IMG/VR virus record: IMGVR_UViG_3300027754_000034
Location: 186,001 to 250,000 of that record
Direction: 5' to 3' (one strand)
Length of the DNA: 64,000 nucleotides
Numbering within the stretch: the stretch's first letter is position 1; each line of letters begins with the position of its first letter. Made by a program: the position numbers and the translations under genes. The notes under the pieces are model-generated. The model was given only the letters and a program-made list of their open reading frames with translations, searched no databases and had not been told where the DNA came from. Of this stretch, positions 1-64,000 are shown piece by piece.

Positions 1-1
1 A

Positions 2-1183
2 GGGTTTTACAATTCAGCGAAGGAAATAAAGAAAAAGGATGGTACTACGGAGATCGTAGAATCAAAGAAAAAATGGTCAGGGAGTTTGCTTCCTGGCGAA
101 GAACATAATATGAATTTAGGAGGGGCATGGAAAGAAGCATGTCTGCTCGAAAATCCGACTTGGGTATCTTGGTATCAAGACAGACCTGGTCGGTTAACAA
201 AATTACGAGAAGTTCTCTTAGATAAGATTCAGAGCTATCTCGATAATAAATTACCTAAAGAAGATTACGAGGTATTGTACTCAACATGGAATACTTCTGG
301 TGGTAAGGTAATAGATAAAGATTTAGAAAGATTTCAATATGAAAGAGGTCGCTTAGAAAGGAAAAAACAAAAATTAGAGGAGAGTATAACGACCAGAGGT
401 CTTTCTCCTCAAGAGGAAGCAGAAATTGAGCGTTATAACGATAAATTCATTTTAGAAGATGAATATGGTAAACTAAAGTACTATGATGATATTAGGGAAT
501 TAACTCATAAAGAAGAACGGAGGTTAGAGGAACTGCCGTTACTTTTAAAGAAATATAATGTAAATCTTAATAGTATACCCAAGATTCCACCTAAGACGCC
601 GACACCAGTGGAACATCTAATGTGGCTTAATAAATTAGAAGACACAAGAGCGTTAACTCCTTCTTTAGATATTCTGATGGATAAGGTATATGATGAAGTG
701 TTGGATATGTTCGATGGGAAGGGGTCAATAGTCCGTTCCATAATTTCGGAAATGCCTTCTTCTTCGAATCTGTCTCTATTAAATTCGATGGCGAAGGGAT
801 TACAAAAAGTACGAGAAGAGAAAGTACGAATAAAGGATCTTCCTGCTCAGAAGGAAAAAGAATCCGAGAATGGATCAAGAGATTTTGAAGATTCAGAAGA
901 AGACTCGGTAAAGAAAGAATCCATTAAAAAAATTAAAGATATGCTTGCTCAAATCAAGCGAGCTGTTCCCCTAAAATATCTAGATCTCTTGAATGATGTA
1001 AAAGCATTTGCAGATGGAAACCCTCCATCTAGACTCCGAGATAAGAATTTTTGGAAGGATCTGGAGCCCAGTGACTTTCGAGATATTTTAAATGCAATAC
1101 CTGGAGCGAATCAATTATTAGAAGAATCTTTAGGTGTCAAAAAGGCGTCATACCTAGAACGGATTGCACTAAGTATCATGTAA
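2..1183 (+). CDS. Hypothetical protein, 5'-truncated by the window edge
   Basis: The frame of ORF 86..1183 is open back to position 2 (GFYNSAKEIKKKDG...); helical, charged; no recognisable motif. Confidence 0.7.
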   Translation, partial: GFYNSAKEIKKKDGTTEIVESKKKWSGSLLPGEEHNMNLGGAWKEACLLENPTWVSWYQDRPGRLTKLREVLLDKIQSYLDNKLPKEDYEVLYSTWNTSGGKVIDKDLERFQYERGRLERKKQKLEESITTRGLSPQEEAEIERYNDKFILEDEYGKLKYYDDIRELTHKEERRLEELPLLLKKYNVNLNSIPKIPPKTPTPVEHLMWLNKLEDTRALTPSLDILMDKVYDEVLDMFDGKGSIVRSIISEMPSSSNLSLLNSMAKGLQKVREEKVRIKDLPAQKEKESENGSRDFEDSEEDSVKKESIKKIKDMLAQIKRAVPLKYLDLLNDVKAFADGNPPSRLRDKNFWKDLEPSDFRDILNAIPGANQLLEESLGVKKASYLERIALSIM

Positions 1184-1184
1184 A

Positions 1185-1514
1185 ATGGATGGAAGTTCAA
1201 AAAATAGTGTAGTAGATGGTGTTTTATTCAGACCCGTATCCTTGTCATATGCCCTATCTGAATTTCCTGTATTAATATATGACATGATTTGTAGAAGAGT
1301 TCATATAAACCCAATATCTACTGCAAATGGTTTATATGGAGTAAAGATATTTGGCCGCAATAATAAAATATGGACTCTGAGAACTGAAGATTATGATAAG
1401 TGTCTTAATATCACAAGAAAATTCAGTTCATCCGCTCTTTTTCCTTCTTCTATTGAATCTACTCTAGAAATTGTAAAAAGTTTCATCTCTGTTGAATTTG
1501 CAGGTAGAGTATGA
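1185..1514 (+). CDS. Hypothetical protein
   Basis: 109-aa ORF tightly packed in the operon. Confidence 0.6.
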   Translation: MDGSSKNSVVDGVLFRPVSLSYALSEFPVLIYDMICRRVHINPISTANGLYGVKIFGRNNKIWTLRTEDYDKCLNITRKFSSSALFPSSIESTLEIVKSFISVEFAGRV

Positions 1515-1515
1515 C

Positions 1516-1701
1516 ATGAAGAATAAAGAAGAAGTATTTGTAGTTTGTAAGCGTGGTAAAGACAATGCTACTGCTGGTCAGCATTGTTCAAGCAACCTTG
1601 CATATAAGATGTCGGAGGATGGATCTCATTCAGTAATATTCAGGTGTGTAAAGTGTAGCTACCAATGGAGCACTCCTATTGGTGGTTCTGTTAGTTTATG
1701 A
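1516..1701 (+). CDS. Small zinc-ribbon protein (TFIIS/TFS C-terminal-like)
   Basis: C...C then FRCVKCSYQW; ATG at 1516 preferred over the track start 1492. Confidence 0.5.
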   Translation: MKNKEEVFVVCKRGKDNATAGQHCSSNLAYKMSEDGSHSVIFRCVKCSYQWSTPIGGSVSL

Positions 1702-1880
1702 TATTTTTTTGCCCGGATTGTAACAGCAAACTAGATCAGTCTGCGTTTCCGGGTAAATTATACTGCAATCTTTGTGATTGTAATTTCTCATTGGAGATTA
1801 AATTTATAAAAGAAAATAATGAACACTCTTTATATAGGAAACAAACATGCGCAAGAATTGACGAGAAGAGTAATAGATGA
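1698..1880 (+). CDS. Small zinc-ribbon protein (RpoM/RPB9 N-terminal-like)
   Basis: MIFFCPDCNSKL...LYCNLC; ATGA overlap with the previous gene. Confidence 0.45.
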   Translation: MIFFCPDCNSKLDQSAFPGKLYCNLCDCNFSLEIKFIKENNEHSLYRKQTCARIDEKSNR

Positions 1881-2595
1881 TGGCTTAGGTCCAGTTTTAC
1901 TCCAAGGACCGGGAGGAATAGGAAAATGTTCTTTTATTAAAGAAATTCTTTTATCACAAGAGTATAAAGTTAGTATATTGAATAAAGAAAGTAAGATAGA
2001 AGAATTTAAAGAAGAAATTCGGGAAAGGAGATATTTAGGGAAAGATATAAAACAACACAAAATCATTATAAGAGATGCAGATTTATTGTCTGATACCTGT
2101 AAGGATTTTTTGCTATTACATACTGAAAGTGAAGAATATTCAAATATTTTGTATTTTACTGCAGAAGATTCGGGATTAATGGGAGACCCACTGTTGTCTA
2201 GAATGCGGTATGTAATTCCTTGGGAGTCTATTAGATGTGAAGATTTTCCTGACTGTAAAGATGAGTTTTATGCTAAAATCAGCTATGGATCATATGCGAT
2301 TTATGATACTGTAAATAAAGATGAAAAAATAAAGGAATTATTTAACATTTTAACCCAAGAGGACTGGCCAGAAATCGCTATTTGCAGTAAAATACCGATT
2401 GCCATAAACGAGTTTAAAAATTATTCTACTTTAAGGAAGAAAGCTTTATCTAATTTATTTTCTTATTCATCTAGGTATTCTAAGTACAGAAATTCACTTC
2501 TTAAGATTTCTGGTCTAATTAATAGATATCCTTCAATAAACTTAGTAAACCATTATGTTGCTATAGCATCTGAATGTTTATCAATTGTACACTAA
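1819..2595 (+). CDS. holB: DNA polymerase III clamp-loader delta'-like AAA+ subunit
   Basis: VLLQGPGGIGK Walker A, IIIRDAD degenerate Walker B, PLLSRM (SRC-like) motif. Confidence 0.6.
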   Translation: MNTLYIGNKHAQELTRRVIDDGLGPVLLQGPGGIGKCSFIKEILLSQEYKVSILNKESKIEEFKEEIRERRYLGKDIKQHKIIIRDADLLSDTCKDFLLLHTESEEYSNILYFTAEDSGLMGDPLLSRMRYVIPWESIRCEDFPDCKDEFYAKISYGSYAIYDTVNKDEKIKELFNILTQEDWPEIAICSKIPIAINEFKNYSTLRKKALSNLFSYSSRYSKYRNSLLKISGLINRYPSINLVNHYVAIASECLSIVH

Positions 2596-2598
2596 CAG

Positions 2599-3504
2599 GT
2601 GTCAGTTGTAGTCATTGGTGGTAAAGAGGAATTCTTAAAAGAAAGAGCTGCATATGAAGAATATGAATCGTCACTAATTAAAAATAAGGTTGTGTTAAAA
2701 TTTAATGAATTTATAAATATCATTTATGATTTGGATCCGTCAAGTCCTACTTGCTATATCGTAACAAATACTACAGAAATCCCAATGGACTTAGAATTCG
2801 GTGTTCATAAAGTAGTTTTTATTTTATCAGAAAAATATGAAGTACCAAAAAATATAAAAGTAGATAAAATATTGCAATTTAATAAATTGAAAATTCAAGA
2901 AAACGATAACGAGGTTATCAGATGGATAATGAAAGAAGGGGAAAGATTCAATATAGACTTAAGCAAGATTGCGGGTGCTCTTTTTGTGAACTCTGGTGAT
3001 AACCTTCGAAAACTAAATTCAGAAATAGAAAAGATCAGAACCTTAGTTTTAGAAGGTACAGTGGTAACACCAGAGATCGCAAAATCCATAATTTGCTTTT
3101 CAGCAGATTTAAATCCGAAAAGCATTATCGACTCAGTATCGAGCGGAAAAACCTTGGCAGCAATGGTCTATTATGATCGATTGCAAGAACAAGGTGAAGA
3201 AACTGGATGGATAACGGCTTTTCTTTTTAATTTCGTGATACAGATCTTAAGGTCTCAGCGTATGATTGAAAAAGGAATAAAGGATATACCTGCTGTTCTT
3301 TCTTTAAATATATTCATATATAACAACTATGTGTTAGGTAATATTAACAAGTGGTCTACATCAAGTCTCATGGAATCTGCTAGAAATTGTTCAATGATAG
3401 AACAGCTTCATAGACAAGGAAATGAGCATTCAAAATTTCTTCTTGAGCAAGAAATCATCAGACTGTCTGAAGAAGCATCTCTTAAAGTAAATCAGCGCTC
3501 GTGA
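2599..3504 (+). CDS. holA: DNA polymerase III clamp-loader delta-like subunit
   Basis: GTG start; N-terminal VVVIGGKEEFL and GDNLRKLNSEIEKI match the HolA pattern; adjacent to delta'. Confidence 0.6.
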   Translation: MSVVVIGGKEEFLKERAAYEEYESSLIKNKVVLKFNEFINIIYDLDPSSPTCYIVTNTTEIPMDLEFGVHKVVFILSEKYEVPKNIKVDKILQFNKLKIQENDNEVIRWIMKEGERFNIDLSKIAGALFVNSGDNLRKLNSEIEKIRTLVLEGTVVTPEIAKSIICFSADLNPKSIIDSVSSGKTLAAMVYYDRLQEQGEETGWITAFLFNFVIQILRSQRMIEKGIKDIPAVLSLNIFIYNNYVLGNINKWSTSSLMESARNCSMIEQLHRQGNEHSKFLLEQEIIRLSEEASLKVNQRS

Positions 3505-5807
3505 CTGCGGAGAACAGATCAATGATAAACAATGAACTCTCAAATGAAACCACCGTCTCTGAAATTAAAGTAAGAAAGCGTGACGGTGTCACCCTTCAGA
3601 ATTATGATATATTTAAGATTAAGAAAGCTGTGGTTCGGGCATGGAATGATTCTGGCCATCCCCTCGATGAAAAGTCCTTAAATAAAGTAATAAAATATGT
3701 ATTTGAAGCTACGAGAAATGATGTTATTGATGTAGAAACAGTCCAAAATGTGGTTGAAGTCTCTTTAATGAGGCATGGCTTGTTTGAAGTAGCGAAATCT
3801 TATATTTTATATCGCCACAAACGATCCGAAGCTAGACAAGCTCGTAAGGCTGTCCCCGATTTAAAAGCTATATCTGATTATATTCATGCAGGAAAATATG
3901 CGAAATATATTCCGGGTCTTTCTAGAAGAGAGATTTACGAAGAAACTGTTGCTAGAACTGAAGGCATGCACGTTCGTAAATTTCCTAATTTAGAAAAAGA
4001 AATAAAACTGGCTTTTGATTTAGTTAGGAATAAACGTCTTCTTCCTTCAATGCGCTCTATGCAGTTTGGAGGACCTGCCATTGAGGCCAATAACGCTCGT
4101 ATATTTAATTGTAGTTTTTCATTCATAGATAGACCTAGAGCATTTTCCGAGGCATTGTACCTTCTTTTGTCGGGGTGTGGGGTAGGATATTCAGTACAAT
4201 ATGACCATGTAGATAAATTACCAATAATTCCATATATTGATGGGAAGAAGGTCCGCCACCATGTGGTGGAAGATACTATAGAGGGATGGGCCGACGCTTT
4301 AGAAGCCTTAATTCAAAGTTACTTAGATGGGGTGTATTTAGAGGTATCTTTCCATAAGATACGTCTTGCTGGGACTCCCCTAATAACATCTGGGGGTAGA
4401 GCTCCGGGACATTTAAAATTAAAGGACCCTTTGGAAAAAATTCGAGGAGTTTTAAATGCTGTTCAAGGACGTAAACTACGTCCTATAGAATGTCATAGAA
4501 TAATGTGTCATGCTGCAGATGCTGTTTTATCTGGTGGCATTAGAAGATCTGCAATGATTTGTCTTTTCTCGTTAGATGATAGCGAGATGATGAATTGCAA
4601 AACAGGTAACTGGTGGCAGAATGACCCCTGGTTTTCTAATGCCAATAATTCGGTCGTCTTAAAAAGAGATGAAGTTAAGAAGAAACAGTTTAAGAGAATA
4701 TTCCAGATGACTCGCCAGTGGGGTGAACCTGGTTTTTATTTTACACATGATTATGACTATGGGACAAACCCATGTGGAGAAATCGGATTAAATCCAAAAT
4801 TAGTAATAGATGAGTCAGTGAAAGCTGTTTTAAAATCTAAGGGAATAGATTCTGAAACAGGAGCTGTTCATACGGGTTGGGCATTCTGCAATCTTTGTGA
4901 GATTAATGCCGCTAAACTAACCTCTTATGAGGAGTTTCAAGAAGTAGCTAAAGCAGCTACCTTAATCGGTACTATTCAGGCTACTTACACTAAACTTCCA
5001 TATCTTGGTTGGGTTTCCGAGCATGTAGCGGAAAGAGAGGCGCTGTTAGGTATCGGTCTGACAGGGATGCTGGATGCACCGCACATTTCATGCAATCCTG
5101 AATATCAAAGTAAAATAGCCAATGAAATCAAGGAATGGAATAAGGAGTATTCAACTCTTTTAGGGATTAACCCGGCGGCTAGAACTACATGCATTAAGCC
5201 TTCAGGAACTACCTCTCTAGAATTAGGGTGCGTGGGATCCGGGCATCATGCTCATCATGCTCGTAGATATATAAGAAGAGTCACGGCGGATGAACTAGAA
5301 CATATCTTTCAAGCTTTTAAGGCTGTTAATCCTCATATGTGTGTTCGTAAACCCGATGGGAAATATGTCATAGAGTTTCCAGTAGAAGCTCCTCAGGGAG
5401 CGATGATAAAGGATGATATTGGTGCTATAGAGTTCCTAGAGATGGTGAAATCTACTCAGCAAAATTGGGTTATGTCAGGAACTGCAAATGAATCAATATC
5501 TCCGGGGTTAACTCATAACGTATCTAATACGGTTAATGTTAGAACAGAAGAGTGGGATAAAGTATCCGAGTATTTATGGGAAAACCGCAACCATTTCACG
5601 GGAGTGTCTTTGCTTGCAGCCACGGGAGATAAAGATTATGCTTTTGCCCCTATGGAAGCAGTGGTTACGGAAGCAGATGAAGCTCGCTGGAACGCCATTA
5701 TTTCGGGTTATAAGCCAGTAGATTATACTGGAATAATCGAGATGACAGACGATACTACGTTAAATGCAGAAATGGCTTGTGTTGGCGGAGCTTGTGCTCT
5801 TGTATAG
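3501..5807 (+). CDS. nrdJ: Class II (adenosylcobalamin-dependent) ribonucleotide reductase with N-terminal ATP cone
   Basis: ATP cone VRKRDG, LPSMRSMQFGG, FNC, GGIRRSA, TNPCGEI radical motif, IKPSGT, C-terminal CVGGAC redox pair. Confidence 0.93.
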   Translation: MTAENRSMINNELSNETTVSEIKVRKRDGVTLQNYDIFKIKKAVVRAWNDSGHPLDEKSLNKVIKYVFEATRNDVIDVETVQNVVEVSLMRHGLFEVAKSYILYRHKRSEARQARKAVPDLKAISDYIHAGKYAKYIPGLSRREIYEETVARTEGMHVRKFPNLEKEIKLAFDLVRNKRLLPSMRSMQFGGPAIEANNARIFNCSFSFIDRPRAFSEALYLLLSGCGVGYSVQYDHVDKLPIIPYIDGKKVRHHVVEDTIEGWADALEALIQSYLDGVYLEVSFHKIRLAGTPLITSGGRAPGHLKLKDPLEKIRGVLNAVQGRKLRPIECHRIMCHAADAVLSGGIRRSAMICLFSLDDSEMMNCKTGNWWQNDPWFSNANNSVVLKRDEVKKKQFKRIFQMTRQWGEPGFYFTHDYDYGTNPCGEIGLNPKLVIDESVKAVLKSKGIDSETGAVHTGWAFCNLCEINAAKLTSYEEFQEVAKAATLIGTIQATYTKLPYLGWVSEHVAEREALLGIGLTGMLDAPHISCNPEYQSKIANEIKEWNKEYSTLLGINPAARTTCIKPSGTTSLELGCVGSGHHAHHARRYIRRVTADELEHIFQAFKAVNPHMCVRKPDGKYVIEFPVEAPQGAMIKDDIGAIEFLEMVKSTQQNWVMSGTANESISPGLTHNVSNTVNVRTEEWDKVSEYLWENRNHFTGVSLLAATGDKDYAFAPMEAVVTEADEARWNAIISGYKPVDYTGIIEMTDDTTLNAEMACVGGACALV

Positions 5808-5813
5808 GAAAAT

Positions 5814-6062
5814 ATGGAATACGATAATAAAAGGGACCGTAACTTATATGGTTATGATGCCGGAAATATTTTAGACGGTGAAGTATTCTATGATGAAAAC
5901 CGCAAGGAGTACATTATAAAAGATGAGGATGGGATTGGCTTTTCTGTCCAGGATCTCCTCAGGGAACTAGAAGGGAAACGAATACGATTTACATGCATTT
6001 CCTTTGAATCTTTAGAGGAAATGAATAGCATGTTAGCTGCTATGGACCAGTCGAATAATTAG
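5814..6062 (+). CDS. Hypothetical protein
   Basis: 82-aa ORF 6 nt after nrdJ. Confidence 0.6.
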   Translation: MEYDNKRDRNLYGYDAGNILDGEVFYDENRKEYIIKDEDGIGFSVQDLLRELEGKRIRFTCISFESLEEMNSMLAAMDQSNN

Positions 6063-6196
6063 ATGTTCAAGGGTAGTCATACCTAAAAGATGGGGAGAAA
6101 TAGGGACAGAGTCGGAGCTAAGGAAAAATCAAGTGTTAAATAAAATATATGATTTAGGAAAGGTACGATGGGTATATACTATACAATAGGTTTTTC

Positions 6197-6682
6197 ATGG
6201 CCTTTATGTCTAGAAGTATGAATGCCTTCAAAAAAGTCGCTCGTGAAGTATCTCGGAATATAAATTCACACTTAGCGGCTTCGGATAAGGATTCTGAGTG
6301 GCAGAGAGTAAATTCTTATATCGCGGACGTCTTAAAGGACGCTCACGTATTATATGCTAAACTAGCCCGATTGCAGGGTGACTTTGCTGGTACTAATTTA
6401 GAAGAATTAGAAAAGATATCAGAGAACGTTTTAGATATTGGTGGAAAGCTTTCTGCATTTTCCAAGGCGTTCTATGAAGGACGTGTAGAAATTGCTCGGG
6501 AAGGAATATATGGGGAGTCCCAACAACCATCTCGAAGGCAAGTACCCGAGTCTGCAGATCATTCTCAGCCTCAAGAGGAAGCTCCCTCGTCTGTTCCAAG
6601 TTCTCCCGAGCAGGAAGATGTTGACATAGAATTTGATTATGAGGCTCCCAAGCCCGACAGTAAAAATTCTAAGAAGAATTAA
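6197..6682 (+). CDS. Hypothetical protein (helical N-terminus, acidic Pro/Ser-rich tail)
   Basis: 161-aa ORF. Confidence 0.65.
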   Translation: MAFMSRSMNAFKKVAREVSRNINSHLAASDKDSEWQRVNSYIADVLKDAHVLYAKLARLQGDFAGTNLEELEKISENVLDIGGKLSAFSKAFYEGRVEIAREGIYGESQQPSRRQVPESADHSQPQEEAPSSVPSSPEQEDVDIEFDYEAPKPDSKNSKKN

Positions 6683-6812
6683 CTTTTCAGTAGAATTGAC
6701 TTAGAATAATAATCTGGGATGTAAAGTTTATGTGAATACTTTTGCTTTAGTATATATCTTATACTCTGGTGGTTTGCTTAGATTCAAAGGAAGAAGAATC
6801 TGAGTAAATATC

Positions 6813-9050
6813 ATGGAGAAATTAGAAGGAAAGATACAAGGAATTCTATTTAATAATAAAGTAAACGGGTTTTCTGTACTTAAAATTCGTGTAGGAGAAG
6901 ATATTAATAGGGTTTGTGGTGCTTTTCCCGGAATAGTATTAAGTGTTGGATTAAAGGTCAGATTCACAGGAAGTAGGGAAGTACATCAGACATATGGACC
7001 TCAGTTTACTGCTTCGACTTGCGAAGTAATTCCTGAATCCGGGAGGAATGGCATAATTAGTTTTATTACTAATAACATTAATTCCATAGGAATCGTCACC
7101 GCATCAAAGTTATATGATTTTTATGGGGATGAATTGGTCAATGTTCTGGATTACGAGCCAGAGAAATTAAAAGATTCCGGAATATTAACCGATAAACAAT
7201 ATGAGGTAATATTACAGGACTGGCAAAGCGTGAATGAGTCTAAAAATTCATCTATATACTTATCAAATTTGGGGTTAACAGGAAATCAGATTAAGGGGGT
7301 TCTCACTTTGTTTGGAGGAGACTCTCGTCGCATGATTTCAGAAAATCCATATTTATTATGTAAATGTTCAGGGATCGGATTTAGTGCAGCAGATCAGGCC
7401 GCTAGAATAGTGGGTATAGGAGTAGATGACTCTCGACGAGTAAAATCCATGATTTTATATATAGTTGAGGATTTATGTAATAGTGACGGTCATATGTATG
7501 TGACTTCCGGTGAAATTCTGAAGTATGGATCCGGAAGGTTTTTTAGAAGGCACAGTTTAGAACCCTTTTCGCATGGTGATAAGATAACTGATTCGCAATA
7601 TTACGGAGCATTAAATTCATTACTTGAATCTGGGGAATTGGTATCGATCAATGATAAGATATATACAAAGTGTAATTGGGAATATGAGCATAGTATAGCT
7701 AAATATTTATCTAGTGCTTTATTGTCTGATCCTTATGAATTTAAGAATTTAGATGTCTTTCTTAAGGAATTTCAGAAAAGAAATAAAATAAAATTATCAG
7801 AAGATCAAATAAGTGCTTTTAAACTGTTGGGTAAATCTAGAATAGTTTCCATATCGGGTTATCCGGGGACCGGGAAGACTACTCTCATATCATCCTTTGT
7901 GGAACTATTCAGTAATTATAATTTAGATTTTAGTCTGTTGTCGCCCACCGGTATTGCCGCCAAAAGACTATCTAAGGTTACCGGAAAAATGGCTTCTACC
8001 ATACACAGGGCTTTAGGATATAAAAAGGATGGGACTTGGGAATTTAATCACACTAATAAGTTTATAACCGATGCCATTATCGTGGATGAGATGTCTATGG
8101 TAGATTCAGCCTCATTTTATCATTTATTGGATGCCCTAAACCCCTCAACTATTCTTATACTGGTTGGTGATTCAGCTCAGTTGCCTTCTGTTGGCTCAGG
8201 TTATGTGTTCAATAATTTATTGAATTGCGAAAATGTAAGCAAGGTGTCCCTTACTCACATTTTTAGACAGGGTAAAACATCAGATATTATCACAGTTGCA
8301 CATAATATTTTAAATAATCATCATGTGGACACTTCATTGAATAAGGAATCGGAATTCATATTTTTCCCTATGAAAGATGATGAAATAGTGTCGCAGGTGT
8401 GTCAGTTGTCCTTTAAATTAAAGGAATTAAAAAGGAATTTCCAAGTAATTTCTCCTATGCATGATGGGGTATTGGGAGTAAATAACTTAAATCAAGAACT
8501 GCGTGATGTACTGAATCCTGATAGTCTGCTTAAGACCGTATCTTATGTTAAAAGTGGAGAAACTGGCCTTTACGAAGGTGACAGAGTAATGGTGGTAAAG
8601 AATAACTATGATAAAATGATATATAATGGAGATGTAGGAAAAATAACACAGATAAATATAAAAAATGATGAGGTGGAGGTAAAAATCTTTGACTGGTTTG
8701 ACCAGGAATCGTCATCTTCCAAATATGCTGATAAATTATTAACATTCACTGTAGAAGAAGCTCGTTCTATGCTGAAGGTGTCATATGCTTGTACTACCCA
8801 TAAAGTGCAAGGTCAGGAATTTGATTATATAATAATGCCGATGAGTTCTCAATATGGAATCATGTTATACCGTAATTTAGTATACACAGCAATTACTAGA
8901 GCTAAAAAGAAAGTATTTATTTTTGGAAGTACAATTGCATTTGAGAATGCTATCAATAATATTAAGGAAACTATTCGGAATAGTGATCTAGCGAATTTGA
9001 TTAAAGAATATTATAAATTAGAATGTGCTAATGCTGTTATGATATCCTGA
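6813..9050 (+). CDS. recD2: RecD2-like SF1B helicase
   Basis: N-terminal OB/HhH (GIGFSAAD), GYPGTGKT, PTGIAAKRL, STIHR, IVDEMSM, VGDSAQLPSVG, YACTTHKVQGQE, YTAITRAK. Confidence 0.92.
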   Translation: MEKLEGKIQGILFNNKVNGFSVLKIRVGEDINRVCGAFPGIVLSVGLKVRFTGSREVHQTYGPQFTASTCEVIPESGRNGIISFITNNINSIGIVTASKLYDFYGDELVNVLDYEPEKLKDSGILTDKQYEVILQDWQSVNESKNSSIYLSNLGLTGNQIKGVLTLFGGDSRRMISENPYLLCKCSGIGFSAADQAARIVGIGVDDSRRVKSMILYIVEDLCNSDGHMYVTSGEILKYGSGRFFRRHSLEPFSHGDKITDSQYYGALNSLLESGELVSINDKIYTKCNWEYEHSIAKYLSSALLSDPYEFKNLDVFLKEFQKRNKIKLSEDQISAFKLLGKSRIVSISGYPGTGKTTLISSFVELFSNYNLDFSLLSPTGIAAKRLSKVTGKMASTIHRALGYKKDGTWEFNHTNKFITDAIIVDEMSMVDSASFYHLLDALNPSTILILVGDSAQLPSVGSGYVFNNLLNCENVSKVSLTHIFRQGKTSDIITVAHNILNNHHVDTSLNKESEFIFFPMKDDEIVSQVCQLSFKLKELKRNFQVISPMHDGVLGVNNLNQELRDVLNPDSLLKTVSYVKSGETGLYEGDRVMVVKNNYDKMIYNGDVGKITQINIKNDEVEVKIFDWFDQESSSSKYADKLLTFTVEEARSMLKVSYACTTHKVQGQEFDYIIMPMSSQYGIMLYRNLVYTAITRAKKKVFIFGSTIAFENAINNIKETIRNSDLANLIKEYYKLECANAVMIS

Positions 9051-9131
9051 TCATAAATTGGGTTGTGTATCGTGTAGATTCAGTATGATTTTCCTGTTCA
9101 AATATTTTTACAAAATATTTTGTTTATTTCA

Positions 9132-9174
9132 TTTAGAGTATAAAGTAAATGGTTATTTTTACGATGTTTATATA
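9132..9174 (+). repeat. 43-bp direct repeat, copy 1 (intergenic)
   Basis: tttagagtataaagtAaatggttatttttacgatgtttatata; 42/43 identical to 10204..10246. Confidence 0.95.
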
Positions 9175-9232
9175 TTTATTCTGAATGTATGGTACCATTA
9201 GACTTGTGTAATTTTAATGGTCACCATTAGTT

Positions 9233-10966
9233 ATGAAAATAAAATCAGGTGAAAAATATGGGGGTTTATTATACGAAGGGCCTGATTATGAAGGAAAGAC
9301 AAGGGATGTAATCGAATTAAAATGTAACTGTGGTAGATTAAAAAAAGTACGTATATATAATCTATTAAATGGATCTACCAAAAGATGTGGATTGTGTAAT
9401 TCTATTACCCTTAAAAAGGGTGATGTATTTGGTAAATTATCCTACTTAGGTCCTACCATTGAATTACCAAAAGGGTCTAAGCGTAAAATTGAGGTTAAAT
9501 GTGATTGTGGTCGTCATAAAGATATTAAGCTAGTAAATTTAATAAATGGACTTAGTACCTCTTGTAATGAGTGTAATCACATTTTACTTAAATCGGGTGA
9601 AAATTATGGAAAGATTAAATATATTGGTTCGGACATTTACATAGGTCGGTCCAGTCATAAAAAGTTATCATTTGAGTGTGAGTGCGGTCGTCTCCATATT
9701 ACTGAACTTCAGTATTTAAATGACACCTCCTCATGCGGCAAGTGTGCTAATGTTATTTTAGAAAATGGTGAAAAGTACGTTAATTTTAAATACTTCGGAG
9801 AGCGTATAGAAATTTCTCCATATAGTAATAAGAAATTATCATTTGAATGTCGTTGCGGCACTATTAAGAATATATCGGTTCAATATATTACTAAAAATCA
9901 AAAGTCGTGCGGAAGTTGCCGAAATCAAGTCTTTGGTTGGTATCAAAATAACGCAGATTTATTGAAAAATGGTGTTCCTATTGATGGTATGTTACCGATT
10001 GGGGGACCAATTGTTTTAGAAAAAATAAAGAATGCGAGTGTTCCATTTTTGGCGCAATGTTGTGTATGTGGTAAGCAGTATAATCCGAGATATAAGGACA
10101 TTAAGCGTGGTCTTTCGTTAACGTGTGGTTGCACTCAAAACAAAACATCTTCATACAGTCTATTAATTTCGGATTACTTAAGTTCCCTAAACATAATTCA
10201 TTTTTTAGAGTATAAAGTTAATGGTTATTTTTACGATGTTTATATACCTTCGGCGAATTTGCTAATAGAAATAAATGGACTCTATTGGCATTCCTCAACT
10301 TTAGTATCTAACCTTGATGCACTTAAATATAAAACCGCATGTGAAGGTAATTATGATTTTATGATGATATATGAAGATGAAATCATAAATAAGTTTAATC
10401 TAGTAAAAGCATTGGTATTTAACCGCATTAAGTCTAAATCTTTCGTCTCTTTAAGACCCTCTCAGTGTGTAATGAAAAGGGTAGATAATCATGGATTAAA
10501 GGAATTACTAAACAACCATCACTATTTAGGTACCTGTACATTTAAGATAGGGTATGGGGTATTTTATGAAGGAATGCTTATAGCAGGCATTACTTTTTCT
10601 AGACCCACCAGGCAATCATCCTATGATTGGGAACTGACTAGGATGGTTAGTGACTCTAAGTATAAAGTACATGGAATATGGAGTAAACTCTGTGGTTTAT
10701 TCATCAGGGAAATAAACCCAAAATCAATGGTTTCATTTTCTGATAATAGACTATTTTCTGGTTTAGTGTATTCGAAGATTGGCTTTAAATATGATGGTAA
10801 TGTTCGCCCTGATTATTATTGGGTAAAAGGGAAAAACAGGTACCATAAATCAAGGCTCAGGAAGAAAAAAGGAGAAGTAGGAACTGAAAATGAGTTAAGA
10901 ATTTCCCAAGGTTATAGAAAAATAATGGACCTTGGCAAGAAGCGTTGGATATTAAATGTAACTTAG
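9233..10966 (+). CDS. Zn-repeat + Vsr/DUF559-like endonuclease + GNAT (Mom-related) fusion, copy A; homing-endonuclease-like
   Basis: Four ~58-aa G..YG.L...CxCG...SCxxC repeats plus a partial fifth; DVYIP..NLLIEINGLYWH nuclease motif; HHYLG...WELTRM...VSFSDNR..GLVY..IGF GNAT-like tail. Confidence 0.7.
   Translation: MKIKSGEKYGGLLYEGPDYEGKTRDVIELKCNCGRLKKVRIYNLLNGSTKRCGLCNSITLKKGDVFGKLSYLGPTIELPKGSKRKIEVKCDCGRHKDIKLVNLINGLSTSCNECNHILLKSGENYGKIKYIGSDIYIGRSSHKKLSFECECGRLHITELQYLNDTSSCGKCANVILENGEKYVNFKYFGERIEISPYSNKKLSFECRCGTIKNISVQYITKNQKSCGSCRNQVFGWYQNNADLLKNGVPIDGMLPIGGPIVLEKIKNASVPFLAQCCVCGKQYNPRYKDIKRGLSLTCGCTQNKTSSYSLLISDYLSSLNIIHFLEYKVNGYFYDVYIPSANLLIEINGLYWHSSTLVSNLDALKYKTACEGNYDFMMIYEDEIINKFNLVKALVFNRIKSKSFVSLRPSQCVMKRVDNHGLKELLNNHHYLGTCTFKIGYGVFYEGMLIAGITFSRPTRQSSYDWELTRMVSDSKYKVHGIWSKLCGLFIREINPKSMVSFSDNRLFSGLVYSKIGFKYDGNVRPDYYWVKGKNRYHKSRLRKKKGEVGTENELRISQGYRKIMDLGKKRWILNVT
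10204..10246 (+). repeat. 43-bp direct repeat, copy 2 (coding, start of the nuclease domain)
   Basis: Encodes LEYKVNGYFYDVYI; 42/43 identical to 9132..9174. Confidence 0.95.
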
Positions 10967-10968
10967 AT

Positions 10969-11952
10969 ATGTCTTGCATTCGTTTTATTACATCCTCTGA
11001 TGAGCATGTTGCTGATTTAGCACCGGGTTTTAGGAAGGATGACTATAAAGCCAGTATTTTAAAGAAATTAGAATGGCAGGGAGAATTAGCTAAAAGAGCA
11101 TCTTCAGATGCTATTCTACGTGGTGGCGACCTTTTTCATGTTAAGGCTGCTAATAAAAACACGCACGCCACCATGCAAAGGGTAGCCGAGATACATAGAA
11201 AATATCCGTGTCCTACTTATGCTTTGGCCGGTAATCATGATATGTCTAATAATGATCCTGATTCAATATTGCGTCAACAGCCCCTGGGTGTACTAATCAA
11301 AACCGGGACATTATATGATTTAAAGGAGGAAACCTTCGTGTCTGGTTCTATGAAGGTTAGAGTAGTGGGTATTGAATATACAACAGATTTGGGAGTGGAA
11401 ACCATTCATGATGCAGTTAGAAAAAATGATGATGACGTATATACTGTCGCCGTGATTCATGCTTTGGCGTCCATGGCTCCTTCTGAGAAGATTCAATCAT
11501 TTTTTAACGAAACGATTTTTGACTATAGAGATTTAGTATTTCCTGGATGTCCAGACGTATATGTTTTCGGACATTATCATAAGGATCAAGGAATACTAAA
11601 CCATTGCGGTATTAACTTCGTAAATTTGGGTGCAATATCTAGAGGAGCGTTAACTTTCGAGAATTTAGAAAGAAAGCCTAAGGTATCTATGCTTACGTTT
11701 GATTCATCGGGAGTTTCATGTGAGGAGATAATAGTTCCACACGAAGATGCGAAGGATATTTTCGACTTAGATCTAAAACGGAGATTAGACGTGGAAAGAA
11801 AGGATCTGGATGACTTCATAAGTCGTTTAAAAAAAGATTCGTCAGTTTCGCATTCCCTAAAGAAGGAGGAACTAGATAGTTTTCCGAGTGATTTAAAAAG
11901 TTTGGCCTTGGAAGTGTTAGAAGCTGCGGAATCCGGAGTATTAGAGGACTGA
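10969..11952 (+). CDS. SbcD/Mre11-like metallophosphoesterase nuclease
   Basis: SSDEH, GGDLFH, AGNHD, VIH, GHYH motifs; ATG 10969 preferred over the overlapping track start 10945. Confidence 0.8.
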   Translation: MSCIRFITSSDEHVADLAPGFRKDDYKASILKKLEWQGELAKRASSDAILRGGDLFHVKAANKNTHATMQRVAEIHRKYPCPTYALAGNHDMSNNDPDSILRQQPLGVLIKTGTLYDLKEETFVSGSMKVRVVGIEYTTDLGVETIHDAVRKNDDDVYTVAVIHALASMAPSEKIQSFFNETIFDYRDLVFPGCPDVYVFGHYHKDQGILNHCGINFVNLGAISRGALTFENLERKPKVSMLTFDSSGVSCEEIIVPHEDAKDIFDLDLKRRLDVERKDLDDFISRLKKDSSVSHSLKKEELDSFPSDLKSLALEVLEAAESGVLED

Positions 11953-11953
11953 T

Positions 11954-12814
11954 ATGTATTATGATTTGAGTTTAAGCTATTCGGGTCGTAAAATTTATTT
12001 AAAATGTCCGAAGCAATATCAATTTAAGTACATTTTAAAGGACTCTGCCGTATTTGATACTAAAAATACCTTATTCGGTTCTATAATCGGAAAGTTATTT
12101 GAGTGGTTTTATGAAAAGCAGGTCTGGAAGAGTAGCAATCCTTCAGACTTACTTCTCAGTATGAAGGCTGAAGCTATTGAATTAGTCTATTTAAAAAATG
12201 ACTATTTTAAGGGCAGTGATAGTTCCTTAGAATTGCGAATAGAAAGCGACCTGATTAAGTATGTGCCTCTCGGCGTTGAAACGATCAAGAATCAAGGGTT
12301 ACTTACTACTAATAGTAAGTCTGAATTAGATTTAACCATATTTTATAAAACCAAAGATGACCTAGTTTTAAAAATAGTCGGAATAGCCGACTTTGTGCAT
12401 TACAATAATGCATCTGATATTTGGATAATGGATGGTAAAGCTTATAAACAAAGAGAAAAATATGTGGATGCGGATCAATTGATGTGGTATGCTACTTTAC
12501 ATTATTTAAAATATGGAGTGGCTCCATCCCGGATAGGATTTATTTATTGGTTACATCCTGAAAATCCAATTAGTTATATATCGTATGATTCGGATTCTAT
12601 GCGTCTCCTTCTTCAAGATACCATAAATACCTGTAAGGACATATTGAATAAGAAATTCGATGCTAGACCTTCGGGTGAATGTCACCGATGTGCCTATAAA
12701 CCGAAATGTGAGGAGGGGCTCTGGCATATTGCTAAACGTCGACATGAATCTGGTGGGCACTTAGAAAATTCGATTTTTGATTTTGAAGATGTAACTTCTT
12801 CTAAAGGAGACTGA
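11954..12814 (+). CDS. RecB/AddB/Cas4-like PD-(D/E)XK nuclease with Fe-S cysteines
   Basis: N-terminal CPKQY, GIADFV...IMDGK, QLMWYA, C-terminal CHRCAYKPKC. Confidence 0.8.
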   Translation: MYYDLSLSYSGRKIYLKCPKQYQFKYILKDSAVFDTKNTLFGSIIGKLFEWFYEKQVWKSSNPSDLLLSMKAEAIELVYLKNDYFKGSDSSLELRIESDLIKYVPLGVETIKNQGLLTTNSKSELDLTIFYKTKDDLVLKIVGIADFVHYNNASDIWIMDGKAYKQREKYVDADQLMWYATLHYLKYGVAPSRIGFIYWLHPENPISYISYDSDSMRLLLQDTINTCKDILNKKFDARPSGECHRCAYKPKCEEGLWHIAKRRHESGGHLENSIFDFEDVTSSKGD

Positions 12815-13092
12815 TGATTATGGAAGACATAGAGACCAGGTACAAGGAATATCTCTCGAAAAGAGAGAAGGTGATGCAGGCAAAGATTAAGATAGAGGCT
12901 GCTCTCGCAGAGCGGAAAAAGCAGCTTCGTGATACTATGGAGGAGTGTAAGAAATTAGGGCATAACCCCGATACTTTGTCTGAGGATTTAAAAAAGATGA
13001 AGGAAGTATTACTTACTAAATTAAGTATTTGTGAGTCGGATCTTGAAGCAGCTGAAGAGTCAATACTGCCGATGCTAAAAGAGATAGAATAA
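12814..13092 (+). CDS. Small coiled-coil protein
   Basis: 92 aa, heptad-like E/K/L-rich. Confidence 0.65.
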   Translation: MIMEDIETRYKEYLSKREKVMQAKIKIEAALAERKKQLRDTMEECKKLGHNPDTLSEDLKKMKEVLLTKLSICESDLEAAEESILPMLKEIE

Positions 13093-14201
13093 TGTCTATG
13101 TCTGCTAAATCTAAGGATTTAAAGTCCGGATTAAACTTAGCAAAAGTAGTAAAGCCTACTGATGGAGAATATAGAATTTCCATCTCAGGTGGTTCAATTG
13201 CTATCATCAGCAGTGACAAAAGAAGGTATCTATGTGCCTTTTTGACTACAAGGATGGGTGATGGGATTACTGAAGATTTCTTATTACCCCAGGACAGGTC
13301 TTCGATTTTCGAGGCAGACTTAGATGATGTTGATTTATCAATTAACGAAAAAGGACTTTCGCTAAAATATTCGGGAGGAGGCACTAAGAAGTCTGCAGTG
13401 ATAAAACGCAGATCTCCGTCGAAAAAGGGAGTGTTGGGAAAATCTATAATCATTGATGAAGAAGAATGGAGAATAGAATCTAATCTATTAGATGAACTTC
13501 TTACTGTAGCGTCGGCTTCTGCGTTAGTTCATGAAACTAAAACAGAAGAGGATATGAAAATGAATCAAATAATATTTGATTCGAAAAACAACTGTATCAT
13601 ATCGAATGCAAGATACTACGCAACTTTTGTTTTCCATCCGTCCATAAAGAAAGATATCTCAATTATCAGTGCTGATATACCAACAATCAGGGCATTCTGT
13701 AATAGATGTAAGGGTGATATATTAATATCCTGTGATAATGTAGGTTTATGTTTTAAACATCAAGAGACCGGGAGTTATCTTATTATCAATAAAATAAATA
13801 GTAAGCAGTCGAAAAATCCATCTGTTCCGGATGTTAGGGAATCTATCATAAATATTCAGTGTAGCACGGCACTTTTCAAAGATGCTATTAAATGGTCTGG
13901 CGTCACTTTAGAGGGAACGCAAAGAATTTCGATTCAGAGCGAAAATGATGGTGATTCGGAGGTCTTAAAGTTTTCTCAGTCTGATAGAGTGCTTACTTCG
14001 ATTCCGATTTTATCTAGTGGTAATACTTCTTTTTCTGCGGATTTACCCTTGAAGGTATTGGATAATATATCCTGTTATCTATTAGATGGAAATGTTGTTA
14101 TACGTCATGGATTAAAAGCATTTCCGGATGTTGTTATGTTCGAGCAGACTTTAGAAGACCTTAAGGTACAACATTTTGTAAGGAGTATGAGATCGAAATG
14201 A
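13092..14201 (+). CDS. Putative DNA sliding clamp (DnaN/beta-like)
   Basis: 369 aa (DnaN size); IISSDKRRY, ISNARYYAT and VPDV...FKDAIK resemble beta-clamp repeats; clamp-loader genes nearby. Confidence 0.45.
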   Translation: MSMSAKSKDLKSGLNLAKVVKPTDGEYRISISGGSIAIISSDKRRYLCAFLTTRMGDGITEDFLLPQDRSSIFEADLDDVDLSINEKGLSLKYSGGGTKKSAVIKRRSPSKKGVLGKSIIIDEEEWRIESNLLDELLTVASASALVHETKTEEDMKMNQIIFDSKNNCIISNARYYATFVFHPSIKKDISIISADIPTIRAFCNRCKGDILISCDNVGLCFKHQETGSYLIINKINSKQSKNPSVPDVRESIINIQCSTALFKDAIKWSGVTLEGTQRISIQSENDGDSEVLKFSQSDRVLTSIPILSSGNTSFSADLPLKVLDNISCYLLDGNVVIRHGLKAFPDVVMFEQTLEDLKVQHFVRSMRSK

Positions 14202-14833
14202 ATGCGGTATCAGTGCTTGAATCCAAATTTCACAATATTTCACGAAAATTGGATAAGTTAAATGCTTATCAGAGTTTACTCAGTAATAGGCTCGCGAAAG
14301 CTAGTATTGAGTCTCAGGATCATAAATATAAATCCGAGTTATATCTAAAATGTTCGACAATATTTAAGAGATGGTTAGAGGATTCAATTGAAAGAAATGT
14401 AGAATCTATTTCAGAATTAACGACTACTGGATTGAATTACATCATACACGACCAGCCCTTAAAATTCTTAATTAAGCAAGAGCAAAAAAATAATCGTATA
14501 TCCATGAAATTCGCCTTAGAACAGGATGGGTTCGAGGGAGACCCTCTTTGTTCATACGGCGGAGGGGCTGCAGTGGTAATATCATTAATTTTACGTTTAT
14601 CTATAATGCAAAGATTGGGACTTGGCAACTTATTAATATTGGATGAATCGATGGTGGCATTAGCGAACACATATGTACCGAATGCTGCATCATTCATTAG
14701 ACAACTATCGGAAAAGACGGGCGTAAATATATTGATGGTCACTCATAATCCTGAGTTTTTAAATGGTGCCCACACAGCCTATGAGGGTTTTAAGTCAGAT
14801 TCATTGCACCTGAAATGTATAGTTAATACATAA
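14198..14833 (+). CDS. SbcC/Rad50-like ABC ATPase, C-terminal half only
   Basis: Coiled coil, SYGGG signature, LLILDES Walker B, MVTH H-loop; no Walker A. Confidence 0.75.
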   Translation: MNAVSVLESKFHNISRKLDKLNAYQSLLSNRLAKASIESQDHKYKSELYLKCSTIFKRWLEDSIERNVESISELTTTGLNYIIHDQPLKFLIKQEQKNNRISMKFALEQDGFEGDPLCSYGGGAAVVISLILRLSIMQRLGLGNLLILDESMVALANTYVPNAASFIRQLSEKTGVNILMVTHNPEFLNGAHTAYEGFKSDSLHLKCIVNT

Positions 14834-14834
14834 A

Positions 14835-15326
14835 GTGAAAACGCAAATAGAAATAGAACGCCGATTGATTAAACTAACTAATCGGCATAAGAAAAGACAT
14901 TTGGGCGCAAATTTGTCTAAATTACCAGAAAACTGTAAATATAATTACTTACATGAACCAAACACGTTAGAGTACAATTCTTCTTTAGATGATTCCGATG
15001 TCGTAAAAATTTCTGAAGATAAACCCGTACGGATTTGCATGTATGGATCCGAAAATCCGGCAAAATGGAATGGTGATATATGTGATACTAAAGAGGTATC
15101 ATCGGGGTGTGGATATTTTTGCCCGAAAAAGAGCGCAGATCAATTGTCTGCTGAATTTAATGAAATGATTACGGATGATGGGTATACTATTGAAAATTAT
15201 TCAGATGTGGCTGCTTTGCAATGGGTGGTGAATGATAGAACCGTAAATTTGAAAAATCACTCTTTCTTCGTATATTATGTGTTATTAGTGTATTCTAAAT
15301 TATGTATGTTTTTTAAAAGTGTTTAA
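14835..15326 (+). CDS. Hypothetical Cys-containing protein
   Basis: 163-aa ORF, GTG start. Confidence 0.6.
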   Translation: MKTQIEIERRLIKLTNRHKKRHLGANLSKLPENCKYNYLHEPNTLEYNSSLDDSDVVKISEDKPVRICMYGSENPAKWNGDICDTKEVSSGCGYFCPKKSADQLSAEFNEMITDDGYTIENYSDVAALQWVVNDRTVNLKNHSFFVYYVLLVYSKLCMFFKSV

Positions 15327-15328
15327 CT

Positions 15329-15916
15329 ATGTCATGGTTACATAAAATATTGGATCATGACCTTCATAAAACGAAGGTGGGCATGAACTCCAGGGTCCTT
15401 CTCATAGAGACCCCGGGAAAAAAAGAATTTCTTCCATGTGTTGTTAGCACTGCGGATAAAGGAAGATTTCTAATTAATAATTCTATTACCAAGGAAGGTC
15501 GAATTAGGTCTGGAGTATTCGAAGGAGCTGAAGAGTCGTTGGATGTAATTATTCCTCCTTTGTTTACGAAGGCATATGAATTATCTATCCAGAAGGAATA
15601 TTCGAATATTTTTAGTGATTCCCAGAGTTGTCTGTCTTATATAAAGGATAAGAGTGGGTTTAAAAAGGTCCCCGGTATGTGTTTTATTCCATTCTCATGG
15701 TCAGATGTGAATCTTAAAAGGGTTTTTCCGGGGTTATCGTTAGAAGACGGGATGATTAACGGTTATTGTAAATTCTTAAAAATTGAAATGGAATTTGCTG
15801 TGTTTTTATCTAGACCTGATTTTGTGGGCCTATACACTAGACTACCGAATAATCAGAATAGTGTAATTCTACATAATGTTGAATTTGGTCTCGCGTTTTT
15901 AACACTTAATGTCTGA
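15329..15916 (+). CDS. Hypothetical protein
   Basis: 195-aa ORF in the operon. Confidence 0.6.
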   Translation: MSWLHKILDHDLHKTKVGMNSRVLLIETPGKKEFLPCVVSTADKGRFLINNSITKEGRIRSGVFEGAEESLDVIIPPLFTKAYELSIQKEYSNIFSDSQSCLSYIKDKSGFKKVPGMCFIPFSWSDVNLKRVFPGLSLEDGMINGYCKFLKIEMEFAVFLSRPDFVGLYTRLPNNQNSVILHNVEFGLAFLTLNV

Positions 15917-16715
15917 TTTTTTAAATAATTTCGTTGAATGGTCAAATGATCAGCTATTTTGCTCAGAAGTAGCAGTGGATTTCCTTCATGGTAGAGGTTC
16001 ATCGGAATACCAATGGCGAAAGCACAGTATCGGTTTTGTTTCTAATACTTATGTTCCAGATTCAGATTTAGATAGTGGTCATGGTGAATATTGTTATGAA
16101 GAAGCAGATAAAAATCGGGTCTGTGATACTTGTCGATTTAAAAAGTGGTCCACTTTATATTCAAAAGATGATCCTGTCGTTGGTGGGAAATTAATTAATA
16201 ATATAGTATACCCTCTTACTACATACTCTGGTCAGATACTTGGGGTTCAAGTCCGGTCTATTCGAGAAAAAAGATATGATACTTTCATGAGAAAGTATCG
16301 ACCCGAACCATATTTTTTTGGTACTAAGGGGTCTATTGATAAAATATGGTTAAGGAAAAAGGTAATTTTAGTAGAAGGTCCATCGGATATGTTGACTGTT
16401 GAGAGGTTTTGCGATTTACCTGTGTTGGCTTTAACCACAAATTCCACTAATGAATCTCAAACCAGATTTCTAAAGTTATTTGTTCAGAATATACTACTAT
16501 GTCTAGACAATGATATAGCCGGAAGAGAAGGCACCAATAAAATTTATAACAAATTACAAGAATATTTGACCGTTTCGATTGTAGATTATAAAAAATCAGG
16601 ATTGAAGGCCAAGGATTTAAATGAGATGTGGCAAGTTCTTAAGGATGAGAACTTCGCATCACATTTAAAAAGTGTTTTAACAGAATTGGAAGGAACCAAA
16701 AATGAGCGAGAATGA
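15909..16715 (+). CDS. DnaG-type primase (Toprim core)
   Basis: IVYPL...GQILGVQVR, VILVEGPSD, CLDNDIAG DxD motif, KDLNE. Confidence 0.8.
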   Translation: MSDFLNNFVEWSNDQLFCSEVAVDFLHGRGSSEYQWRKHSIGFVSNTYVPDSDLDSGHGEYCYEEADKNRVCDTCRFKKWSTLYSKDDPVVGGKLINNIVYPLTTYSGQILGVQVRSIREKRYDTFMRKYRPEPYFFGTKGSIDKIWLRKKVILVEGPSDMLTVERFCDLPVLALTTNSTNESQTRFLKLFVQNILLCLDNDIAGREGTNKIYNKLQEYLTVSIVDYKKSGLKAKDLNEMWQVLKDENFASHLKSVLTELEGTKNERE

Positions 16716-17181
16716 CGCAGTTCGTAACAAAAAAGAAAAAACCGCAGCCATCCCATTACTTTTCGGAGATTTTGAGGCCGCTGAGGTTATTTCCCATAAC
16801 TTGATAGCAAAGCACCATCACGAACTTAGTAGTGCAAAATTTAGGTTTCTTTGCCGCAACAGGTCAACAATGGCGGGCGGAGAAAAAGTACCTGGAAACA
16901 TTAAGAAAGCATCCCCCATGGAAAAACATGTCTGTGGGGGAGAAGTCGATTTTATAATGGTTGTGTCTTTGGATGTTTGGAATGACCTTTCGGTGATGCA
17001 AAGAATAGCTCTTGTAGATCACCTTTTGACGCGTTGTGTTATGCTGGAAGATCCTAAGACTGGAGAACCGAAGTATAAGATACGACCACCTCAAGTCCAA
17101 GAGTTTCCAGAAATAGCTGAGAGGTATGGAACCTGGAATGATGGTTTGGTAGAATTGAACGCATGTCTGAAAGATAAGTGA
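16702..17181 (+). CDS. Phage metallopeptidase-like protein (degenerate HExxH)
   Basis: DFIMVV..DVW..L...QRIALVDHLLTRC resembles the putative phage metallopeptidase family. Confidence 0.45.
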   Translation: MSENDAVRNKKEKTAAIPLLFGDFEAAEVISHNLIAKHHHELSSAKFRFLCRNRSTMAGGEKVPGNIKKASPMEKHVCGGEVDFIMVVSLDVWNDLSVMQRIALVDHLLTRCVMLEDPKTGEPKYKIRPPQVQEFPEIAERYGTWNDGLVELNACLKDK

Positions 17182-18563
17182 TGTTAGATCTAAAGTATAG
17201 ACCTTTGAAATTTGCCGATGTAATCGGTAATGTAGGTCCTGTTACTGTTCTAAAAAGAAGAAGTAACGACGGTACTTTGCTTCAAAGGTCTATACTTTTA
17301 GGTGGCCCAAAAGGATGTGGGAAGACTACGCTAGCCCGTATAATATCTAGAGCATGCATATGTAAAAATAAGGATGAAGGCGAACCGTGTAATGAATGTT
17401 ATGACTGTCGTTCTATTATGGATGGTTCATCCTCATCAGTATTTGAATTCGATGCTGCTGCTCATGGGACAGTAGATAACATTCGGAACATAGTTGATAA
17501 CTTAGACTATGTAAACTTCGATGGTAATCCTACTATTCTAACTCTAGATGAGGCACATCGTTTAAGCCCAGCATCCCAAGATGCAATGCTTAAATCGATG
17601 GAAGACAGAAGTCTTTTTGCGATTCTTTGTACTACTGAACCAAATAAAATACGTTCAGCAGTAAGGGATCGGGTAGATGAATACTCTATTCGTCAACCTG
17701 ATAAGGATTCATTAGTTAGTCATTTATCTACTATATGTGATAAAGAAGGAATATTGTACGAAGATAAAGCCATATCAATAATTGTGGATTTTAATGATAA
17801 TTCCCCAAGGTCTAGTATAAATGCGATAACATCGTTATCATATATCGGGGGATTAAGCGAAAAAAGTGTCGGAGAATATTATAAATTTAGTAGTATTGAT
17901 GTGTTAAAAAGAGGTCTTTCGTATTTGGCTGAAAACCCTTCCTTCGCTATAGGAGAAATTTATGAAGTACTAGATAAAGAGCCTGCTTCATGGGTAAAGG
18001 ATACGATTTTAAAGCTAATAAATAACTCCATAAGACATGCTCATTCCATTAAAACGAATTTTTCATATTTTTTCATACAAAAATCAGATATTGTGAAGTA
18101 TGTTGGTATTAGCAATGTACTATCTAATATATTGAAGCCTACCAATGTGGATATAGAACTTGCTTTGCTTTCTGTTCTTAGTAAAACGAGGGAGTCTGCT
18201 CCTGTCGAGCATAGGAGTCATTCCAATAGTGTCCATAAATCATCTTTTGATCAGTCTGTTCCTCATACCGAATCAATAAAACCAGAGGCTGAGTTAAGGA
18301 GCGTTCTCGTAAGAAGTGACTTAACGCGGTACGCGGAATTTTCATCAACGAAGAGTCGTATTCTTGAAGTAGACGGGGTAAAATTTACTTCTGAAGAATC
18401 TCTCACTTCAGTGGACATGAAAATGGGTCCAGGACGTAAACCAGATATTATGAAAGAGGAGACGATTTTATCAGATATTGATAATAGTAAAGTACCTATA
18501 TCAGATCAGGAGTTCAGTCGTGTCTTCACTGAAAAATTCTCAAGGCGATTCATCAACAACTAA
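17178..18563 (+). CDS. dnaX: DNA polymerase III gamma/tau clamp-loader ATPase
   Basis: KYRPLKFADVIG, GPKGCGKTT, C...PCNEC..C zinc site, EFDAA, LDEAH, LCTTEP. Confidence 0.92.
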   Translation: MMLDLKYRPLKFADVIGNVGPVTVLKRRSNDGTLLQRSILLGGPKGCGKTTLARIISRACICKNKDEGEPCNECYDCRSIMDGSSSSVFEFDAAAHGTVDNIRNIVDNLDYVNFDGNPTILTLDEAHRLSPASQDAMLKSMEDRSLFAILCTTEPNKIRSAVRDRVDEYSIRQPDKDSLVSHLSTICDKEGILYEDKAISIIVDFNDNSPRSSINAITSLSYIGGLSEKSVGEYYKFSSIDVLKRGLSYLAENPSFAIGEIYEVLDKEPASWVKDTILKLINNSIRHAHSIKTNFSYFFIQKSDIVKYVGISNVLSNILKPTNVDIELALLSVLSKTRESAPVEHRSHSNSVHKSSFDQSVPHTESIKPEAELRSVLVRSDLTRYAEFSSTKSRILEVDGVKFTSEESLTSVDMKMGPGRKPDIMKEETILSDIDNSKVPISDQEFSRVFTEKFSRRFINN

Positions 18564-19065
18564 CACTTCCAAGAAATGGGTGGTAGTGCAATTATCTTCC
18601 ACAGGAGAAAAAGAGAAAAATATTAATCTCTTTCAGAGATCTGTAAAGCGTTATCTCGGAAAGGATCTTTCCGTATTTGTTCCAGCTGCAAATTTATCGG
18701 CTAGAGAAGATAACCATGTTATGTATTACATGGATGGATATATTTTTATCGAACATGCTGCAAATATACAATATAATAAATTAAATGAAACCGCGTATTT
18801 TATGAGGGTCTTAACTCACCCGAAAACGGGTGTATGCCTAATTAATGACTCGGAAATCGAGGTCATGAGAAAGGGTATGGAAAAAATGAAGAAAGGTATC
18901 TTCGATAAGAATGATGAAGTGAAGGTAATTCGTGGTTCATTTAAAAATCTTACAGGGAAGATATCAGAGGTATATGATGGTGGAGAATTCGTTCAGATTG
19001 ATGTGGGATTGTTGAGTAAGCCCTTGCTAATAGATTACCCGGCAAATTATTTGATGAAGTTATGA
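18478..19065 (+). CDS. nusG: NusG-family transcription elongation/antitermination factor
   Basis: WVVVQL, VFVP, MDGYIFIE NGN domain plus KOW (DEVKVIRGSFKNLTGKISEV); true start uncertain. Confidence 0.8.
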   Translation: MIIVKYLYQIRSSVVSSLKNSQGDSSTTNTSKKWVVVQLSSTGEKEKNINLFQRSVKRYLGKDLSVFVPAANLSAREDNHVMYYMDGYIFIEHAANIQYNKLNETAYFMRVLTHPKTGVCLINDSEIEVMRKGMEKMKKGIFDKNDEVKVIRGSFKNLTGKISEVYDGGEFVQIDVGLLSKPLLIDYPANYLMKL

Positions 19066-20009
19066 ATCGCAGAATCGGTGGATCCAATATAAAAAAGCAT
19101 GTTTTGATTGATATTAGTAATATCATACATAAGTCTATCTATATACTAAAGAAAGAGAGTAAATCTGGTTTAGGGAATCTATCTTTAAAGGTTTTTAGTT
19201 TAGTGCTTTCTGCTTTGGATAAAATTAGCACATTTGATGATGTTCGAATATTTTTTGACGGTAAGTCCACAAGACGAAATACTTTATATCCAGCGTACAA
19301 GGGGAATAGAGCAAAACCCAAAGAAAATGACACTGTTGGAGAGTTGTTAATATCACATGAGATTTATTATGATATCAATGATGTTTTAAAGTTTCTTTTT
19401 AAAAAGGCTGGTTTTTATTGTTATCATTCAAAAACTGATGAGGCTGACGACTGTATCGGATCTTTTTGTAGGTTATATGATTCAAGCATTAAAATAATCG
19501 TGTCGGATGATAAAGACTTCTTTTTCCTCCTTAAGGATCCTCGAACAGTAATATTCAAGTATTCTTTGTCATCGTATATAGATGCTGATTCATCAAAGAG
19601 TATGTGGGGGAAAAATATACTTCTAAATCCTCAGGATGTCTTATTATTTAAATCTTTGTATGGGGATGCTTCAGATAATATAAAAGGAATTCCAAGATTA
19701 CCGAAATCATTTGTGAACATGCTTAGTGACATCGCTGATGTTGATGACCTTTTTACCAGTCGTAAAATACCTATTGATGTTTCACGAAAGATAAATGAAA
19801 ATAAGGAGTTAGTTGAACTAAATCATAAGATAGTGAGTTTAAATCTATATGTAGATTTAAACGCTTCTGAAGTCTTACCGAATAAGAATATCCCTGAACT
19901 TAGAAATATCCTTAAGGATGATCTTAAGGATGATCTATCTTTAGGAGTTTTATTTAGAAATGAAAGCTTTCACGCCGATTCTCTCCCGGATTGGTATGTG
20001 TCTTTATAA
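19062..20009 (+). CDS. 5'-3' exonuclease/flap endonuclease (PolA N-terminal/T5 D15 family)
   Basis: LIDISN, FDG, LYPAYKGNR, EADD, SDDKDF, GDASDNIKGIP. Confidence 0.9.
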   Translation: MNRRIGGSNIKKHVLIDISNIIHKSIYILKKESKSGLGNLSLKVFSLVLSALDKISTFDDVRIFFDGKSTRRNTLYPAYKGNRAKPKENDTVGELLISHEIYYDINDVLKFLFKKAGFYCYHSKTDEADDCIGSFCRLYDSSIKIIVSDDKDFFFLLKDPRTVIFKYSLSSYIDADSSKSMWGKNILLNPQDVLLFKSLYGDASDNIKGIPRLPKSFVNMLSDIADVDDLFTSRKIPIDVSRKINENKELVELNHKIVSLNLYVDLNASEVLPNKNIPELRNILKDDLKDDLSLGVLFRNESFHADSLPDWYVSL

Positions 20010-20059
20010 ACGAGTTAATTGGTATGGTAGTGAGCATCCTTTTGATGTAGACCAAGACC

Positions 20060-20068
20060 TGATACAAT
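20060..20068 (+). promoter_or_regulatory. Candidate extended -10 promoter
   Basis: TGaTACAAT 33 nt upstream of the sigma-like gene. Confidence 0.35.
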
Positions 20069-20101
20069 AAAGCGAATTACTTATTTCGCTTACGGAGAAA
20101 A

Positions 20102-20917
20102 ATGTCACATATTGTCATTCAGGACCCAAACACTATTTCCATGAGATTTAGTAATAGAAGTGGGTTTAGTCATGGTTATGATAACATTGAAGATTTTATC
20201 GATAGACAATTCGGACCTGAGGCTGAGCAAGACCTTTCTTCTTTGGTGGATGCGGGCCCTAGTTCATTAGACTATGGTCTCTTAGAAAGATACCTTTACA
20301 GAATACCAATTCGAGAGGCAGATTTAATTAGATTATACTATAAAGATAAAATGAAACAAGAACAGATAGCTAAATTATTTAGAATTACACAGGCAGCAGT
20401 AAGTTATAGACTTCACCGAGGTATCAAGAGGATACAATTTTTGCGAACGATACCTGAATTAGAAAAGAAGGATTTTGACATAGAGTTAGCCCCTAAATTT
20501 TCAGAGCAGGATAGGGAAATATTATGGAGAATGTATGAGACTACCTGCCAATCAGAAATTGCCAAGCAAATGAGTCTTACTCAGGGAAGAGTGCGACACC
20601 GGTTTTTTAGGGCTTTGGGAAAGATAAAGGAATTGATAGCTAGTGAGATAAATGAAAATTATATCAGAATGATGATGCTTCAAAAGCACGGTATAAAAGA
20701 AGACTTCGAAAGTGATCCATCGGAAATACTAAAGGAAGCACTAAAGGATTTGGAAAGTGCTGAAACCGATCTTTCAATTGCGGTTCAAGCTTCAAAATAC
20801 GGTAAATATTTTACCGTATTTTATGCCATAAGTGACAAGCATTTCAATATACTTCACGAGGTCTCGCTTCCACAGTTTAAAGACCGTGGAGACGCACAGA
20901 TTTTACCGATAGAATGA
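20102..20917 (+). CDS. Sigma70 region-4-like tandem HTH transcription regulator
   Basis: EADLIRLYY...QEQIAKLFRITQAAVSYRLHRG and a second SEQDREIL...QSEIAKQMSLTQGRVRHR; sits at the replication/structure boundary. Confidence 0.6.
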   Translation: MSHIVIQDPNTISMRFSNRSGFSHGYDNIEDFIDRQFGPEAEQDLSSLVDAGPSSLDYGLLERYLYRIPIREADLIRLYYKDKMKQEQIAKLFRITQAAVSYRLHRGIKRIQFLRTIPELEKKDFDIELAPKFSEQDREILWRMYETTCQSEIAKQMSLTQGRVRHRFFRALGKIKELIASEINENYIRMMMLQKHGIKEDFESDPSEILKEALKDLESAETDLSIAVQASKYGKYFTVFYAISDKHFNILHEVSLPQFKDRGDAQILPIE

Positions 20918-20980
20918 GTCCGCAAATTTAGGTCTCTGATAGAGGGTTTATCAGTGCCTCTTAATAACTGATAAGGTAAT

Positions 20981-21721
20981 GTGGGTACTACCTTTACATC
21001 CTACAGAACGGGAGGAACAGGGGAAATAGTAGATGCTACTATTAACTTGTCATCGGATTCCCCTATTCAAAATCCTACCGTAAGTATATACGGAAACCTC
21101 AATAAGATTTATGGGGATTTAGGGTTAAAGACTAATTACACCTTAGATTATGTTCTCTACATAAAGGGCACGAATCCTCGCCCGAATTTATATGTATATA
21201 CTTTTGTTCTTAGGGCGACTAATAAGAATTCGCCAAGTTCCTCTTATAATGCATTTCGTGGTCCCCCTGGGTCTCCTGGTCCCGAAGGTCCATTTGGTCC
21301 CATCGGTCCTACAGGATCTATTGGTCCACCGGGACCAGCTGGTCCAGGTGGAAATAGTAGATTTCAGGCACAATTAGTACCAGGAATAGCAATTGGAACA
21401 TGTGTTTCTGTAGCCTCAAGTTCTGGAATAAGTATAGTAGTCGATAAAGCAGATATTTTCGATGTGTCTCGAATGCCTTCTGTTGGTATACTTATATCTA
21501 AGTCGAGTGATACTCTGGGGACCATTATATACTCTGGAACGTATACTGTTCTCGGTTTAAGCAAGGGTATTAAATACTTTGTAGGGACCAATGGTGTTTT
21601 AACTGATGTAGCTCCTATTGCTACAGTTTCTTCTGTGTTTGTACAGTCTGTTGGTGTTGCTTTAAGTGATAATTCACTTTTAATCTCAATGCCAAATGAT
21701 TTTGTAGAGAGGGTACCATGA
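20981..21721 (+). CDS. Virion fibre/decoration protein with a short collagen-like segment
   Basis: 10 G-X-Y triplets (21260..21349) followed by a capsid-cement-like beta domain. Confidence 0.6.
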   Translation: MGTTFTSYRTGGTGEIVDATINLSSDSPIQNPTVSIYGNLNKIYGDLGLKTNYTLDYVLYIKGTNPRPNLYVYTFVLRATNKNSPSSSYNAFRGPPGSPGPEGPFGPIGPTGSIGPPGPAGPGGNSRFQAQLVPGIAIGTCVSVASSSGISIVVDKADIFDVSRMPSVGILISKSSDTLGTIIYSGTYTVLGLSKGIKYFVGTNGVLTDVAPIATVSSVFVQSVGVALSDNSLLISMPNDFVERVP

Positions 21722-22191
21722 AAGACGAAGACACTAAGCCATCAGAACCCATTAAACCCAGTAAGTCATTAAAAAAGGCATCTTCAAAGAAGTCTTCCTC
21801 GATTGATTTGTCATCGGAGATAAAAATTCCGAGTTCAATGCCTTTAGAAGAAGAGATGCAAAGGACTAGTGATGGTAATAAGATTTTTAATAAAGATGAT
21901 TTATTAAGATATAGACTTTCAGAAGCTCAATTCCAAAATGCTCAGACTAATCTAGCACTAAAAAATACTGAATTTGAGTCTCAAAAGGCTCAATTCGAGC
22001 TGAAACTTAGAGATTTAATTGAGAATGTGAAGCAAAGTCGCTCACAGTATGAAGAAAAACTTCGGGCTTTGAGCATACTCAGATCAGAACTAGAGGGAAA
22101 GTATTCGATCAATTTTGATTCGATGTCCTTCCATGAACTCACTGGCGTGATTTTCGAGCACGTAAAATCCGCAGATCCCCAAAAGGAATAA
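21718..22191 (+). CDS. Coiled-coil protein (possible fibre chaperone)
   Basis: 157 aa, heptad-rich, between fibre genes. Confidence 0.5.
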   Translation: MKDEDTKPSEPIKPSKSLKKASSKKSSSIDLSSEIKIPSSMPLEEEMQRTSDGNKIFNKDDLLRYRLSEAQFQNAQTNLALKNTEFESQKAQFELKLRDLIENVKQSRSQYEEKLRALSILRSELEGKYSINFDSMSFHELTGVIFEHVKSADPQKE

Positions 22192-22196
22192 AAAAT

Positions 22197-24668
22197 ATGT
22201 CTCTTTCTAGTCTACGTAAGCCCTTAGCTATTTCAGAATCGGGCTACAGTCAAGAATTAAATGATTCTGCCAATATTCAGGTTGGTGGTCTTAGCGCCTC
22301 CACCTTGGAGATTACAGGAAACGTTGATGCAGCTAACCTTCTGGTTAGTGGTTTATCAACTTTGTCAGGAAACGTCGCCGCGTTATCGAATCTTAGCGTC
22401 GCCAGTTCTATTACCGCTGCCAGCGCGACTCTTTCGGGCGCTCTTTCTGCAGCAACCGGTGCATTCTCCGGAAACGTTTCTGTAGGAAACATTTCTTCAG
22501 GCATCATCACTGGTTCTAGTGCCGCTCTTTCGGGCGCTCTTTCTGCAGCAACCGGTAGCATATCTGGGAACGTTTCTGTCGGAAACATTTCCTCTAACAT
22601 CATCACTGGTTCTAGTGCCGCTCTTTCGGGTGCTCTTTCTGCAGCAACCGGTGCATTTTCTGGGAACGTTTCTGTAGGAAACATTTCTTCAGGCATCATC
22701 ACTGGTTCTAGTGCCGCTCTTTCGGGCGCTCTTTCTGCAGCAACCGGTGCATTCTCCGGAAACGTTTCTGTCGGAAACATTTCTTCAGGCATCATCACTG
22801 GTTCTAGTGCCGCTCTTTCGGGTGCTCTTTCTGCAGCATCTGGTAGCTTCTCTGGAACCGTTTCTGCAGGAAACCTTTCCACGACGGGATCTTTAACGTC
22901 TAACGTATTAGCCGTTTCGGGTCAAGTTACTTTATCTGGCAACGTCACCGTTGGTAACCTTTCGACTACTCTGGGTGCCCTCAGTGCCAAGACAATAACT
23001 GCCAGTGCGAATATTTCAGCAGGCAATTTATTAGCCAGTGGTCTGCTGAGTGCAGCAACCGGTAGCTTCTCTGGGAACGTTTCTGTAGGAAACATTTCCT
23101 CAGGCGCGGTTTCCGGCACCAGTGCGTCTTTTACCAGCGCAACTCTTTCGGGTTCGCTTTCTGGTACAACCGGTAGCTTCTCTGGGAACGTTTCTGTAGG
23201 AAACATTTCTTCTAACGTGGTTTCCGGCACCAGTGCGTCTTTTACTAGTGCCGCTCTCTCGGGCGCTCTTACTGCAGAAACTGGTGCATTCTCTGGGAAC
23301 GTTTCTGTAGGAAACATTTCCTCTAACATCATCACTGGTTCTAGTGCCGCTCTTTCGGGCGCTCTTTCTGCAGCAACCGGTAGCTTCTCTGGGAACGTTT
23401 CTGTAGGAAACATTTCCTCTAACGTGATTTCAGGAACTGTAGGTGCTTTCAGCACGAGTGTTACAGTTAATGGCATCGTTGTAGGCACGGACGGTAAGAT
23501 CAGTAATTTGACTGATCCGACAGCAGACCAAGACGCTGCCACCAAAAAGTATGTTGATGGTGTTGCTGCTGGCCTTGACATTAAGCCATCTGTCAAGACC
23601 ATATCTTCCTCTTTAATCACACTGAGCGGTACACAAACGGTAAACGGAGTTGCGTTAACCGCTGGTATGAGAATCCTCGTTGCCGGTCAGGGCGGCGGGG
23701 TAACGACTCCAGATACAGCAAACGGTATATATATCGTTGCAGCTGGTGCTTGGAGTCGTTCATCTGACATGGCAGCGGGTTCAGATGCAGCCGGTGCCTT
23801 TACATTCGTAGAGCAAGGAACACTATACGCAGACGCCGGATGGGTTTGCGTTACTGACACAGCAGTCGTTGGTACCAATGCTCTCCGATTTACCCAATTC
23901 TCGTCAGCAGGCGTCATAGAAGCGGGTGCCGGTCTGTTAAAGACAGGTAACACTATTGATGTTATCGTAGATGATGGTATCAAGATTGACGGTAGCAACA
24001 AGGTTGCAGTAAACCTCGCATCTTCCTCTGGCCTAGAGTTTAGCTCCAAGGCTCTGATTATAAAACTTGCTGATAACTCCCTGCAACTTGGTGCAGGTGG
24101 TTTAAGTGTGAAGCTTAGCGGCTCAACACTCGATGAGACGGCGAGCGGTCTTGAAGTTCTTGGTGTTCCCACTCTGTTCACCGTGGCGGGAACCGCCACT
24201 GCCGCTCATGTTACTGCAGCTAACTTGGGTGTTTATTCAAGTGGTGTTGCATCTGTTGGTGGTGATGCTTCAGCACTTCACTTCCACAACATGGTCGAAT
24301 CTATGGACTTCTCAGCCCATAGTAGTGGATTGACCAAGGGAGATCCTGTCTACGTTTCATCTAGTTTTGAGGCCAAGAAGGCAACAGCGGCTGTAGCAGA
24401 TGGAGACGGCATGGTCTTCGGTGTTGCTGTAGCGAACGTTGCTGGTGGTAACACTTCTAGAGTCATTTGTTCCGGCGTAGCACTTGGAGTGCTTACTGGG
24501 CTGAGCGGAACCGGTGCTGGTTTTAAGGTATATCTTGGCGATTCAGGTGGACTAACCACTAACATTGCCACAATATCGGCAGGAAAGCGCTTAATCCTTA
24601 TGGGTGTGTGCATAAACTCGAACGACTTGTTCGTTCAGGTTCGTGATTACGGTCAGAAGGCTAGCTGA
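22197..24668 (+). CDS. Long fibre protein with tandem repeats
   Basis: Ser/Gly/Ala repeats; DAATKKYVD motif; LSGTQTVNGV...NGIY...WSR head/tail-fibre domain; C-terminal KGDPVYV cement-like domain. Confidence 0.75.
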   Translation: MSLSSLRKPLAISESGYSQELNDSANIQVGGLSASTLEITGNVDAANLLVSGLSTLSGNVAALSNLSVASSITAASATLSGALSAATGAFSGNVSVGNISSGIITGSSAALSGALSAATGSISGNVSVGNISSNIITGSSAALSGALSAATGAFSGNVSVGNISSGIITGSSAALSGALSAATGAFSGNVSVGNISSGIITGSSAALSGALSAASGSFSGTVSAGNLSTTGSLTSNVLAVSGQVTLSGNVTVGNLSTTLGALSAKTITASANISAGNLLASGLLSAATGSFSGNVSVGNISSGAVSGTSASFTSATLSGSLSGTTGSFSGNVSVGNISSNVVSGTSASFTSAALSGALTAETGAFSGNVSVGNISSNIITGSSAALSGALSAATGSFSGNVSVGNISSNVISGTVGAFSTSVTVNGIVVGTDGKISNLTDPTADQDAATKKYVDGVAAGLDIKPSVKTISSSLITLSGTQTVNGVALTAGMRILVAGQGGGVTTPDTANGIYIVAAGAWSRSSDMAAGSDAAGAFTFVEQGTLYADAGWVCVTDTAVVGTNALRFTQFSSAGVIEAGAGLLKTGNTIDVIVDDGIKIDGSNKVAVNLASSSGLEFSSKALIIKLADNSLQLGAGGLSVKLSGSTLDETASGLEVLGVPTLFTVAGTATAAHVTAANLGVYSSGVASVGGDASALHFHNMVESMDFSAHSSGLTKGDPVYVSSSFEAKKATAAVADGDGMVFGVAVANVAGGNTSRVICSGVALGVLTGLSGTGAGFKVYLGDSGGLTTNIATISAGKRLILMGVCINSNDLFVQVRDYGQKAS
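22429..22870 (+). repeat. 96-nt (32-aa) coding tandem repeat, block 1 (~4.5 units)
   Basis: Unit starts at 22429, 22525, 22621, 22717, 22813; near-identical DNA. Confidence 0.95.
23050..23430 (+). repeat. 96/111-nt coding tandem repeat, block 2
   Basis: Anchor points at 23143, 23254 (+111) and 23350 (+96). Confidence 0.9.
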
Positions 24669-24698
24669 TAACGTACTTTATACATAAACCTAGATAAT

Positions 24699-24736
24699 CA
24701 TCGGCCCCATAATCCTTAAGGATTATGGGGCCGATG
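24699..24736. repeat. Perfect 38-bp palindrome (no spacer)
   Basis: catcggccccataatccttaaggattatggggccgatg equals its own reverse complement. Confidence 0.95.
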
Positions 24737-24765
24737 TGTATATGCTTCTTATTAATTGTTCGGTT

Positions 24766-25665
24766 ATGAGTACCGTCATCACGGGGGGTGGTTTTTATTA
24801 CTCCCTTATATCAGTAGGTGGTAAATGGACATGGAAAGTAATCACAAATAATGTGGTGAATTCTGGTCAGTATTATTATGTAGATGATATAAATAGTCCT
24901 TTCGGTCCACTAAGTGTTGTAAATAGCCCGATTCCTGCGGATGTTGTGTCTTCAATGGCAGACTCTCTTAGTGTATTTCAGCAGCAGTTATTACCTAATT
25001 TATATTTAGCTTCAGGAAGTACTTTATCGATAACAGTAACGGAAGGAGACCCCGTTACCGAAGTAGGGTTAATTTCCTTTGTGAATACGGGTGCGTTAGG
25101 GTCATTCTTATCCGTAGGTTGTTCGCCATCAGAGATTTGGACTATCATTAATCCTACAAGTGTTCTGGGGTTAAACAAGAATCAGGCCGGTTCTACGTCT
25201 GTCAAAATAGACCCTTCAGACCTTTTAAGCACGGATTCTCCGTATTCCAGTGTAACTACTCTTTCCAATCTTTCCGTCCCTTTAAACTCTGTGTCGGTTA
25301 CTTTAAATGTAGAGGTTTTACCACGTCCAGAGTTGTCTTTAAGTGTGTCTACTATAGAGTTTACATATAATATTGCAAGCAATACTTCTAGTGGTCCTAT
25401 TGATGTTGATATTACCAATAGTGGTCCGCTAACTTCTATTCTTGAGTGTTATTTGAGTAAAATCCAGAACAGAAGTCCTTGGTTAAGTTTCATCCCCACT
25501 TCCTTAGGTCCCGTAGATAGTGGTGATAGTGAAACTGTTACTTTTACCCTTTCGGTATCGGGTATTACCAAAATATCGGGAACATATACTGAGACTGTAT
25601 CTGTATACTCAAATAACGCTTCAAATTCTCCTGCAATTTTAACTATAGAGCTTATTGTTACATAA
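24766..25665 (+). CDS. Virion protein with Ig-like/BACON-type domains
   Basis: Ser/Thr/Val-rich beta pattern, ITNSG...WLSF.P...VYSNNASNSP; ATG 24766 preferred. Confidence 0.55.
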   Translation: MSTVITGGGFYYSLISVGGKWTWKVITNNVVNSGQYYYVDDINSPFGPLSVVNSPIPADVVSSMADSLSVFQQQLLPNLYLASGSTLSITVTEGDPVTEVGLISFVNTGALGSFLSVGCSPSEIWTIINPTSVLGLNKNQAGSTSVKIDPSDLLSTDSPYSSVTTLSNLSVPLNSVSVTLNVEVLPRPELSLSVSTIEFTYNIASNTSSGPIDVDITNSGPLTSILECYLSKIQNRSPWLSFIPTSLGPVDSGDSETVTFTLSVSGITKISGTYTETVSVYSNNASNSPAILTIELIVT

Positions 25666-25700
25666 TATTAAATTGTTCATTAAATCCTCTATTTTAGAGG

Positions 25701-25967
25701 ATGAGTATGTTAAAAATAGATGATTTCAGCTTTGGATTTTCTTCGTCCATAGATGACTTTTATTCGCCACCTAAGTCGATATCGTTAAATACTAATAGAA
25801 TTAAAATATCTAAATCTGCTGATTTAAGTGGGTTTGTGAGAATAGCTTCGGATAGATTGGTTCGAATTTCTCAAAATGACTTTTGGAAACTAGCCAAAGA
25901 TGAAGATACGGGCGAGTTTTTTATAGAACGTTTAACTGATGATATTGATGGTCCGGTAAAGGGATGA
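25701..25967 (+). CDS. Small putative virion protein
   Basis: 88 aa, RIAS motif, GAGG RBS. Confidence 0.6.
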   Translation: MSMLKIDDFSFGFSSSIDDFYSPPKSISLNTNRIKISKSADLSGFVRIASDRLVRISQNDFWKLAKDEDTGEFFIERLTDDIDGPVKG

Positions 25968-27046
25968 TTATGGATCATAACGAGATCTGCCGCATAGCAT
26001 CTAAGATATCTGCATCCTCAAACGTTAGGACTGCGGGAAAAATAGAATTTATACGAGATCAAGGTCCTCTACGGCGAGATGTTCGGGCGAACGACTTTGA
26101 ATGGTCTTCTGACTCTTTAAAAAATTTAGCCAAAATATTATGGGCTGCGCAAAGAGCTCATAGTTATTCGGTGTCTGCTTTAAGATTATTTTCTAAAATG
26201 CCTTCTAGTCAGTTTAGCCCGGATGGGTTGCTGGGCGGAAGGGGTTATATTCAACCTATTAAGGAATTAAGAAAATCTTTATCTCAGGCTTCAGAGGTTT
26301 TGTCCTCATTTACCGATACCCTTTACGATGAAATCAACGCTAGCCATTGGTCTGATTCAGAGACTGAAGATAGTAAAAATTTACTGAAGAATACTGAAGA
26401 AGTAAAAGATAACCCTGAAGCATTCGTCGAAGAGGAATATGAGGCGGAAGGAGAAACGGATTTTCATGAAACTAGTCCTTCGTCTTTAAATCCGTCGCCA
26501 GAAGATTTTCAGGATGAAATCGAACAACCAGACGAAGAATCTGATGCAGAAGATTCCGGGGGGTTTAGTCAACAAGCTTCGTTTGATCAGTACCCTTCCT
26601 TTTTTAAAAATACGCTTGCAAAGCAAAATGGAAGAGTACTAATGGGTACTAGTTCGTTACCTGTTAGCACTCTTCCTGGTCCCAGAGTGGAACATATCGG
26701 GCCTGGAGAATCAGTATATGGCTGGGTGAATGGTCCCGATGCGGTTCCCTCTGATGATCCCTCCTTAGAGGGATTTATTACTGATCAGCCAATATATGAA
26801 GATGTGTGTGCTGATGGTGTTTCTGGATATGAAAACCCAACAGACGGAGATAATACTTATCTTAAAAAAGCTTCATACTCTTTGTTACCTGGTTCTGAGA
26901 ATTTGAAAATAATGCCTTTTTATGATCGTAATCTGACTAAAGCTGATGTAGAATGGCTTATGGCGAACTCAAGACCAGATGTCCCAAAGTTATCTACAGG
27001 AGAAGTTACAGACAGTGACACATCATGGTTATGGAAGGACATTTGA
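25964..27046 (+). CDS. Putative internal head protein
   Basis: RIASKIS...RTAG leader, acidic linkers. Confidence 0.5.
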   Translation: MIMDHNEICRIASKISASSNVRTAGKIEFIRDQGPLRRDVRANDFEWSSDSLKNLAKILWAAQRAHSYSVSALRLFSKMPSSQFSPDGLLGGRGYIQPIKELRKSLSQASEVLSSFTDTLYDEINASHWSDSETEDSKNLLKNTEEVKDNPEAFVEEEYEAEGETDFHETSPSSLNPSPEDFQDEIEQPDEESDAEDSGGFSQQASFDQYPSFFKNTLAKQNGRVLMGTSSLPVSTLPGPRVEHIGPGESVYGWVNGPDAVPSDDPSLEGFITDQPIYEDVCADGVSGYENPTDGDNTYLKKASYSLLPGSENLKIMPFYDRNLTKADVEWLMANSRPDVPKLSTGEVTDSDTSWLWKDI

Positions 27047-28030
27047 ATGCCTTCTACATTGCCTTCTGAGTCCTGCTTGGATAAGACTGTAGATACTTTC
27101 GGTCTTGGTACTTATGATTACTCTCAATGGGGGTTTGATCATGGCGAGGATAGTAACAAGAAAAAATCAGAAAGAACTCTGCCTGATGATGGGGGACCTT
27201 TGGACCCTTTTGGACCTGATAGACTATTAAGTTATCCTACTATGATTTCCACTTCCCTCGTGCCTGGGGATTCTAGTAGACCGCCTTCCCAAAAAACTCC
27301 CCCTCCTTCATATTTAGACTCGGTAGTCCATTCAGTTTCTCAATCGAAACTTCCTCCGGAAGATCCTACTGTCGCTAGGTCAGATTATTATGATTATATG
27401 ACAACTAGCACCAAAGTAAATTCTTTTGATGACATGTTTTCTAATAGCGGCGATGATACATATACTAGTTCGGATGAAGATTCATTGCCTTCATTGCCTA
27501 AAAATGAGCAGGAATTCGATAACAACTTGCAGTCATTGGGTAACTACTGGTCGGGAATGGTGATTCAAGATCAATCTGGACCAGCAGGTTTTCCATCCAC
27601 TGAATTTGAGGATCCTCAAAGATACCAAAAAACTAATGCCTCGGAGAAAAATATGAAAAGAATGGCTACCGATATAGAATTGGTTAGGGGTTTGACAAAG
27701 TCCTTTCTTAAGGACTTTGGGAAATCAGAGTTAACTAGACGTCACGTAATGGCATTCCTACAGAAGAATAACCGTAATATGTATTTTGCGTCTGATGTAA
27801 TCAGATGCTTAAAATTAGACCATGATATTATAGTAAAGGATGTTTTGGACGAATTTCCAGTAAAGAAAGAAGCATCTACAAGCCGATTATCTTCAATACG
27901 AGACATATTGATTAGTTACGAAGTACCTAATGGGAAAAATCCTGAGGTTGCTTCCGAATGTCGACTAGCTGCTGCTAACATAAGCCATGTGTTGGCTTTA
28001 TTAGAAAGATATGGAGTTAAAAATGTCTGA
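27047..28030 (+). CDS. Putative virion protein
   Basis: Disordered Pro/Asp/Ser N-terminus, helical C-terminus after RMA. Confidence 0.5.
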   Translation: MPSTLPSESCLDKTVDTFGLGTYDYSQWGFDHGEDSNKKKSERTLPDDGGPLDPFGPDRLLSYPTMISTSLVPGDSSRPPSQKTPPPSYLDSVVHSVSQSKLPPEDPTVARSDYYDYMTTSTKVNSFDDMFSNSGDDTYTSSDEDSLPSLPKNEQEFDNNLQSLGNYWSGMVIQDQSGPAGFPSTEFEDPQRYQKTNASEKNMKRMATDIELVRGLTKSFLKDFGKSELTRRHVMAFLQKNNRNMYFASDVIRCLKLDHDIIVKDVLDEFPVKKEASTSRLSSIRDILISYEVPNGKNPEVASECRLAAANISHVLALLERYGVKNV

Positions 28031-29933
28031 AAAGAAATTGGATTTTGAAGACGGACTGGGCGACATCGACTCCATACTCCATAATCAAAGTATTTCAGAT
28101 TTATCCTGGTTAGCTGTGGATGAAGAGGTATATAGAGCTTCGGAAGCGTTACCTAAGCAAAATCTGGATATGATCCCAGAATTGACTCAAGCATTGACAT
28201 ATTCTTCTGAAGAAGATATCCCTCACGCGATACCCCTTAAACCCCATGTAATGGTAAATCGGAACCCTTTAGATGCTCACGAAGCTTCTAAACGGGACTT
28301 ATCTACCCCTATTAGAAATAGAGTGGCCAAATATGTGATGGAGGGGATAAATAACTCCGAAATACATAAAAAATTATTATTAGAATATTCTCCTGTAGAT
28401 ATACGGAATGCTAGTGCATTAATATCAGAGGTATTAAGTGAGTCTGGGTTATTGGGGAATGTTTACATAAATGCAAGCCATTTTCCGAGATGTGCTCAAG
28501 AGGATGTTAAGGATAGAAAGTTTCTAACAGCTTGCGCTAAAGCGTCTTCATATATCCTTAAGAAGGGTGAATGTAATGGATGCGTAAAGAATATTAATGG
28601 TCGATGTGCATCTTTAAAAAGAGATCTGGTAGATGAAGTTCCATATGGGTCTAAATTAGCGGCTCATTATGCGCCTCAGCTTGCGGCTGAGAAAAGAGTA
28701 GCCAGTTTCAACGATGATACAAAATCGTGGAAAGAAAAAATGAGGATAGCATTCCTATCTTCGCCTACTACTTCTAATCCTGATGGGGTGAAGCATGTAG
28801 CGTATCAAGCAAAGTTATCACTTACTCCTGTAAGTGATTCTGAGATCAGTGATTATGTAGATCGGCAAGCGTCATCAAAGCGTAATTTCATACTATCTTC
28901 AGATTATAGAAAATTCGCCACTAGGATGATGGAAGGATATAACGATATCTCTACCATGCGAAGTGCTAGTAGCTCTGAACTGGATAGTTTATCTAAGGAG
29001 TATGGGCTATTGGGCCATACCTACTTAGATATGGACGTTTTAGGGGGATGTAAAAAAACTCTATTTTTTATAAAAGCCAATAAGCTTTCACCTAAATATA
29101 TTATAAGAAGAAATGCATCTTGCGGATTATGTAAGAATCTTCCTGATGGAGGTTGCGCAGAACTGTGTGGGTCTCACAATATTTTGGGTTCAATACCAGA
29201 ATTTTCTAGGAATGATCTTATTCATGCCTTAGAATCCGCTCTAAAAACTAATCGCATATCATCTAAGGATATGCAGAATGCGATTTCTAGAGTATCAGCA
29301 AATGCTGATTTCAAGTTCTTGATATCAGCCATTAACCTTCATACGCCAAAGATCCAATCTAACTCCTACTCTAGCACAAAGTATAAGGGATTTTATGGTG
29401 GAGACTCTGGAAAAATTCAAATAGAGGAAGATGAGGTAAGAAGATTCATATCACACTTGATGAACACTGGATTGAAGGGTACTGATCTAAATAATGCTGT
29501 ATTGAGTAGATATGCGAAATCAGATATTTCACACTTAAAATCTTTGGGATCAAGATTAGCTGCTGAAGAAAGTGTTCAGGGCACACATTATATCGACCCT
29601 ACTGCATATTTAGACTATGGTCATGGATGTTCTGAGGGTTCCTCTATTTTTAAAAATAGGAGTCCCAAAAATATAATGGCTAGCGCAAAATGCACCGGAT
29701 GCACTTTGCAGCTTTCTTCTGGGTGGTGTTCTAGATATGCCAAGAATCTTATAAGGTCGGTACCGGAGGACGTCCGAGAGGCAGCGAAGAGGGTTTCTTT
29801 GCCTATCTACAGGGAAGCGGCAGAAAATCCTGTAGAAAAATACGAACTCGCTACAGAGGTTATGGTGGATTTAAATGGATCAAAGGCGAGTCGTCTTCCA
29901 ATATCATTTGATGATTTTGGATTTGATGAGTAG
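28011..29933 (+). CDS. Large protein with three internal Cys-rich repeats
   Basis: Three G..G..Y[IL][ND]...C...CxxC...C units. Confidence 0.6.
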   Translation: MELKMSEKKLDFEDGLGDIDSILHNQSISDLSWLAVDEEVYRASEALPKQNLDMIPELTQALTYSSEEDIPHAIPLKPHVMVNRNPLDAHEASKRDLSTPIRNRVAKYVMEGINNSEIHKKLLLEYSPVDIRNASALISEVLSESGLLGNVYINASHFPRCAQEDVKDRKFLTACAKASSYILKKGECNGCVKNINGRCASLKRDLVDEVPYGSKLAAHYAPQLAAEKRVASFNDDTKSWKEKMRIAFLSSPTTSNPDGVKHVAYQAKLSLTPVSDSEISDYVDRQASSKRNFILSSDYRKFATRMMEGYNDISTMRSASSSELDSLSKEYGLLGHTYLDMDVLGGCKKTLFFIKANKLSPKYIIRRNASCGLCKNLPDGGCAELCGSHNILGSIPEFSRNDLIHALESALKTNRISSKDMQNAISRVSANADFKFLISAINLHTPKIQSNSYSSTKYKGFYGGDSGKIQIEEDEVRRFISHLMNTGLKGTDLNNAVLSRYAKSDISHLKSLGSRLAAEESVQGTHYIDPTAYLDYGHGCSEGSSIFKNRSPKNIMASAKCTGCTLQLSSGWCSRYAKNLIRSVPEDVREAAKRVSLPIYREAAENPVEKYELATEVMVDLNGSKASRLPISFDDFGFDE

Positions 29934-29942
29934 TATAGTTGA

Positions 29943-30521
29943 TTGATGGATAAAGATGACTCTGGTCCCCATAAGGGGAAAATACTAACGTTCCCCTCTG
30001 GGGAGTCCATAAACCCAGATGATTTAGGAGCAGATTACGTTCTGGCTCAAGGAACGCATATAACTACTGCTGAATTAGTAAATCCTCAAGATATTTCTAA
30101 AGATTTTAGAGAAAGAGAAGAATATGTCGCAAAGTCAGAATTATTAGTAAAAGTAAATGAAAAATATTCTGCTGTAGATCTTGTTGAACAAGTAATTAAA
30201 GAAATTACTGAAGAATTAGCGCATTTAAAATATGAAAGAAGGAAAGCGGCAAAGGAAGGAAAGAACACTGTAAACTACACTATTTCCAGGATATCTTCAT
30301 TAAGACAATTGGCAGATGTCTTAATGAAGAGAATAGAAAATGCAAGAGCAGAGCAGTTAGATCTAAAAAGTCCACGGTTTAGAGAAGTCTTAAAATTATG
30401 GATGGAATTCATCTATGATTCTATGGTAAAGGTCGAGGTCTCTGAACAAGTAATAGACTTGGTATTTAGACAAATAGAAGCAGATATTAAAGACTGGGAA
30501 CAAAAAGTCATAAATATATAG
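29943..30521 (+). CDS. Candidate terminase small subunit
   Basis: Helical 192-aa ORF immediately upstream of terL; positional inference. Confidence 0.35.
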   Translation: MMDKDDSGPHKGKILTFPSGESINPDDLGADYVLAQGTHITTAELVNPQDISKDFREREEYVAKSELLVKVNEKYSAVDLVEQVIKEITEELAHLKYERRKAAKEGKNTVNYTISRISSLRQLADVLMKRIENARAEQLDLKSPRFREVLKLWMEFIYDSMVKVEVSEQVIDLVFRQIEADIKDWEQKVINI

Positions 30522-30523
30522 TC

Positions 30524-32461
30524 ATGCCTATCAAAGAAGTTACTTATAAAAGTGCCCTGGTGGGTGAGGTCTCAAGTTTCATAGAGAAAAAGCGTAAGTC
30601 CAAATCTGGGGGTGAGGATGGTGATGTAGAATTTCTTCCGGTGATAGATTTTATAGAAAAATTTAAACTGTTACCTTATGGTCTTTACCCTGTACAAAAA
30701 TTGATTGTTAAAGCTTATTATAACGTTCCGTTAGATGATAAAAATAAATTAATAAAAATATCGGATAAGTTTAATGAAAGAATAATATATAATTTCACAG
30801 AAACTGAATATCTAAAATATCTTTATGATCAGGGTAGATGCAACATTCAAACACAAGATGGTATAGAAAGAAGAGAACTTTTGTTAGTGGTAGGCCGACG
30901 AAGTGGTAAAAGCGCTTTAAGTGCCATATTTGCGGCGTATGAAATATATAAACTATTAAAGAGAGGTAACCCTCAAGCATACTACGGTATGCCCGGAGGT
31001 TCAGAGATCAGAGTTCTTTGCGTAGCTAATGATAAAGATCAGGCATCTATCGTATATGGGGATGTTCAATCTCACGTAGAATCGGTAGATTACTTTAAAA
31101 GTTCCGTAGCTAATGCTACCCAGACATTCATGAAGTTTAGAACTCAGAATGATAGAGAACGATTTGCAGATTCCAATAAAGCCAGTATAGCGGCGTCCTT
31201 TAAAAGTTCAATAGCAAAAGGTCTTCGTGGTCGCGGTGTCATTTGTGCTATATTGGATGAGATAGCATTCTTTCAAGATACCGGATTTAGTAGTGGAGAA
31301 CAAATTTATAGGGCTTTAACTCCTGCATTAGCTCAATTCTCACCAAGAGACTCGCAGGACAAATTAAAACCTATCGGTCCTTCTGAAGGACGCATGATAC
31401 TAATATCATCGCCTGATGCAAAAGAGGGATTTTTCTATAGATTATATCAGACAGCCATGTCTAACAGCAAAGGCTCGTCTGATATGTTGCTCATTCAAGC
31501 TCCGACTTGGGAAGTGAATCCCACTTTGGATAGAAGTTATTACGAAAAGGAATATTATAAGAATTCAAAAGCATTCATGACAGAGCACGGGGCTGAGTTT
31601 TCAGACCGTGTTAGGGGGTGGATTGAAGATTCCAGAGATCTTTTGGAATGCGTGGATCCAAAGTTAAAACCTGTTGCTAAGGGTGTCGCAAGAGAAGTAC
31701 ATTTTGCTGGAATAGATGTTGGTCTGGTGAACGATGGTACAAGTATTGCCATTACAAAAATAAATAATGGTAAAATAGAGTTAGTTTACCATGAAACATG
31801 GTATGCCAAGAGGAAATGGAGTGATATAAATCCGCATTTAAAGGATCCTCTTACGTCTTATGCTCGCACACTTCAGGATCAAGAGAGAATAAGTATGTCT
31901 GAAATAGCCTCATGGTTTAAAGCTCTTTCAAACAGATTTTATATTCATAAAGCAATATTCGATCAGTGGAGCGGAATCGTATTTGAACAAGAATTACATA
32001 AAAACGGATTACGTCAATTTGAAATGAGAAATTTCTTTACTTCTGATTCCTCACAAATGTATCAATCTCTAAAAATGTTCATGTATAATAGGCAGCTTAG
32101 TATTTATGATTATCCATTACCAGAGTTGGAACCCGGGATGACGACGGGAAGACACTCACCTTTAATTTCTGAATTATTAGAATTACAAGCTACATCAGCA
32201 GGTAAAAATCTTATTTCTGTAGAGGCCCCAAAAGCCCCTGGAAAACACGATGATATGTCCGATGCTTTGGCACGTTCGGTATTATTAGCTTCGGAATATA
32301 TTAAAGAAAACCCAGGAATTCTAGATAAGAAGATAATCGGAACCGGTGTAGATCATTTATTGCCGGGTAGAATCCCTACGTATTCATCATTCCACAAATC
32401 AAGAATGAAATTACATGGTGCAAACACACAAAGAATAGTGCCGAAAAATAGATTGCGTTGA
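30524..32461 (+). CDS. terL: Terminase large subunit
   Basis: GRRSGKS Walker A, ILDEIAF Walker B, GIDVG and HDDMSDAL RNase H-fold nuclease motifs. Confidence 0.93.
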   Translation: MPIKEVTYKSALVGEVSSFIEKKRKSKSGGEDGDVEFLPVIDFIEKFKLLPYGLYPVQKLIVKAYYNVPLDDKNKLIKISDKFNERIIYNFTETEYLKYLYDQGRCNIQTQDGIERRELLLVVGRRSGKSALSAIFAAYEIYKLLKRGNPQAYYGMPGGSEIRVLCVANDKDQASIVYGDVQSHVESVDYFKSSVANATQTFMKFRTQNDRERFADSNKASIAASFKSSIAKGLRGRGVICAILDEIAFFQDTGFSSGEQIYRALTPALAQFSPRDSQDKLKPIGPSEGRMILISSPDAKEGFFYRLYQTAMSNSKGSSDMLLIQAPTWEVNPTLDRSYYEKEYYKNSKAFMTEHGAEFSDRVRGWIEDSRDLLECVDPKLKPVAKGVAREVHFAGIDVGLVNDGTSIAITKINNGKIELVYHETWYAKRKWSDINPHLKDPLTSYARTLQDQERISMSEIASWFKALSNRFYIHKAIFDQWSGIVFEQELHKNGLRQFEMRNFFTSDSSQMYQSLKMFMYNRQLSIYDYPLPELEPGMTTGRHSPLISELLELQATSAGKNLISVEAPKAPGKHDDMSDALARSVLLASEYIKENPGILDKKIIGTGVDHLLPGRIPTYSSFHKSRMKLHGANTQRIVPKNRLR

Positions 32462-32484
32462 CCTATTTTTAAAATATAAAAATT

Positions 32485-32730
32485 ATGGATGAGATAGGTG
32501 TAAAAGATACGATAGCATTTAGAATATCAGACCAGATCATGAGTCATATTTATCCTGATCAAAAATTTTCAGAATATGATTTTCTCAATGTATTCCATGT
32601 GTTTTTAAAAAGAGATGGTAACTGGGAGGATTTAATAAATGGTGACCCAAAGCAAATAGAGTTACTCATGGACTCGCTTAAAAGCATGATGAAGATAAAG
32701 AATAATCCTGAGAAGTATGGTATTGGGTGA
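32485..32730 (+). CDS. Hypothetical protein
   Basis: 81-aa ORF. Confidence 0.55.
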   Translation: MDEIGVKDTIAFRISDQIMSHIYPDQKFSEYDFLNVFHVFLKRDGNWEDLINGDPKQIELLMDSLKSMMKIKNNPEKYGIG

Positions 32731-33047
32731 ATAACAAGATTAGTCACGATTCACATGTAAATACCATCAATGCCCGCTTTAATGAATTCATATCCAAAAG
32801 CGAAAAAATATCGAGAGAGTTAGAAATGTTATTAAAGGATTTGGAATCGTTTGATCATACCTTCTGTAGGACTTCTTTAGGTAAAGAGCTGAATGTAAAG
32901 GGTAATCTAAAACTTGATAATTTTAAGAACATTTTAGGGTCTTCTTGCGCTAATATTAAGAAGTTCGCTTTAGGTAAGCGAAAGATTTCGTTGGCTTTTG
33001 ATAATAGGGATGATTTATCCGATTCACGCAAGACAGGGCATTCATGA
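32727..33047 (+). CDS. Hypothetical protein
   Basis: 106-aa ORF, overlapping start/stop on both sides. Confidence 0.55.
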   Translation: MNNKISHDSHVNTINARFNEFISKSEKISRELEMLLKDLESFDHTFCRTSLGKELNVKGNLKLDNFKNILGSSCANIKKFALGKRKISLAFDNRDDLSDSRKTGHS

Positions 33048-34840
33048 CTAAGCGCAAGAGTAACTCCTCAAATATTAACAAAAATGGTATGCCTGTAGTG
33101 AAAGTGGAAGATCAGATATCTTCTAAGCAGAAATTAACTAAACTGGAACGCATAGCTCGTCGCGAAATGCGTCAATCCATAAGAGTAGCTGCTTATAGTG
33201 GTGACTATGGAAATATGAACGGTGGTAATATCAAGTCCGGAGATTCTTCTTTTTATTCACCTCAGTTATCCACAGACTTTTTAGAGCTTCCGCAGTCTGA
33301 GAGAGAAAAGCGGGAGTTATTTAGATTTTGGTACAATACCCACCCTATTGTTGGTGCGGCCATAGATTTCCATACCGATGTCCCTATGAGCAAACTTCGT
33401 TTAAGTTTGCCGAAGGGTAAGGATCTAAAAAGAAATAAACAGATTCTTCATTTTTATCAGGAGATGTGTAGCAGAATACAGTTGTTCCAAACTTTATATG
33501 ACACGACACATGAATATTGGTTAAATGGAAATGTTTATTTGTTTTGCGAAGACCACGATCTTACAAATGAAATACCCGATGATCTGTTGTCCGAGGAAGA
33601 ACATGAAGAAGTCGGAGAAATAGATTATGCAGGCAGGACCACCACTAAGGAAACTACTAAGCGGGTTTTAAAACCCGAGGCAGTAAGATCCGATAATATT
33701 AGAGAATTCATCAAAGAGCACTATATGGGATGGCAAAGGATACAGATCCTCCCTCCTGAACAAATAAAATTAGAGGTGTTCCAATATACGAATAAAGCTC
33801 GTATGGAGCTAATCCCTTCTGAAAAGGATCGTTTATTAGTGTTAAGGGCTTCAGAAGGCAGTGACCCTGAATCCAATAAAATAGCTGATGATATTCCAGA
33901 ACAGATTCGAGAAAATCTGTTAAGTGGACAGCCTATTCCTCTAAATACTTCTCCATATGATGACTTCTTATGTTCATCATTTTGTTATCATTTGTCTCAC
34001 AAGAAGGCGGCTTATGATACCAGAGGAATCTCGTTATTGGAACGATGCTTACGTACTCTCATTTATCAGGATAAACTACGCCAGGCCCAGACTAGCATTG
34101 CTTCTAGAGCGATGACGCCTAAACGCATTGTTTGGGCAGATAAAATGTCGGAGCCCGATACTGACTCTTTAAGGGATCAAATAGACCAAGCCATAGTTGA
34201 CCCTGACTTCACCATAGTGACTAACTTTGAAGTACACTGGGATGAAATAGGATCTCGTGATAGATTATTAGACTTAAGCACAGAGTATGAAATCACGAAT
34301 AAAATGCTTTATATAGGTTTGCGTGTAACTGAAAGTATGTTAACTGGAGAGTCCTCCTACTCGGGTGAGAAAATTCATTTAGATGTAATGAATACTATGT
34401 ACTTGTTATACCGGGAAAGAATGTCGGAATTCGTTGAACAATGGTTATTTAAACCGGTAGCCGAGAAAAAAGGATTTTTTGAAGAAGATGAATATGGAAA
34501 CAAAAAGTTACTCTACCCTCAATTACAATTTACACGATTAGCATTGCGGGATAATTCTGAGTTGCAGGATTTCATGTTTAATTTATATCAAAAGGGTTCT
34601 CTCCCCGTATCATTCATATTGGAGCTACTTAATATAGATTCTGATGATGCTTTAGAGCAGTTAAAGAAGGATATGTTTACTCCAAATGATTCTACTTTTA
34701 ACGAATTCTTAAAGGGAGTTTTAACCAGGGCTGGTGAAGAAGCAATAGAAAAGACTGACGCCCTGGATAGGATCATCAAAAATGCTGGATTAAATCGAGT
34801 GGATAAAAAATCAGATAGATTCGGAAAGGAAGAATCATAG
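33044..34840 (+). CDS. Portal protein
   Basis: Downstream of terL; HPIVGAAIDFHTDVP and RTLIYQDKLRQAQ..IASR..TP motifs as in Bxz1-type portals. Confidence 0.8.
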   Translation: MTKRKSNSSNINKNGMPVVKVEDQISSKQKLTKLERIARREMRQSIRVAAYSGDYGNMNGGNIKSGDSSFYSPQLSTDFLELPQSEREKRELFRFWYNTHPIVGAAIDFHTDVPMSKLRLSLPKGKDLKRNKQILHFYQEMCSRIQLFQTLYDTTHEYWLNGNVYLFCEDHDLTNEIPDDLLSEEEHEEVGEIDYAGRTTTKETTKRVLKPEAVRSDNIREFIKEHYMGWQRIQILPPEQIKLEVFQYTNKARMELIPSEKDRLLVLRASEGSDPESNKIADDIPEQIRENLLSGQPIPLNTSPYDDFLCSSFCYHLSHKKAAYDTRGISLLERCLRTLIYQDKLRQAQTSIASRAMTPKRIVWADKMSEPDTDSLRDQIDQAIVDPDFTIVTNFEVHWDEIGSRDRLLDLSTEYEITNKMLYIGLRVTESMLTGESSYSGEKIHLDVMNTMYLLYRERMSEFVEQWLFKPVAEKKGFFEEDEYGNKKLLYPQLQFTRLALRDNSELQDFMFNLYQKGSLPVSFILELLNIDSDDALEQLKKDMFTPNDSTFNEFLKGVLTRAGEEAIEKTDALDRIIKNAGLNRVDKKSDRFGKEES

Positions 34841-34865
34841 AATTCTTCTGAATAGTATATATGGG

Positions 34866-36638
34866 ATGACCATATACAAAACATCGGATAGTTCCCTCTC
34901 AGGTTATGAGAGGGAAGATAAAGAAGTACGCCGAAATAGTCCCACAGGTCGAAAACCACACAGGAAAAAGAAACATACTACGAGTCGCCGTTCACCACGA
35001 CCTGACCAACGTCGCACAAGGATTCAGGAAAAAGACCCCGATTTAAAGAAGGGTGTGGAGGCAGACCCTGATTTATCATTGAATTATAAGCACTCATCTT
35101 TACGATCGTTTTCAAGAATAGCTTTCCGTATTTCTATAGGGGCTGTCCCCCCAGAAGTGATGTCTCAGTACTTTTCCTCTATTCCCGTTTTAAAAGATTT
35201 CTTAGTAATATTAAAAGGTATTAGTGAGAAGTTAAAAAATGAATACTTAATATTCCTAGAAAGTAAATATGGATTCTCGGGTTTTAAACAGGTTTATGAT
35301 GATGTAAATGATGAACATGGGCCACCGTTAATGGAAATTGGTGATTACCCTGATTCTCAGCGCGAGGAGATTGAAACAATAAACACGGGTGTCTTGAATG
35401 AAGTAAAAAAAGGAAAGTTAGAACAAAAAAAGAAGTATAAGATAACGGATTTTAATAACATAAAAAAACTTTTGAACAAGATATCTAAAGATTATGAATC
35501 TTCTACACCTATTTTTAAAGCAGGTATTAGAGAGACCATAAAAAGTGCCTTAGAGAAAGAGTATGATTATCCAAAGCCATTCATAGATTTTCATATAGCG
35601 AATCCTGACTCGCTGGAAGACCTATCTCAAAATTTGACCAATTTAGAAAACACCGGGCAGATTAGTATTCCTGATGTTTCGGATAAACAAAAGTTATTAG
35701 CATTTCTCGCTTTAGCTTCGCTTCATAAATCATTAGAAGAAAACCCAGTTAATCCGGATTGGACAAAAATGTCAGCTAAAATACAGGAATTAGTAAATAA
35801 TGTAGTCAATGAGTTTGAGTACATGGAGTCTTTAAATATGTTAATGAAACAATATGATGCGAATTCTAAAAGATTAATGGCGGATATTGAAAAAGATATT
35901 GAAGATGATTTAGATGATGATGATGTAGATGTACAGCTCCCCGAAAATTCAGGTTTATTTAGTTTCTTGCAGAACTGGGAAAAAGAGACAGATGACGTTT
36001 TAGAAGGGTTTGATGAATGGATAGGGGAAGTGAAAGATTTTGAATCTGAATTAAATGATATCTCAAAAGAGATCTCTAAAAATAGACCCCATTTTTGGAC
36101 AGAGTTGTCAAAAGCATACTTAAAATACTTTGAGAAAAACCATCCGGAGAAGGTCCCTGCTATTTTAAGGCTGAGCACCGGCTCACAGTCTTCTAATGAC
36201 AAGAGTATTTTGAAAATGCGTAAGACAGCTGAATATCATGGTACTAAAATACAGGGAAACCCAGATGGTGTTACCAACACTGGGTGGAAATCTATAGATA
36301 AAAGGTATATTGGTAGTATTCATCACAAGTCAATTCTTGATACTGCTCGTTCCATGCTTAAGGATGGTCCTTGGTTTGAATATTCTTGGCGTGGTGGTAG
36401 TGTAGATGCTCCTGTGAGAGCTGCTTTAGATATCGCCATAGCTACTGCCGATGAAAGTATATATCAAAGTAAAATAGATGCTCCTACTTATGAGTATTTA
36501 TTAAACAAATTAGCCTCTTGGGAATACGACTTATTTTCTGATACATCATTGAATATGCCTAAATCTCCTAATAAGCGCAAGGCTTCTAACGTCAGTATTT
36601 ACGACGAAATGGTCGAATTCGCTTCATTTATAAAATGA
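34866..36638 (+). CDS. Large head-associated protein
   Basis: Basic Arg-rich N-terminus, acidic middle, RKTA and RKAS motifs. Confidence 0.5.
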   Translation: MTIYKTSDSSLSGYEREDKEVRRNSPTGRKPHRKKKHTTSRRSPRPDQRRTRIQEKDPDLKKGVEADPDLSLNYKHSSLRSFSRIAFRISIGAVPPEVMSQYFSSIPVLKDFLVILKGISEKLKNEYLIFLESKYGFSGFKQVYDDVNDEHGPPLMEIGDYPDSQREEIETINTGVLNEVKKGKLEQKKKYKITDFNNIKKLLNKISKDYESSTPIFKAGIRETIKSALEKEYDYPKPFIDFHIANPDSLEDLSQNLTNLENTGQISIPDVSDKQKLLAFLALASLHKSLEENPVNPDWTKMSAKIQELVNNVVNEFEYMESLNMLMKQYDANSKRLMADIEKDIEDDLDDDDVDVQLPENSGLFSFLQNWEKETDDVLEGFDEWIGEVKDFESELNDISKEISKNRPHFWTELSKAYLKYFEKNHPEKVPAILRLSTGSQSSNDKSILKMRKTAEYHGTKIQGNPDGVTNTGWKSIDKRYIGSIHHKSILDTARSMLKDGPWFEYSWRGGSVDAPVRAALDIAIATADESIYQSKIDAPTYEYLLNKLASWEYDLFSDTSLNMPKSPNKRKASNVSIYDEMVEFASFIK

Positions 36639-36925
36639 ATTATAAATATCATTATTCAACGGATTATCTACATAAATTAGTGGACCATGAGTACGTAGGA
36701 CAAGTAGTAAATGATAAAGATAAGAAACCCCTTTCTATCCTAATAGGAGTATTAGGAGCCATAGAAAAGGGTGGAAAAACAGTTGACTCAGATGAGTCTT
36801 CAGTAGGTATTGCTCAACATTATAGCAGGATTCTTCTGTCACCTCGTAATGTGCTGTTGGAAAACAAAGACTTTAAAAAGATTAGTGAATTGATAAAAAA
36901 GTTTAATAATAGTCATAAGAAATGA
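36635..36925 (+). CDS. Hypothetical protein
   Basis: 96-aa ORF. Confidence 0.5.
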   Translation: MNYKYHYSTDYLHKLVDHEYVGQVVNDKDKKPLSILIGVLGAIEKGGKTVDSDESSVGIAQHYSRILLSPRNVLLENKDFKKISELIKKFNNSHKK

Positions 36926-37076
36926 AATTCTTATGAATGATTTTGTTTGTGAGCATGCTGTCTTTTTATCAACCCCATCATTCGGGCATGCATTAATGGG
37001 AAATTTAGGTATGATTCTCGAATCAAACTATTCATCTCTCACTGAAACTAGTAAGAGATATAACTAGAGGACTAAG

Positions 37077-37379
37077 ATGTCAGTAGACCACAACCAAAGA
37101 ATCGCTGCGGAAATTAAGGAATTAACTCACGTGGCTTATGAGAACCCCGAAGCTCGTGAAGTTCTCTTGCCAATAATTGCAGCTAAGATGAAGATGCTAA
37201 AGAAGCCTAAGGAAGCTCCTAAGAAAGCTCCTAAGAAAGCTTCACCTAAGGAAGCCCCTAAGAAAGTTTCACCCATGGAAGCTCCTAAGAAAGCTCCTAA
37301 GAAAGCTCCCAAGAAAGGTTCACCCAAGAAGAAGCGTAAGGCTTCTGTCGATATCACCCTTTCCGATTCTCGGTGGTGA
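37077..37379 (+). CDS. Histone H1-like Lys/Ala/Pro-repeat protein
   Basis: APKK/SPKK repeats in the C-terminal half; GAGG RBS. Confidence 0.6.
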   Translation: MSVDHNQRIAAEIKELTHVAYENPEAREVLLPIIAAKMKMLKKPKEAPKKAPKKASPKEAPKKVSPMEAPKKAPKKAPKKGSPKKKRKASVDITLSDSRW

Positions 37380-37424
37380 TATTTACATTTTTCATGCTTT
37401 TTTTAAAGCAGTCTGGAGTAAAAA

Positions 37425-37916
37425 ATGATTCCGAAGAGCGTTGCGAACAAAGTATTGAGTAATTTAGATTCAGCGGCTTCTCGCATTGAGTCCCTAGTGA
37501 ATGAGGGAAAAATCGGTGCAAGAGTGGCTTCGACATTAGTGCGTGATTTAGACTCCTTTGCAGACCGTTTCGAGGTGGCTGCATTTGGTAAGGAAAATCT
37601 TAGTCGTCGCATATCTACCCTTATGAAGGGAGATAAGGATGAGGAGCATTACATGAAGTCTTTCGATAATGTGAACGCTCCTTTGAAGGTTCAGGCGGAT
37701 GAGTCTTACATGCATGAGTCTGGTGACTCTGCTCGTTGGGATAGTATTCCAACATTTGATCAAGATAACTCTTCAGCGGTCATGAATCGCCCTGAATATG
37801 CAGTTGTAGACCAGAGTAAATGGTCAAACGACGGAAAAAGCGTCGCCCAACCGTCATTAATATCAGGGCCTCTTAAGAAGCATAAAGCTTCAGGTCCTAA
37901 GACCTGGGCTGACTGA
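37425..37916 (+). CDS. Putative virion protein
   Basis: 163 aa, GGAG RBS, in the head operon. Confidence 0.55.
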   Translation: MIPKSVANKVLSNLDSAASRIESLVNEGKIGARVASTLVRDLDSFADRFEVAAFGKENLSRRISTLMKGDKDEEHYMKSFDNVNAPLKVQADESYMHESGDSARWDSIPTFDQDNSSAVMNRPEYAVVDQSKWSNDGKSVAQPSLISGPLKKHKASGPKTWAD

Positions 37917-37942
37917 TCTTTCGTCATGCTTACAGGTATAAG

Positions 37943-38647
37943 ATGAACACGAGATTCGCCTTCGTAGATGAAGTATTATATTCCAAGGAATTTAATACTG
38001 GTGATTGTGTACGCAAGACTGGACTTCGTGATTTCGTTTTAACTCCGTATGCCGGGCGTGTGCTTTATAGTGATACTGATACCGGGGTGGTAGTTGTTCA
38101 GTGGCCTTGGGGAGCCGAGAACAACTATCCCTCGGAATTGGTAATCGATAAATCGGGTGATTTTGGGACTCCGAACATGGATCAGTCTTATTCTACTTGG
38201 GAATCCACTAGATATAAAGATGATCCCGATACATTAAAGAATGATGTAAAGTGGCGAAAAAGTTTAGCTTCTGATATTTCTGAGGAATTTAGTCGATTAA
38301 CCCTTCCAATATACAAATCTGCTTGTAAGGCTTGGTATCAAGAGTTACCAGAAATGGAAGTTCTGGTAACTCTCTCTAGTATTTATTCACCGAAATATGG
38401 TTTTGAACCAGTACGAAAATCAGTAGATGATGTGTATAGTTCTGGTCGTCGGATCGCTATTTATTGGGGAAGCAGTAATAGAAAGTATAGAGTAACTCAA
38501 TCAGAGATGGTAACTGGGAAGTACAAATGTCCTCGTTGTGGTAATGGTCTAAAGCCTAGAACCTTCAGACATTTAAAAAGATTAATGTCATGTGGAGGAC
38601 CTTCAGGATGTGGTTTTTCAATACATAATAAGGATTTATTAAAATGA
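37943..38647 (+). CDS. Hypothetical protein with C-terminal zinc ribbon
   Basis: CPRCG...CGGPSGC. Confidence 0.55.
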   Translation: MNTRFAFVDEVLYSKEFNTGDCVRKTGLRDFVLTPYAGRVLYSDTDTGVVVVQWPWGAENNYPSELVIDKSGDFGTPNMDQSYSTWESTRYKDDPDTLKNDVKWRKSLASDISEEFSRLTLPIYKSACKAWYQELPEMEVLVTLSSIYSPKYGFEPVRKSVDDVYSSGRRIAIYWGSSNRKYRVTQSEMVTGKYKCPRCGNGLKPRTFRHLKRLMSCGGPSGCGFSIHNKDLLK

Positions 38648-39696
38648 ATTCAATCTCCAAGATTCTAAAAATTAGTGGCTCTATTTCGAATACTCGCTTT
38701 AATGGCTTGAGATTGTCTGATGACTCGTCTTATTGGGGGACTCAGAAAACAAACGGGTTCTTTTACTCGTCTTTAGGGTATCTTGTAACTGAGGCTAAAG
38801 ACGTACTCATAGATTTAAAAAATAAGATTCGAAAGTTATTGTCTGATTCTAAAAATGCTAGAGAATTTGCTGAATCCTTAGATAAGGAAAAGGGAAAAAA
38901 GATAATCGATTTAGAGTCGATACTTAAGGCTCACAAGTTGTGGGAGGATAAGTTAAAGAAACAAGCTTCTTCTCGCCTAGCCATTTTTGGGCTTAAAAGT
39001 CCATTACAAACAATTCTTGATACAAAAGATGATGCTCTTGATACGCCACCAAGTGTAATCGAGCAGCAGTTTAAGTATAATAAGAAATTTTTTAACTTGG
39101 TTAAAAAGATTCAAGATGAATATGAAGTATTAATACAGAATCCTTCAGAAGATTCAGAAGATAATGCAGAAAAGCTGCTTCGGGATATAGATGAAGCGTT
39201 AGACATGTCATCAGGAATCCTATCTAAAATTTACCATGAACCGTCGTCCAAGGCTGTTCCTAAAAAGCCTCTTCCACCCAAACGGAAGCCTGAATATACA
39301 GAATTAACGGATGAACAATTAGAATTTATAGAGCCGGAGCAGGAATATGCGGAAGTAACTGATGGACAGTTACAATTTGTAAAGGATCCACCTCAAACAA
39401 AGTTTAAAAGTCGTCGTAATATAAATCGTGACAAAAAGGAAGAAGAAAAAGCCATAAAGAATCTTCCTGAAATGCGTTCTTATTTTGCAAGGTTACTGAG
39501 AATGAAACCAGAATCTGCGGCATATAAGAGTTCGCTTAAGAAGTTATTTAGTCTGTTAAAAGATAACTTTGGCGAAGAAGCAGATTTGAATACTGTCTTA
39601 ACGGCATCGTCTCACATATCATCATTAATACGTGATAATCAGAGAGTGAGAAATGATGTAGTGGTTTATTTATCAACTTTATGGGGAACTTTATAA
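38644..39696 (+). CDS. Putative internal head protein
   Basis: Helical, charged; SKILKIS leader; KQAS motif. Confidence 0.45.
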   Translation: MNSISKILKISGSISNTRFNGLRLSDDSSYWGTQKTNGFFYSSLGYLVTEAKDVLIDLKNKIRKLLSDSKNAREFAESLDKEKGKKIIDLESILKAHKLWEDKLKKQASSRLAIFGLKSPLQTILDTKDDALDTPPSVIEQQFKYNKKFFNLVKKIQDEYEVLIQNPSEDSEDNAEKLLRDIDEALDMSSGILSKIYHEPSSKAVPKKPLPPKRKPEYTELTDEQLEFIEPEQEYAEVTDGQLQFVKDPPQTKFKSRRNINRDKKEEEKAIKNLPEMRSYFARLLRMKPESAAYKSSLKKLFSLLKDNFGEEADLNTVLTASSHISSLIRDNQRVRNDVVVYLSTLWGTL

Positions 39697-39726
39697 TTTC
39701 TATAAATTTTATAGTTAAGGAATTTT

Positions 39727-41238
39727 ATGCCTCGTAAGCATTATGCAAATGCAATAATTTCTCGACAAAACGTTCCATTTGATGAGTGGATGGACGTATT
39801 GAGAGGACAGAACGAGGGGGCTGTTCCTAAGGATCATATTAATCGGGTAGCAAAAACCGTCTTGCGGAAGTGCGACCCGAATCAGTATTTATTATCCCAT
39901 TCCACTATAGTAGCATCTGTTGATACGATTGAACCCAAGGGAACCAAGACCGGACGGTTAATGAACCGTGGAGTACAGATCGATGTTAGATATCCGGATT
40001 TTAGGATAAAGTCCGGTTGTTTACCGATAATTAACAATAATGGAGACGCTTGGTCTCGTTCATTGTTACTTTCTTCTTATCGTACATTTATAGGTTCTCC
40101 GAATTACTTAGAACATGTCCAGATACCTGAATTATCGAAAGGTTTCATAGTTGATGCTGTGGCCCGTGACTTGGGCGACTCTTGTTATGTCGACATTCTA
40201 GTGGCAACGGACCGAAAGCACGGTCAACTGGTAAATGATATTCTTACCGGGGACATTACTGGAATGTCAATGGGCTGTATTAGTCTATTTACTATATGTA
40301 CTAAGTGTGGAAATGTTGCTTCAGACGATTCTCAGTTATGTCCTTGCATACAATATGAGGGTAAGCATACCGAATTTATTGATGAACAAGGTAATAAACA
40401 GAAAATTGCAGAATTAATTGGGCATGTAATGGTGCCAAACAGTAACCAATTTATTGAAGCAAGTTGGGTGAAGAATCCAGCTTTTACTGGTGCCGTAAGA
40501 AGAAATTTCTTAAATCAAAATATGATTCAAACAGCAGCAAAGATCAATGACGCTGCTGAAGTTTATGAAATCAAGCGATCTATGCCTGATTTAGATGGTA
40601 TGAAGAGAGCTGCTTTTACTTATAGAAAATCGGATGATGACGAGACACAGGATATCGGAGACGGTCAGGAGCCTTCTCAATCACAGAATGGTCCTTCCTC
40701 AGATTCCGAACGACCGGTCAAGAGTGACCAGCTGAATTCTCTTATTGATAAAGTTCAGGAGCAACTCCTGAGCTTAATAATGGAGAATCTCTCTGATCGG
40801 CTAAAACCGAAGCCTGAGGATGTGGGAACCGTAGTTTCTGCTCCAGTAGATCTAACTGCCGGAAACGATAATATCATTCATAGTTCGGCAGATTTCGAGC
40901 GCCATGTAAAGCGCAAATTCGCTAGTTCTACATCATTAGCGGACTGGGCAATTAAAACCCATAAGATTGTTCATGAAGGAGGAGTTAAATCTATAAAAGC
41001 GGCACGTCTAAAACCGCAAGATTTAATAATCCTTTCATGGGTTGTTGATAATGTTAATGGCAGGAGATACGCTTCTGACCTTTATCAATTGTCAATTAAA
41101 ATTGGGCCTTTGAGCAACTATCCAAACGAGATATCCTTTTTAACAGCGTGTTCTATCAAATTTGGTCGCGATTTAACGGCCAAAGAGGAGAGATTCTTAG
41201 TCTGGAAGGGTAAAATCGCGAGTATTGCGTGCTTTTAG
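39727..41238 (+). CDS. Capsid maturation (prohead) protease with Zn-finger insert
   Basis: NNNGDAW, YLEH (catalytic His), MSMGC (catalytic Ser), CTKCGN...CPC, FIEASWVKNPAF; sits before scaffold and MCP. Confidence 0.75.
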   Translation: MPRKHYANAIISRQNVPFDEWMDVLRGQNEGAVPKDHINRVAKTVLRKCDPNQYLLSHSTIVASVDTIEPKGTKTGRLMNRGVQIDVRYPDFRIKSGCLPIINNNGDAWSRSLLLSSYRTFIGSPNYLEHVQIPELSKGFIVDAVARDLGDSCYVDILVATDRKHGQLVNDILTGDITGMSMGCISLFTICTKCGNVASDDSQLCPCIQYEGKHTEFIDEQGNKQKIAELIGHVMVPNSNQFIEASWVKNPAFTGAVRRNFLNQNMIQTAAKINDAAEVYEIKRSMPDLDGMKRAAFTYRKSDDDETQDIGDGQEPSQSQNGPSSDSERPVKSDQLNSLIDKVQEQLLSLIMENLSDRLKPKPEDVGTVVSAPVDLTAGNDNIIHSSADFERHVKRKFASSTSLADWAIKTHKIVHEGGVKSIKAARLKPQDLIILSWVVDNVNGRRYASDLYQLSIKIGPLSNYPNEISFLTACSIKFGRDLTAKEERFLVWKGKIASIACF

Positions 41239-41278
41239 GGCCTTGATAAGTTATTGATTAACAGGAGACAGATTTAAT

Positions 41279-42514
41279 ATGCGTACACGTACCACCTGGC
41301 AGGGCAAGGGAAGCGAAACCGCGCGTCAGGCGACAACGGTCCGCCGTGCGGATATCTATGACATGAACTTTGGAGGACCACGTCCCCAACCTGCTCCGGA
41401 CCAATATATGGCTCCGGATGCAGGTCCAGATAAGTGGGCGGAGACTCCAGCGTCATATGACCGTATTTCTGAAGAGTATGATTCAAAGGGTCATGTTCTT
41501 CGCAACGAAAACGGTATGGCGGAGTTCCGGAAAAATACTTTTGATCGTCCTTCATGGGGTGACGAGAAGAAATATGACAACCGTACAGCTTCAGAACGCA
41601 AGGCAGTTGCCGCTCACAGACTTGCTTCATATTTATTAAAGACAACTGACCGTGGCCTTGTTCGCAAGGTCGCTCTCGGATTCATGTCAATGCCCGATGC
41701 AGCTGTTAGTACAGCTCTTCGTGCAGTTGATCAGATTTCTCCCAAGTCTCTCCCAGATGAATCTCGGTTCAAGCGTGCCTTTGCTTGTACTAAGTTAGCA
41801 GCTGGAATGCTTGGCGATGGTTCTACAGAGGAGTCAGTCGAACGTCTCGCTCGTTCGATCTACGAGGTCGACGACCCTACTCTTCGTTCCATTGTGAAGT
41901 CTGTTGCTATGGCGAAGATCGCCCAGCAGCAAGAGGAAGAGGAAGAGGAAGAGGAAGAGGAAGAGGAAGAGGAAGAGAAAGATGCCTCTTCTATGAAGCC
42001 TGAGCATCCTGCTAAGCAAGCTCAGGAAGAGGAAGAGAAAGATGCCTCTTCTATGAAGCCTGAGCATCCTGCTAAGCAAGCTCAGGAAGAGGAAGAGGAA
42101 GAGGACTCCTGTGGTTCTGATTCCATGATGGGTGGCATGCATGCTCAGGCAGAAGAGGAAGAGGAAGAGGAAGAGGAGGATGAATCCGGCGTCCCAGTTG
42201 ATGTCCAGATTATGCTCGAGCAAATGAAGCTTCCTGCCATGAGCGGTCTTCCTGCCATGTCAGAGTCTCCTGCAGCTCCTGCAGCTCCTGCAGCTCCTGC
42301 AGCTCCTGCAGCTTCGGTTGCAGCTTCTTTAGAGGCTCTTTTTTCTGATGATCCTGAGGTTCAGGCTCACCGCGAAATCATGGCAGCTTCAAACCCTGGC
42401 TTTAAGTCAGGACGAGTTGCCTCGACCAGTGGTGCTAAGAAGCTCGGTAAAGTCCAAGCTTCCGATCAGAAGAACGCAACTTCTTCTTTAGAAGCATTGT
42501 GGGATCGTTCCTGA
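41279..42514 (+). CDS. Scaffold-like acidic head protein
   Basis: Between protease and capsid genes; poly-Glu tracts, disordered repeats. Confidence 0.6.
   Translation: MRTRTTWQGKGSETARQATTVRRADIYDMNFGGPRPQPAPDQYMAPDAGPDKWAETPASYDRISEEYDSKGHVLRNENGMAEFRKNTFDRPSWGDEKKYDNRTASERKAVAAHRLASYLLKTTDRGLVRKVALGFMSMPDAAVSTALRAVDQISPKSLPDESRFKRAFACTKLAAGMLGDGSTEESVERLARSIYEVDDPTLRSIVKSVAMAKIAQQQEEEEEEEEEEEEEEEKDASSMKPEHPAKQAQEEEEKDASSMKPEHPAKQAQEEEEEEDSCGSDSMMGGMHAQAEEEEEEEEEDESGVPVDVQIMLEQMKLPAMSGLPAMSESPAAPAAPAAPAAPAASVAASLEALFSDDPEVQAHREIMAASNPGFKSGRVASTSGAKKLGKVQASDQKNATSSLEALWDRS
41930..42100 (+). repeat. (GAGGAA)n poly-Glu tracts and a 60-nt tandem duplication
   Basis: EEEEKDASSMKPEHPAKQAQ occurs twice in tandem. 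Confidence 0.9.
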
Positions 42515-42525
42515 AATAAAATTTT

Positions 42526-42561
42526 AACCCCAGATGGAGACTAAGGTTTTCATCTGGGGTT
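42526..42561 (+). terminator. Hairpin terminator after the scaffold gene
   Basis: aaccccagatg...catctggggtt followed by T run. Confidence 0.7.
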
Positions 42562-42720
42562 TTAGATAAAGAAACGCAGACTTTTACAGAACCTAGGGAA
42601 GTTTTTAGGGAAATATAAACAACAATTTGGACGGATTCGCGGAATAGGCCGGACTGAATTCACAGATTGTAAAAATTCATTGTTTACCCGAAAAGCTGAC
42701 TGAAGGACTGGAGTAATAAA

Positions 42721-43371
42721 ATGGGAATCGGCGGACAAGCATCAGGCGATTTTAAGCTTGACAATAGTGCGCTGCGTATCCTCTACTCGCTTATCAAGGA
42801 TACTATTCCTTCTTTAGCGAGCGATGGATTTACGCAGAATAATCCTTCTGTCGTAGTGGCAGCTGCGAACGCTTCAACAACCTTTCCTGTGGACGTCAAG
42901 AAGGGCGTTCTTGGTGGTTCTTGTGCGTTCCTTCGTCCCGACGTGGGTTCTAACGTAGTTGGCGGTGCCGTAGTCGATGGCATGGGCGACTATTACGTTG
43001 GTACGCGTCCAGTAGGTCTTTTCATCAATGACGCCAAGGGTGGCGCATATGAGAACACACCTTCGGTGGCTTCGGGCAAATGCCCGTTCCTTCGTGGTGG
43101 TTCCGTTGGTGTTAAGATTTATGAGACCCAGAAGCAGATTGGTGCTGATGATGACCTCACCTACTTGGTTGGTGATTTCCTCTACGCCTCAGTCAATGGC
43201 CTTCTGACCAAGAACTGGGAAGACTCGTACGAGAAGCAGTGGATTGACACTGCTACTACGGGCAGCGGCGCGGGTGGCGTTGCAATTGAACCGGATGTCA
43301 CCCGTATGGGTGTTGTCCTTTCACCCCCAGATGCAAACTCATCGGAGCTGTTCCTCGCGCTCTTCTTCTGA
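42721..43371 (+). CDS. Capsid decoration/minor capsid protein
   Basis: Immediately upstream of MCP; YENTPSVASGK...YET...GDFLYAS.NGLLT; strong codon bias. Confidence 0.6.
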   Translation: MGIGGQASGDFKLDNSALRILYSLIKDTIPSLASDGFTQNNPSVVVAAANASTTFPVDVKKGVLGGSCAFLRPDVGSNVVGGAVVDGMGDYYVGTRPVGLFINDAKGGAYENTPSVASGKCPFLRGGSVGVKIYETQKQIGADDDLTYLVGDFLYASVNGLLTKNWEDSYEKQWIDTATTGSGAGGVAIEPDVTRMGVVLSPPDANSSELFLALFF

Positions 43372-43398
43372 GCCTAGGACAGAGAAAGGACTATTATT

Positions 43399-44286
43399 AT
43401 GGCATACGGAGTACAGGTGGTTGATAACGCCATCAAAGAGCAGATTGTTGACAAGTTCATTGGAACGAGCGCTGGTCGTCGCCACTTAGCGGCTTCTATG
43501 ATTCAGCCTCTTCGCGAGCGTCGCGATTATTCGTCCGTTGGCCGCAAGACGTTCCTCGTCGAGCAGCTACCGGACGGAGCGCTTCCCATCTACGACAAGG
43601 ACCCCGACGTCGTTGCTTACGTCATCGGGGAAGAAGGCGAGTCGATCACGGCGGTTTCTAAGCCCCGCCGTGTTATCTTCCCGCTCTTCGAGATCGCGGC
43701 CCTCCCCAAGGCTCCTCTTACGCAGATCAAGGAGCGTCGTTACGACCTCCTCAAGCGTATGCAGGACCTTGGTAAGGCTCAGATCCAGGCTGCTGAGGAC
43801 GATCGCGTGTTCAGCATCCTCGATGCTATCGCGGTTAATGGCTTCGACAGCCTTCCTGGTGGTACGAACCCGGATATTCCGGTCGTTGCTCCCATCTCGC
43901 CTGCCATCCTTGCGGATGCGTTTGCCGAGATCGAGCGCCACGACCTGCGTGTTGCTCGCGTTTATATGAACGCGACCGATTACGCAGACGTTCGTAAGTT
44001 CGGACGCGACGTTCTCGATATCGAGAGCCAAGCGACGCTCTGGAAGACCGGTATGATGGCAACGGGCTGGAACGCCCAGTTCATCGTCTCGCGTCTCGTT
44101 CCCGCAGGCGTTGTTTACGTCTGCTGCGAGCCCGAGATGTTTGGTCGCATCCCGGTTCGTACTGAGCTGACCGTATTGAGCGCGGATAATCCCGAAGAGC
44201 GCACAATCGGGTTCAGCATGTTTGAGAATCTTGGTATTGGCGCATACAATCCACGCGGATTAGTGCGCCTCATCGTCCAACGCTGA
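43399..44286 (+). CDS. Major capsid protein (HK97 fold, Bxz1/cluster C-like)
   Basis: LAASMIQPL..RRDY..VGRK...VEQLPDGALP.YD, FEIAALP, QAAED; strong codon bias; terminator follows. Confidence 0.85.
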   Translation: MAYGVQVVDNAIKEQIVDKFIGTSAGRRHLAASMIQPLRERRDYSSVGRKTFLVEQLPDGALPIYDKDPDVVAYVIGEEGESITAVSKPRRVIFPLFEIAALPKAPLTQIKERRYDLLKRMQDLGKAQIQAAEDDRVFSILDAIAVNGFDSLPGGTNPDIPVVAPISPAILADAFAEIERHDLRVARVYMNATDYADVRKFGRDVLDIESQATLWKTGMMATGWNAQFIVSRLVPAGVVYVCCEPEMFGRIPVRTELTVLSADNPEERTIGFSMFENLGIGAYNPRGLVRLIVQR

Positions 44287-44306
44287 TTTTCGGAATTCCG
44301 GAAATC

Positions 44307-44342
44307 ATTAAGCCCCGGTCCTTGATTGGATCGGGGCTTAAT
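44307..44342 (+). terminator. Rho-independent terminator after MCP
   Basis: attaagccccggtcc-ttgatt-ggatcggggcttaat then tgtttt. Confidence 0.8.
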
Positions 44343-44390
44343 TGTTTTATATCCCAGTACAGAGGCTTATAACCAAATGTAAAATTTTAT

Positions 44391-45893
44391 ATGATGTGCA
44401 GAATATGCAATGCTGTTAGCCAGCACGATCTTTGCAATGTATGTCGTCAGGATACTAACTACTTAGTAAAATACCCAGTATTAAAGAATATCCTTACAGA
44501 TTCAGCCTTAGAGGTCTTGGATTTTAATCCCTCGCGCTCTGACTTTCAACGAGTAGACGTTATATGTGGTGAATGCAAGAGTACTAATAATATAGATTTA
44601 GTTAGCATCCTTAAATATATAAGACGTCATCTAAAAAAGAATCCCTATAACATATATAAGTGTCATTCATGTTCTAAAAGAGGGGAATCTCTCATTAGTC
44701 TCAAAGAGGTGATGCCGATCATAGATATGAAACTCACACAGGAAAAACATGGTGGAATAGGTAAAAATGTAAAAAAGTCCCTTGTTGTGGTCAAATGCGA
44801 GGATTGTTATGAACTATCAGACATTAAGTTAAGTAGTTTACTGCATGGGGCTAGAAGGCATCAGAAGCTAGGTCGAAAGTGTATTTACAAGTGTTTTAAG
44901 TGTGGTGTTCTATTGCCGGATGCCATAAAGAAGTCCAATGATGCCAGAGCTAAGCAGTTAGCTGTAGGAGCCCGTTCTCATATCGAAGTCGCTTTAGCCA
45001 ATAGATTAAAGGCTTTGAATATAGAATATGAGGAGTAGTTTCGTACCGATATGTATGTTTGGGACTTTTACCTCCCTAAGTATTTATTATTAATAGATGT
45101 AAATGGAGAATACTGGTATGGACTATCTCGGAATAAATCAAAAGATAAGTCTAAACTGACTTATGTAGAAAATTATCTACCTGAATATAAAACCCTAATC
45201 ATAGAGGAAAAGCGTTTTCTAAACCCCTTGATGGTAGATAAAATAATTAAGGACGCCATAGGAGAATCTAAGAAGATTACGGTAGAAGAGTTTAGCTTAT
45301 TGGATGTGATCATTAATCAGTCCTCAAAGGTATCTAAGTCCAAAAGGTCTACGGAATCTGATTTTTTAAACTCTTATCATTACTCAGGATTTGGTCGGAA
45401 CGGGAAATTAGTAATTACGGCACATCTTAATGAATCATTGGTGGCACTTTGTAAATTTAGTGGTACGACTCGACAAGGCACTGCTAAGTCTTTGGGTTAT
45501 AAATGTTATGAAGTCCTGGAACTTGACAGATTCTGCATACATCCTTCTTATCATAAAAAGAACTTCGCTTCTTGGTTTTTGTCACGATGTATGAAATTAG
45601 TATTTGAATCGAATAAACTTATGCAATGTTTGGTATCATTCGCAGATCCCACATATGGTCATACCGGCACTATTTATAAAGCCACAAATTGGGAAATGAA
45701 AGGCAAAACCAATCCAAGTTACCATTATATGGATCACTTAGGGGTTCCAGTCAATAAGAAGAGGATTTATGACTTTGCACAAAAACTTCGGATGAAGGAA
45801 GCTGAATATGTTGAACTTCATGGACTACAGAAGTTCTCTGAATTACCCAAGATTAAATATGTTTACAAGCGTTTTTCATCCGGGTCTAGATAG
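44391..45893 (+). pseudogene. Zn-ribbon repeats + degenerate endonuclease + Mom-like GNAT fusion, copy B, split by an in-frame TAG at 45036..45038
   Basis: ORFs 44391..45038 and 45051..45893 are in the same frame; YEE*FRTDMYVWDFYLP aligns to YKEQYVVGPYIFDFYLP of copy C. Confidence 0.75.
45051..45893 (+). CDS. Mom-family GNAT DNA modification protein (possible independent restart)
   Basis: YHYSG, LELDRFC, SWFLSR, VSFADPTYGHTGTIYKATNW match the Mu Mom family pattern. Confidence 0.7.
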   Translation: MYVWDFYLPKYLLLIDVNGEYWYGLSRNKSKDKSKLTYVENYLPEYKTLIIEEKRFLNPLMVDKIIKDAIGESKKITVEEFSLLDVIINQSSKVSKSKRSTESDFLNSYHYSGFGRNGKLVITAHLNESLVALCKFSGTTRQGTAKSLGYKCYEVLELDRFCIHPSYHKKNFASWFLSRCMKLVFESNKLMQCLVSFADPTYGHTGTIYKATNWEMKGKTNPSYHYMDHLGVPVNKKRIYDFAQKLRMKEAEYVELHGLQKFSELPKIKYVYKRFSSGSR

Positions 45894-46040
45894 TTCTGTT
45901 GGTATCATGTTCCAAATGGGTGATGGGGATCATTACCTTTTCATTAGTATGAATTTACTGTGTTGATGTTCGTTCATATTTGTGCTTCGCTATTTATTAG
46001 AACATACTTATCCTTTAATTTTTTATGTCACACATAAAAT

Positions 46041-46541
46041 ATGAATCGTAGTGCTATTTCTCCTTCGCGAATCTCAACGTCTCTGCGTCGCATAGCTTCC
46101 GCTATCGAGAATTCGGAGAATCCCTCACGTGAGTTGGTAGCAAGGGAGTTACAACGTCTAGTAAGAAAAATAGCTGGTAACGAAGACGGAATTTCAGTAC
46201 TTGGTCAAACGGTAAATGTTGAGGTTCCCGGTTTGGGTCTCGTACCTGTAATACTTACTAAAGTCGAATTCTTTGATGAGAAGAATACTCGAAATGTGGT
46301 AGGAACTATAAATGGTTTTATGGTCAAGACTAGTACATACAGTAGATCTTATAAGGTAGATCCTACTGATATCCTTCCTGTGGAGTTAAAGCAATATTTC
46401 GATCCTGAAGGATTCCGACCTGTCGACGCTTTTGCCATCGCAATAGACAAAATTCTTAAGAATTATGGGATAGAGGACGAGTACCCAATTATAGAAAATG
46501 GTATATATTTTTCTAGTGAGCAGGATGACGACTCAATATAA
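46041..46541 (+). CDS. Putative virion-targeted protein
   Basis: LRRIASAIENSENPSRELV...RKIAG leader. Confidence 0.55.
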   Translation: MNRSAISPSRISTSLRRIASAIENSENPSRELVARELQRLVRKIAGNEDGISVLGQTVNVEVPGLGLVPVILTKVEFFDEKNTRNVVGTINGFMVKTSTYSRSYKVDPTDILPVELKQYFDPEGFRPVDAFAIAIDKILKNYGIEDEYPIIENGIYFSSEQDDDSI

Positions 46542-46558
46542 CGATAAAGAATAGTAGA

Positions 46559-46587
46559 CTACAGGATTCCTCATCGAAATCCTGTAG
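46559..46587. terminator. Hairpin downstream of the 46041 gene
   Basis: ctacaggatt...aatcctgtag. Confidence 0.5.
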
Positions 46588-46820
46588 AGTGCTCTACACG
46601 CATTTAATTTATAAAATGTGTTAAGTATATAGGGAAATAAAGTGGAGAAGTATTCATCCTCCCTGGGTCTAAAGTTAGTAAGTACATAACAATGTGATTA
46701 AAGAAACTCGGGATATTGAAGTTCAGTATAAACCCGGCCCACATGACGACGTTAGAACATGTGGTTCCTTTATATAATAAAAACCAGGAATAACTAATGA
46801 TTTTTTTAGTATAGTATTCT

Positions 46821-47054
46821 GTGATACAGATAAAATTTTCTAAATTTGATGGTGGTAACATAGTATCAGCTGGCGGAGATTTAGTAGAAGTCACTGATAA
46901 ATATGTAATAGTTAAACATCAAGATGTCAGTTACTCCTTCCGAAGGACTCCCGGTTCTAAATCGGGATATGGTATTGGGGCGGCAAAAAATTGGAGGCTG
47001 GGGTTAGAAGAAAGAAACCAGCATGTTCACCCTGAAAATCTGAAGAAAAGATAA
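46821..47054 (+). CDS. Hypothetical protein
   Basis: 77 aa, GTG start, followed by a hairpin. Confidence 0.45.
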   Translation: MIQIKFSKFDGGNIVSAGGDLVEVTDKYVIVKHQDVSYSFRRTPGSKSGYGIGAAKNWRLGLEERNQHVHPENLKKR

Positions 47055-47091
47055 TTTAACCATCAATATATAAGCTATTGATGGTTAAATT
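47053..47091. terminator. 16-bp inverted repeat hairpin
   Basis: aatttaaccatcaata-tataagc-tattgatggttaaatt. Confidence 0.6.
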
Positions 47092-47119
47092 TTGTGTAAC
47101 TTCCTAACGGAGAATTTCT

Positions 47120-47380
47120 ATGAAAATGCTTAACGTTGTTTCAGTTTTGATTCTAGCTCTCGTGTCTTGTGGTAAGGACGAAAGTAAGCCTGTTGATGCC
47201 GCTTCTTCGGCTTCCGTGGGCTCTGGTGGCTCCGGTGGTGCCAAAATGGTTAGTGGTTCAGGAGGCGCAGACGGAGACGGAGGAACGGGCGGAGCGGTTG
47301 CATCCTCGGTTTCCGGTTCTGGTGGAGCCGGTATGGGTGGTTCTGGTGGAGCCGGAATGGGTGGTTCTGGCGGCAAGTGA
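47120..47380 (+). CDS. Small Gly-rich lipoprotein
   Basis: Signal peptide with LVSC lipobox, GSGG/GAGMGG repeats; GGAG RBS. Confidence 0.75.
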   Translation: MKMLNVVSVLILALVSCGKDESKPVDAASSASVGSGGSGGAKMVSGSGGADGDGGTGGAVASSVSGSGGAGMGGSGGAGMGGSGGK

Positions 47381-47401
47381 CTATCTAGCATATAATGTCC
47401 A

Positions 47402-47433
47402 AGGGGAAACGACCGATATCAGTCGTTTCCCCT
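47402..47433 (+). terminator. Terminator hairpin
   Basis: aggggaaacgac...gtcgtttcccct with downstream T tract. Confidence 0.7.
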
Positions 47434-47526
47434 CATTAGTTTTTTCATATTGATTTGGTTTGTGGACCAGAAGATTTTTTCTTCTTCCATTTCTTACATT
47501 GTGCTACTTCTAAATAATCGGAAAGA

Positions 47527-48072
47527 TTGACAGTTATGGATCATTTCTATCAAAGTGTTTCTGGTTGGTTTGAATCTTTGGATTTATTTAGTTTCGTTGT
47601 AAATAAATATGATCAAGCTCACTTCGTTGAAGTAGGTTCTTGGAAGGGTCGCAGCTCCTGCTGTATGGCAGTAGAAATCATAAATTCGAAGAAATCTATC
47701 AAATTTGACTGTGTAGACTTATGGGAATACTCTGATTCCCAAAATGATATTTCTTCTAATGAATTTGAAGGAGTATACGGGGAGTTTATTTCCAACATAT
47801 CTAAAGTTGCCCATTATATAAATCCTGTAAAATCTACTTCAGTAGAAGCATCTAAACTATATTTAGATGCTTCTTTAGATTTCGTCTTTATAGATGCAGC
47901 ACATGATTATGAGAATGTGAAAAAAGATATAGAAGCTTGGTTACCTAAGATGAAGTCCGGTGGTATTATCTCTGGTCATGACTATTTCTTTTCTCAAGGG
48001 GTGAGACGTGCTGTACATGAAATACTCGGTGAAGTGCATACTACTTCAGAATCTTGGTATAAAGAAGTTTAA
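47527..48072 (+). CDS. Class I SAM-dependent methyltransferase (Methyltransf_24-like)
   Basis: VEVGSWKGRS, DFVFIDAAHDYE, LPK.K.GG..SGHDY; TTG start. Confidence 0.85.
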   Translation: MTVMDHFYQSVSGWFESLDLFSFVVNKYDQAHFVEVGSWKGRSSCCMAVEIINSKKSIKFDCVDLWEYSDSQNDISSNEFEGVYGEFISNISKVAHYINPVKSTSVEASKLYLDASLDFVFIDAAHDYENVKKDIEAWLPKMKSGGIISGHDYFFSQGVRRAVHEILGEVHTTSESWYKEV

Positions 48073-48102
48073 TAAACTCATTATGATCCATGGAGTCGAA
48101 TC

Positions 48103-49086
48103 ATGAATAAATCATACCTAATGGGGATTGTAACTTGGATATCGGCTGTTTGCTTGGCTGGCTGCCCGTCAGATTTGACTCAAAAGAAAAATGAGCAGGT
48201 TTCCAGATTAAGAATAGTTAATGGTTGCAGTGACCCGATGTGGATTTTCTGGTATAATTCTGAGGGTGGTGGGGACTCGGGTACCCCCAAAAAATTCATA
48301 CTTGATGCTGGCAAACCCTATCTGGATGTGCAAATCCCAGACGCTGGATTTGCTGGTTCACGTTTTTGGCCGGGATATAACTGCGATCCTGAAGGAAACG
48401 GTTGTCAGATAGGACAGAGTGGTGGTCCCGCTAAGTACGGGTTCACTTGTCCTCCTGAGGGTTGTGCTCCACCAGTTGATAGTAAATTCGAGGGTACATT
48501 CGGTTGTTTATCAACTGTCGACCCTTCTTTATGTCAAATAAACCCTTCTGGGGCTCCCGGTCAGCGTTTACCTACCGCTGATTCTTGGGACACTAGTATG
48601 GTGGATGGATATACTCTTCCATATAAAGTTAGGGTGCTAGACGATTGCATTGGTGGTCCTAATAACAACGCGATTGACTGTTCTAATCTTTCGATGTCTT
48701 CTTGTCCCGATAATGAGGATCTTTCTTCTGGCGGTATTCATCCAGAATATTCTAGTATGGAACTAAACGTTAGTAACCCATCGACTGGAAAGAAAGCTGG
48801 ATGTTTTTCTGATTGTGGAAGACTTACTTATAACAATTGGAAGTATGAACCGGGGTTAAATCCGTCAGATTTACCGGCTGTTGATTATTGTTGTCCTGTA
48901 TCGGAGATTAGTCCAGAATCTTGCCGAAAGGGGCCAGTAGCTAACACGAGTTATGTCGATCTTATACATCAACAATGTCCTCAAGTATATGCATACTCCT
49001 ATGATGAAACAAATCCGAGCGGAGCATTGTGGTCCTGCCCAGCCGGGACCAGATATGAAGTGACGTTTTACTGCCCCAATTTTTGA
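48103..49086 (+). CDS. Thaumatin-like (PR-5/GH64-TLP superfamily) lipoprotein
   Basis: LAGC lipobox; IVNGC, FWP..NC, KFE, WDTSMVDGYTLP, DYCC, CPQVYAYSYDE, C.AGTRYEVTFYCP; 18 Cys after the lipobox Cys. Confidence 0.8.
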   Translation: MNKSYLMGIVTWISAVCLAGCPSDLTQKKNEQVSRLRIVNGCSDPMWIFWYNSEGGGDSGTPKKFILDAGKPYLDVQIPDAGFAGSRFWPGYNCDPEGNGCQIGQSGGPAKYGFTCPPEGCAPPVDSKFEGTFGCLSTVDPSLCQINPSGAPGQRLPTADSWDTSMVDGYTLPYKVRVLDDCIGGPNNNAIDCSNLSMSSCPDNEDLSSGGIHPEYSSMELNVSNPSTGKKAGCFSDCGRLTYNNWKYEPGLNPSDLPAVDYCCPVSEISPESCRKGPVANTSYVDLIHQQCPQVYAYSYDETNPSGALWSCPAGTRYEVTFYCPNF

Positions 49087-49380
49087 TAGCTGATTTCAAG
49101 TCCCTTTTCCATAAAATCTATTGTGGCTGCATTTCTAGATATGGAGAAGTCATATGTTACATTATTTATGTTATTGCCAGTTTGTTCCTCGTTGAAATTC
49201 CAACTATTTTGCCAAGATATTTGAGAAAATTCATTTGTGGAAAATCCCATCAGTCCAAAAACGCTTATTCATTAAGTAATGACTAGTGTTGACAGAGATT
49301 CCGAATATCTTCACATCTTTCTTGCTTTGTATGATAGTTGTAACCCTTCTTTCTTCGGCTGTGCACTTTCCTGGAACATA

Positions 49381-49563
49381 TTAATATCCTCCGGATTTAT
49401 ACCATCCCGATCCTATTAGTAAAAAAGCGCCCTGTTTTGATATTATCCTTTTAAAGGTGTTTTCTTTACATTCGGGACATTGTTTTAGTGGTTCCTCTTT
49501 AATGGATTGAAAGACTTCAATTATTTTTTGACACTTGTCGCATTCATATTCGTAATTGGGCAT
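49381..49563 (-). CDS. FmdB-family zinc-ribbon protein
   Basis: MPNYEYECDKC...CPEC...GSGWY. Confidence 0.85.
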   Translation of the reverse strand: MPNYEYECDKCQKIIEVFQSIKEEPLKQCPECKENTFKRIISKQGAFLLIGSGWYKSGGY

Positions 49564-49618
49564 ATTTAATTATACAGCTTTATAGATCTAGATAACATCT
49601 TAATGCCTAGCGATCATT

Positions 49619-50047
49619 ATGAATGATTTTCTTTCTTTTCTGGATAAACATGGTTATTTTTTAACAGCTTCAATTGTCTGGCCTGTCTTTTCCGGCATAA
49701 TCAATTATTTTTTTCATAAAAAATCACCTGAGGCATGGGTGGCATGGTCAGAAAAGAACCCGAAGCTTTCTGTAGTAAATAAAATTCTTAGGGCAGCTGG
49801 TTTTGATCCTGTGAAATTTTTGGAAGCTATGAAACAATTTATAGAATTGTATGCGAAGCAAATTGAAAAGAAAGAAGAAATTGTATCGCACGAGTCGAAC
49901 CAAGATTCGGAGGTTCCTGCTGTCGTGATTATTGTAGATGATGTAAAGCCGGAGTCTACTTCCGAACCTATTAAGAAGGCATTGAAGGTTCCTAAGAGTA
50001 TTAAGAAAAAGACTCCGCCAAAACCTCTGAAAAGTCGTAAAAATTAG
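49619..50047 (+). CDS. Single-TM membrane protein, holin candidate
   Basis: N-terminal hydrophobic helix, basic C-tail, upstream of the endolysin. Confidence 0.4.
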   Translation: MNDFLSFLDKHGYFLTASIVWPVFSGIINYFFHKKSPEAWVAWSEKNPKLSVVNKILRAAGFDPVKFLEAMKQFIELYAKQIEKKEEIVSHESNQDSEVPAVVIIVDDVKPESTSEPIKKALKVPKSIKKKTPPKPLKSRKN

Positions 50048-50061
50048 ATGTACATTTTCCC

Positions 50062-50277
50062 ATGAACGGATTTGGGAGAAGGAACAAAGTCGGTAGTCTA
50101 AGGTTAGAAGAAAGAAGGCACTTAATTATTATAGGGATTCAGGAGTCCCGAAGAATATATGGATTTAGTAATTCGACTTATCGGGCTATGACTGACTCCC
50201 ACGGAGTGGTTAGTGTTAACACTATAAACCGATTCCGCAATATTTATGACAAGTTATTTATGGAGTCTTCTCTATAA
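50062..50277 (-). CDS. Hypothetical small protein
   Basis: 71-aa ORF filling the gap. Confidence 0.4.
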
Positions 50278-50280
50278 ATC

Positions 50281-50982
50281 ATGCAAATTAATGATGACCT
50301 ACGTATTTCGAGTAATGGTGTAAAATTTATAACTAAGTGGGAGGGATTAAAACTTTCTAAATATTTATGTCCCGCTGGTAAATGGACTATTGGTGTGGGT
50401 CATGTTATACTTCCACATGAGAACATATCGGATACTATTACAAAGGAGCGGGCTGAATCAATTCTGCGTTCCGATTTAGTGAGATTTGAAAAAGCAATCA
50501 AGAAGTTTATAACTGTACGTCTAAATCAAAATCAATTTGATGCCCTGGTAAGTTTCATATTTAACACTGGTGAGGGTGGTATTAGAAATACTTCTGTACA
50601 ATCGACGGTAAATGAGCAGAAGTTTTCAGAAGTACCTGAAAAACTCCAGATGTGGAGTAAAATGAGACAAAATGGAAAGTTGGTGGTTAGTCAGGGACTT
50701 TTAAGACGAAGAATGAGTGAGTCAGAATTATTCATGCTTTCTGTTCCTGAACCACCTTCAATGATTTTTCATTTATGGACTAAAGAATCATTGAAGGTGG
50801 TTCAGGCGGTTCTCACCGAATTGAATTTCTATGATAAATCCATAGATGGAATATACGGTCCTGGTACTGCCATGGGTCTTAAGAAATACTGTATGTCAAT
50901 TAATTTTTTGGATGGTCAATATGATGACAATGGGATTGCTAAATCTTTATATGATTCGATCGTGATCAAGAATCTAGGTTAA
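50281..50982 (+). CDS. Endolysin: GH24 lysozyme + peptidoglycan-binding domain
   Basis: WEGL...YLCPAGKWTIGVGH, NQNQFDALVSF.FN, GLLRRR..E; C-terminal IDGIYGPGT. Confidence 0.92.
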   Translation: MQINDDLRISSNGVKFITKWEGLKLSKYLCPAGKWTIGVGHVILPHENISDTITKERAESILRSDLVRFEKAIKKFITVRLNQNQFDALVSFIFNTGEGGIRNTSVQSTVNEQKFSEVPEKLQMWSKMRQNGKLVVSQGLLRRRMSESELFMLSVPEPPSMIFHLWTKESLKVVQAVLTELNFYDKSIDGIYGPGTAMGLKKYCMSINFLDGQYDDNGIAKSLYDSIVIKNLG

Positions 50983-51236
50983 CCTACGATTCTGGCTTTA
51001 TGCGTTTTCTCCCTGGTCTTGCCTAAGTATTTATTGATATTATTTCTTAAATGTTCGAGGTTCTCATGTACAGGGTGAATAAATTCAATTATTTTCCCAT
51101 TCACATCAACATATAAAATATAATTAGGTAGTTCGATCTTATAATCAACTAGTTTATGCTCTGTAAAAGGGACCCAAGCGAATTCCTTCTTATCAACTAC
51201 TCCGCAAAGTTGGTATAGAGAGTCGTGTACTTTCAT
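50979..51236 (-). CDS. Hypothetical protein
   Basis: 85-aa ORF. Confidence 0.5.
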   Translation of the reverse strand: MKVHDSLYQLCGVVDKKEFAWVPFTEHKLVDYKIELPNYILYVDVNGKIIEFIHPVHENLEHLRNNINKYLGKTREKTHKARIVG

Positions 51237-51332
51237 GGATTCGATTACCTTTAATTTTAAAAATTCGAGAATGGGGAGAGTCTAGACACCTAGAATTTTA
51301 TAAGATGTGATAATTCCAGACGTCTAGATAAG

Positions 51333-51908
51333 TTACATTACCAATTCAGAAATTTTCTCTATACTGGTATGATCGGGAATCGCTAATCCTCGTTCTAAGT
51401 AATTTTTGATTCCTTCTAATGAATATTCTATCTTATGATCATCATACCACTCTGGTTTTTTAGTGCCTTTATTCCACTTGGCAAATAATTTTTCTCCTTT
51501 ATAATAAGACCGATATGCTACGATTGTGCCTTCATTCCGGTATATAAGAGGCATTACTTGTGGTGGTTTAGTGAATGATGATTCTCCCCATTGAATTCTA
51601 CTCATGTCATTTGATACCCTGTTTAACACAGATAAGCAGGCATGTGTTTTATGGAATCTTTTCGTATACTCTCTTGATATTTCATAGGCATGGGTTAATA
51701 ACCAAGAAAAGTTCCCTTCAGATTTCACTGTCCACCTAGAGCATGGGTGATTTTTCATCAGCAATCTATAAGGCGGGTCTGTTAATTTAAATATGTGATA
51801 TGCATTAGAAAGCATTTGGGCTGATTCTAGCAGCATCTTTGGAATATGTTTATCACATAAATTCTGAGCTGCAATATTTGGATCAAAATCAGTAAAGAAT
51901 ACGTTCAT
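51333..51908 (-). CDS. Pyrimidine-dimer DNA glycosylase/endonuclease V-like protein
   Basis: MNVFF..DP..AAQ..CDKHIPKM.LESAQML...NHPC..W pattern. Confidence 0.7.
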   Translation of the reverse strand: MNVFFTDFDPNIAAQNLCDKHIPKMLLESAQMLSNAYHIFKLTDPPYRLLMKNHPCSRWTVKSEGNFSWLLTHAYEISREYTKRFHKTHACLSVLNRVSNDMSRIQWGESSFTKPPQVMPLIYRNEGTIVAYRSYYKGEKLFAKWNKGTKKPEWYDDHKIEYSLEGIKNYLERGLAIPDHTSIEKISELVM

Positions 51909-51927
51909 TTAAAATATTACATTTTTG

Positions 51928-52464
51928 TTATCTTTTAACGTTTTTAGGAAGTTCCACTAGGTTCTTCCTCCTAAAGGGTAATACCCTATTCCCATCAATT
52001 TCTGTGGGATTTTCCAGTTCCTCCAATTTAGATTGTAAATCCATAGATAGTGTTCTATAATATATAATATATGATATTAATACTAATCCGAGAGATGTGA
52101 TAGCTGCTATCATTAATCGTTCATCTGTAATTCTCGGGAATAAATGTGGATGCTTTTCGGGATTTAATTCGTTTAATAGTCCCTTAGTTAATAGGATTCC
52201 CAACCCTATTCCGGATAAAGAATTGGTTAAAAACGAAATGGCCTTATTCAATGCTTTTTGATTCTTTGATGCAGCTTTCGGGATTGGAATTCCTTTATCA
52301 ACCAAACCTTTATATATTGTAGACGGAGAACTGGATAACTCTATGTTTTTTACGATAAATTCATCCAGTGTAGTAAGTGCTTTATCATTCAATGAATTTA
52401 ATAAATTATCTGCAATATTTTTTACATCAGAGTCATTAATATAGAGAGTCACTAACTTATCCAT
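51928..52464 (-). CDS. Membrane protein with two hydrophobic segments
   Basis: LSGIGLGILL and LMIAAITSLGLVLISYIIYY. Confidence 0.55.
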   Translation of the reverse strand: MDKLVTLYINDSDVKNIADNLLNSLNDKALTTLDEFIVKNIELSSSPSTIYKGLVDKGIPIPKAASKNQKALNKAISFLTNSLSGIGLGILLTKGLLNELNPEKHPHLFPRITDERLMIAAITSLGLVLISYIIYYRTLSMDLQSKLEELENPTEIDGNRVLPFRRKNLVELPKNVKR

Positions 52465-52491
52465 AATCGAATTAATTATTACAAGGTTATT

Positions 52492-53049
52492 TCATGAGAA
52501 TCTACTTGACACCATTCCCCAATCTATATATGGTTTTAAGGCAGTTAAATAACCATTCTTGTCGGTTCCCCAATCCATCCAGTATGCATGTTCCCAAACA
52601 TCAATGACACACAAAGGATTATATCCAAATGCTGCTCCTTCATCATGAGAATTCATGGCGAAAATGCGGAGATTTTTCGAGCCTGGATCTTGTGCTAAAA
52701 CGGCCCATCCCCGACAAGATAGACCCGTCGATTTCATTTGTTCATACAAATTATCCAGAGACCCCCAATGTTCTAGTACATGTTCTACAAACGCACTTTC
52801 GGGCGGTTTTGGTTCCAGAGACAGATTGCTAAAATAAAGAGAATGGAGGTCTGCTCCTCCTACAGCATATCCATGATTACGCAATGACTTGGCTATGTTC
52901 CCGTCTAGGGCATTTTTATTTAGTGAATGTATTGATTTTAGCTCTAAATCTGCTTTCTCAAGCATCTTAATGTAACCATCAAATAACTTTAAATGTTCGC
53001 TTAAAGCTCTCGAAGATGTGGCTCCCGGAAGTTCCGAATATCCTATCAT
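52492..53049 (-). CDS. sod: Fe/Mn superoxide dismutase
   Basis: Metal ligands EHL, LHSLY, DVWEHAY. Confidence 0.88.
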   Translation of the reverse strand: MIGYSELPGATSSRALSEHLKLFDGYIKMLEKADLELKSIHSLNKNALDGNIAKSLRNHGYAVGGADLHSLYFSNLSLEPKPPESAFVEHVLEHWGSLDNLYEQMKSTGLSCRGWAVLAQDPGSKNLRIFAMNSHDEGAAFGYNPLCVIDVWEHAYWMDWGTDKNGYLTALKPYIDWGMVSSRFS

Positions 53050-53072
53050 ATATTTATTGCATCATTAACCGT

Positions 53073-54989
53073 TCATTCTTGTAGTTCTGGATTTGGTACT
53101 TCAGGTTCATCGATTAAATCGGGTTCTGATTGGCCTATTACTACCCATTCATTCAACCCGTTTTTTTCTTCTTCCTCTGTGATGAATTTTAACTTTTTCA
53201 GATTATTCATTACTAAATGGATGAACTTCATTTTAGAATCGGTGACTCTTCCGATTTTATCCCATGATACTGATTTAGGATTTGGAAGCAAAGAAGCCAG
53301 AAGTATGCATTGCGTGAGAGATAAACTGGCCGGGTTCGTATTGAAATATTTCTTGGCTGCGTTCCCGATTCCATATTCACCGGGAGAAAACTCTACTATG
53401 TTTAGATATGTTTCCATAATTTCGTTCTTGGATAATATCTGTTCCAAATGAACAGTAAAAAATGCCTCTTGAATTTTACGTGCCATGGTTTTCTTTCTAT
53501 TCAGCCACAAGTTTTTCGCAGTCTGCATTGAAATCGTGCTACCTCCTCTAATGAATTTATGGGCTTTGATATTTTCAACCATTGAATTCTCGATTGCATT
53601 AATCAGTATGCCTTTATGCTTCATGAATGCTGAATCCTCGGTTCCCATAACAGAAATCGGCATATATTGTGAAATGTTAGAAAGACTAACCCAGTTTGGT
53701 GTTTGTGGACCTGTGACTTCTTCTATTTCTTCTCCTTTACTGTTTATTACTATTCGAGAATACTTGGACATTAGTACATTTCGTGAGTATTTTTTGGGAG
53801 AGCTCACCGAATGGCAGTTATGATTTAGTTTTATACTAACTTGGGGATTTTTGGTTAGTAACGATGTACTGCCAGATATTTGTCCAGCGAATATGAATTC
53901 ATCTAAATTGTCCTTCATGCTGTCTGGCAAGGCTTCTATCAGTGCTTGACATTCGGTTGTATCAAGCACTGTTTTGATTTCAAGGTCTTCACCATTCTTC
54001 TTTAGAATTCCGGAAATGTGGACTTCCCCAATCTTTAGATCGTAATCAAAAGTATCATCTATTTTAGATAGAAATATTTCAACACCGCGTATTTTTATAT
54101 TTGACTTACTTAACTTCTCATTAGACCCATAGATGTAGCTAGATTTAAGAAACATCTTATTGTTCTTTATTTCTATGTTAACGCCTTCCATGTTCGTAAT
54201 TTCTTCTTGATGCTGACTGATTTGAATTGATTCGCAATTCATTGTATGCGACTTATAGTCGCCACTGATGGCATTTATGGAATAACTGTTATATTTAGCT
54301 TTAATCGATTTAAAAGAAAAAGATGGTACTGATTCTAACTGGTTATATATTTTGAGAATGTAGGACTCCATATCTGCTTCCTTTTTATTTTTAGAGTCTC
54401 GGGGTTCGATCTTCCTATCATCCTGATGCTTCAGCTCAAATGATATGTTTCCTAGTGATATCCTTCCGTCTTCATATGCTCCTTTGTCTATTGTAAACGC
54501 ATTATCTCCCTTTACCAAAGACGCATTTGTAAATTTCACATATTTCTCTCCATTCATGTATGATGCCTCTGCAATATCTAACCTAACGTCATACCCGTGG
54601 GATTTAATGTTGGTTCTAATATTATTTAGGTGTAATTCATAAACGCTTCTATGGCTGTCGTATGAATTCTTATTATCCTGGATATGTGTATAGTTTACAT
54701 ACCCATCATTTGCTTTTATTATGTACTGTTCCGGATATACGTAATTAATGTTCAGTGACCGGAAGTTTATGTCTTGGTTTTCCTTAAATATGTGTACCTC
54801 ATGACAGTCAGCACCCATCCACCTCATGCTGCATTCTTGTACTTGAACTGAGTACCCTTTAGATTCTAACTTTTCTATAATTTTGTTTTTTACATATGTT
54901 GGTAAGTATGTAATCGTTGCTGAAAGAATCAAAAATACCATAAAGGAGATTTTGAATTTTAGGTTTTTTATAATTGGAAAAGCATTCAT
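53073..54989 (-). CDS. Monofunctional peptidoglycan glycosyltransferase (GT51) with N-terminal TM anchor and large extension
   Basis: All five GT51 motifs: EDSAFMKHKG, GGSTISMQTAK, RKIQE, KNEIMETYLN, LASLLPNP; ATG 54989 preferred to avoid overlap. Confidence 0.88.
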   Translation of the reverse strand: MNAFPIIKNLKFKISFMVFLILSATITYLPTYVKNKIIEKLESKGYSVQVQECSMRWMGADCHEVHIFKENQDINFRSLNINYVYPEQYIIKANDGYVNYTHIQDNKNSYDSHRSVYELHLNNIRTNIKSHGYDVRLDIAEASYMNGEKYVKFTNASLVKGDNAFTIDKGAYEDGRISLGNISFELKHQDDRKIEPRDSKNKKEADMESYILKIYNQLESVPSFSFKSIKAKYNSYSINAISGDYKSHTMNCESIQISQHQEEITNMEGVNIEIKNNKMFLKSSYIYGSNEKLSKSNIKIRGVEIFLSKIDDTFDYDLKIGEVHISGILKKNGEDLEIKTVLDTTECQALIEALPDSMKDNLDEFIFAGQISGSTSLLTKNPQVSIKLNHNCHSVSSPKKYSRNVLMSKYSRIVINSKGEEIEEVTGPQTPNWVSLSNISQYMPISVMGTEDSAFMKHKGILINAIENSMVENIKAHKFIRGGSTISMQTAKNLWLNRKKTMARKIQEAFFTVHLEQILSKNEIMETYLNIVEFSPGEYGIGNAAKKYFNTNPASLSLTQCILLASLLPNPKSVSWDKIGRVTDSKMKFIHLVMNNLKKLKFITEEEEKNGLNEWVVIGQSEPDLIDEPEVPNPELQE

Positions 54990-55016
54990 GTCGTAGTGTT
55001 TTCTGGAGGTTTTGAA

Positions 55017-56003
55017 ATGAGCACTATGTCTTGGAAACGGGGAAATTACATCAAATTCTTTGCTAAGATGAAAATCCGGGTGGGTGGCGGGACCCCGATA
55101 GATATTCAAAGTGGTGATGAATTTGATTATGATGGTTCGATTTTAAGGTACTCAGGTATGGATATCCCATCACCTCAATTAAGAGGGGCAGTAGAAAACG
55201 GTTGGGTAGTACCCGCCAGTTTAGAAGAATCTGGTGACAGGATAGATACCATACGACCCAATCGTAACATAGCAAAAGCCCAAACTGTAAACAAGGACTT
55301 GAGCCGCGTTCAGCGAGCGTCTGGTGCACAATTAACCACTACTACTTTAGACGAAGATGAGGTTCTCAAAGTAGAAGATAGAGGATCCTCCAATAAAAAG
55401 AATCCTAAAGTATTGGTAGGTACAGATAACCGTAAATCCAGGGGAATGGCCGTGTCTAGTGATACGACTGATGCTCAGGAAGCTGTATCAATTGGCAGGG
55501 TTCGCACTAGTGCCAAGGCTGTTTTTAATGACGTTTCGCGTCCTGACTCAATAAAAATAATGCAAGAATTGGAAAATATGAGCGGCGTTAAAGCCGACTT
55601 ATTTAAAGATTCGGTAATTCAAAGAGAAGGGATTACCATTACCACCAATTTAGGTAAAATGAACTCTGTTAGAGAAGCTGATGATGAATCTGGGACAGTG
55701 ATTGCTCAGGTCAGAAATTCTTCCAAGGGATCTTTTGAAGGCATTTCTGTTAAGGACACTAGTGGTATTAGGAATAAGAAGCCCGGCGCTCCTAAGATTT
55801 CTGACCCTCGCTTAAGGGTAGCTCGCGCCATTGATCCTAGCTTCCCCATGGATTGGGCTTTTACTGGTAAGCTCGCTGAACGTTTAGAAAACATTAAGCG
55901 TCATGGGGCTACCGCAGAATTTTTGGAAGCTCTGTATGCGGCAGAGGGTGATCAGATGAGAAAGACGTTGGTCAAGGAATTCCCTGATCAATTTGAAGGA
56001 TGA
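55017..56003 (+). CDS. Putative virion structural protein
   Basis: GGAGG RBS at 55005..55009 supports ATG 55017. Confidence 0.6.
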   Translation: MSTMSWKRGNYIKFFAKMKIRVGGGTPIDIQSGDEFDYDGSILRYSGMDIPSPQLRGAVENGWVVPASLEESGDRIDTIRPNRNIAKAQTVNKDLSRVQRASGAQLTTTTLDEDEVLKVEDRGSSNKKNPKVLVGTDNRKSRGMAVSSDTTDAQEAVSIGRVRTSAKAVFNDVSRPDSIKIMQELENMSGVKADLFKDSVIQREGITITTNLGKMNSVREADDESGTVIAQVRNSSKGSFEGISVKDTSGIRNKKPGAPKISDPRLRVARAIDPSFPMDWAFTGKLAERLENIKRHGATAEFLEALYAAEGDQMRKTLVKEFPDQFEG

Positions 56004-56091
56004 CTTGACTTGATCGAATAAGAATCATGGAGAAGCCCTTAATGGTTACTCCCTGATTCTTATTTGAGGTTATAATTAGAAATATTAATAT

Positions 56092-56421
56092 ATGTCGGCT
56101 ACTATTTACATACAAGAAGAATTGTCTGACGCTAGATTACGTTGTAATGAGTTAAAAAATTATATAGTTAAAGTATTTGACTTAGTTAATGCAAGCGAAA
56201 AGAAGGATCACTTCTACGCAGTAGCTGGCGATTTGATAGAGTCAATACCGAGTACACTTTTGAAATTAGAAAAATCTCTAGACGCCACAGCATTAGCAGT
56301 TAATAAGATAGATTATGAAGAGCTGCGCATGACTCTGCGCCCTGAGAAAGTAGATGAATTAGAAAGAGTACTTGAGGATGTAAGATTGAGAATTCCTCGA
56401 AGGACTGGCCGATTATTTTGA
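56092..56421 (+). CDS. Hypothetical helical protein
   Basis: 109-aa ORF. Confidence 0.6.
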   Translation: MSATIYIQEELSDARLRCNELKNYIVKVFDLVNASEKKDHFYAVAGDLIESIPSTLLKLEKSLDATALAVNKIDYEELRMTLRPEKVDELERVLEDVRLRIPRRTGRLF

Positions 56422-56422
56422 A

Positions 56423-57853
56423 ATGAATGGAGAAAAACTAGCTAAATATTTAGCTACGTTAGAGCCTGGGTATACGAATAAATCCAGAATAACTTATACT
56501 TGTGAGATGTGTGGTATTCAAAATCACATTATTTTAAAATGCTTTAAAGAAAAAATATCTAAGGGCTCGTTATATTGTAAGAAGTGTTCACTGAAGCAGA
56601 AATGGCAAGATGAAGAATATCGATCTAAAATAAAGAAAAGTCAAGAAATAATATGGAATGAAACTGATACGAAAAATAAAATATCGGAAAAAAGCAAGAA
56701 ATTGTGGCAAGATCCCGAATACAAATCTGCTCAGTTAAAAATTCACTCCGACCCCGAATATCTAAAATCAGCTAGAGAACATTCAATAGACAATTGGAAG
56801 AGTGTAGAATTCAGAGAAAACCAACTGAAAACTCGAAATACTCCTGATTTTAAAGCAAAACAGTCACAATCAATGCGTGATTTATGGAATTCTAACAAAT
56901 ATGTAGAAAAAACCCTTCTGTCCTTATCAAAAAAATTCAGTAGTGACTTTAAATCATCGTTAGAGATCATAACATCTAATATTTTAACTGCTCTTAGTAT
57001 TTCATATAAAGAGCAGTATGTAGTAGGACCCTATATTTTTGATTTTTATCTTCCCGATTTTAAAGTATATATTGAATGTCAAGGAGAGTATTGGCATTCA
57101 TTAGAATCTGCTGTTAAGCGTGATGCGAGTAAATCTACTTATCTAAGGAAGGCTCATTCTGATAGTAAGTTTTTGTACTTAAATGAGGTAGATTTCTGCA
57201 ATCCTACTTTAATCAAGCAAAAAATTATTAGTATTTGTGGTTCGACTGCCATAACACAGGTTAAGTCGTTCGAATTAAAAAGTGTAGATATTAAGTTAAT
57301 TAAAAAGGATGATCGGGATTTTAATTTAGCACATAACTTGTTAACTAGTTTTCATTATGCGGGTTTTGGTAGAGCTGCTAAGGTAATATTTGGAGCATAT
57401 AAGGATAAGGAGCTCATAGCCGTATGTAAGTTTTCACCGCCAATAAGACAGGAAGTGGCCACCTCTTTAGGCATTAGTCCTAAAAATATGCTTGAGCTTG
57501 ATAGGTTCTGTATAAAACCAGATAGGCAAATAAAGAATTTTGCTAGTTGGTTTTTATCGAGAGCAGCTAAACTCATTTTTAGTATAGATTCTTCAAAATC
57601 TCACTTGGTGTCTTTTGCTGATAGCACTTACAATCACTTAGGAACTATTTATAAAGCAGCCAATTGGGCGTATGTTGGTGTTGTTTCCCCTGATTATTAC
57701 TACGTTAATGGTCAGGGCTGGATATTACACAAAAAGACATTATATAATCAAGCTGTAAGAAATAAAATGAGGGAGTCTGATTATGCTGAAAAGCATCATT
57801 ATGTAAAAATATACGGAAAAGAAAAATATAAATTTATTCTTGCTAAGTCTTGA
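56423..57853 (+). CDS. Zn ribbon/helical repeats + Vsr/DUF559-like endonuclease + Mom-like GNAT fusion, copy C (intact)
   Basis: CEMC..CKKC; W.D.EY helical repeats; DFYLPDFKVYIECQGEYWH; FHYAG, LELDRFC, VSFADSTYNHLGTIYKAANW. Confidence 0.78.
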   Translation: MNGEKLAKYLATLEPGYTNKSRITYTCEMCGIQNHIILKCFKEKISKGSLYCKKCSLKQKWQDEEYRSKIKKSQEIIWNETDTKNKISEKSKKLWQDPEYKSAQLKIHSDPEYLKSAREHSIDNWKSVEFRENQLKTRNTPDFKAKQSQSMRDLWNSNKYVEKTLLSLSKKFSSDFKSSLEIITSNILTALSISYKEQYVVGPYIFDFYLPDFKVYIECQGEYWHSLESAVKRDASKSTYLRKAHSDSKFLYLNEVDFCNPTLIKQKIISICGSTAITQVKSFELKSVDIKLIKKDDRDFNLAHNLLTSFHYAGFGRAAKVIFGAYKDKELIAVCKFSPPIRQEVATSLGISPKNMLELDRFCIKPDRQIKNFASWFLSRAAKLIFSIDSSKSHLVSFADSTYNHLGTIYKAANWAYVGVVSPDYYYVNGQGWILHKKTLYNQAVRNKMRESDYAEKHHYVKIYGKEKYKFILAKS

Positions 57854-57880
57854 CATTGTTATTTAGCTTTTGATTATAAT
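57850..57880 (+). promoter_or_regulatory. Sigma70-type promoter candidate
   Basis: Perfect TTGACA (57850) and TATAAT (57875) but a 19-bp spacer. Confidence 0.4.
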
Positions 57881-57891
57881 ATGGTTTTGTA

Positions 57892-59025
57892 ATGGATAGT
57901 CATGGGTTTGTATTAACAGAAGCTGCTCAATATGCATTTAAATGTCAGGATGTTTATCCTGACATTTTGTCTTTTGCTGCTGCAATCCCAGAACATCTCA
58001 AGCCGATATTTCTTTTACCCGTTAAGATGGAAGCTATTGTGGCTTCTGAATCTAACTATTTGATAGCTACTCGAATAGCAGCGTGTGCTATGGATGGATC
58101 CACCCCTGAGGGTGATCTTTTTAGTTATCAATCATTCTTATATAATGATATAGAACCTACTATTCCTAATTCATCTCCGGGATCTATTTTCGATATAAGT
58201 GACGCCGATAGTCTTACCCATCATCAAGAGTATAATTTCGATCAAAATATTCAAGTTCCGACTGATACGAGTTATATGTCTGATGTTGATATGACTCAAT
58301 ATTTCAGTTATCCATATAGAACGGTAGAACAGCCCGTAAGAAAATCCTCACTGAACTCCCATCATGTTGCTTTAATCAGATTAGCACTAAATCCGGATTA
58401 TTTGGAAACGAAAACTCCCAGAAAAATAAAGAAAAATGCTGATGAATGCACTGTAATTTTGATAGATTATGATCGGAAGACACGAACTTTTACATTTAAT
58501 GTGGTTTGTGGTAGCGATAAAAAAGTAGTAAAAGCCGCTTTATCTGATGTAAGAAATGTTGTACTGGTTTGCAATTGCGAATTCTGGAGATACAATGGTC
58601 CTGATTACAATGCGAAAACCAACAAATTTTTATTAGGTCCCCCCGTTGGTCGTGCTACTCCCCCAAATATAAGAGATCCTAAGCGACAATATTGGCTTTG
58701 TAAGCATACGTATGCTGTCATAGTTAGATTAGACGATTTCTTGAAGGACATTTCTTCGGAAAATCTAGAACTTGACGAAAAGTCCTTGTTAAATGTAGTA
58801 GATAGGGAGTATGATAGGTTAGCAGAGAAGACTCTAGTTCCTCTTGAAGATGTCGAGCAGGACGTGGAAGTAGATTGGGAGGGATTTGATGGGCAACAAC
58901 AAATCCCTGTTTATTTTGATGAAGATGAGCAGCAACAAACTCCTGTCGATATGGAACAGGATCAACAAGATGTAATCCAACTCACTCAGGATGACGTCCA
59001 ATTTTTACAGCAACAGCAAAAATAA
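57892..59025 (+). CDS. SWIM-type Zn-finger protein with acidic/Gln tail
   Basis: CNCEFW...CKH. Confidence 0.55.
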   Translation: MDSHGFVLTEAAQYAFKCQDVYPDILSFAAAIPEHLKPIFLLPVKMEAIVASESNYLIATRIAACAMDGSTPEGDLFSYQSFLYNDIEPTIPNSSPGSIFDISDADSLTHHQEYNFDQNIQVPTDTSYMSDVDMTQYFSYPYRTVEQPVRKSSLNSHHVALIRLALNPDYLETKTPRKIKKNADECTVILIDYDRKTRTFTFNVVCGSDKKVVKAALSDVRNVVLVCNCEFWRYNGPDYNAKTNKFLLGPPVGRATPPNIRDPKRQYWLCKHTYAVIVRLDDFLKDISSENLELDEKSLLNVVDREYDRLAEKTLVPLEDVEQDVEVDWEGFDGQQQIPVYFDEDEQQQTPVDMEQDQQDVIQLTQDDVQFLQQQQK

Positions 59026-59048
59026 CTCACTACTTTGTAAAGTAGTAT

Positions 59049-59453
59049 ATGCCTACATATAGTTATAAGTGCACTTCTGATTCATGTGAAAATGTTCAGG
59101 AGTGTGTAGCTTCCATGAAAGAATATAATGTAATCACTCCAGCATGTAAAGAGTGTGGTAGTTTATGTAATTATTTCTATGTGCCTTCGGTTCCCTTGGT
59201 TTCATTTTTGGACGGTCCTTCGGGCAGTTGGCCATCAAAGGGAAATCGGTTCAAAAAGCACCGAGAAAAGTCTGCTGAAGCCGCTAGCCTAAGGCAAAGA
59301 GATAGATATGGTGCAGTGGGCGGGGCTGTCCCGAATTTTCAAGGTAAAGATACGGGTACTTGGGCAGAAGCTCAATTTCAGGCTATGAAAGAAAAAGGTG
59401 TGGAAAGTGCTGCTACATATAATGATAAGGTAAAATCCGAAAAGACGAAGTAA
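59049..59453 (+). CDS. FmdB-like zinc-ribbon protein with C-terminal extension
   Basis: MPTYSYKC..DSC...CKECG. Confidence 0.7.
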   Translation: MPTYSYKCTSDSCENVQECVASMKEYNVITPACKECGSLCNYFYVPSVPLVSFLDGPSGSWPSKGNRFKKHREKSAEAASLRQRDRYGAVGGAVPNFQGKDTGTWAEAQFQAMKEKGVESAATYNDKVKSEKTK

Positions 59454-59486
59454 CTATTGGTCTTTTATTCAGTCGTCTACATTAAG

Positions 59487-60128
59487 ATGCCGAGAGTATT
59501 TTCTTTAAATCGTCGCAGGAAAAATCTTTTAGATATAGTCATTTCTTCAAAATCTGACGTCGGATCATATCAATTCGCGGTATCAGATAATTTTGATGGA
59601 ATGTTTTCGGATTTTCAAGTAGTGCCCAAGGCGGGATACCGTTCTAAAGGTGTAGTAGAAGGATCTCAGTCTTATTCGGGGTTTAGAGGGTTAACCAGAT
59701 TCCTTCTAAATCCAGAAGACTACGTGATGTCTTTCCCGGACCTGGATGATACAAAGCCTTTTTGGATTACTGTATCCGAAATTCCTTATGGAGGAGCTGC
59801 TGGCGCTCCTAGTGCACCCCATTTGGTGTTGCCATATAACACCACCCCTAATCTAGGCTTTAATATTTCGGGAAGCGTTTCTGCTACGGTTACTGAAATA
59901 CAATTACCACAATTAGTTTCTAATATTGTAATAGATGTAGTGGGTCCAGATGGTTTAAATTTGGCCTATGAGGAAAATGGAACCGTATTTACTATCCCAC
60001 TAAATGCGGGTCTTGACGTTGAGTATTGGTCAACATTCCACACAACCGGACAGTTATTCTTGTCTAGTACTGGAATGGACACAGAATTCAGTGCTGCTTT
60101 CCGACTGATGAACAGTTTAGCCTTATAA
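59487..60128 (+). CDS. Putative structural protein
   Basis: Beta-rich ORF; ATG 59487 preferred. Confidence 0.5.
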   Translation: MPRVFSLNRRRKNLLDIVISSKSDVGSYQFAVSDNFDGMFSDFQVVPKAGYRSKGVVEGSQSYSGFRGLTRFLLNPEDYVMSFPDLDDTKPFWITVSEIPYGGAAGAPSAPHLVLPYNTTPNLGFNISGSVSATVTEIQLPQLVSNIVIDVVGPDGLNLAYEENGTVFTIPLNAGLDVEYWSTFHTTGQLFLSSTGMDTEFSAAFRLMNSLAL

Positions 60129-60157
60129 TACTTTACCAAAATTGGTAGGAGATTTCA

Positions 60158-60712
60158 ATGCCCCTGATTTACATAAGAGTTGTTAATGAACAAGTCATTG
60201 ACCGGTCACTTTTAATAGATAAAATTGACAAGAGCCAGGGGAACTTTGAAGGTTATGCTCAGCGTGCAAAACAGGCTGTTTATATCCCTTACGTAAATCC
60301 GGATGATACTTCTGTAAAGGGGTATTTAAATCTGGTACCTACGGATGAAGTCCTGTTGGCGGCAAATAATGGATCTATAAAGGGTCTTTCAGACGCTAAC
60401 TACATTACTTTCTCTCCTGTAGACGCTTTAGCGATTGCGAAAAGCGTGGTTGTGGCTGCGGCCAACGACGTCATGAACAACTGGACTGACGTGGATGGCT
60501 TGACTTTTACATCTGTTTACCCAGATGACACTCGTCTCCAATTGAAGAATATGGGTGGAACGGTCCAGACAATTACTTCAGGGGACTTTGCAGTGTTTAC
60601 CGGTATAGCTATCCGTGTGTTGGATGCAGTAGTAACTATTGGCGTTCCAGCAGCAGGGTGGCAAGTGAGAGTCCAGGCTAATTCGCTATTTAGCGAGTGG
60701 TTCACTCTCTGA
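60158..60712 (+). CDS. Putative structural protein
   Basis: GGAG RBS, biased codons. Confidence 0.55.
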   Translation: MPLIYIRVVNEQVIDRSLLIDKIDKSQGNFEGYAQRAKQAVYIPYVNPDDTSVKGYLNLVPTDEVLLAANNGSIKGLSDANYITFSPVDALAIAKSVVVAAANDVMNNWTDVDGLTFTSVYPDDTRLQLKNMGGTVQTITSGDFAVFTGIAIRVLDAVVTIGVPAAGWQVRVQANSLFSEWFTL

Positions 60713-60742
60713 TAAGACTTTAGAATAAAGAGGAGCAAACAA

Positions 60743-61543
60743 ATGCGAGTCGGTGCTATCAGAACGGACATTCAAAAGGTTTACTTAGCGGACATTGAGA
60801 ATCGCGCTCAGCGTTGCTTCTCTAGCGAGCCGCCAGGGCAGTCTCGTTATCTCGAAAAGCCGTCAGATGACGACTTTAAGAGCGTGTTAGATACGTACGC
60901 GTTTTTGTCGCTGTACGGGTCTAACAATGCGGCTACGGTCAACACGACTGGTGGAAATAACGTTTTTAAGGTTCGCGTTTCAGCGACAGCTGCCTACACG
61001 ACCATTAACGTTACCTCGAATGCTGCTTTAGCTAAAGCTACGATCCGTAATGAGTTGAATGCAGGATTTGAATCTGCCAGCCTTCCGCTAGTTGCTCGTT
61101 TAGTGGGCAATCGCATCATCGTAGATTCAAATGGATCAAATTCCGGTCCGGCTGCTTACATTGGGGTTGATGTTGGTGGCAATTCAACACTCAATCCGAT
61201 AGTGGGCTTCACGGCTGGTGCACTCTCTGGGTTATCAGTTACTGCTCTTAAAGCGGCAGTATATGCTGGTGGTACAGTAGATGTTTCGAGCGCCACTATT
61301 TTGGCTCTTTCTACTTTTACCCGTTTGCTTGCTGCAGCTCAGGATGCACTAGTCGGCGGTATAGCAGACTTGGCAGCACCAAGTCTCATTGAGACCGGTC
61401 CCGTTCTCTTGTCCTTCGTTTATGGTAATCTCTCTAAGTACAACTCGGCTGATTTCCAGCCGGGTGGAGACAGAGCAGGTTTAACTGCTGGTGCGGCTGT
61501 TGTCTGCTTAGAAGACGACGGTTCTACTCTTTTCTCAGTCTGA
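60743..61543 (+). CDS. Putative structural protein
   Basis: GAGGAG RBS, Ala/Gly-rich, biased codons, hairpin downstream. Confidence 0.55.
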   Translation: MRVGAIRTDIQKVYLADIENRAQRCFSSEPPGQSRYLEKPSDDDFKSVLDTYAFLSLYGSNNAATVNTTGGNNVFKVRVSATAAYTTINVTSNAALAKATIRNELNAGFESASLPLVARLVGNRIIVDSNGSNSGPAAYIGVDVGGNSTLNPIVGFTAGALSGLSVTALKAAVYAGGTVDVSSATILALSTFTRLLAAAQDALVGGIADLAAPSLIETGPVLLSFVYGNLSKYNSADFQPGGDRAGLTAGAAVVCLEDDGSTLFSV

Positions 61544-61557
61544 GAGAGCGTAGTATT

Positions 61558-61596
61558 TTATGCCTACCCAGGGTGTGAATCCCCGGGTAGGCATAA
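61558..61596 (+). terminator. Hairpin after the 60743 gene
   Basis: ttatgcctaccc...gggtaggcataa. Confidence 0.6.
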
Positions 61597-61640
61597 TCGT
61601 ATTAGTGGTTCGATGAGTATTGTGTGTTGGAAAATTTAAA

Positions 61641-61874
61641 ATGGAACAAGAAGAATTAGAAACTCATGACATTTATTTGGCGGCTTATCTTAGCATCGCG
61701 GGTTGTGCGCTTAAACGCAGATATCGAACTGGTCCCAGGGTTTATTTTGTATTTGTAAATCCTGCAGGTTCTATAAATGAACTACGTGAATCGTATTATG
61801 CTGGTAGCGCGACTGTAAAAGCCCATGACTTCTCACAAAAAGTGATCGGGATGAAGAATCTTTGCTTTGAATGA
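61641..61874 (+). CDS. Small phage protein, DUF5659-like
   Basis: ETHDIYLAAYL...G...VYFVF pattern. Confidence 0.5.
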   Translation: MEQEELETHDIYLAAYLSIAGCALKRRYRTGPRVYFVFVNPAGSINELRESYYAGSATVKAHDFSQKVIGMKNLCFE

Positions 61875-61878
61875 GTGA

Positions 61879-62172
61879 TTATTGACTTGCTATTTGCCGC
61901 AATTTTTTTGGTTTAGATTCGAATATTCCACTATCTAGGTGGGTGGATTCAGCTTTTCCCTGCATCTCGTCTTTTTTGTCACGTATCATATTTGCTAAAT
62001 AACCGAGGTTTTCCGTTATTTCAAGTTCTTTAGGTGCAGTCAGTACTCTATGAATTTTATCTAATATTTCGATTAAGTTCTCAGAATACCAAAATTCTTT
62101 ATTCTTAGGTATTCCTGACCAATTGAGTTCCTCGATGCCAGCTATTCTGAAGGAGATTTTTCTCAGATTCAT
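61879..62172 (-). CDS. Small protein with MNLRKISFRIA leader
   Basis: ATG 62172 gives a leader matching other virion-type proteins. Confidence 0.55.
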   Translation of the reverse strand: MNLRKISFRIAGIEELNWSGIPKNKEFWYSENLIEILDKIHRVLTAPKELEITENLGYLANMIRDKKDEMQGKAESTHLDSGIFESKPKKLRQIASQ

Positions 62173-62225
62173 AATTCTTGCTCTATTCAAGAGCCTTTAT
62201 TAGATTACTAATAATTAATTCAATT

Positions 62226-62609
62226 ATGAGCCGTTTAGTGTCTAGTGGTGTTATAATATACGATCAGATAGTAATAGTTGATCCTCTGAATTCTCAGGAT
62301 AGAGTACTGGATGTCTTAGTCGGTGATTTATCTTTAAATCTTTTTGTTAACAATGTGAAATATAACTGGGATATCTTAGATGGATCATCAGTATTAGATT
62401 CAAATATCTCTCCTGGGAGTATTTATTTTAATGAAATTAGTGGATCCCCGGGTTTTTATTCTGTAAGATTCTATCCTGATAAAACTGGCTATTGGTATAC
62501 ATCTTACGTATATAGTGTAAACTCGCTTGAAATTGTTAGGGATTATGATTTAGTACCAAGAAATTTCTTCGGGTCTTCTTCTTCTGGCATAGTCGCCAGC
62601 TTTACTTGA
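62226..62609 (+). CDS. Putative structural protein
   Basis: Beta-rich; ATG 62226 preferred. Confidence 0.5.
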   Translation: MSRLVSSGVIIYDQIVIVDPLNSQDRVLDVLVGDLSLNLFVNNVKYNWDILDGSSVLDSNISPGSIYFNEISGSPGFYSVRFYPDKTGYWYTSYVYSVNSLEIVRDYDLVPRNFFGSSSSGIVASFT

Positions 62610-62610
62610 T

Positions 62611-63294
62611 ATGACCGTAGTTTATAAGAATCAGCAGCTTAGTGTAGGCGAGATAAGCTTGCAGCTACAGAATGCTGAAGGGCAAATCATTAATGTCAAT
62701 TCCGTCACATACTCTATTTATGCGTTAGATGGGAAATTAGTTTCGGGAAAATCTTTACCAGCCATTTTGGCTGTTGATGGAAAATACTATATTCCTTGGG
62801 AATCCAATATACCAAATGGTACTTATAAAATTTTGTGGGAAATCAATACAAATGGCATCCAGATAGAAATCAAAGAATCATATATTTTTGTGTTAGATAA
62901 GGCGGCTTATCCTAAATCTCCTTCAAGTGTCTGTTGTATTCTGCCTTCTAGTATACCTAATCCATTATCAAAAGTCTTTATATCAGGAACAACATTAGGT
63001 CCTGAAGATTTAAATATGTACTTGAACGATTCAATAACAGGTCTTTTCATCGACCCTTATTCAATATATTGGACGATATTTAACTGTCGCGGTTGTATCG
63101 AAACCCGGAAAACTGTTGGGTCTAAATACGCTGTTGGTAAATTTTACGCCCCGTACACCGTAATGGGTCCGACTGCTGAATATGATATAGTATGGGAATT
63201 TAAAGAGAATGTGAATTCACCTCTGATGTCAAAAACTCAGAGATTCTCAGTGTTAAATACTACAAACCTAAAATTTAAAGAGTGTGACTGTTAA
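62611..63294 (+). CDS. Putative structural protein (duplicated Ig-like domain)
   Basis: Two similar halves ending G.Y.I.WE. Confidence 0.5.
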   Translation: MTVVYKNQQLSVGEISLQLQNAEGQIINVNSVTYSIYALDGKLVSGKSLPAILAVDGKYYIPWESNIPNGTYKILWEINTNGIQIEIKESYIFVLDKAAYPKSPSSVCCILPSSIPNPLSKVFISGTTLGPEDLNMYLNDSITGLFIDPYSIYWTIFNCRGCIETRKTVGSKYAVGKFYAPYTVMGPTAEYDIVWEFKENVNSPLMSKTQRFSVLNTTNLKFKECDC

Positions 63295-63651
63295 CGTTTA
63301 TCAAACAGTTTCTTGGTCTTTCTGGTCTCTCTGTCTACTGTAGTGTTTCTATCGAGATCTGCTTCCTCGGAGAGGAGGTTAGCCATGTCCTCGGCTTCAT
63401 TTTCATCATCATCATCAGTTTCAGGTGCTGGTTTTTCATACTCTCTAAAGAAATAATCTAATCTTTTATCTAGTATGGTAAGGTTATCAACCTATTGTTT
63501 CCGGGTCTTTACCTGATAAAGCACCCGACATACCCCAAGCCACGAGATTAGAAGTCTCTGTTTTCCAAAAATCAGGATTTTTAGGTAAGTTATCGAATTT
63601 AGGTATTAAATCTAATGATGCGATCCGAGTAGCTATCCTTTTAAGATTCAT
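63291..63651 (-). pseudogene. Frameshifted gene absent from the ORF track
   Basis: MNLKRIATRIAS...PETIG* (63651..63487) continues in the +1 frame as VDNLTILDKRLDYFF...KKLFDKR*, ending at 63291 and overlapping the neighbour's stop. Confidence 0.55.
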
Positions 63652-63685
63652 AAATAATCATTAAAATTTCGGATTAAAACCACAA

Positions 63686-63982
63686 TTATCGCAAGTTCAT
63701 GAATTTTCTAATTCTTGGAGCTTCTGTATGATCTAGTAACGAATCAAAATTATCACGCTTTATGTATGTGTCTATGATATCATATATGAAACCTTCCTTA
63801 GACCGTGTCTTCCTAAAATCGTAAGATTCAAAGAAAGAGTAGAGGCACACTACTTTTTCTGATATTATGCGACTGAGTATTAATGCTTCCAGATTGATTG
63901 ATTCTCCCTCGCTATAACTTCCATATACTGGGCCTCTGAATACCGGAACTGATTTCTTGATGGAGTCGAAAAACTCTATCAT
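63686..63982 (-). CDS. Hypothetical protein
   Basis: 98-aa ORF at the window edge. Confidence 0.45.
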   Translation of the reverse strand: MIEFFDSIKKSVPVFRGPVYGSYSEGESINLEALILSRIISEKVVCLYSFFESYDFRKTRSKEGFIYDIIDTYIKRDNFDSLLDHTEAPRIRKFMNLR

Positions 63983-64000
63983 TAATGGTTCTGGGTGTCG

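What the first reader, a model, noticed from the sequence alone, without database searches (positions are those of the whole stretch)
48103..49086. Phage-encoded thaumatin-like (PR-5) lipoprotein
Seen: LAGC lipobox, 18 further cysteines, and thaumatin motifs with acidic cleft residues retained (KFE, WDTSMVDGY, YSYDE). Established: thaumatin-like proteins are beta-1,3-glucan-binding or hydrolysing antifungal proteins, best known from plants and fungi, and are not a typical phage gene. Inference: a host-derived surface enzyme that could arm the infected cell against fungi/oomycetes or remodel extracellular glucans. A disulfide-rich lipoprotein implies a host envelope with oxidative folding.
Basis: partly seen in the sequence, partly recalled or inferred. 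Interest (0 to 1): 0.7.

Follow-up and report, generated by a model that had tools for sequence, protein, structure and literature searches.

The report
Thaumatin-like lipoprotein gene in huge phage
A very large freshwater bacteriophage carries an intact gene for a membrane-anchored, disulfide-rich protein of the thaumatin (plant PR-5) family; relatives recur on other large uncultured phages, probably bind or cut beta-1,3-glucan, and no paper found reports them in phages.

The parts
48103..49086 (+). Coding sequence of the thaumatin-like lipoprotein precursor (327 aa plus stop)
   Evidence: ORF list; Pfam PF00314, 56.5 bits; single PF00314 match in the whole viral record
48092..48095 (+). GGAG Shine-Dalgarno-like motif, 7 nt before the ATG at 48103
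   Evidence: Read directly from the sequence; supports M1 rather than the M7 start used in the database gene call P0001
48103..48165 (+). Signal peptide with lipobox: n-region MNK, hydrophobic core, L18-A-G-C21; C21 is the predicted lipidated first residue of the mature protein
   Evidence: Regex and direct reading; a Cys at the end of the signal peptide is present in most close relatives, including every phage-context copy whose N-terminus was read (L001, L003, L005-L007, L099, L100, L102; P0006, P0039, P0040, P0044). Lipidation itself was not tested
48205..49083 (+). Thaumatin-fold domain, residues 35-327, with about 80 residues of insertions relative to plant TLPs (for example the C135-C144 loop)
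48361..48363 (+). R87, equivalent of the cleft Arg (motif RFW)
   Evidence: 91 of 91 conserved; aligned to RFW of Pru av 2, Mal d 2 and the Puccinia TLP
48490..48492 (+). E130, probable equivalent of the cleft Glu (motif KFEGTF)
   Evidence: 91 of 91 conserved; placement rests on hydrophobic periodicity and needs a one-residue register shift against plant TLAEF; not confirmed by residue-level superposition
48589..48606 (+). D163...D168 in WDTSMVDGY, equivalents of two cleft Asp residues
   Evidence: 90 of 91 and 91 of 91 conserved; aligned to YDVSLVDGF of plant TLPs
49003..49008 (+). D301-E302 in YSYDE, equivalent of the third cleft Asp (plant YAYDD)
   Evidence: D301 is 91 of 91 conserved; position 302 is D in 88 and E in 3; aligned
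47527..48072 (+). Methyltransf_24 gene 30 nt upstream, probably co-transcribed; the same pair order occurs in related phage L003
   Evidence: Pfam 72 bits; PHROG 2675; synteny; no terminator-like site between the two genes. Co-transcription is an inference
47402..47433 (+). Terminator-like hairpin (12-bp stem, T-run) that would end the preceding transcription unit
   Evidence: Consensus scan only

Best explanation
The gene is a functional accessory gene ('moron') of a huge phage. Its product is exported by the Sec pathway, probably lipid-anchored at Cys21, and folded in an oxidising periplasm or on the cell surface into a thaumatin-fold domain held by nine disulfides. Tethered to a membrane by a linker of about 13 residues, it presents a conserved acidic cleft (R87, E130, D163, D168, D301) that most likely binds, and may hydrolyse, a beta-1,3-glucan-type polysaccharide. 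So the infected cell acquires an extra envelope-bound glucan-binding or glucanase activity. The substrate could be external glucans (algal laminarin or chrysolaminarin, fungal or oomycete walls), for scavenging or antagonism. Shown: gene integrity, family, predicted fold, conserved residues, phage setting and recurrence in phages. Inferred: lipidation, the ligand, catalysis, and what the phage gains.
Against: No biochemical data exist for any member of this long bacterial/phage TLP subfamily in the literature searched. Many plant TLPs bind glucan without hydrolysing it, and some are enzyme inhibitors (own knowledge). E130 was not placed in the cleft by residue-level superposition. Cellular homologs are not in glycan-utilisation loci. 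An outer-membrane lipoprotein may face the periplasm, where external glucan is out of reach. The host is unknown, no RNA run was listed, and dS is saturated so dN/dS could not be computed.
Confidence: 0.5

Rival explanations
1. The protein acts on the host's own envelope. As a periplasm-facing or surface lipoprotein it would bind or degrade a host glucan (periplasmic cyclic beta-glucans, a curdlan-like exopolysaccharide or a capsule), either to aid lysis and virion release or to destroy or mask a receptor and so block superinfection.
For: Phage-encoded lipoproteins classically serve lysis (o-spanins) or superinfection exclusion (T5 Llp, Cor) (own knowledge). The gene lies 1.2 kb upstream of the GH24 endolysin, between the head module and the lysis genes. 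The default location of a diderm lipoprotein is periplasmic. All phage copies keep the lipoprotein signal.
Against: Proximity to lysis genes is seen only in the window and its close relative L003; other phage contigs place the gene among unrelated genes. There is no similarity to spanins, Llp or Cor: no PHROG hit at all. At 327 aa with a globular nine-disulfide domain it is unlike an o-spanin. Whether the unknown host makes any beta-1,3-glucan is unknown.
Confidence: 0.2
2. It is an anti-eukaryote factor. The phage arms the infected cell or lysogen with a PR-5-like antifungal or anti-protist protein that protects the virocell from fungi, oomycetes or grazers during a long infection.
For: Plant TLPs with this acidic cleft are antifungal (PMC13148976; own knowledge). 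Cellular carriers are mainly bacteria that interact with eukaryotes: predatory Myxococcota, Legionellales, and a Rickettsiales endosymbiont of a euglenid. One TLP-bearing contig has an integrase, consistent with lysogenic conversion.
Against: A membrane-tethered protein with a short linker can hardly reach a fungal membrane, and the antifungal plant TLPs are soluble. No antifungal activity has been shown for any bacterial TLP in the papers searched. There is no evidence that the host meets fungi. This is purely an analogy.
Confidence: 0.12
3. It is a protein inhibitor or adaptor rather than a glycan-active protein. Like the thaumatin-like xylanase inhibitor TLXI or the amylase/trypsin-inhibiting zeamatin, it would bind and block a host or competitor periplasmic enzyme or a receptor protein.
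Against: TLXI is a short form lacking domain II and the cleft (own knowledge), whereas here the full cleft set is invariant. The fusions to CBM and GH16 domains in relatives argue for carbohydrate substrates.
Confidence: 0.08
4. It is a passenger or artefact: a bacterial gene misassembled into a viral contig, or a recently acquired and functionless insertion.
For: Gene GC (44.3%) is a little above the genome's (39.8%). The record is a metagenome assembly estimated at only 60% complete.
Against: The same gene in the same context is found at 100% identity in a second IMG/VR record from another sample id (L004) and on a 25.9 kb Logan contig with even depth and no joints, though that run may be the source sample. 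A related phage from another run keeps the gene in synteny at 66% identity, like its neighbours. The ORF is intact and every family-invariant residue is present.
Confidence: 0.03

Closest known systems
Plant and fungal PR-5 / thaumatin-like proteins (Pru av 2 2AHN, Mal d 2 3ZS3, osmotin 1PCV, tobacco PR-5d 1AUN, zeamatin 1DU5, Puccinia TLP 7P23)
   Different: Only 20-29% identity. About 290 residues in the domain rather than about 205, with insertions such as the C135-C144 loop. 18 rather than 16 mature Cys. A lipoprotein signal instead of a eukaryotic secretory signal. The PROSITE signature is not matched. Encoded by a phage.
Bacterial 'thaumatin family proteins' of Nannocystaceae (Nannocystis pusilla, strain ST9) and other Myxococcota, Acidobacteriota and Gammaproteobacteria
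   Same: The same long TLP subtype with all invariant residues and Cys. 55-57% identity for Nannocystaceae, which also carry lipoprotein signals. In one tree and in the AU test they are as good a sister group to the window's gene as the phage clade is.
   Different: Chromosomal, in ordinary housekeeping neighbourhoods. About 70% GC. Long Ser/Thr/Glu-rich linkers after the lipobox. None is characterised experimentally in the papers searched.
Amycolatopsis rifamycinica TLP (PDB 7P22), the only bacterial TLP structure among the matches
   Different: A short, plant-like form (about 220 residues) at 17-22% identity, from an actinomycete, not of the long lipoprotein subtype. No paper on it was found in the library.
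GH64 laminaripentaose-producing beta-1,3-glucanases (3GD0, 5H9Y, 7VTK)
   Different: 10-15% identity, about 370-410 residues, not Cys-rich, with an additional barrel domain. The window protein is clearly closer to TLPs.
Thaumatin-domain proteins of eukaryotic viruses (Tupanvirus, Feldmannia species virus, Satyrvirus; closterovirus p28/p30-type proteins)
   Same: A virus-encoded thaumatin fold.
   Different: These are viruses of amoebae, algae and plants. They have no lipobox and are distant in sequence (12-19% identity).
Phage-encoded lipoproteins (o-spanins; T5 Llp and Cor-type exclusion proteins)
   Same: A phage gene whose product carries a lipobox and would sit in the host envelope (own knowledge).
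   Different: No sequence or fold relationship (no PHROG hit), and much larger, with a nine-disulfide globular domain.

Membership tests
Thaumatin family (Pfam PF00314, PR-5/TLP) | Sequence match to the family HMM above the curated threshold, over the full domain | tested here: met
   56.5 bits against a cut-off of 27.4, E 4e-15, profile positions 1-207 of 209; confirmed on the six-frame genome search
Thaumatin family (Pfam PF00314, PR-5/TLP) | Thaumatin three-domain fold | tested here: met
Thaumatin family (Pfam PF00314, PR-5/TLP) | Conserved cysteines forming 8 disulfides (16 Cys) in long-type TLPs | tested here: inconclusive
   The mature protein has 18 Cys. 16 are invariant or near-invariant in 91 homologs, and C42/C324 and C238/C263 covary perfectly. 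Connectivity and one-to-one correspondence with the plant pairs were not checked because no model coordinates were available
Thaumatin family (Pfam PF00314, PR-5/TLP) | Acidic cleft: Arg and three Asp of the five conserved residues | tested here: met
   R87, D163, D168 and D301 align to the RFW, YDxSxVDGF and YxYDD motifs of plant TLPs and are conserved in 90-91 of 91 sequences. The cleft definition comes from PMC13148976
Thaumatin family (Pfam PF00314, PR-5/TLP) | Acidic cleft: the Glu | tested here: inconclusive
   E130 is 91 of 91 invariant and fits the plant Glu if the strand is aligned by hydrophobic periodicity, but an ungapped alignment is off by one. A segment search of PDB sequences gave nothing
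Thaumatin family (Pfam PF00314, PR-5/TLP) | PROSITE thaumatin signature PS00316 (pattern recalled from memory) | tested here: not met
   Regex finds no match; the corresponding region reads GYNCDPEGNGCQIGQ.
Thaumatin family (Pfam PF00314, PR-5/TLP) | Beta-1,3-glucan binding or hydrolysis, or antifungal activity | not testable with these tools
   Indirect support only: fusions of the same domain type to CBM56, CBM6/35 and GH16, and GH64 as the next fold class
Bacterial lipoprotein (Lgt/LspA substrate) | Signal peptide with a positive n-region, a hydrophobic core and the lipobox [LVI][ASTVI][GAS]C | tested here: met
   MNK, then a 14-residue hydrophobic core (S4-C17), then L-A-G-C21. A Cys at the same place is found in most close relatives, including all phage-context copies whose N-terminus was read; the closest relative, P0002, has the atypical VAIC. 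No dedicated predictor (SignalP/LipoP) was available
Bacterial lipoprotein (Lgt/LspA substrate) | Actual diacylglyceryl modification and signal peptidase II cleavage; final membrane and topology | not testable with these tools
   Needs labelling, globomycin treatment and fractionation in the unknown host or a surrogate
GH64 beta-1,3-glucanase | Closest sequence and structure relationship to GH64 rather than to TLPs | tested here: not met
Phage accessory gene (moron / auxiliary gene) | Located inside a bona fide phage genome, with phage hallmark genes on both sides | tested here: met
   TerL 30524, portal 33044, protease 39727 and MCP 43399 lie upstream and endolysin 50281 downstream. The record is an IMG/VR virus. 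MCP is 77% identical to the 485 kb phage LR745208
Phage accessory gene (moron / auxiliary gene) | Not part of the conserved core; patchy distribution among related phages | tested here: met
   Absent from all 50,697 GenBank phage records, including the nearest relatives LR745208 and Tunturi_5. Present on unrelated backbones
Spanin (outer-membrane lipoprotein subunit) | A small lipoprotein encoded next to or within an i-spanin gene in the lysis cassette | tested here: not met
   327 aa with a globular TLP domain, separated from the endolysin by four ORFs including a minus-strand gene. No lysis PHROG
Known anti-phage defence systems (PADLOC) | Match to a defence-system protein model | tested here: not met
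   No PADLOC hit for the TLP or its neighbours, apart from a homing-endonuclease hit for the ORF at 45051

The most novel reading that the evidence does not exclude
Lipid-anchored thaumatin-like proteins form a gene lineage largely restricted to phages and maintained by huge phages of diderm bacteria. The phage would use it to re-tool the infected cell's surface for a cross-kingdom interaction: binding or attacking beta-1,3-glucan-bearing eukaryotes (fungi, oomycetes, algae, grazers), or harvesting their glucans, during long infections. That would make it the first phage-borne member of the PR-5 'plant defence' family with an ecological role.
Probability: 0.12. Interest if true: 0.8.

Novelty: new member of a known kind. 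Interest (0 to 1): 0.52.

Why it matters
Thaumatin-like proteins are treated in the literature as plant, fungal and animal proteins; the 2026 review read here mentions bacteria once. This analysis shows a long, lipid-anchored bacterial subtype that large uncultured phages have picked up repeatedly and kept intact. One clade has so far been seen only on phage-like contigs. If the protein binds or cleaves beta-1,3-glucan as inferred, phages could be moving a cell-surface glycan-handling or anti-eukaryote trait between bacteria. That would widen the range of known phage accessory functions and give a tractable, very stable protein for testing. If it acts on the host envelope instead, it would be a new type of phage lipoprotein effector. 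In either case it is an easy target to express and assay.

Tried and rejected
(1) DNA and tblastn searches of GenBank phages for the region and for the TLP found no match.
(2) PHROGs, PADLOC and NCBIfam gave nothing for the TLP.
(3) A segment-only search of PDB sequences, meant to align the Glu strand, found nothing. The 'bridging' protein P0121 turned out to be the same long subtype, so it clarified only the inserted loop.
(4) dN/dS between the window and L003 could not be computed because dS is saturated; only dN was comparable.
(5) Promoter scan: promoter-like sites occur at chance level and were not used.
(6) Host inference failed. There are no tRNAs in the window, and the 7 in the record are not informative. 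The nearest cultured phages infect Acidobacteriota (Tunturi_5) and Bacillus (phage G) but are distant. No cellular genome carries a member of the phage clade as a prophage.
(7) RNA evidence: no RNA run was listed.
(8) Common origin of all phage copies: not shown. The window pair is sister to the phage clade in one tree and to Nannocystaceae in another, and the AU test rejects neither.
(9) Conserved gene neighbourhood across phage copies: none beyond the window/L003 pair.
(10) The spanin, defence-system and GH64 readings were rejected (see the membership tests).
(11) Literature searches for phage or myxobacterial thaumatins returned nothing relevant.

Full report
OBSERVATION. The ORF at 48103-49086 (+) is present exactly as described and encodes 327 aa. 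Direct counting gives 20 cysteines: C17 in the signal-peptide core, C21 in an L-A-G-C lipobox, and 18 further ones. The motifs KFE (128), WDTSMVDGY (162) and YSYDE (298) are all there. A GGAG motif 7 nt upstream supports the first ATG, which gives the signal peptide a Lys-containing n-region; the database gene call P0001 starts six codons later.

CLEFT AND DISULFIDES. The cleft of antifungal TLPs is defined by one Arg, one Glu and three Asp (PMC13148976). Profile and pairwise alignments place R87 on the plant RFW motif, D163 and D168 on YDxSxVDGF, and D301 on YxYDD. These residues are conserved in 91, 90, 91 and 91 of 91 homologs. E130 is also invariant. It corresponds to the plant Glu if the strand is aligned by its hydrophobic periodicity (F129/G131/F133 with plant A/F/L). 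That needs a one-residue register shift, and I could not verify it on coordinates. D126 and D160 are invariant too. Sixteen cysteines are invariant or nearly so. C42 and C324 covary perfectly (72 Cys/Cys, 19 neither, none mixed), as expected for a disulfide tying the N- and C-terminal strands, so this protein probably has nine disulfides.

PHAGE SETTING. The window is bases 186001-250000 of a single 257,205-bp IMG/VR virus record. The record is linear and CheckV rates it about 60% complete. PHROG and Pfam scans identify the following genes:
- ribonucleotide reductase
- an ExoV/Dda-type helicase
- a clamp loader
- a virion protein
- large terminase (30524)
- portal (33044)
- head protease (39727)
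- major head protein (43399)
- a GH24 endolysin (50281)
. The major head protein is 77% identical to that of an uncultured 485-kb phage (LR745208), 45% to Tunturiibacter phage Tunturi_5 (309 kb) and 38% to Bacillus phage G. This is therefore a member of a phage-G-like lineage of huge phages, from a freshwater metagenome.

The TLP gene lies between the head module and the lysis region. It is 30 nt downstream of a Methyltransf_24 gene with no terminator between them, and a strong terminator-like hairpin at 47402-47433 closes the preceding unit. Three results argue against a chimera. A second IMG/VR record carries the same 17 kb at 100% identity (L004). A Logan assembly of run X1 spans 46000-51500 in one 25.9-kb contig with even depth and no joints, although X1 may be the source sample. 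And a 5.2-kb contig from another run (L003) keeps seven neighbouring genes in synteny at 52-76% identity, with the TLP at 66%.

RELATIVES. The word-indexed search found more than 250 homologs. The exhaustive search found 409 clusters at 50% identity with E <= 1e-3. In one genome per GTDB species, a pattern-seeded scan returned 82 loci. They are mostly Myxococcota (Nannocystis, Sorangium, Byssovorax, Kofleriaceae), then Legionellales, Acidobacteriota, a few Alpha- and Gammaproteobacteria, and Fibrobacterota. The best hit is Nannocystis at 57%. Legionella thaumatin motifs had been listed as 'eukaryotic-like' (PMC4256840). Two cellular copies that I inspected sit in ordinary chromosomal neighbourhoods. 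Multidomain relatives fuse this TLP type to CBM56, CBM6/CBM35, GH16, SKN1/KRE6-like, ricin-B and golvesin domains. From my own knowledge of CAZy, CBM56 binds beta-1,3-glucan and GH16 includes the laminarinases, so these fusions are the best available pointer to the ligand.

RECURRENCE IN PHAGES. No GenBank phage record, PHROG family or phage entry in BFVD has a TLP. The only viral thaumatin folds in BFVD belong to viruses of eukaryotes. Among uncultured sequences the picture is different:
- IMG/VR holds nine loci, one of which is this phage. Five of the nine contigs exceed 100 kb: 298, 199, 202 and 110 kb, plus this phage's own 257 kb record.
- A 277-kb JGI contig carries a copy.
- Contigs of 34, 58, 52 and 36 kb with phage-like content carry copies. 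That content includes GP88/phrog_1617, ThyX, DUF3310, methylases, a muramidase and an integrase.
- L007 has a portal gene 4 kb from its TLP.
These contigs share nothing but the TLP with the window phage in the flanks examined, and most are 56-70% GC against 40% here. Every phage-context copy whose N-terminus was read (L001, L003, L005-L007, L099, L100, L102; P0006, P0039, P0040, P0044) starts with a signal peptide ending in Cys, usually followed by a Pro/Thr-rich linker; the N-termini of L098 and L101 were not recovered in the stretches read.

PHYLOGENY. In a 168-row tree, a clade of 43 sequences holds eight copies with phage context and 35 of unknown context. None of the 80 sequences taken from cellular genomes falls inside it. 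The window's gene and its L003 partner form a long-branched pair. Its position is unstable: sister to that phage clade (IQ-TREE, SH-aLRT 88) or sister to Nannocystaceae (FastTree, 89). An AU test rejects neither, and the Nannocystaceae-constrained tree has the higher likelihood. A third, more distant viral group (L099-L102, 35-39% identity, with Asn at the D163 position) sits with unclassified MAG sequences.

There are caveats. The locus scans are seeded on two peptide patterns and so undercount. Binned genomes tend to exclude phage contigs. Most members of the clade lie on short contigs. 'Phage-restricted' is therefore provisional.

MECHANISM. The following is shown: an intact, conserved gene in a phage, a thaumatin-family sequence, a predicted thaumatin fold, an invariant cleft, covarying cysteines and a canonical lipobox.

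The following is inferred. The protein is exported by Sec, lipidated at C21 and folded oxidatively in a periplasm, which implies a diderm host with a Dsb-type system. It ends up as a membrane-tethered domain that binds and possibly cleaves a beta-1,3-glucan-type polymer. I give this molecular model about 0.5.

What the phage gains is open. The options and my estimates are:
- gain of an envelope-bound activity on external glucans, which is part of the best explanation;
- action on the host's own envelope glucans, for release or superinfection exclusion (0.2);
- anti-eukaryote 'arming' (0.12);
- an inhibitor or adaptor role (0.08);
- an artefact or passenger gene (0.03).

The gene's dN against L003 (0.28) lies within the range of its neighbours (0.17-0.39), which fits long co-inheritance. 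dS is saturated, so selection could not be quantified. No RNA run was listed.

NOVELTY. As a protein it is a clear member of a known family, and bacterial homologs are already auto-annotated as 'thaumatin family protein'. What is new is the phage carriage, its recurrence on several unrelated large phages, the apparently phage-only clade, and the uniform lipoprotein anchoring. None of the full-text searches returned a paper on thaumatins in phages or myxobacteria. I rate it a new member of a known kind, of moderate interest.

Noticed in passing
window 47120-47380 (+), hairpin 47402-47433: An 86-aa ORF with an L-V-S-C lipobox followed by a Gly/Ser-rich low-complexity tail, ended by a strong terminator-like hairpin. 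It is possibly a second small phage lipoprotein 0.7 kb upstream of the TLP. Overlapping ORFs in other frames make the call uncertain, and it has no Pfam or NCBIfam hit.
   Followed up: partly
window 49068-49250 (-); compare L003 2072-2752 (-): Only the C-terminal 60 aa of an FMN_red (NAD(P)H-dependent FMN reductase) gene remain here. They overlap the TLP 3' end by 19 nt. The related phage L003 has the intact 226-aa gene at the same place, so the window phage has lost most of it.
   Followed up: partly
G000 contig C1 153497-153571 (-), outside the window: One of the record's seven tRNAs has anticodon TCA (reads UGA; ARAGORN calls it tRNA-SeC). It is a possible opal-suppressor tRNA of the kind seen in some huge phages. 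ORFs in the window look normal under code 11.
   Followed up: no
L099-L102 (IMG/VR contigs of 53, 38, 202 and 110 kb): A second, divergent group of viral TLPs (35-39% identity to the window's; lipoprotein signals FLAGC, VSGC and FTGC read in L099, L100 and L102). It has Asn at the D163 position and its nearest relatives are in unclassified MAG contigs. L101 has 38% GC, like this phage, but shares no flanking genes with it.
   Followed up: partly
P0098-P0120 clade; L103 and L104 (context of P0113): Relatives at 43-48% identity carry an N-terminal transmembrane anchor instead of a lipobox. P0113 (Tara and other marine samples) lies beside a CFAP97-like gene, an ankyrin gene and a split threonyl-tRNA synthetase, which suggests a picoeukaryote. 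If so, the long TLP subtype spans bacteria, phages and eukaryotes.
   Followed up: partly
window 9233-10966 (+) and 45051-45893 (+): Two HNH / Mom-like homing-endonuclease-type genes, the second lying about 0.8 kb downstream of the major head gene, past one intervening ORF. They may mark mobile insertions in the structural region.
   Followed up: no
window 22001-24000 and 42001-44000: Local GC peaks (0.48 and 0.52 against about 0.37 nearby). They coincide with an 823-aa virion or decoration-like protein and with the ORFs just before and including the major head gene.
   Followed up: no
window 49619-50277 (+): Two small ORFs directly upstream of the endolysin: 142 aa with one hydrophobic N-terminal segment, and 71 aa. 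Both are conserved in L003 and could be holin or lysis-accessory genes. Neither has a family hit.
   Followed up: no
L025 (287-kb contig binned in 'bacterium isolate SKS1.bin41') and L084 (282-kb contig, 'uncultured bacterium'): TLP-bearing contigs of jumbo-phage size sit inside MAG bins. They might be mis-binned phages rather than chromosomal fragments.
   Followed up: no

Follow-up and report, generated by a model that had tools for sequence, protein, structure and literature searches.

Gene content of the locus

The stretch of DNA analysed here, referred to as the window, comprises 64,000 nucleotides and lies at 186-250 kb of a 257-kb viral contig of a very large, uncultured freshwater phage. 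On its minus strand, positions 53073-54989 hold an open reading frame without internal stops, which encodes a protein of 638 aa (P0002) from the ATG at 54989. This start is supported by the closest homologue (P0004), which begins at the same position, while the IMG gene call starts 16 residues later. The protein consists of an N-terminal membrane anchor, an all-beta domain of approximately 350 aa and a C-terminal GT51 peptidoglycan glycosyltransferase domain.

The gene stands at the head of a same-strand run. A Fe/Mn superoxide dismutase gene (52492-53049, minus strand; PF02777, E = 1.8e-20) follows 23 bp downstream, and the same GT51-SOD pairing occurs in a related 312-kb contig; co-transcription is inferred. 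Two further minus-strand genes, located at 51333-52464, encode an unknown protein of 178 aa and a denV-like pyrimidine-dimer glycosylase (PF03013, E = 7.3e-05 for 51333-51908); a homologue is found in L002 (L numbers denote individual loci or contigs of this study). On the plus strand, a GH24 phage lysozyme (50281-50982; PF00959, E = 1.4e-36) represents the putative endolysin and shows a weak C-terminal peptidoglycan-binding hit below the cut-off (PF01471, E = 0.0067). It lies 2.1 kb from the GT51 gene, but this spacing is not conserved, being about 10 kb in the 312-kb contig.

On the other side, a divergently transcribed block of conserved huge-phage genes of unknown function extends from 55017 to 63294 (plus strand), with a probable start at ATG 55017 after a GGAGG. 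A Mom-family gene at 56423-57853 sits among them but is found in only about 5 relatives. Searches of the block against Pfam and PHROGs and an Atlas feature search returned no informative match, and the AF2 model of the 328-aa neighbour was poor (pLDDT 61, mostly disordered). Promoter and terminator scans did not exceed shuffled expectation.

The GT51 domain

The catalytic domain (53154-53735, minus strand; aa 419-612) matches Pfam PF00912 (Transgly) with E = 7.7e-48 and 162.7 bits against a cut-off of 27, covering aa 419-578 and model positions 2-161 of 178; the genome search gave 165.8 bits. It aligns without gaps to the GT domain of Aquifex aeolicus PBP1a (2oqo). The AF2 model of the protein (pLDDT 85.8, pTM 0.73), with pLDDT mostly 84-97 over this domain, shows the lysozyme-like two-lobed GT51 fold, with TM scores of 0.83-0.85 to 3nb6, 2oqo and 3d3h (0.85 for 3nb6 and 2oqo) and Z scores of 19.1-19.7 to 3vmq, 3hzs and 2oqo (19.7 for MtgA 3vmq).

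Motifs 1 to 4 are intact and read EDSAFMKHKG, GGSTISMQ, RKIQE and KNEIMETYLN. The residues E451, D452, F455, H458, G460, G482, S484, T485, Q489, R504, K505, E508, K521, Y528 and N530 are all present, and they are invariant or nearly so in the alignment of 48 viral and 70 bacterial relatives. The codon of the catalytic Glu E451 (motif 1, EDxxFxxHxG; 53637-53639, minus strand) is GAG; this residue is invariant in the 48 viral, 70 bacterial and 8 class A PBP rows and aligns with the catalytic Glu of the Aquifex GT domain. The second conserved Glu, E508 (motif 3, RKxxE; 53466-53468, minus strand), is likewise encoded by GAG and invariant in all rows. Motif 5 (RRxxVL) is degenerate: the aligned positions read KFIHLVM, and these columns vary throughout the family. 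Motif 5 is the least conserved GT51 motif, and thus its degeneration does not exclude activity.

No transpeptidase domain was found in the protein, and no PF00905, PF01098 or PF03734 anywhere in the 257-kb contig, i.e., no phage transpeptidase, SEDS protein or L,D-transpeptidase. No regulatory domain resembling UB2H or OB was detected either. The protein stays below the NCBIfam equivalog cut-off for MtgA (TIGR02070; 155.8 against 182.65 bits) and far below that for class A PBPs (TIGR02074; 162.6 against 508.75 bits).

Anchor, predicted beta stalk and neck

The membrane anchor (54894-54950, minus strand; aa 14-32) is a hydrophobic stretch, ISFMVFLILSATITYLPTY, inside a model helix spanning aa 10-43. 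A hydrophobic 19-mer near the N-terminus occurs in 42 of 48 viral and 63 of 70 bacterial relatives, and in the structural alignment the anchor matches the TM and first repeats of LPD-3.

The all-beta domain (53802-54851, minus strand; aa 47-396) carries a disordered loop at aa 190-219 and comprises about 19 strands over aa 47-346. Its predicted fold is that of AsmA-like or bridge-like lipid-transfer proteins: structural alignment gave LPD-3 (9cap; Z 12.4, over residues 4-303), the Vps13 N-terminus (6cbc; Z 10.1), TamB (9xdd; Z 9.1) and Atg2 (6a9e; Z 8.3), and Foldseek returned LPD-3, TamB and LptD, with probability 1.00 for LPD-3 and TamB. At the sequence level, the window protein gives no hit to a member of the AsmA-like clan even at E <= 1, whereas 9 of 31 aligned homologues hit DUF748 (best 2.8e-05), 3 hit AsmA and 2 hit YhdP; YdbH hits also occur among family members, and precomputed DUF748 or AsmA hits appear on more distant relatives. 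A word search with the N-terminal 420 aa alone returned only the protein itself, so this domain diverges too fast for such a search. The strands are only weakly amphipathic (mean 0.73 against -0.97 on the Kyte-Doolittle scale), which does not favour a strongly hydrophobic lipid groove. Between stalk and GT51 domain, a neck (53814-53951, minus strand) holds the cysteines C347 and C392, present in 45 of 48 and 48 of 48 viral copies, respectively, compared to 30-42 of 70 bacterial sequences; a periplasmic disulfide is inferred.

Phage residence of the gene

It had been set as a refuting condition that the gene might prove to be flanking host DNA, and this is contradicted by our data. The window carries TerL, portal and protease genes, and phage hallmark genes lie on both sides of the GT51 gene. 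Using tblastn, the divergent block is found in the same order next to GT51 in about 17 loci with GC contents of 0.39-0.68, one of them from a complete 436-kb genome with terminal repeats. Related TerL sequences (43-60% identity) occur in 5 of 5 tested GT51-bearing contigs of 436-619 kb, two of them with terminal repeats. GC and GC3 match those of the phage's other genes, and an identical copy sits on a second contig from another sample (L008). The gene is, however, accessory: only 4 of 27 TerL-related large contigs and 3 of 10 near-complete ones carry it.

Relatives, phylogeny and selection

A total of 55 IMG/VR contigs, mostly of 110-620 kb, carry the architecture, with ORFs of 540-730 aa. 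At least 597 bacterial genomes (Myxococcota, Bacteroidota, Bdellovibrionota, Chlorobiota) hold relatives; in the 80 loci kept, these are long proteins, mostly of 640-850 aa, with an N-terminal extension before a C-terminal GT51. In a tree rooted on class A PBPs, 46 of 48 viral rows form one clade (SH-aLRT 93), sister to Polyangiaceae (90). An AU test did not reject a single clade for all 48 viral copies (p = 0.066), and thus a single origin is neither shown nor excluded for the two outliers, L057 and L058. The nearest ESM Atlas clusters are Myxococcota Transgly(+DUF748) proteins. Selection is purifying, with dN/dS of about 0.03 in the GT domain and about 0.15-0.17 in the stalk (0.03 and 0.165 for L032 versus L034).

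A near-identity DNA search of the window against cultured phages found nothing, and PHROGs gave only a family of unknown function for the protein. A tblastn search of INPHARED gave 57 hits, none covering 80% or more of the protein. The only annotated jumbo-phage hit, MaAM05 'mtgA', lies among secDF, glyS, fabI, engB and fliM and is therefore mislabelled bacterial DNA; H1 is an unverified faecal contig with a 653-aa ORF, the size of the Bacteroidota forms. A search with the GT domain alone gave ordinary MtgAs plus short forms, which on inspection are split copies of the same two-part gene (L224 and L225) rather than a separate short phage GT51. The conserved gene neighbours of the bacterial homologues show only lineage-level synteny and give no functional hint. 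Among sequencing runs, only the source DNA metagenome was found to hold the sequence, and no RNA run does.

Interpretation

The initial annotation had described a phage peptidoglycan polymerase with a TM anchor, a large beta-rich extension, all five GT51 motifs, no transpeptidase domain and a GH24 endolysin about 2 kb away. This description holds, although counting all five motifs was slightly generous. Its proposal that the phage builds or reinforces the host wall in opposition to its own lysozyme is only partly supported: the gene is a phage gene, and by sequence and fold it is an intact monofunctional GT51, motif 5 excepted, under purifying selection, but neither wall building nor any of the suggested purposes (lysis delay, larger cells for a bigger burst, repair of the injection lesion, superinfection exclusion) is shown. 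It had missed the predicted fold of the beta extension, the widespread bacterial family, captured essentially once by a huge-phage lineage as far as the tree resolves this, the accessory nature of the gene and the fact that proximity to the endolysin is not conserved.

What our analysis establishes is a resident gene of an uncultured huge phage, encoding an N-terminally anchored protein in which a beta domain with a predicted AsmA-like or bridge-like fold carries a monofunctional GT51 domain at its far end, an architecture that forms a distinct, uncharacterised bacterial family, with nearly all phage copies in one clade next to Polyangiaceae sequences. Enzymatic activity, mechanism and purpose, in contrast, are inferred from sequence and predicted structure alone. 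In our view, the protein would be inserted into the inner membrane of a diderm host during infection, with stalk and GT51 in the periplasm, as the anchor and the conserved Cys pair suggest. There it would polymerise host lipid II into glycan strands independently of the host's regulated synthases, cross-linking being left to host transpeptidases because the phage contig encodes none. Least certain is the purpose, namely that the sacculus of the infected cell is kept being made or patched through a long huge-phage infection; this fits the neighbouring superoxide dismutase and UV-repair glycosylase genes, which are also host-maintenance functions. We assign this reading a probability of roughly 0.55. 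Several points speak against it: expression and biochemical evidence are lacking, the patchy distribution shows that the gene is not needed for the huge-phage lifestyle as such, motif 5 is degenerate and the MtgA cut-off is not reached. Furthermore, in known GT51 enzymes the TM helix directly precedes the catalytic domain, while here 400 residues intervene, which leaves access to membrane-embedded lipid II unexplained, and glycan made without a coupled transpeptidase could harm the wall rather than help it.

Other readings appear less likely. An active enzyme could serve as a lipid II sink, diverting lipid II and undecaprenyl phosphate into uncross-linked strands and thus starving host division, elongation or surface-polysaccharide synthesis, with a division block, larger cells or a wall weakened ahead of lysis as possible outcomes, by analogy with single-gene lysis proteins that target MraY, MurA or MurJ and with the futile cycle caused by beta-lactams. 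The monofunctional GT51, the absence of a phage transpeptidase, SEDS protein or L,D-transpeptidase and of detectable regulatory domains, and the nearby lysozyme gene would agree with this. However, a toxic sink is unlikely for what is a normal chromosomal gene in hundreds of bacteria, the phage already has a canonical GH24 lysozyme, and the neighbouring genes are protective rather than lytic; we consider this reading unlikely. Somewhat more doubtful is superinfection exclusion or envelope remodelling, in which the wall is thickened or altered, or the enzyme works with phage-encoded sugar-modifying enzymes, so that later phages cannot penetrate, by analogy with the coating of infected cells by chlorovirus hyaluronan and chitin synthases. 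In relatives, the gene borders islands rich in glycosyltransferases, epimerases and methyltransferases, and it is patchy, as exclusion genes often are, but these islands differ between phages, with only GT51 constant, and no exclusion system is known to use GT51.

A virion or ejected protein, whose anchor and stalk are delivered with the DNA and help to span the periplasm while the lysozyme-like GT51 fold acts on the wall at entry, is improbable. The adjacent conserved block may be structural, one of its products is largely disordered like internal or scaffold proteins, and the GT51 fold resembles lysozymes. On the other hand, the polymerase-specific residues are shared with chromosomal bacterial homologues, which are ordinary cellular genes, the gene is transcribed away from that block, and no hydrolytic GT51 is known. 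Host DNA, an assembly artefact or a decaying passenger gene is already contradicted by synteny, the second contig, GC3 and dN/dS, even though IMG/VR calls the contig 'linear' and about 60% complete, many 'phage' records with GT51 hits are really bacterial DNA and split copies exist. A further, speculative and rather unlikely possibility is that the stalk is a working lipid conduit, lifting lipid II or the undecaprenyl-linked growing strand out of the inner membrane to a GT51 held several nanometres above it, at the level of the sacculus. If true, this would be a previously unrecognised way of making peptidoglycan, used by Myxococcota and Bacteroidota and captured by a lineage of huge phages to build wall on infected cells independently of the host's elongasome, divisome and lipoprotein activators.

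Phages are known for destroying peptidoglycan. A conserved, selectively maintained peptidoglycan polymerase in a lineage of 250-620-kb phages would be an auxiliary function of the opposite kind, with the virus investing in the host's wall. We found no literature on a phage GT51 and no paper describing the relatives in other huge phages; a 2012 CAZy survey found GT51 in 0 of 103 viruses (PMC3541169), and the huge-phage survey of 2020 does not mention peptidoglycan. The finding also points to an unstudied bacterial family in hundreds of Myxococcota, Bacteroidota and Bdellovibrionota genomes, on which we likewise found no paper, and its geometry challenges the rule that the GT51 domain sits directly on its TM helix.

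Comparison with known systems

MtgA (structures 3vmq, 3hzs) is likewise a membrane-anchored protein with a single GT51 domain and no transpeptidase, and it shares both catalytic Glu residues, motifs 1-4 and the fold (Z 19.5-19.7). It is, however, only about 240 aa long, with the TM helix directly before the GT domain, whereas the protein described here is phage-encoded, has a stalk of about 400 aa in between and a degenerate motif 5, and belongs to a family with its own signature (M488 for Q, and E533 for P). Class A PBPs, e.g., Aquifex aeolicus PBP1a and E. coli PBP1b, provide the best sequence and structure match for the catalytic domain (2oqo; E = 7.4e-26, TM 0.85), but here the transpeptidase and the UB2H or OB domains are missing and the extra domain is N-terminal to GT51 rather than C-terminal.

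With AsmA-like and bridge-like lipid-transfer proteins (TamB, YhdP, AsmA, DUF748; eukaryotic LPD-3/BLTP1, Vps13, Atg2) the protein shares an N-terminal TM helix leading into a long single beta-sheet domain (Z 8-12). This domain is much shorter (about 350 aa against more than 1200), presumably too short to span a periplasm, and ends in an enzyme instead of an outer-membrane docking region; lipid transfer remains hypothetical. Chlorovirus hyaluronan and chitin synthases and phage auxiliary host-maintenance genes are analogous in that a virus carries a polymerase for a host-type extracellular polymer, or a gene that sustains host physiology during infection, although enzyme family, substrate and host domain all differ. 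The uncharacterised bacterial 'hypothetical protein, Transgly (+DUF748)' family of Myxococcota and Bacteroidota has the same overall architecture, the same family-specific residues and a shared neck region. Its members are cellular genes, and the viral clade is separate and keeps the Cys347/Cys392 pair more strictly, but these proteins are the true nearest relatives and the likely source of the phage gene.

Gene structure and domain architecture

The frame at window 53073-54989 on the minus strand is uninterrupted and yields a protein of 638 aa from the ATG at 54989. A longer, TTG-initiated frame of 678 aa would overlap the divergent neighbour, and the closest homologue, P0004 (46% identity over 100% of the query), starts at the position of the ATG. 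Pfam places a Transgly (GT51) domain at aa 419-578 with E 7.7e-48 and finds nothing else in the protein. A phmmer search against PDB sequences aligns aa 426-608 without gaps through the catalytic core to the glycosyltransferase domain of Aquifex aeolicus PBP1a. An AlphaFold2 model built on 31 family members is confident (mean pLDDT 85.8, pTM 0.73) and shows four parts, namely a helix at 10-43, an all-beta region at 47-396 with one disordered loop at 190-219, a short neck, and a helical domain at about 427-612.

Integrity of the GT51 domain

The residues of four motifs are present: E451, D452, F455, H458 and G460 (motif 1), G482, S484, T485 and Q489 (motif 2), R504, K505 and E508 (motif 3), and K521, Y528 and N530 (motif 4). 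They are invariant or nearly so in 48 viral and 70 bacterial relatives as well as in 8 class A PBP outgroups. Motif 5, in contrast, is not recognisable in this protein or its family, and hence the statement of the initial annotation that all five GT51 motifs are present has to be reduced to four clear ones. With this correction, its observation is confirmed. The family has a signature of its own, with M488 where PBPs have Q, and an invariant E533 where PBPs mostly have P. The fold matches GT51 structures strongly, with TM 0.85 to 3nb6 and 2oqo and Z 19.7 to S. aureus MtgA 3vmq. There is no transpeptidase domain in the protein, and the 257-kb contig has no match to PF00905, SEDS (PF01098) or YkuD (PF03734).

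Phage residence of the gene

The window comprises bases 186001-250000 of an IMG/VR viral contig of 257,205 bp. It encodes ribonucleotide reductase, an exonuclease V/Dda-type helicase, large terminase, portal and a head-maturation protease. Mom-family DNA-modification genes lie on both sides. These two fusions are located at window 56423-57853 (+) and 9233-10966 (+); one is joined to a restriction-endonuclease-like region and a zinc ribbon, the other to an HNH or homing-endonuclease region. A 327-aa protein at window 48103-49086 (+) matches the Thaumatin family (PF00314, E 4e-15, 56.5 bits against a cut-off of 27.4), which is an unusual family for a phage. One of the seven tRNAs of the contig, located outside the window at 153497-153571 of the contig, has the anticodon TCA. 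It is labelled SeC by ARAGORN and could be an opal suppressor; since the ORFs in the window read normally under table 11, no recoding was assumed.

The GT51 gene is transcribed divergently from a block of about nine genes (window 55017-63294, +). By tblastn, this block is found in the same order and orientation, directly beside the GT51 gene, in about 17 other large viral contigs whose GC ranges from 0.39 to 0.68. One 109-aa product of the block reaches 75% identity. Apart from a weak zinc-ribbon hit, none of the conserved genes has a Pfam, PHROG or Atlas match, and the AF2 model of the first gene's product is mostly disordered.

Five GT51-bearing contigs of 436-619 kb all encode a TerL 43-60% identical to that of the window. 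Two of them have direct terminal repeats and thus are complete genomes, and in one complete genome the GT51 gene lies more than 100 kb from either end. The GC (0.35) and GC3 (0.354) of the gene fall within the range of the phage's other genes, and an identical copy lies on a second contig from another sample (L008). That the gene is flanking host DNA had been named beforehand as a finding that would overturn the phage interpretation, and this objection fails. The nearest database TerL belongs to an uncultured 485-kb phage (41.6% identity), and the nearest cultured one is that of Tunturiibacter phage Tunturi_5 at 27%. The lineage has no close cultured member. The only sequencing run found to contain the locus is a freshwater DNA metagenome, probably the source.

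A predicted AsmA-like stalk

The region described in the initial annotation as a beta-rich extension was compared with known structures in an exhaustive search with VIA-align 2. The N-terminal part aligns with LPD-3/BLTP1 (Z 12.4, covering residues 4-303 and including the TM helix), the Vps13 N-terminal fragment (Z 10.1), TamB (Z 9.1) and Atg2 (Z 8.3). Foldseek independently lists LPD-3, TamB and LptD. The protein itself gives no Pfam hit in this part, but 9 of 31 aligned homologues hit DUF748, 3 hit AsmA and 2 hit YhdP, and more distant relatives carry precomputed DUF748 or AsmA annotations.

The domain is therefore predicted to be an AsmA-like / bridge-like lipid-transfer-type beta sheet that begins at a membrane anchor, as in TamB, YhdP and LPD-3. 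Two cautions apply, as it comprises only about 350 aa, roughly a quarter of TamB, and the alternation of hydrophobic and polar residues along its strands is weak. In the neck, a cysteine pair is conserved, with C347 kept in 45 and C392 in 48 of 48 viral copies. This would fit a periplasmic disulfide, which is an inference.

Relatives and origin

A word-based protein search found a family of proteins of about 610-660 aa with C-terminal GT51, several of them on contigs of 200-330 kb. A pattern scan of IMG/VR returned 55 viral loci, most from contigs of 110-620 kb, each with a frame of 540-730 aa and a long N-terminal extension. The same scan of one genome per prokaryotic species yielded at least 597 confirmed relatives. 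The best are Polyangiaceae and other Myxococcota (about 770-850 aa), followed by Bacteroidota (about 640-680 aa), Oligoflexales/Bdellovibrionota and Chlorobiota, and the set includes isolates such as Polyangium jinanense, Phocaeicola, Flavobacterium and Hymenobacter. A Bacteroidota-type copy sits among ordinary housekeeping genes. The nearest ESM Atlas structure clusters are Myxococcota proteins annotated as hypothetical protein, Transgly (+DUF748).

A maximum-likelihood tree was built from 126 sequences (C-terminal 320 aa, LG+C20, rooted on class A PBPs). It places 46 of 48 viral sequences in one clade (SH-aLRT 93), sister to a Polyangiaceae clade (90). The two exceptions are one contig whose copy nests among other Myxococcota and one long branch; an AU test does not reject a single clade for all 48 (p 0.066). 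The simplest reading is one old capture from a Myxococcota-like bacterium, followed by descent within huge phages and amelioration to hosts of very different GC. Support values are moderate, and thus the donor is a suggestion.

Short forms found in a search with the GT domain alone turned out to be split copies of the two-part gene. In one phage contig and one bacterial contig (L224 4940-6885; L225 4698-6987), the stalk and the GT51 part are called as two overlapping ORFs, which could be due to a frameshift, a sequencing error or a genuine split. The annotated mtgA of the 274-kb record 'Microcystis phage MaAM05' (MW495066.1, examined at 108-128 kb) lies among secDF, glyS, gatD, engB, fabI and fliM, and this stretch is therefore bacterial DNA. 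Several other INPHARED records with GT51 hits look like host contigs too.

Selection and distribution

Two independent viral pairs were close enough for comparison. For the contigs L032 and L034 (dS about 1.08), dN/dS is 0.03 in the GT domain and 0.165 in the stalk. For L039 and L050 it is 0.15 in the stalk, while dS is saturated in the GT domain and no ratio could be computed there. Both domains are therefore maintained. The gene is not universal in the lineage: of 27 large contigs that share the TerL type of the window, 4 carry a GT51, and of the 10 that are at least 90% complete, 3 do. It is a recurrent accessory gene, not a core gene.

Genomic surroundings

Downstream on the same strand, 23 bp away, lies an Fe/Mn superoxide dismutase gene (window 52492-53049, -), of which only the C-terminal domain gives a hit (E 1.8e-20). 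It is followed by a 178-aa unknown and a denV-like pyrimidine-dimer DNA glycosylase (window 51333-51908, -; PF03013, just above cut-off). The GT51-SOD pair recurs in a 312-kb relative. In other relatives, the downstream side holds different cargo, either a polysaccharide-synthesis cluster or a two-component system. Clusters of glycosyltransferases, sugar epimerases/dehydratases and methyltransferases border the GT51 gene in the relatives L003 (11931-20208), L224 (6845-10445) and L002 (14445-15500) and represent phage-encoded polysaccharide-modification islands. A 310-330-kb relative (L006/L007, 12980-15490 and 18124-20181) carries a histidine kinase with two response regulators next to GT51, as well as a 685-aa protein with a weak Cas12f/TnpB-type hit. 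GT51 therefore marks the border between a conserved block and a variable accessory island.

The GH24 lysozyme, which has a weak PG-binding hit, lies 2.1 kb away on the other strand. The initial annotation had pointed to this proximity, but in the 312-kb relative the distance is about 10 kb, and so it is not a conserved feature. Promoter and terminator scans gave nothing above chance. The divergent neighbour probably starts at ATG 55017 behind a GGAGG, whereas the GT51 start has no obvious Shine-Dalgarno sequence.

Possible mechanism and role

What our analysis establishes is an intact, conserved, membrane-anchored GT51 domain, joined to a stalk that is AsmA-like by its predicted fold and encoded by a phage. 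Its activity is inferred from established GT51 biochemistry: it would polymerise lipid II into glycan strands in the periplasm of a diderm host. AsmA-like proteins are a diderm feature, and all bacterial holders found are diderms. Because no transpeptidase comes with it, incorporation into the wall would depend on host transpeptidases. The interpretation given in the initial annotation is thus supported in part, since the enzyme and its phage residence hold, while the purpose assigned to it does not yet.

We favour a host-maintenance role, in which wall synthesis or repair is kept going during a long infection, independent of host regulation. This is mainly because the cellular homologues are ordinary chromosomal genes and because the co-oriented neighbours are protective enzymes, which is weak evidence. 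The protein may instead act as a lipid II / undecaprenyl phosphate sink that arrests division or primes lysis, it may serve superinfection exclusion through wall remodelling, or, less likely, it may be a virion or ejected protein. The geometry adds a further difficulty, as it is unexplained how a GT51 domain separated from its anchor by 400 residues would reach membrane-bound lipid II. Either the domain folds back onto the membrane, or the stalk hands the substrate up; the latter would be the most novel mechanism, but we consider it unlikely on present evidence.

Relation to known systems

Full-text searches, which were limited to open-access papers and preprints and thus do not prove novelty, found no paper describing a phage GT51 or an AsmA/DUF748-GT51 fusion. 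Two jumbo-phage reviews mention only lytic or tRNA/DNA transglycosylases, and the huge-phage survey of 2020 has no occurrence of peptidoglycan-related terms. A CAZy-based survey reported GT51 in 0 of 103 viruses (PMC3541169). Compared with what has been described, the enzyme family itself is known, but it is found here in an uncharacterised architecture and in an apparently unreported genomic setting, and it is widespread among huge phages.
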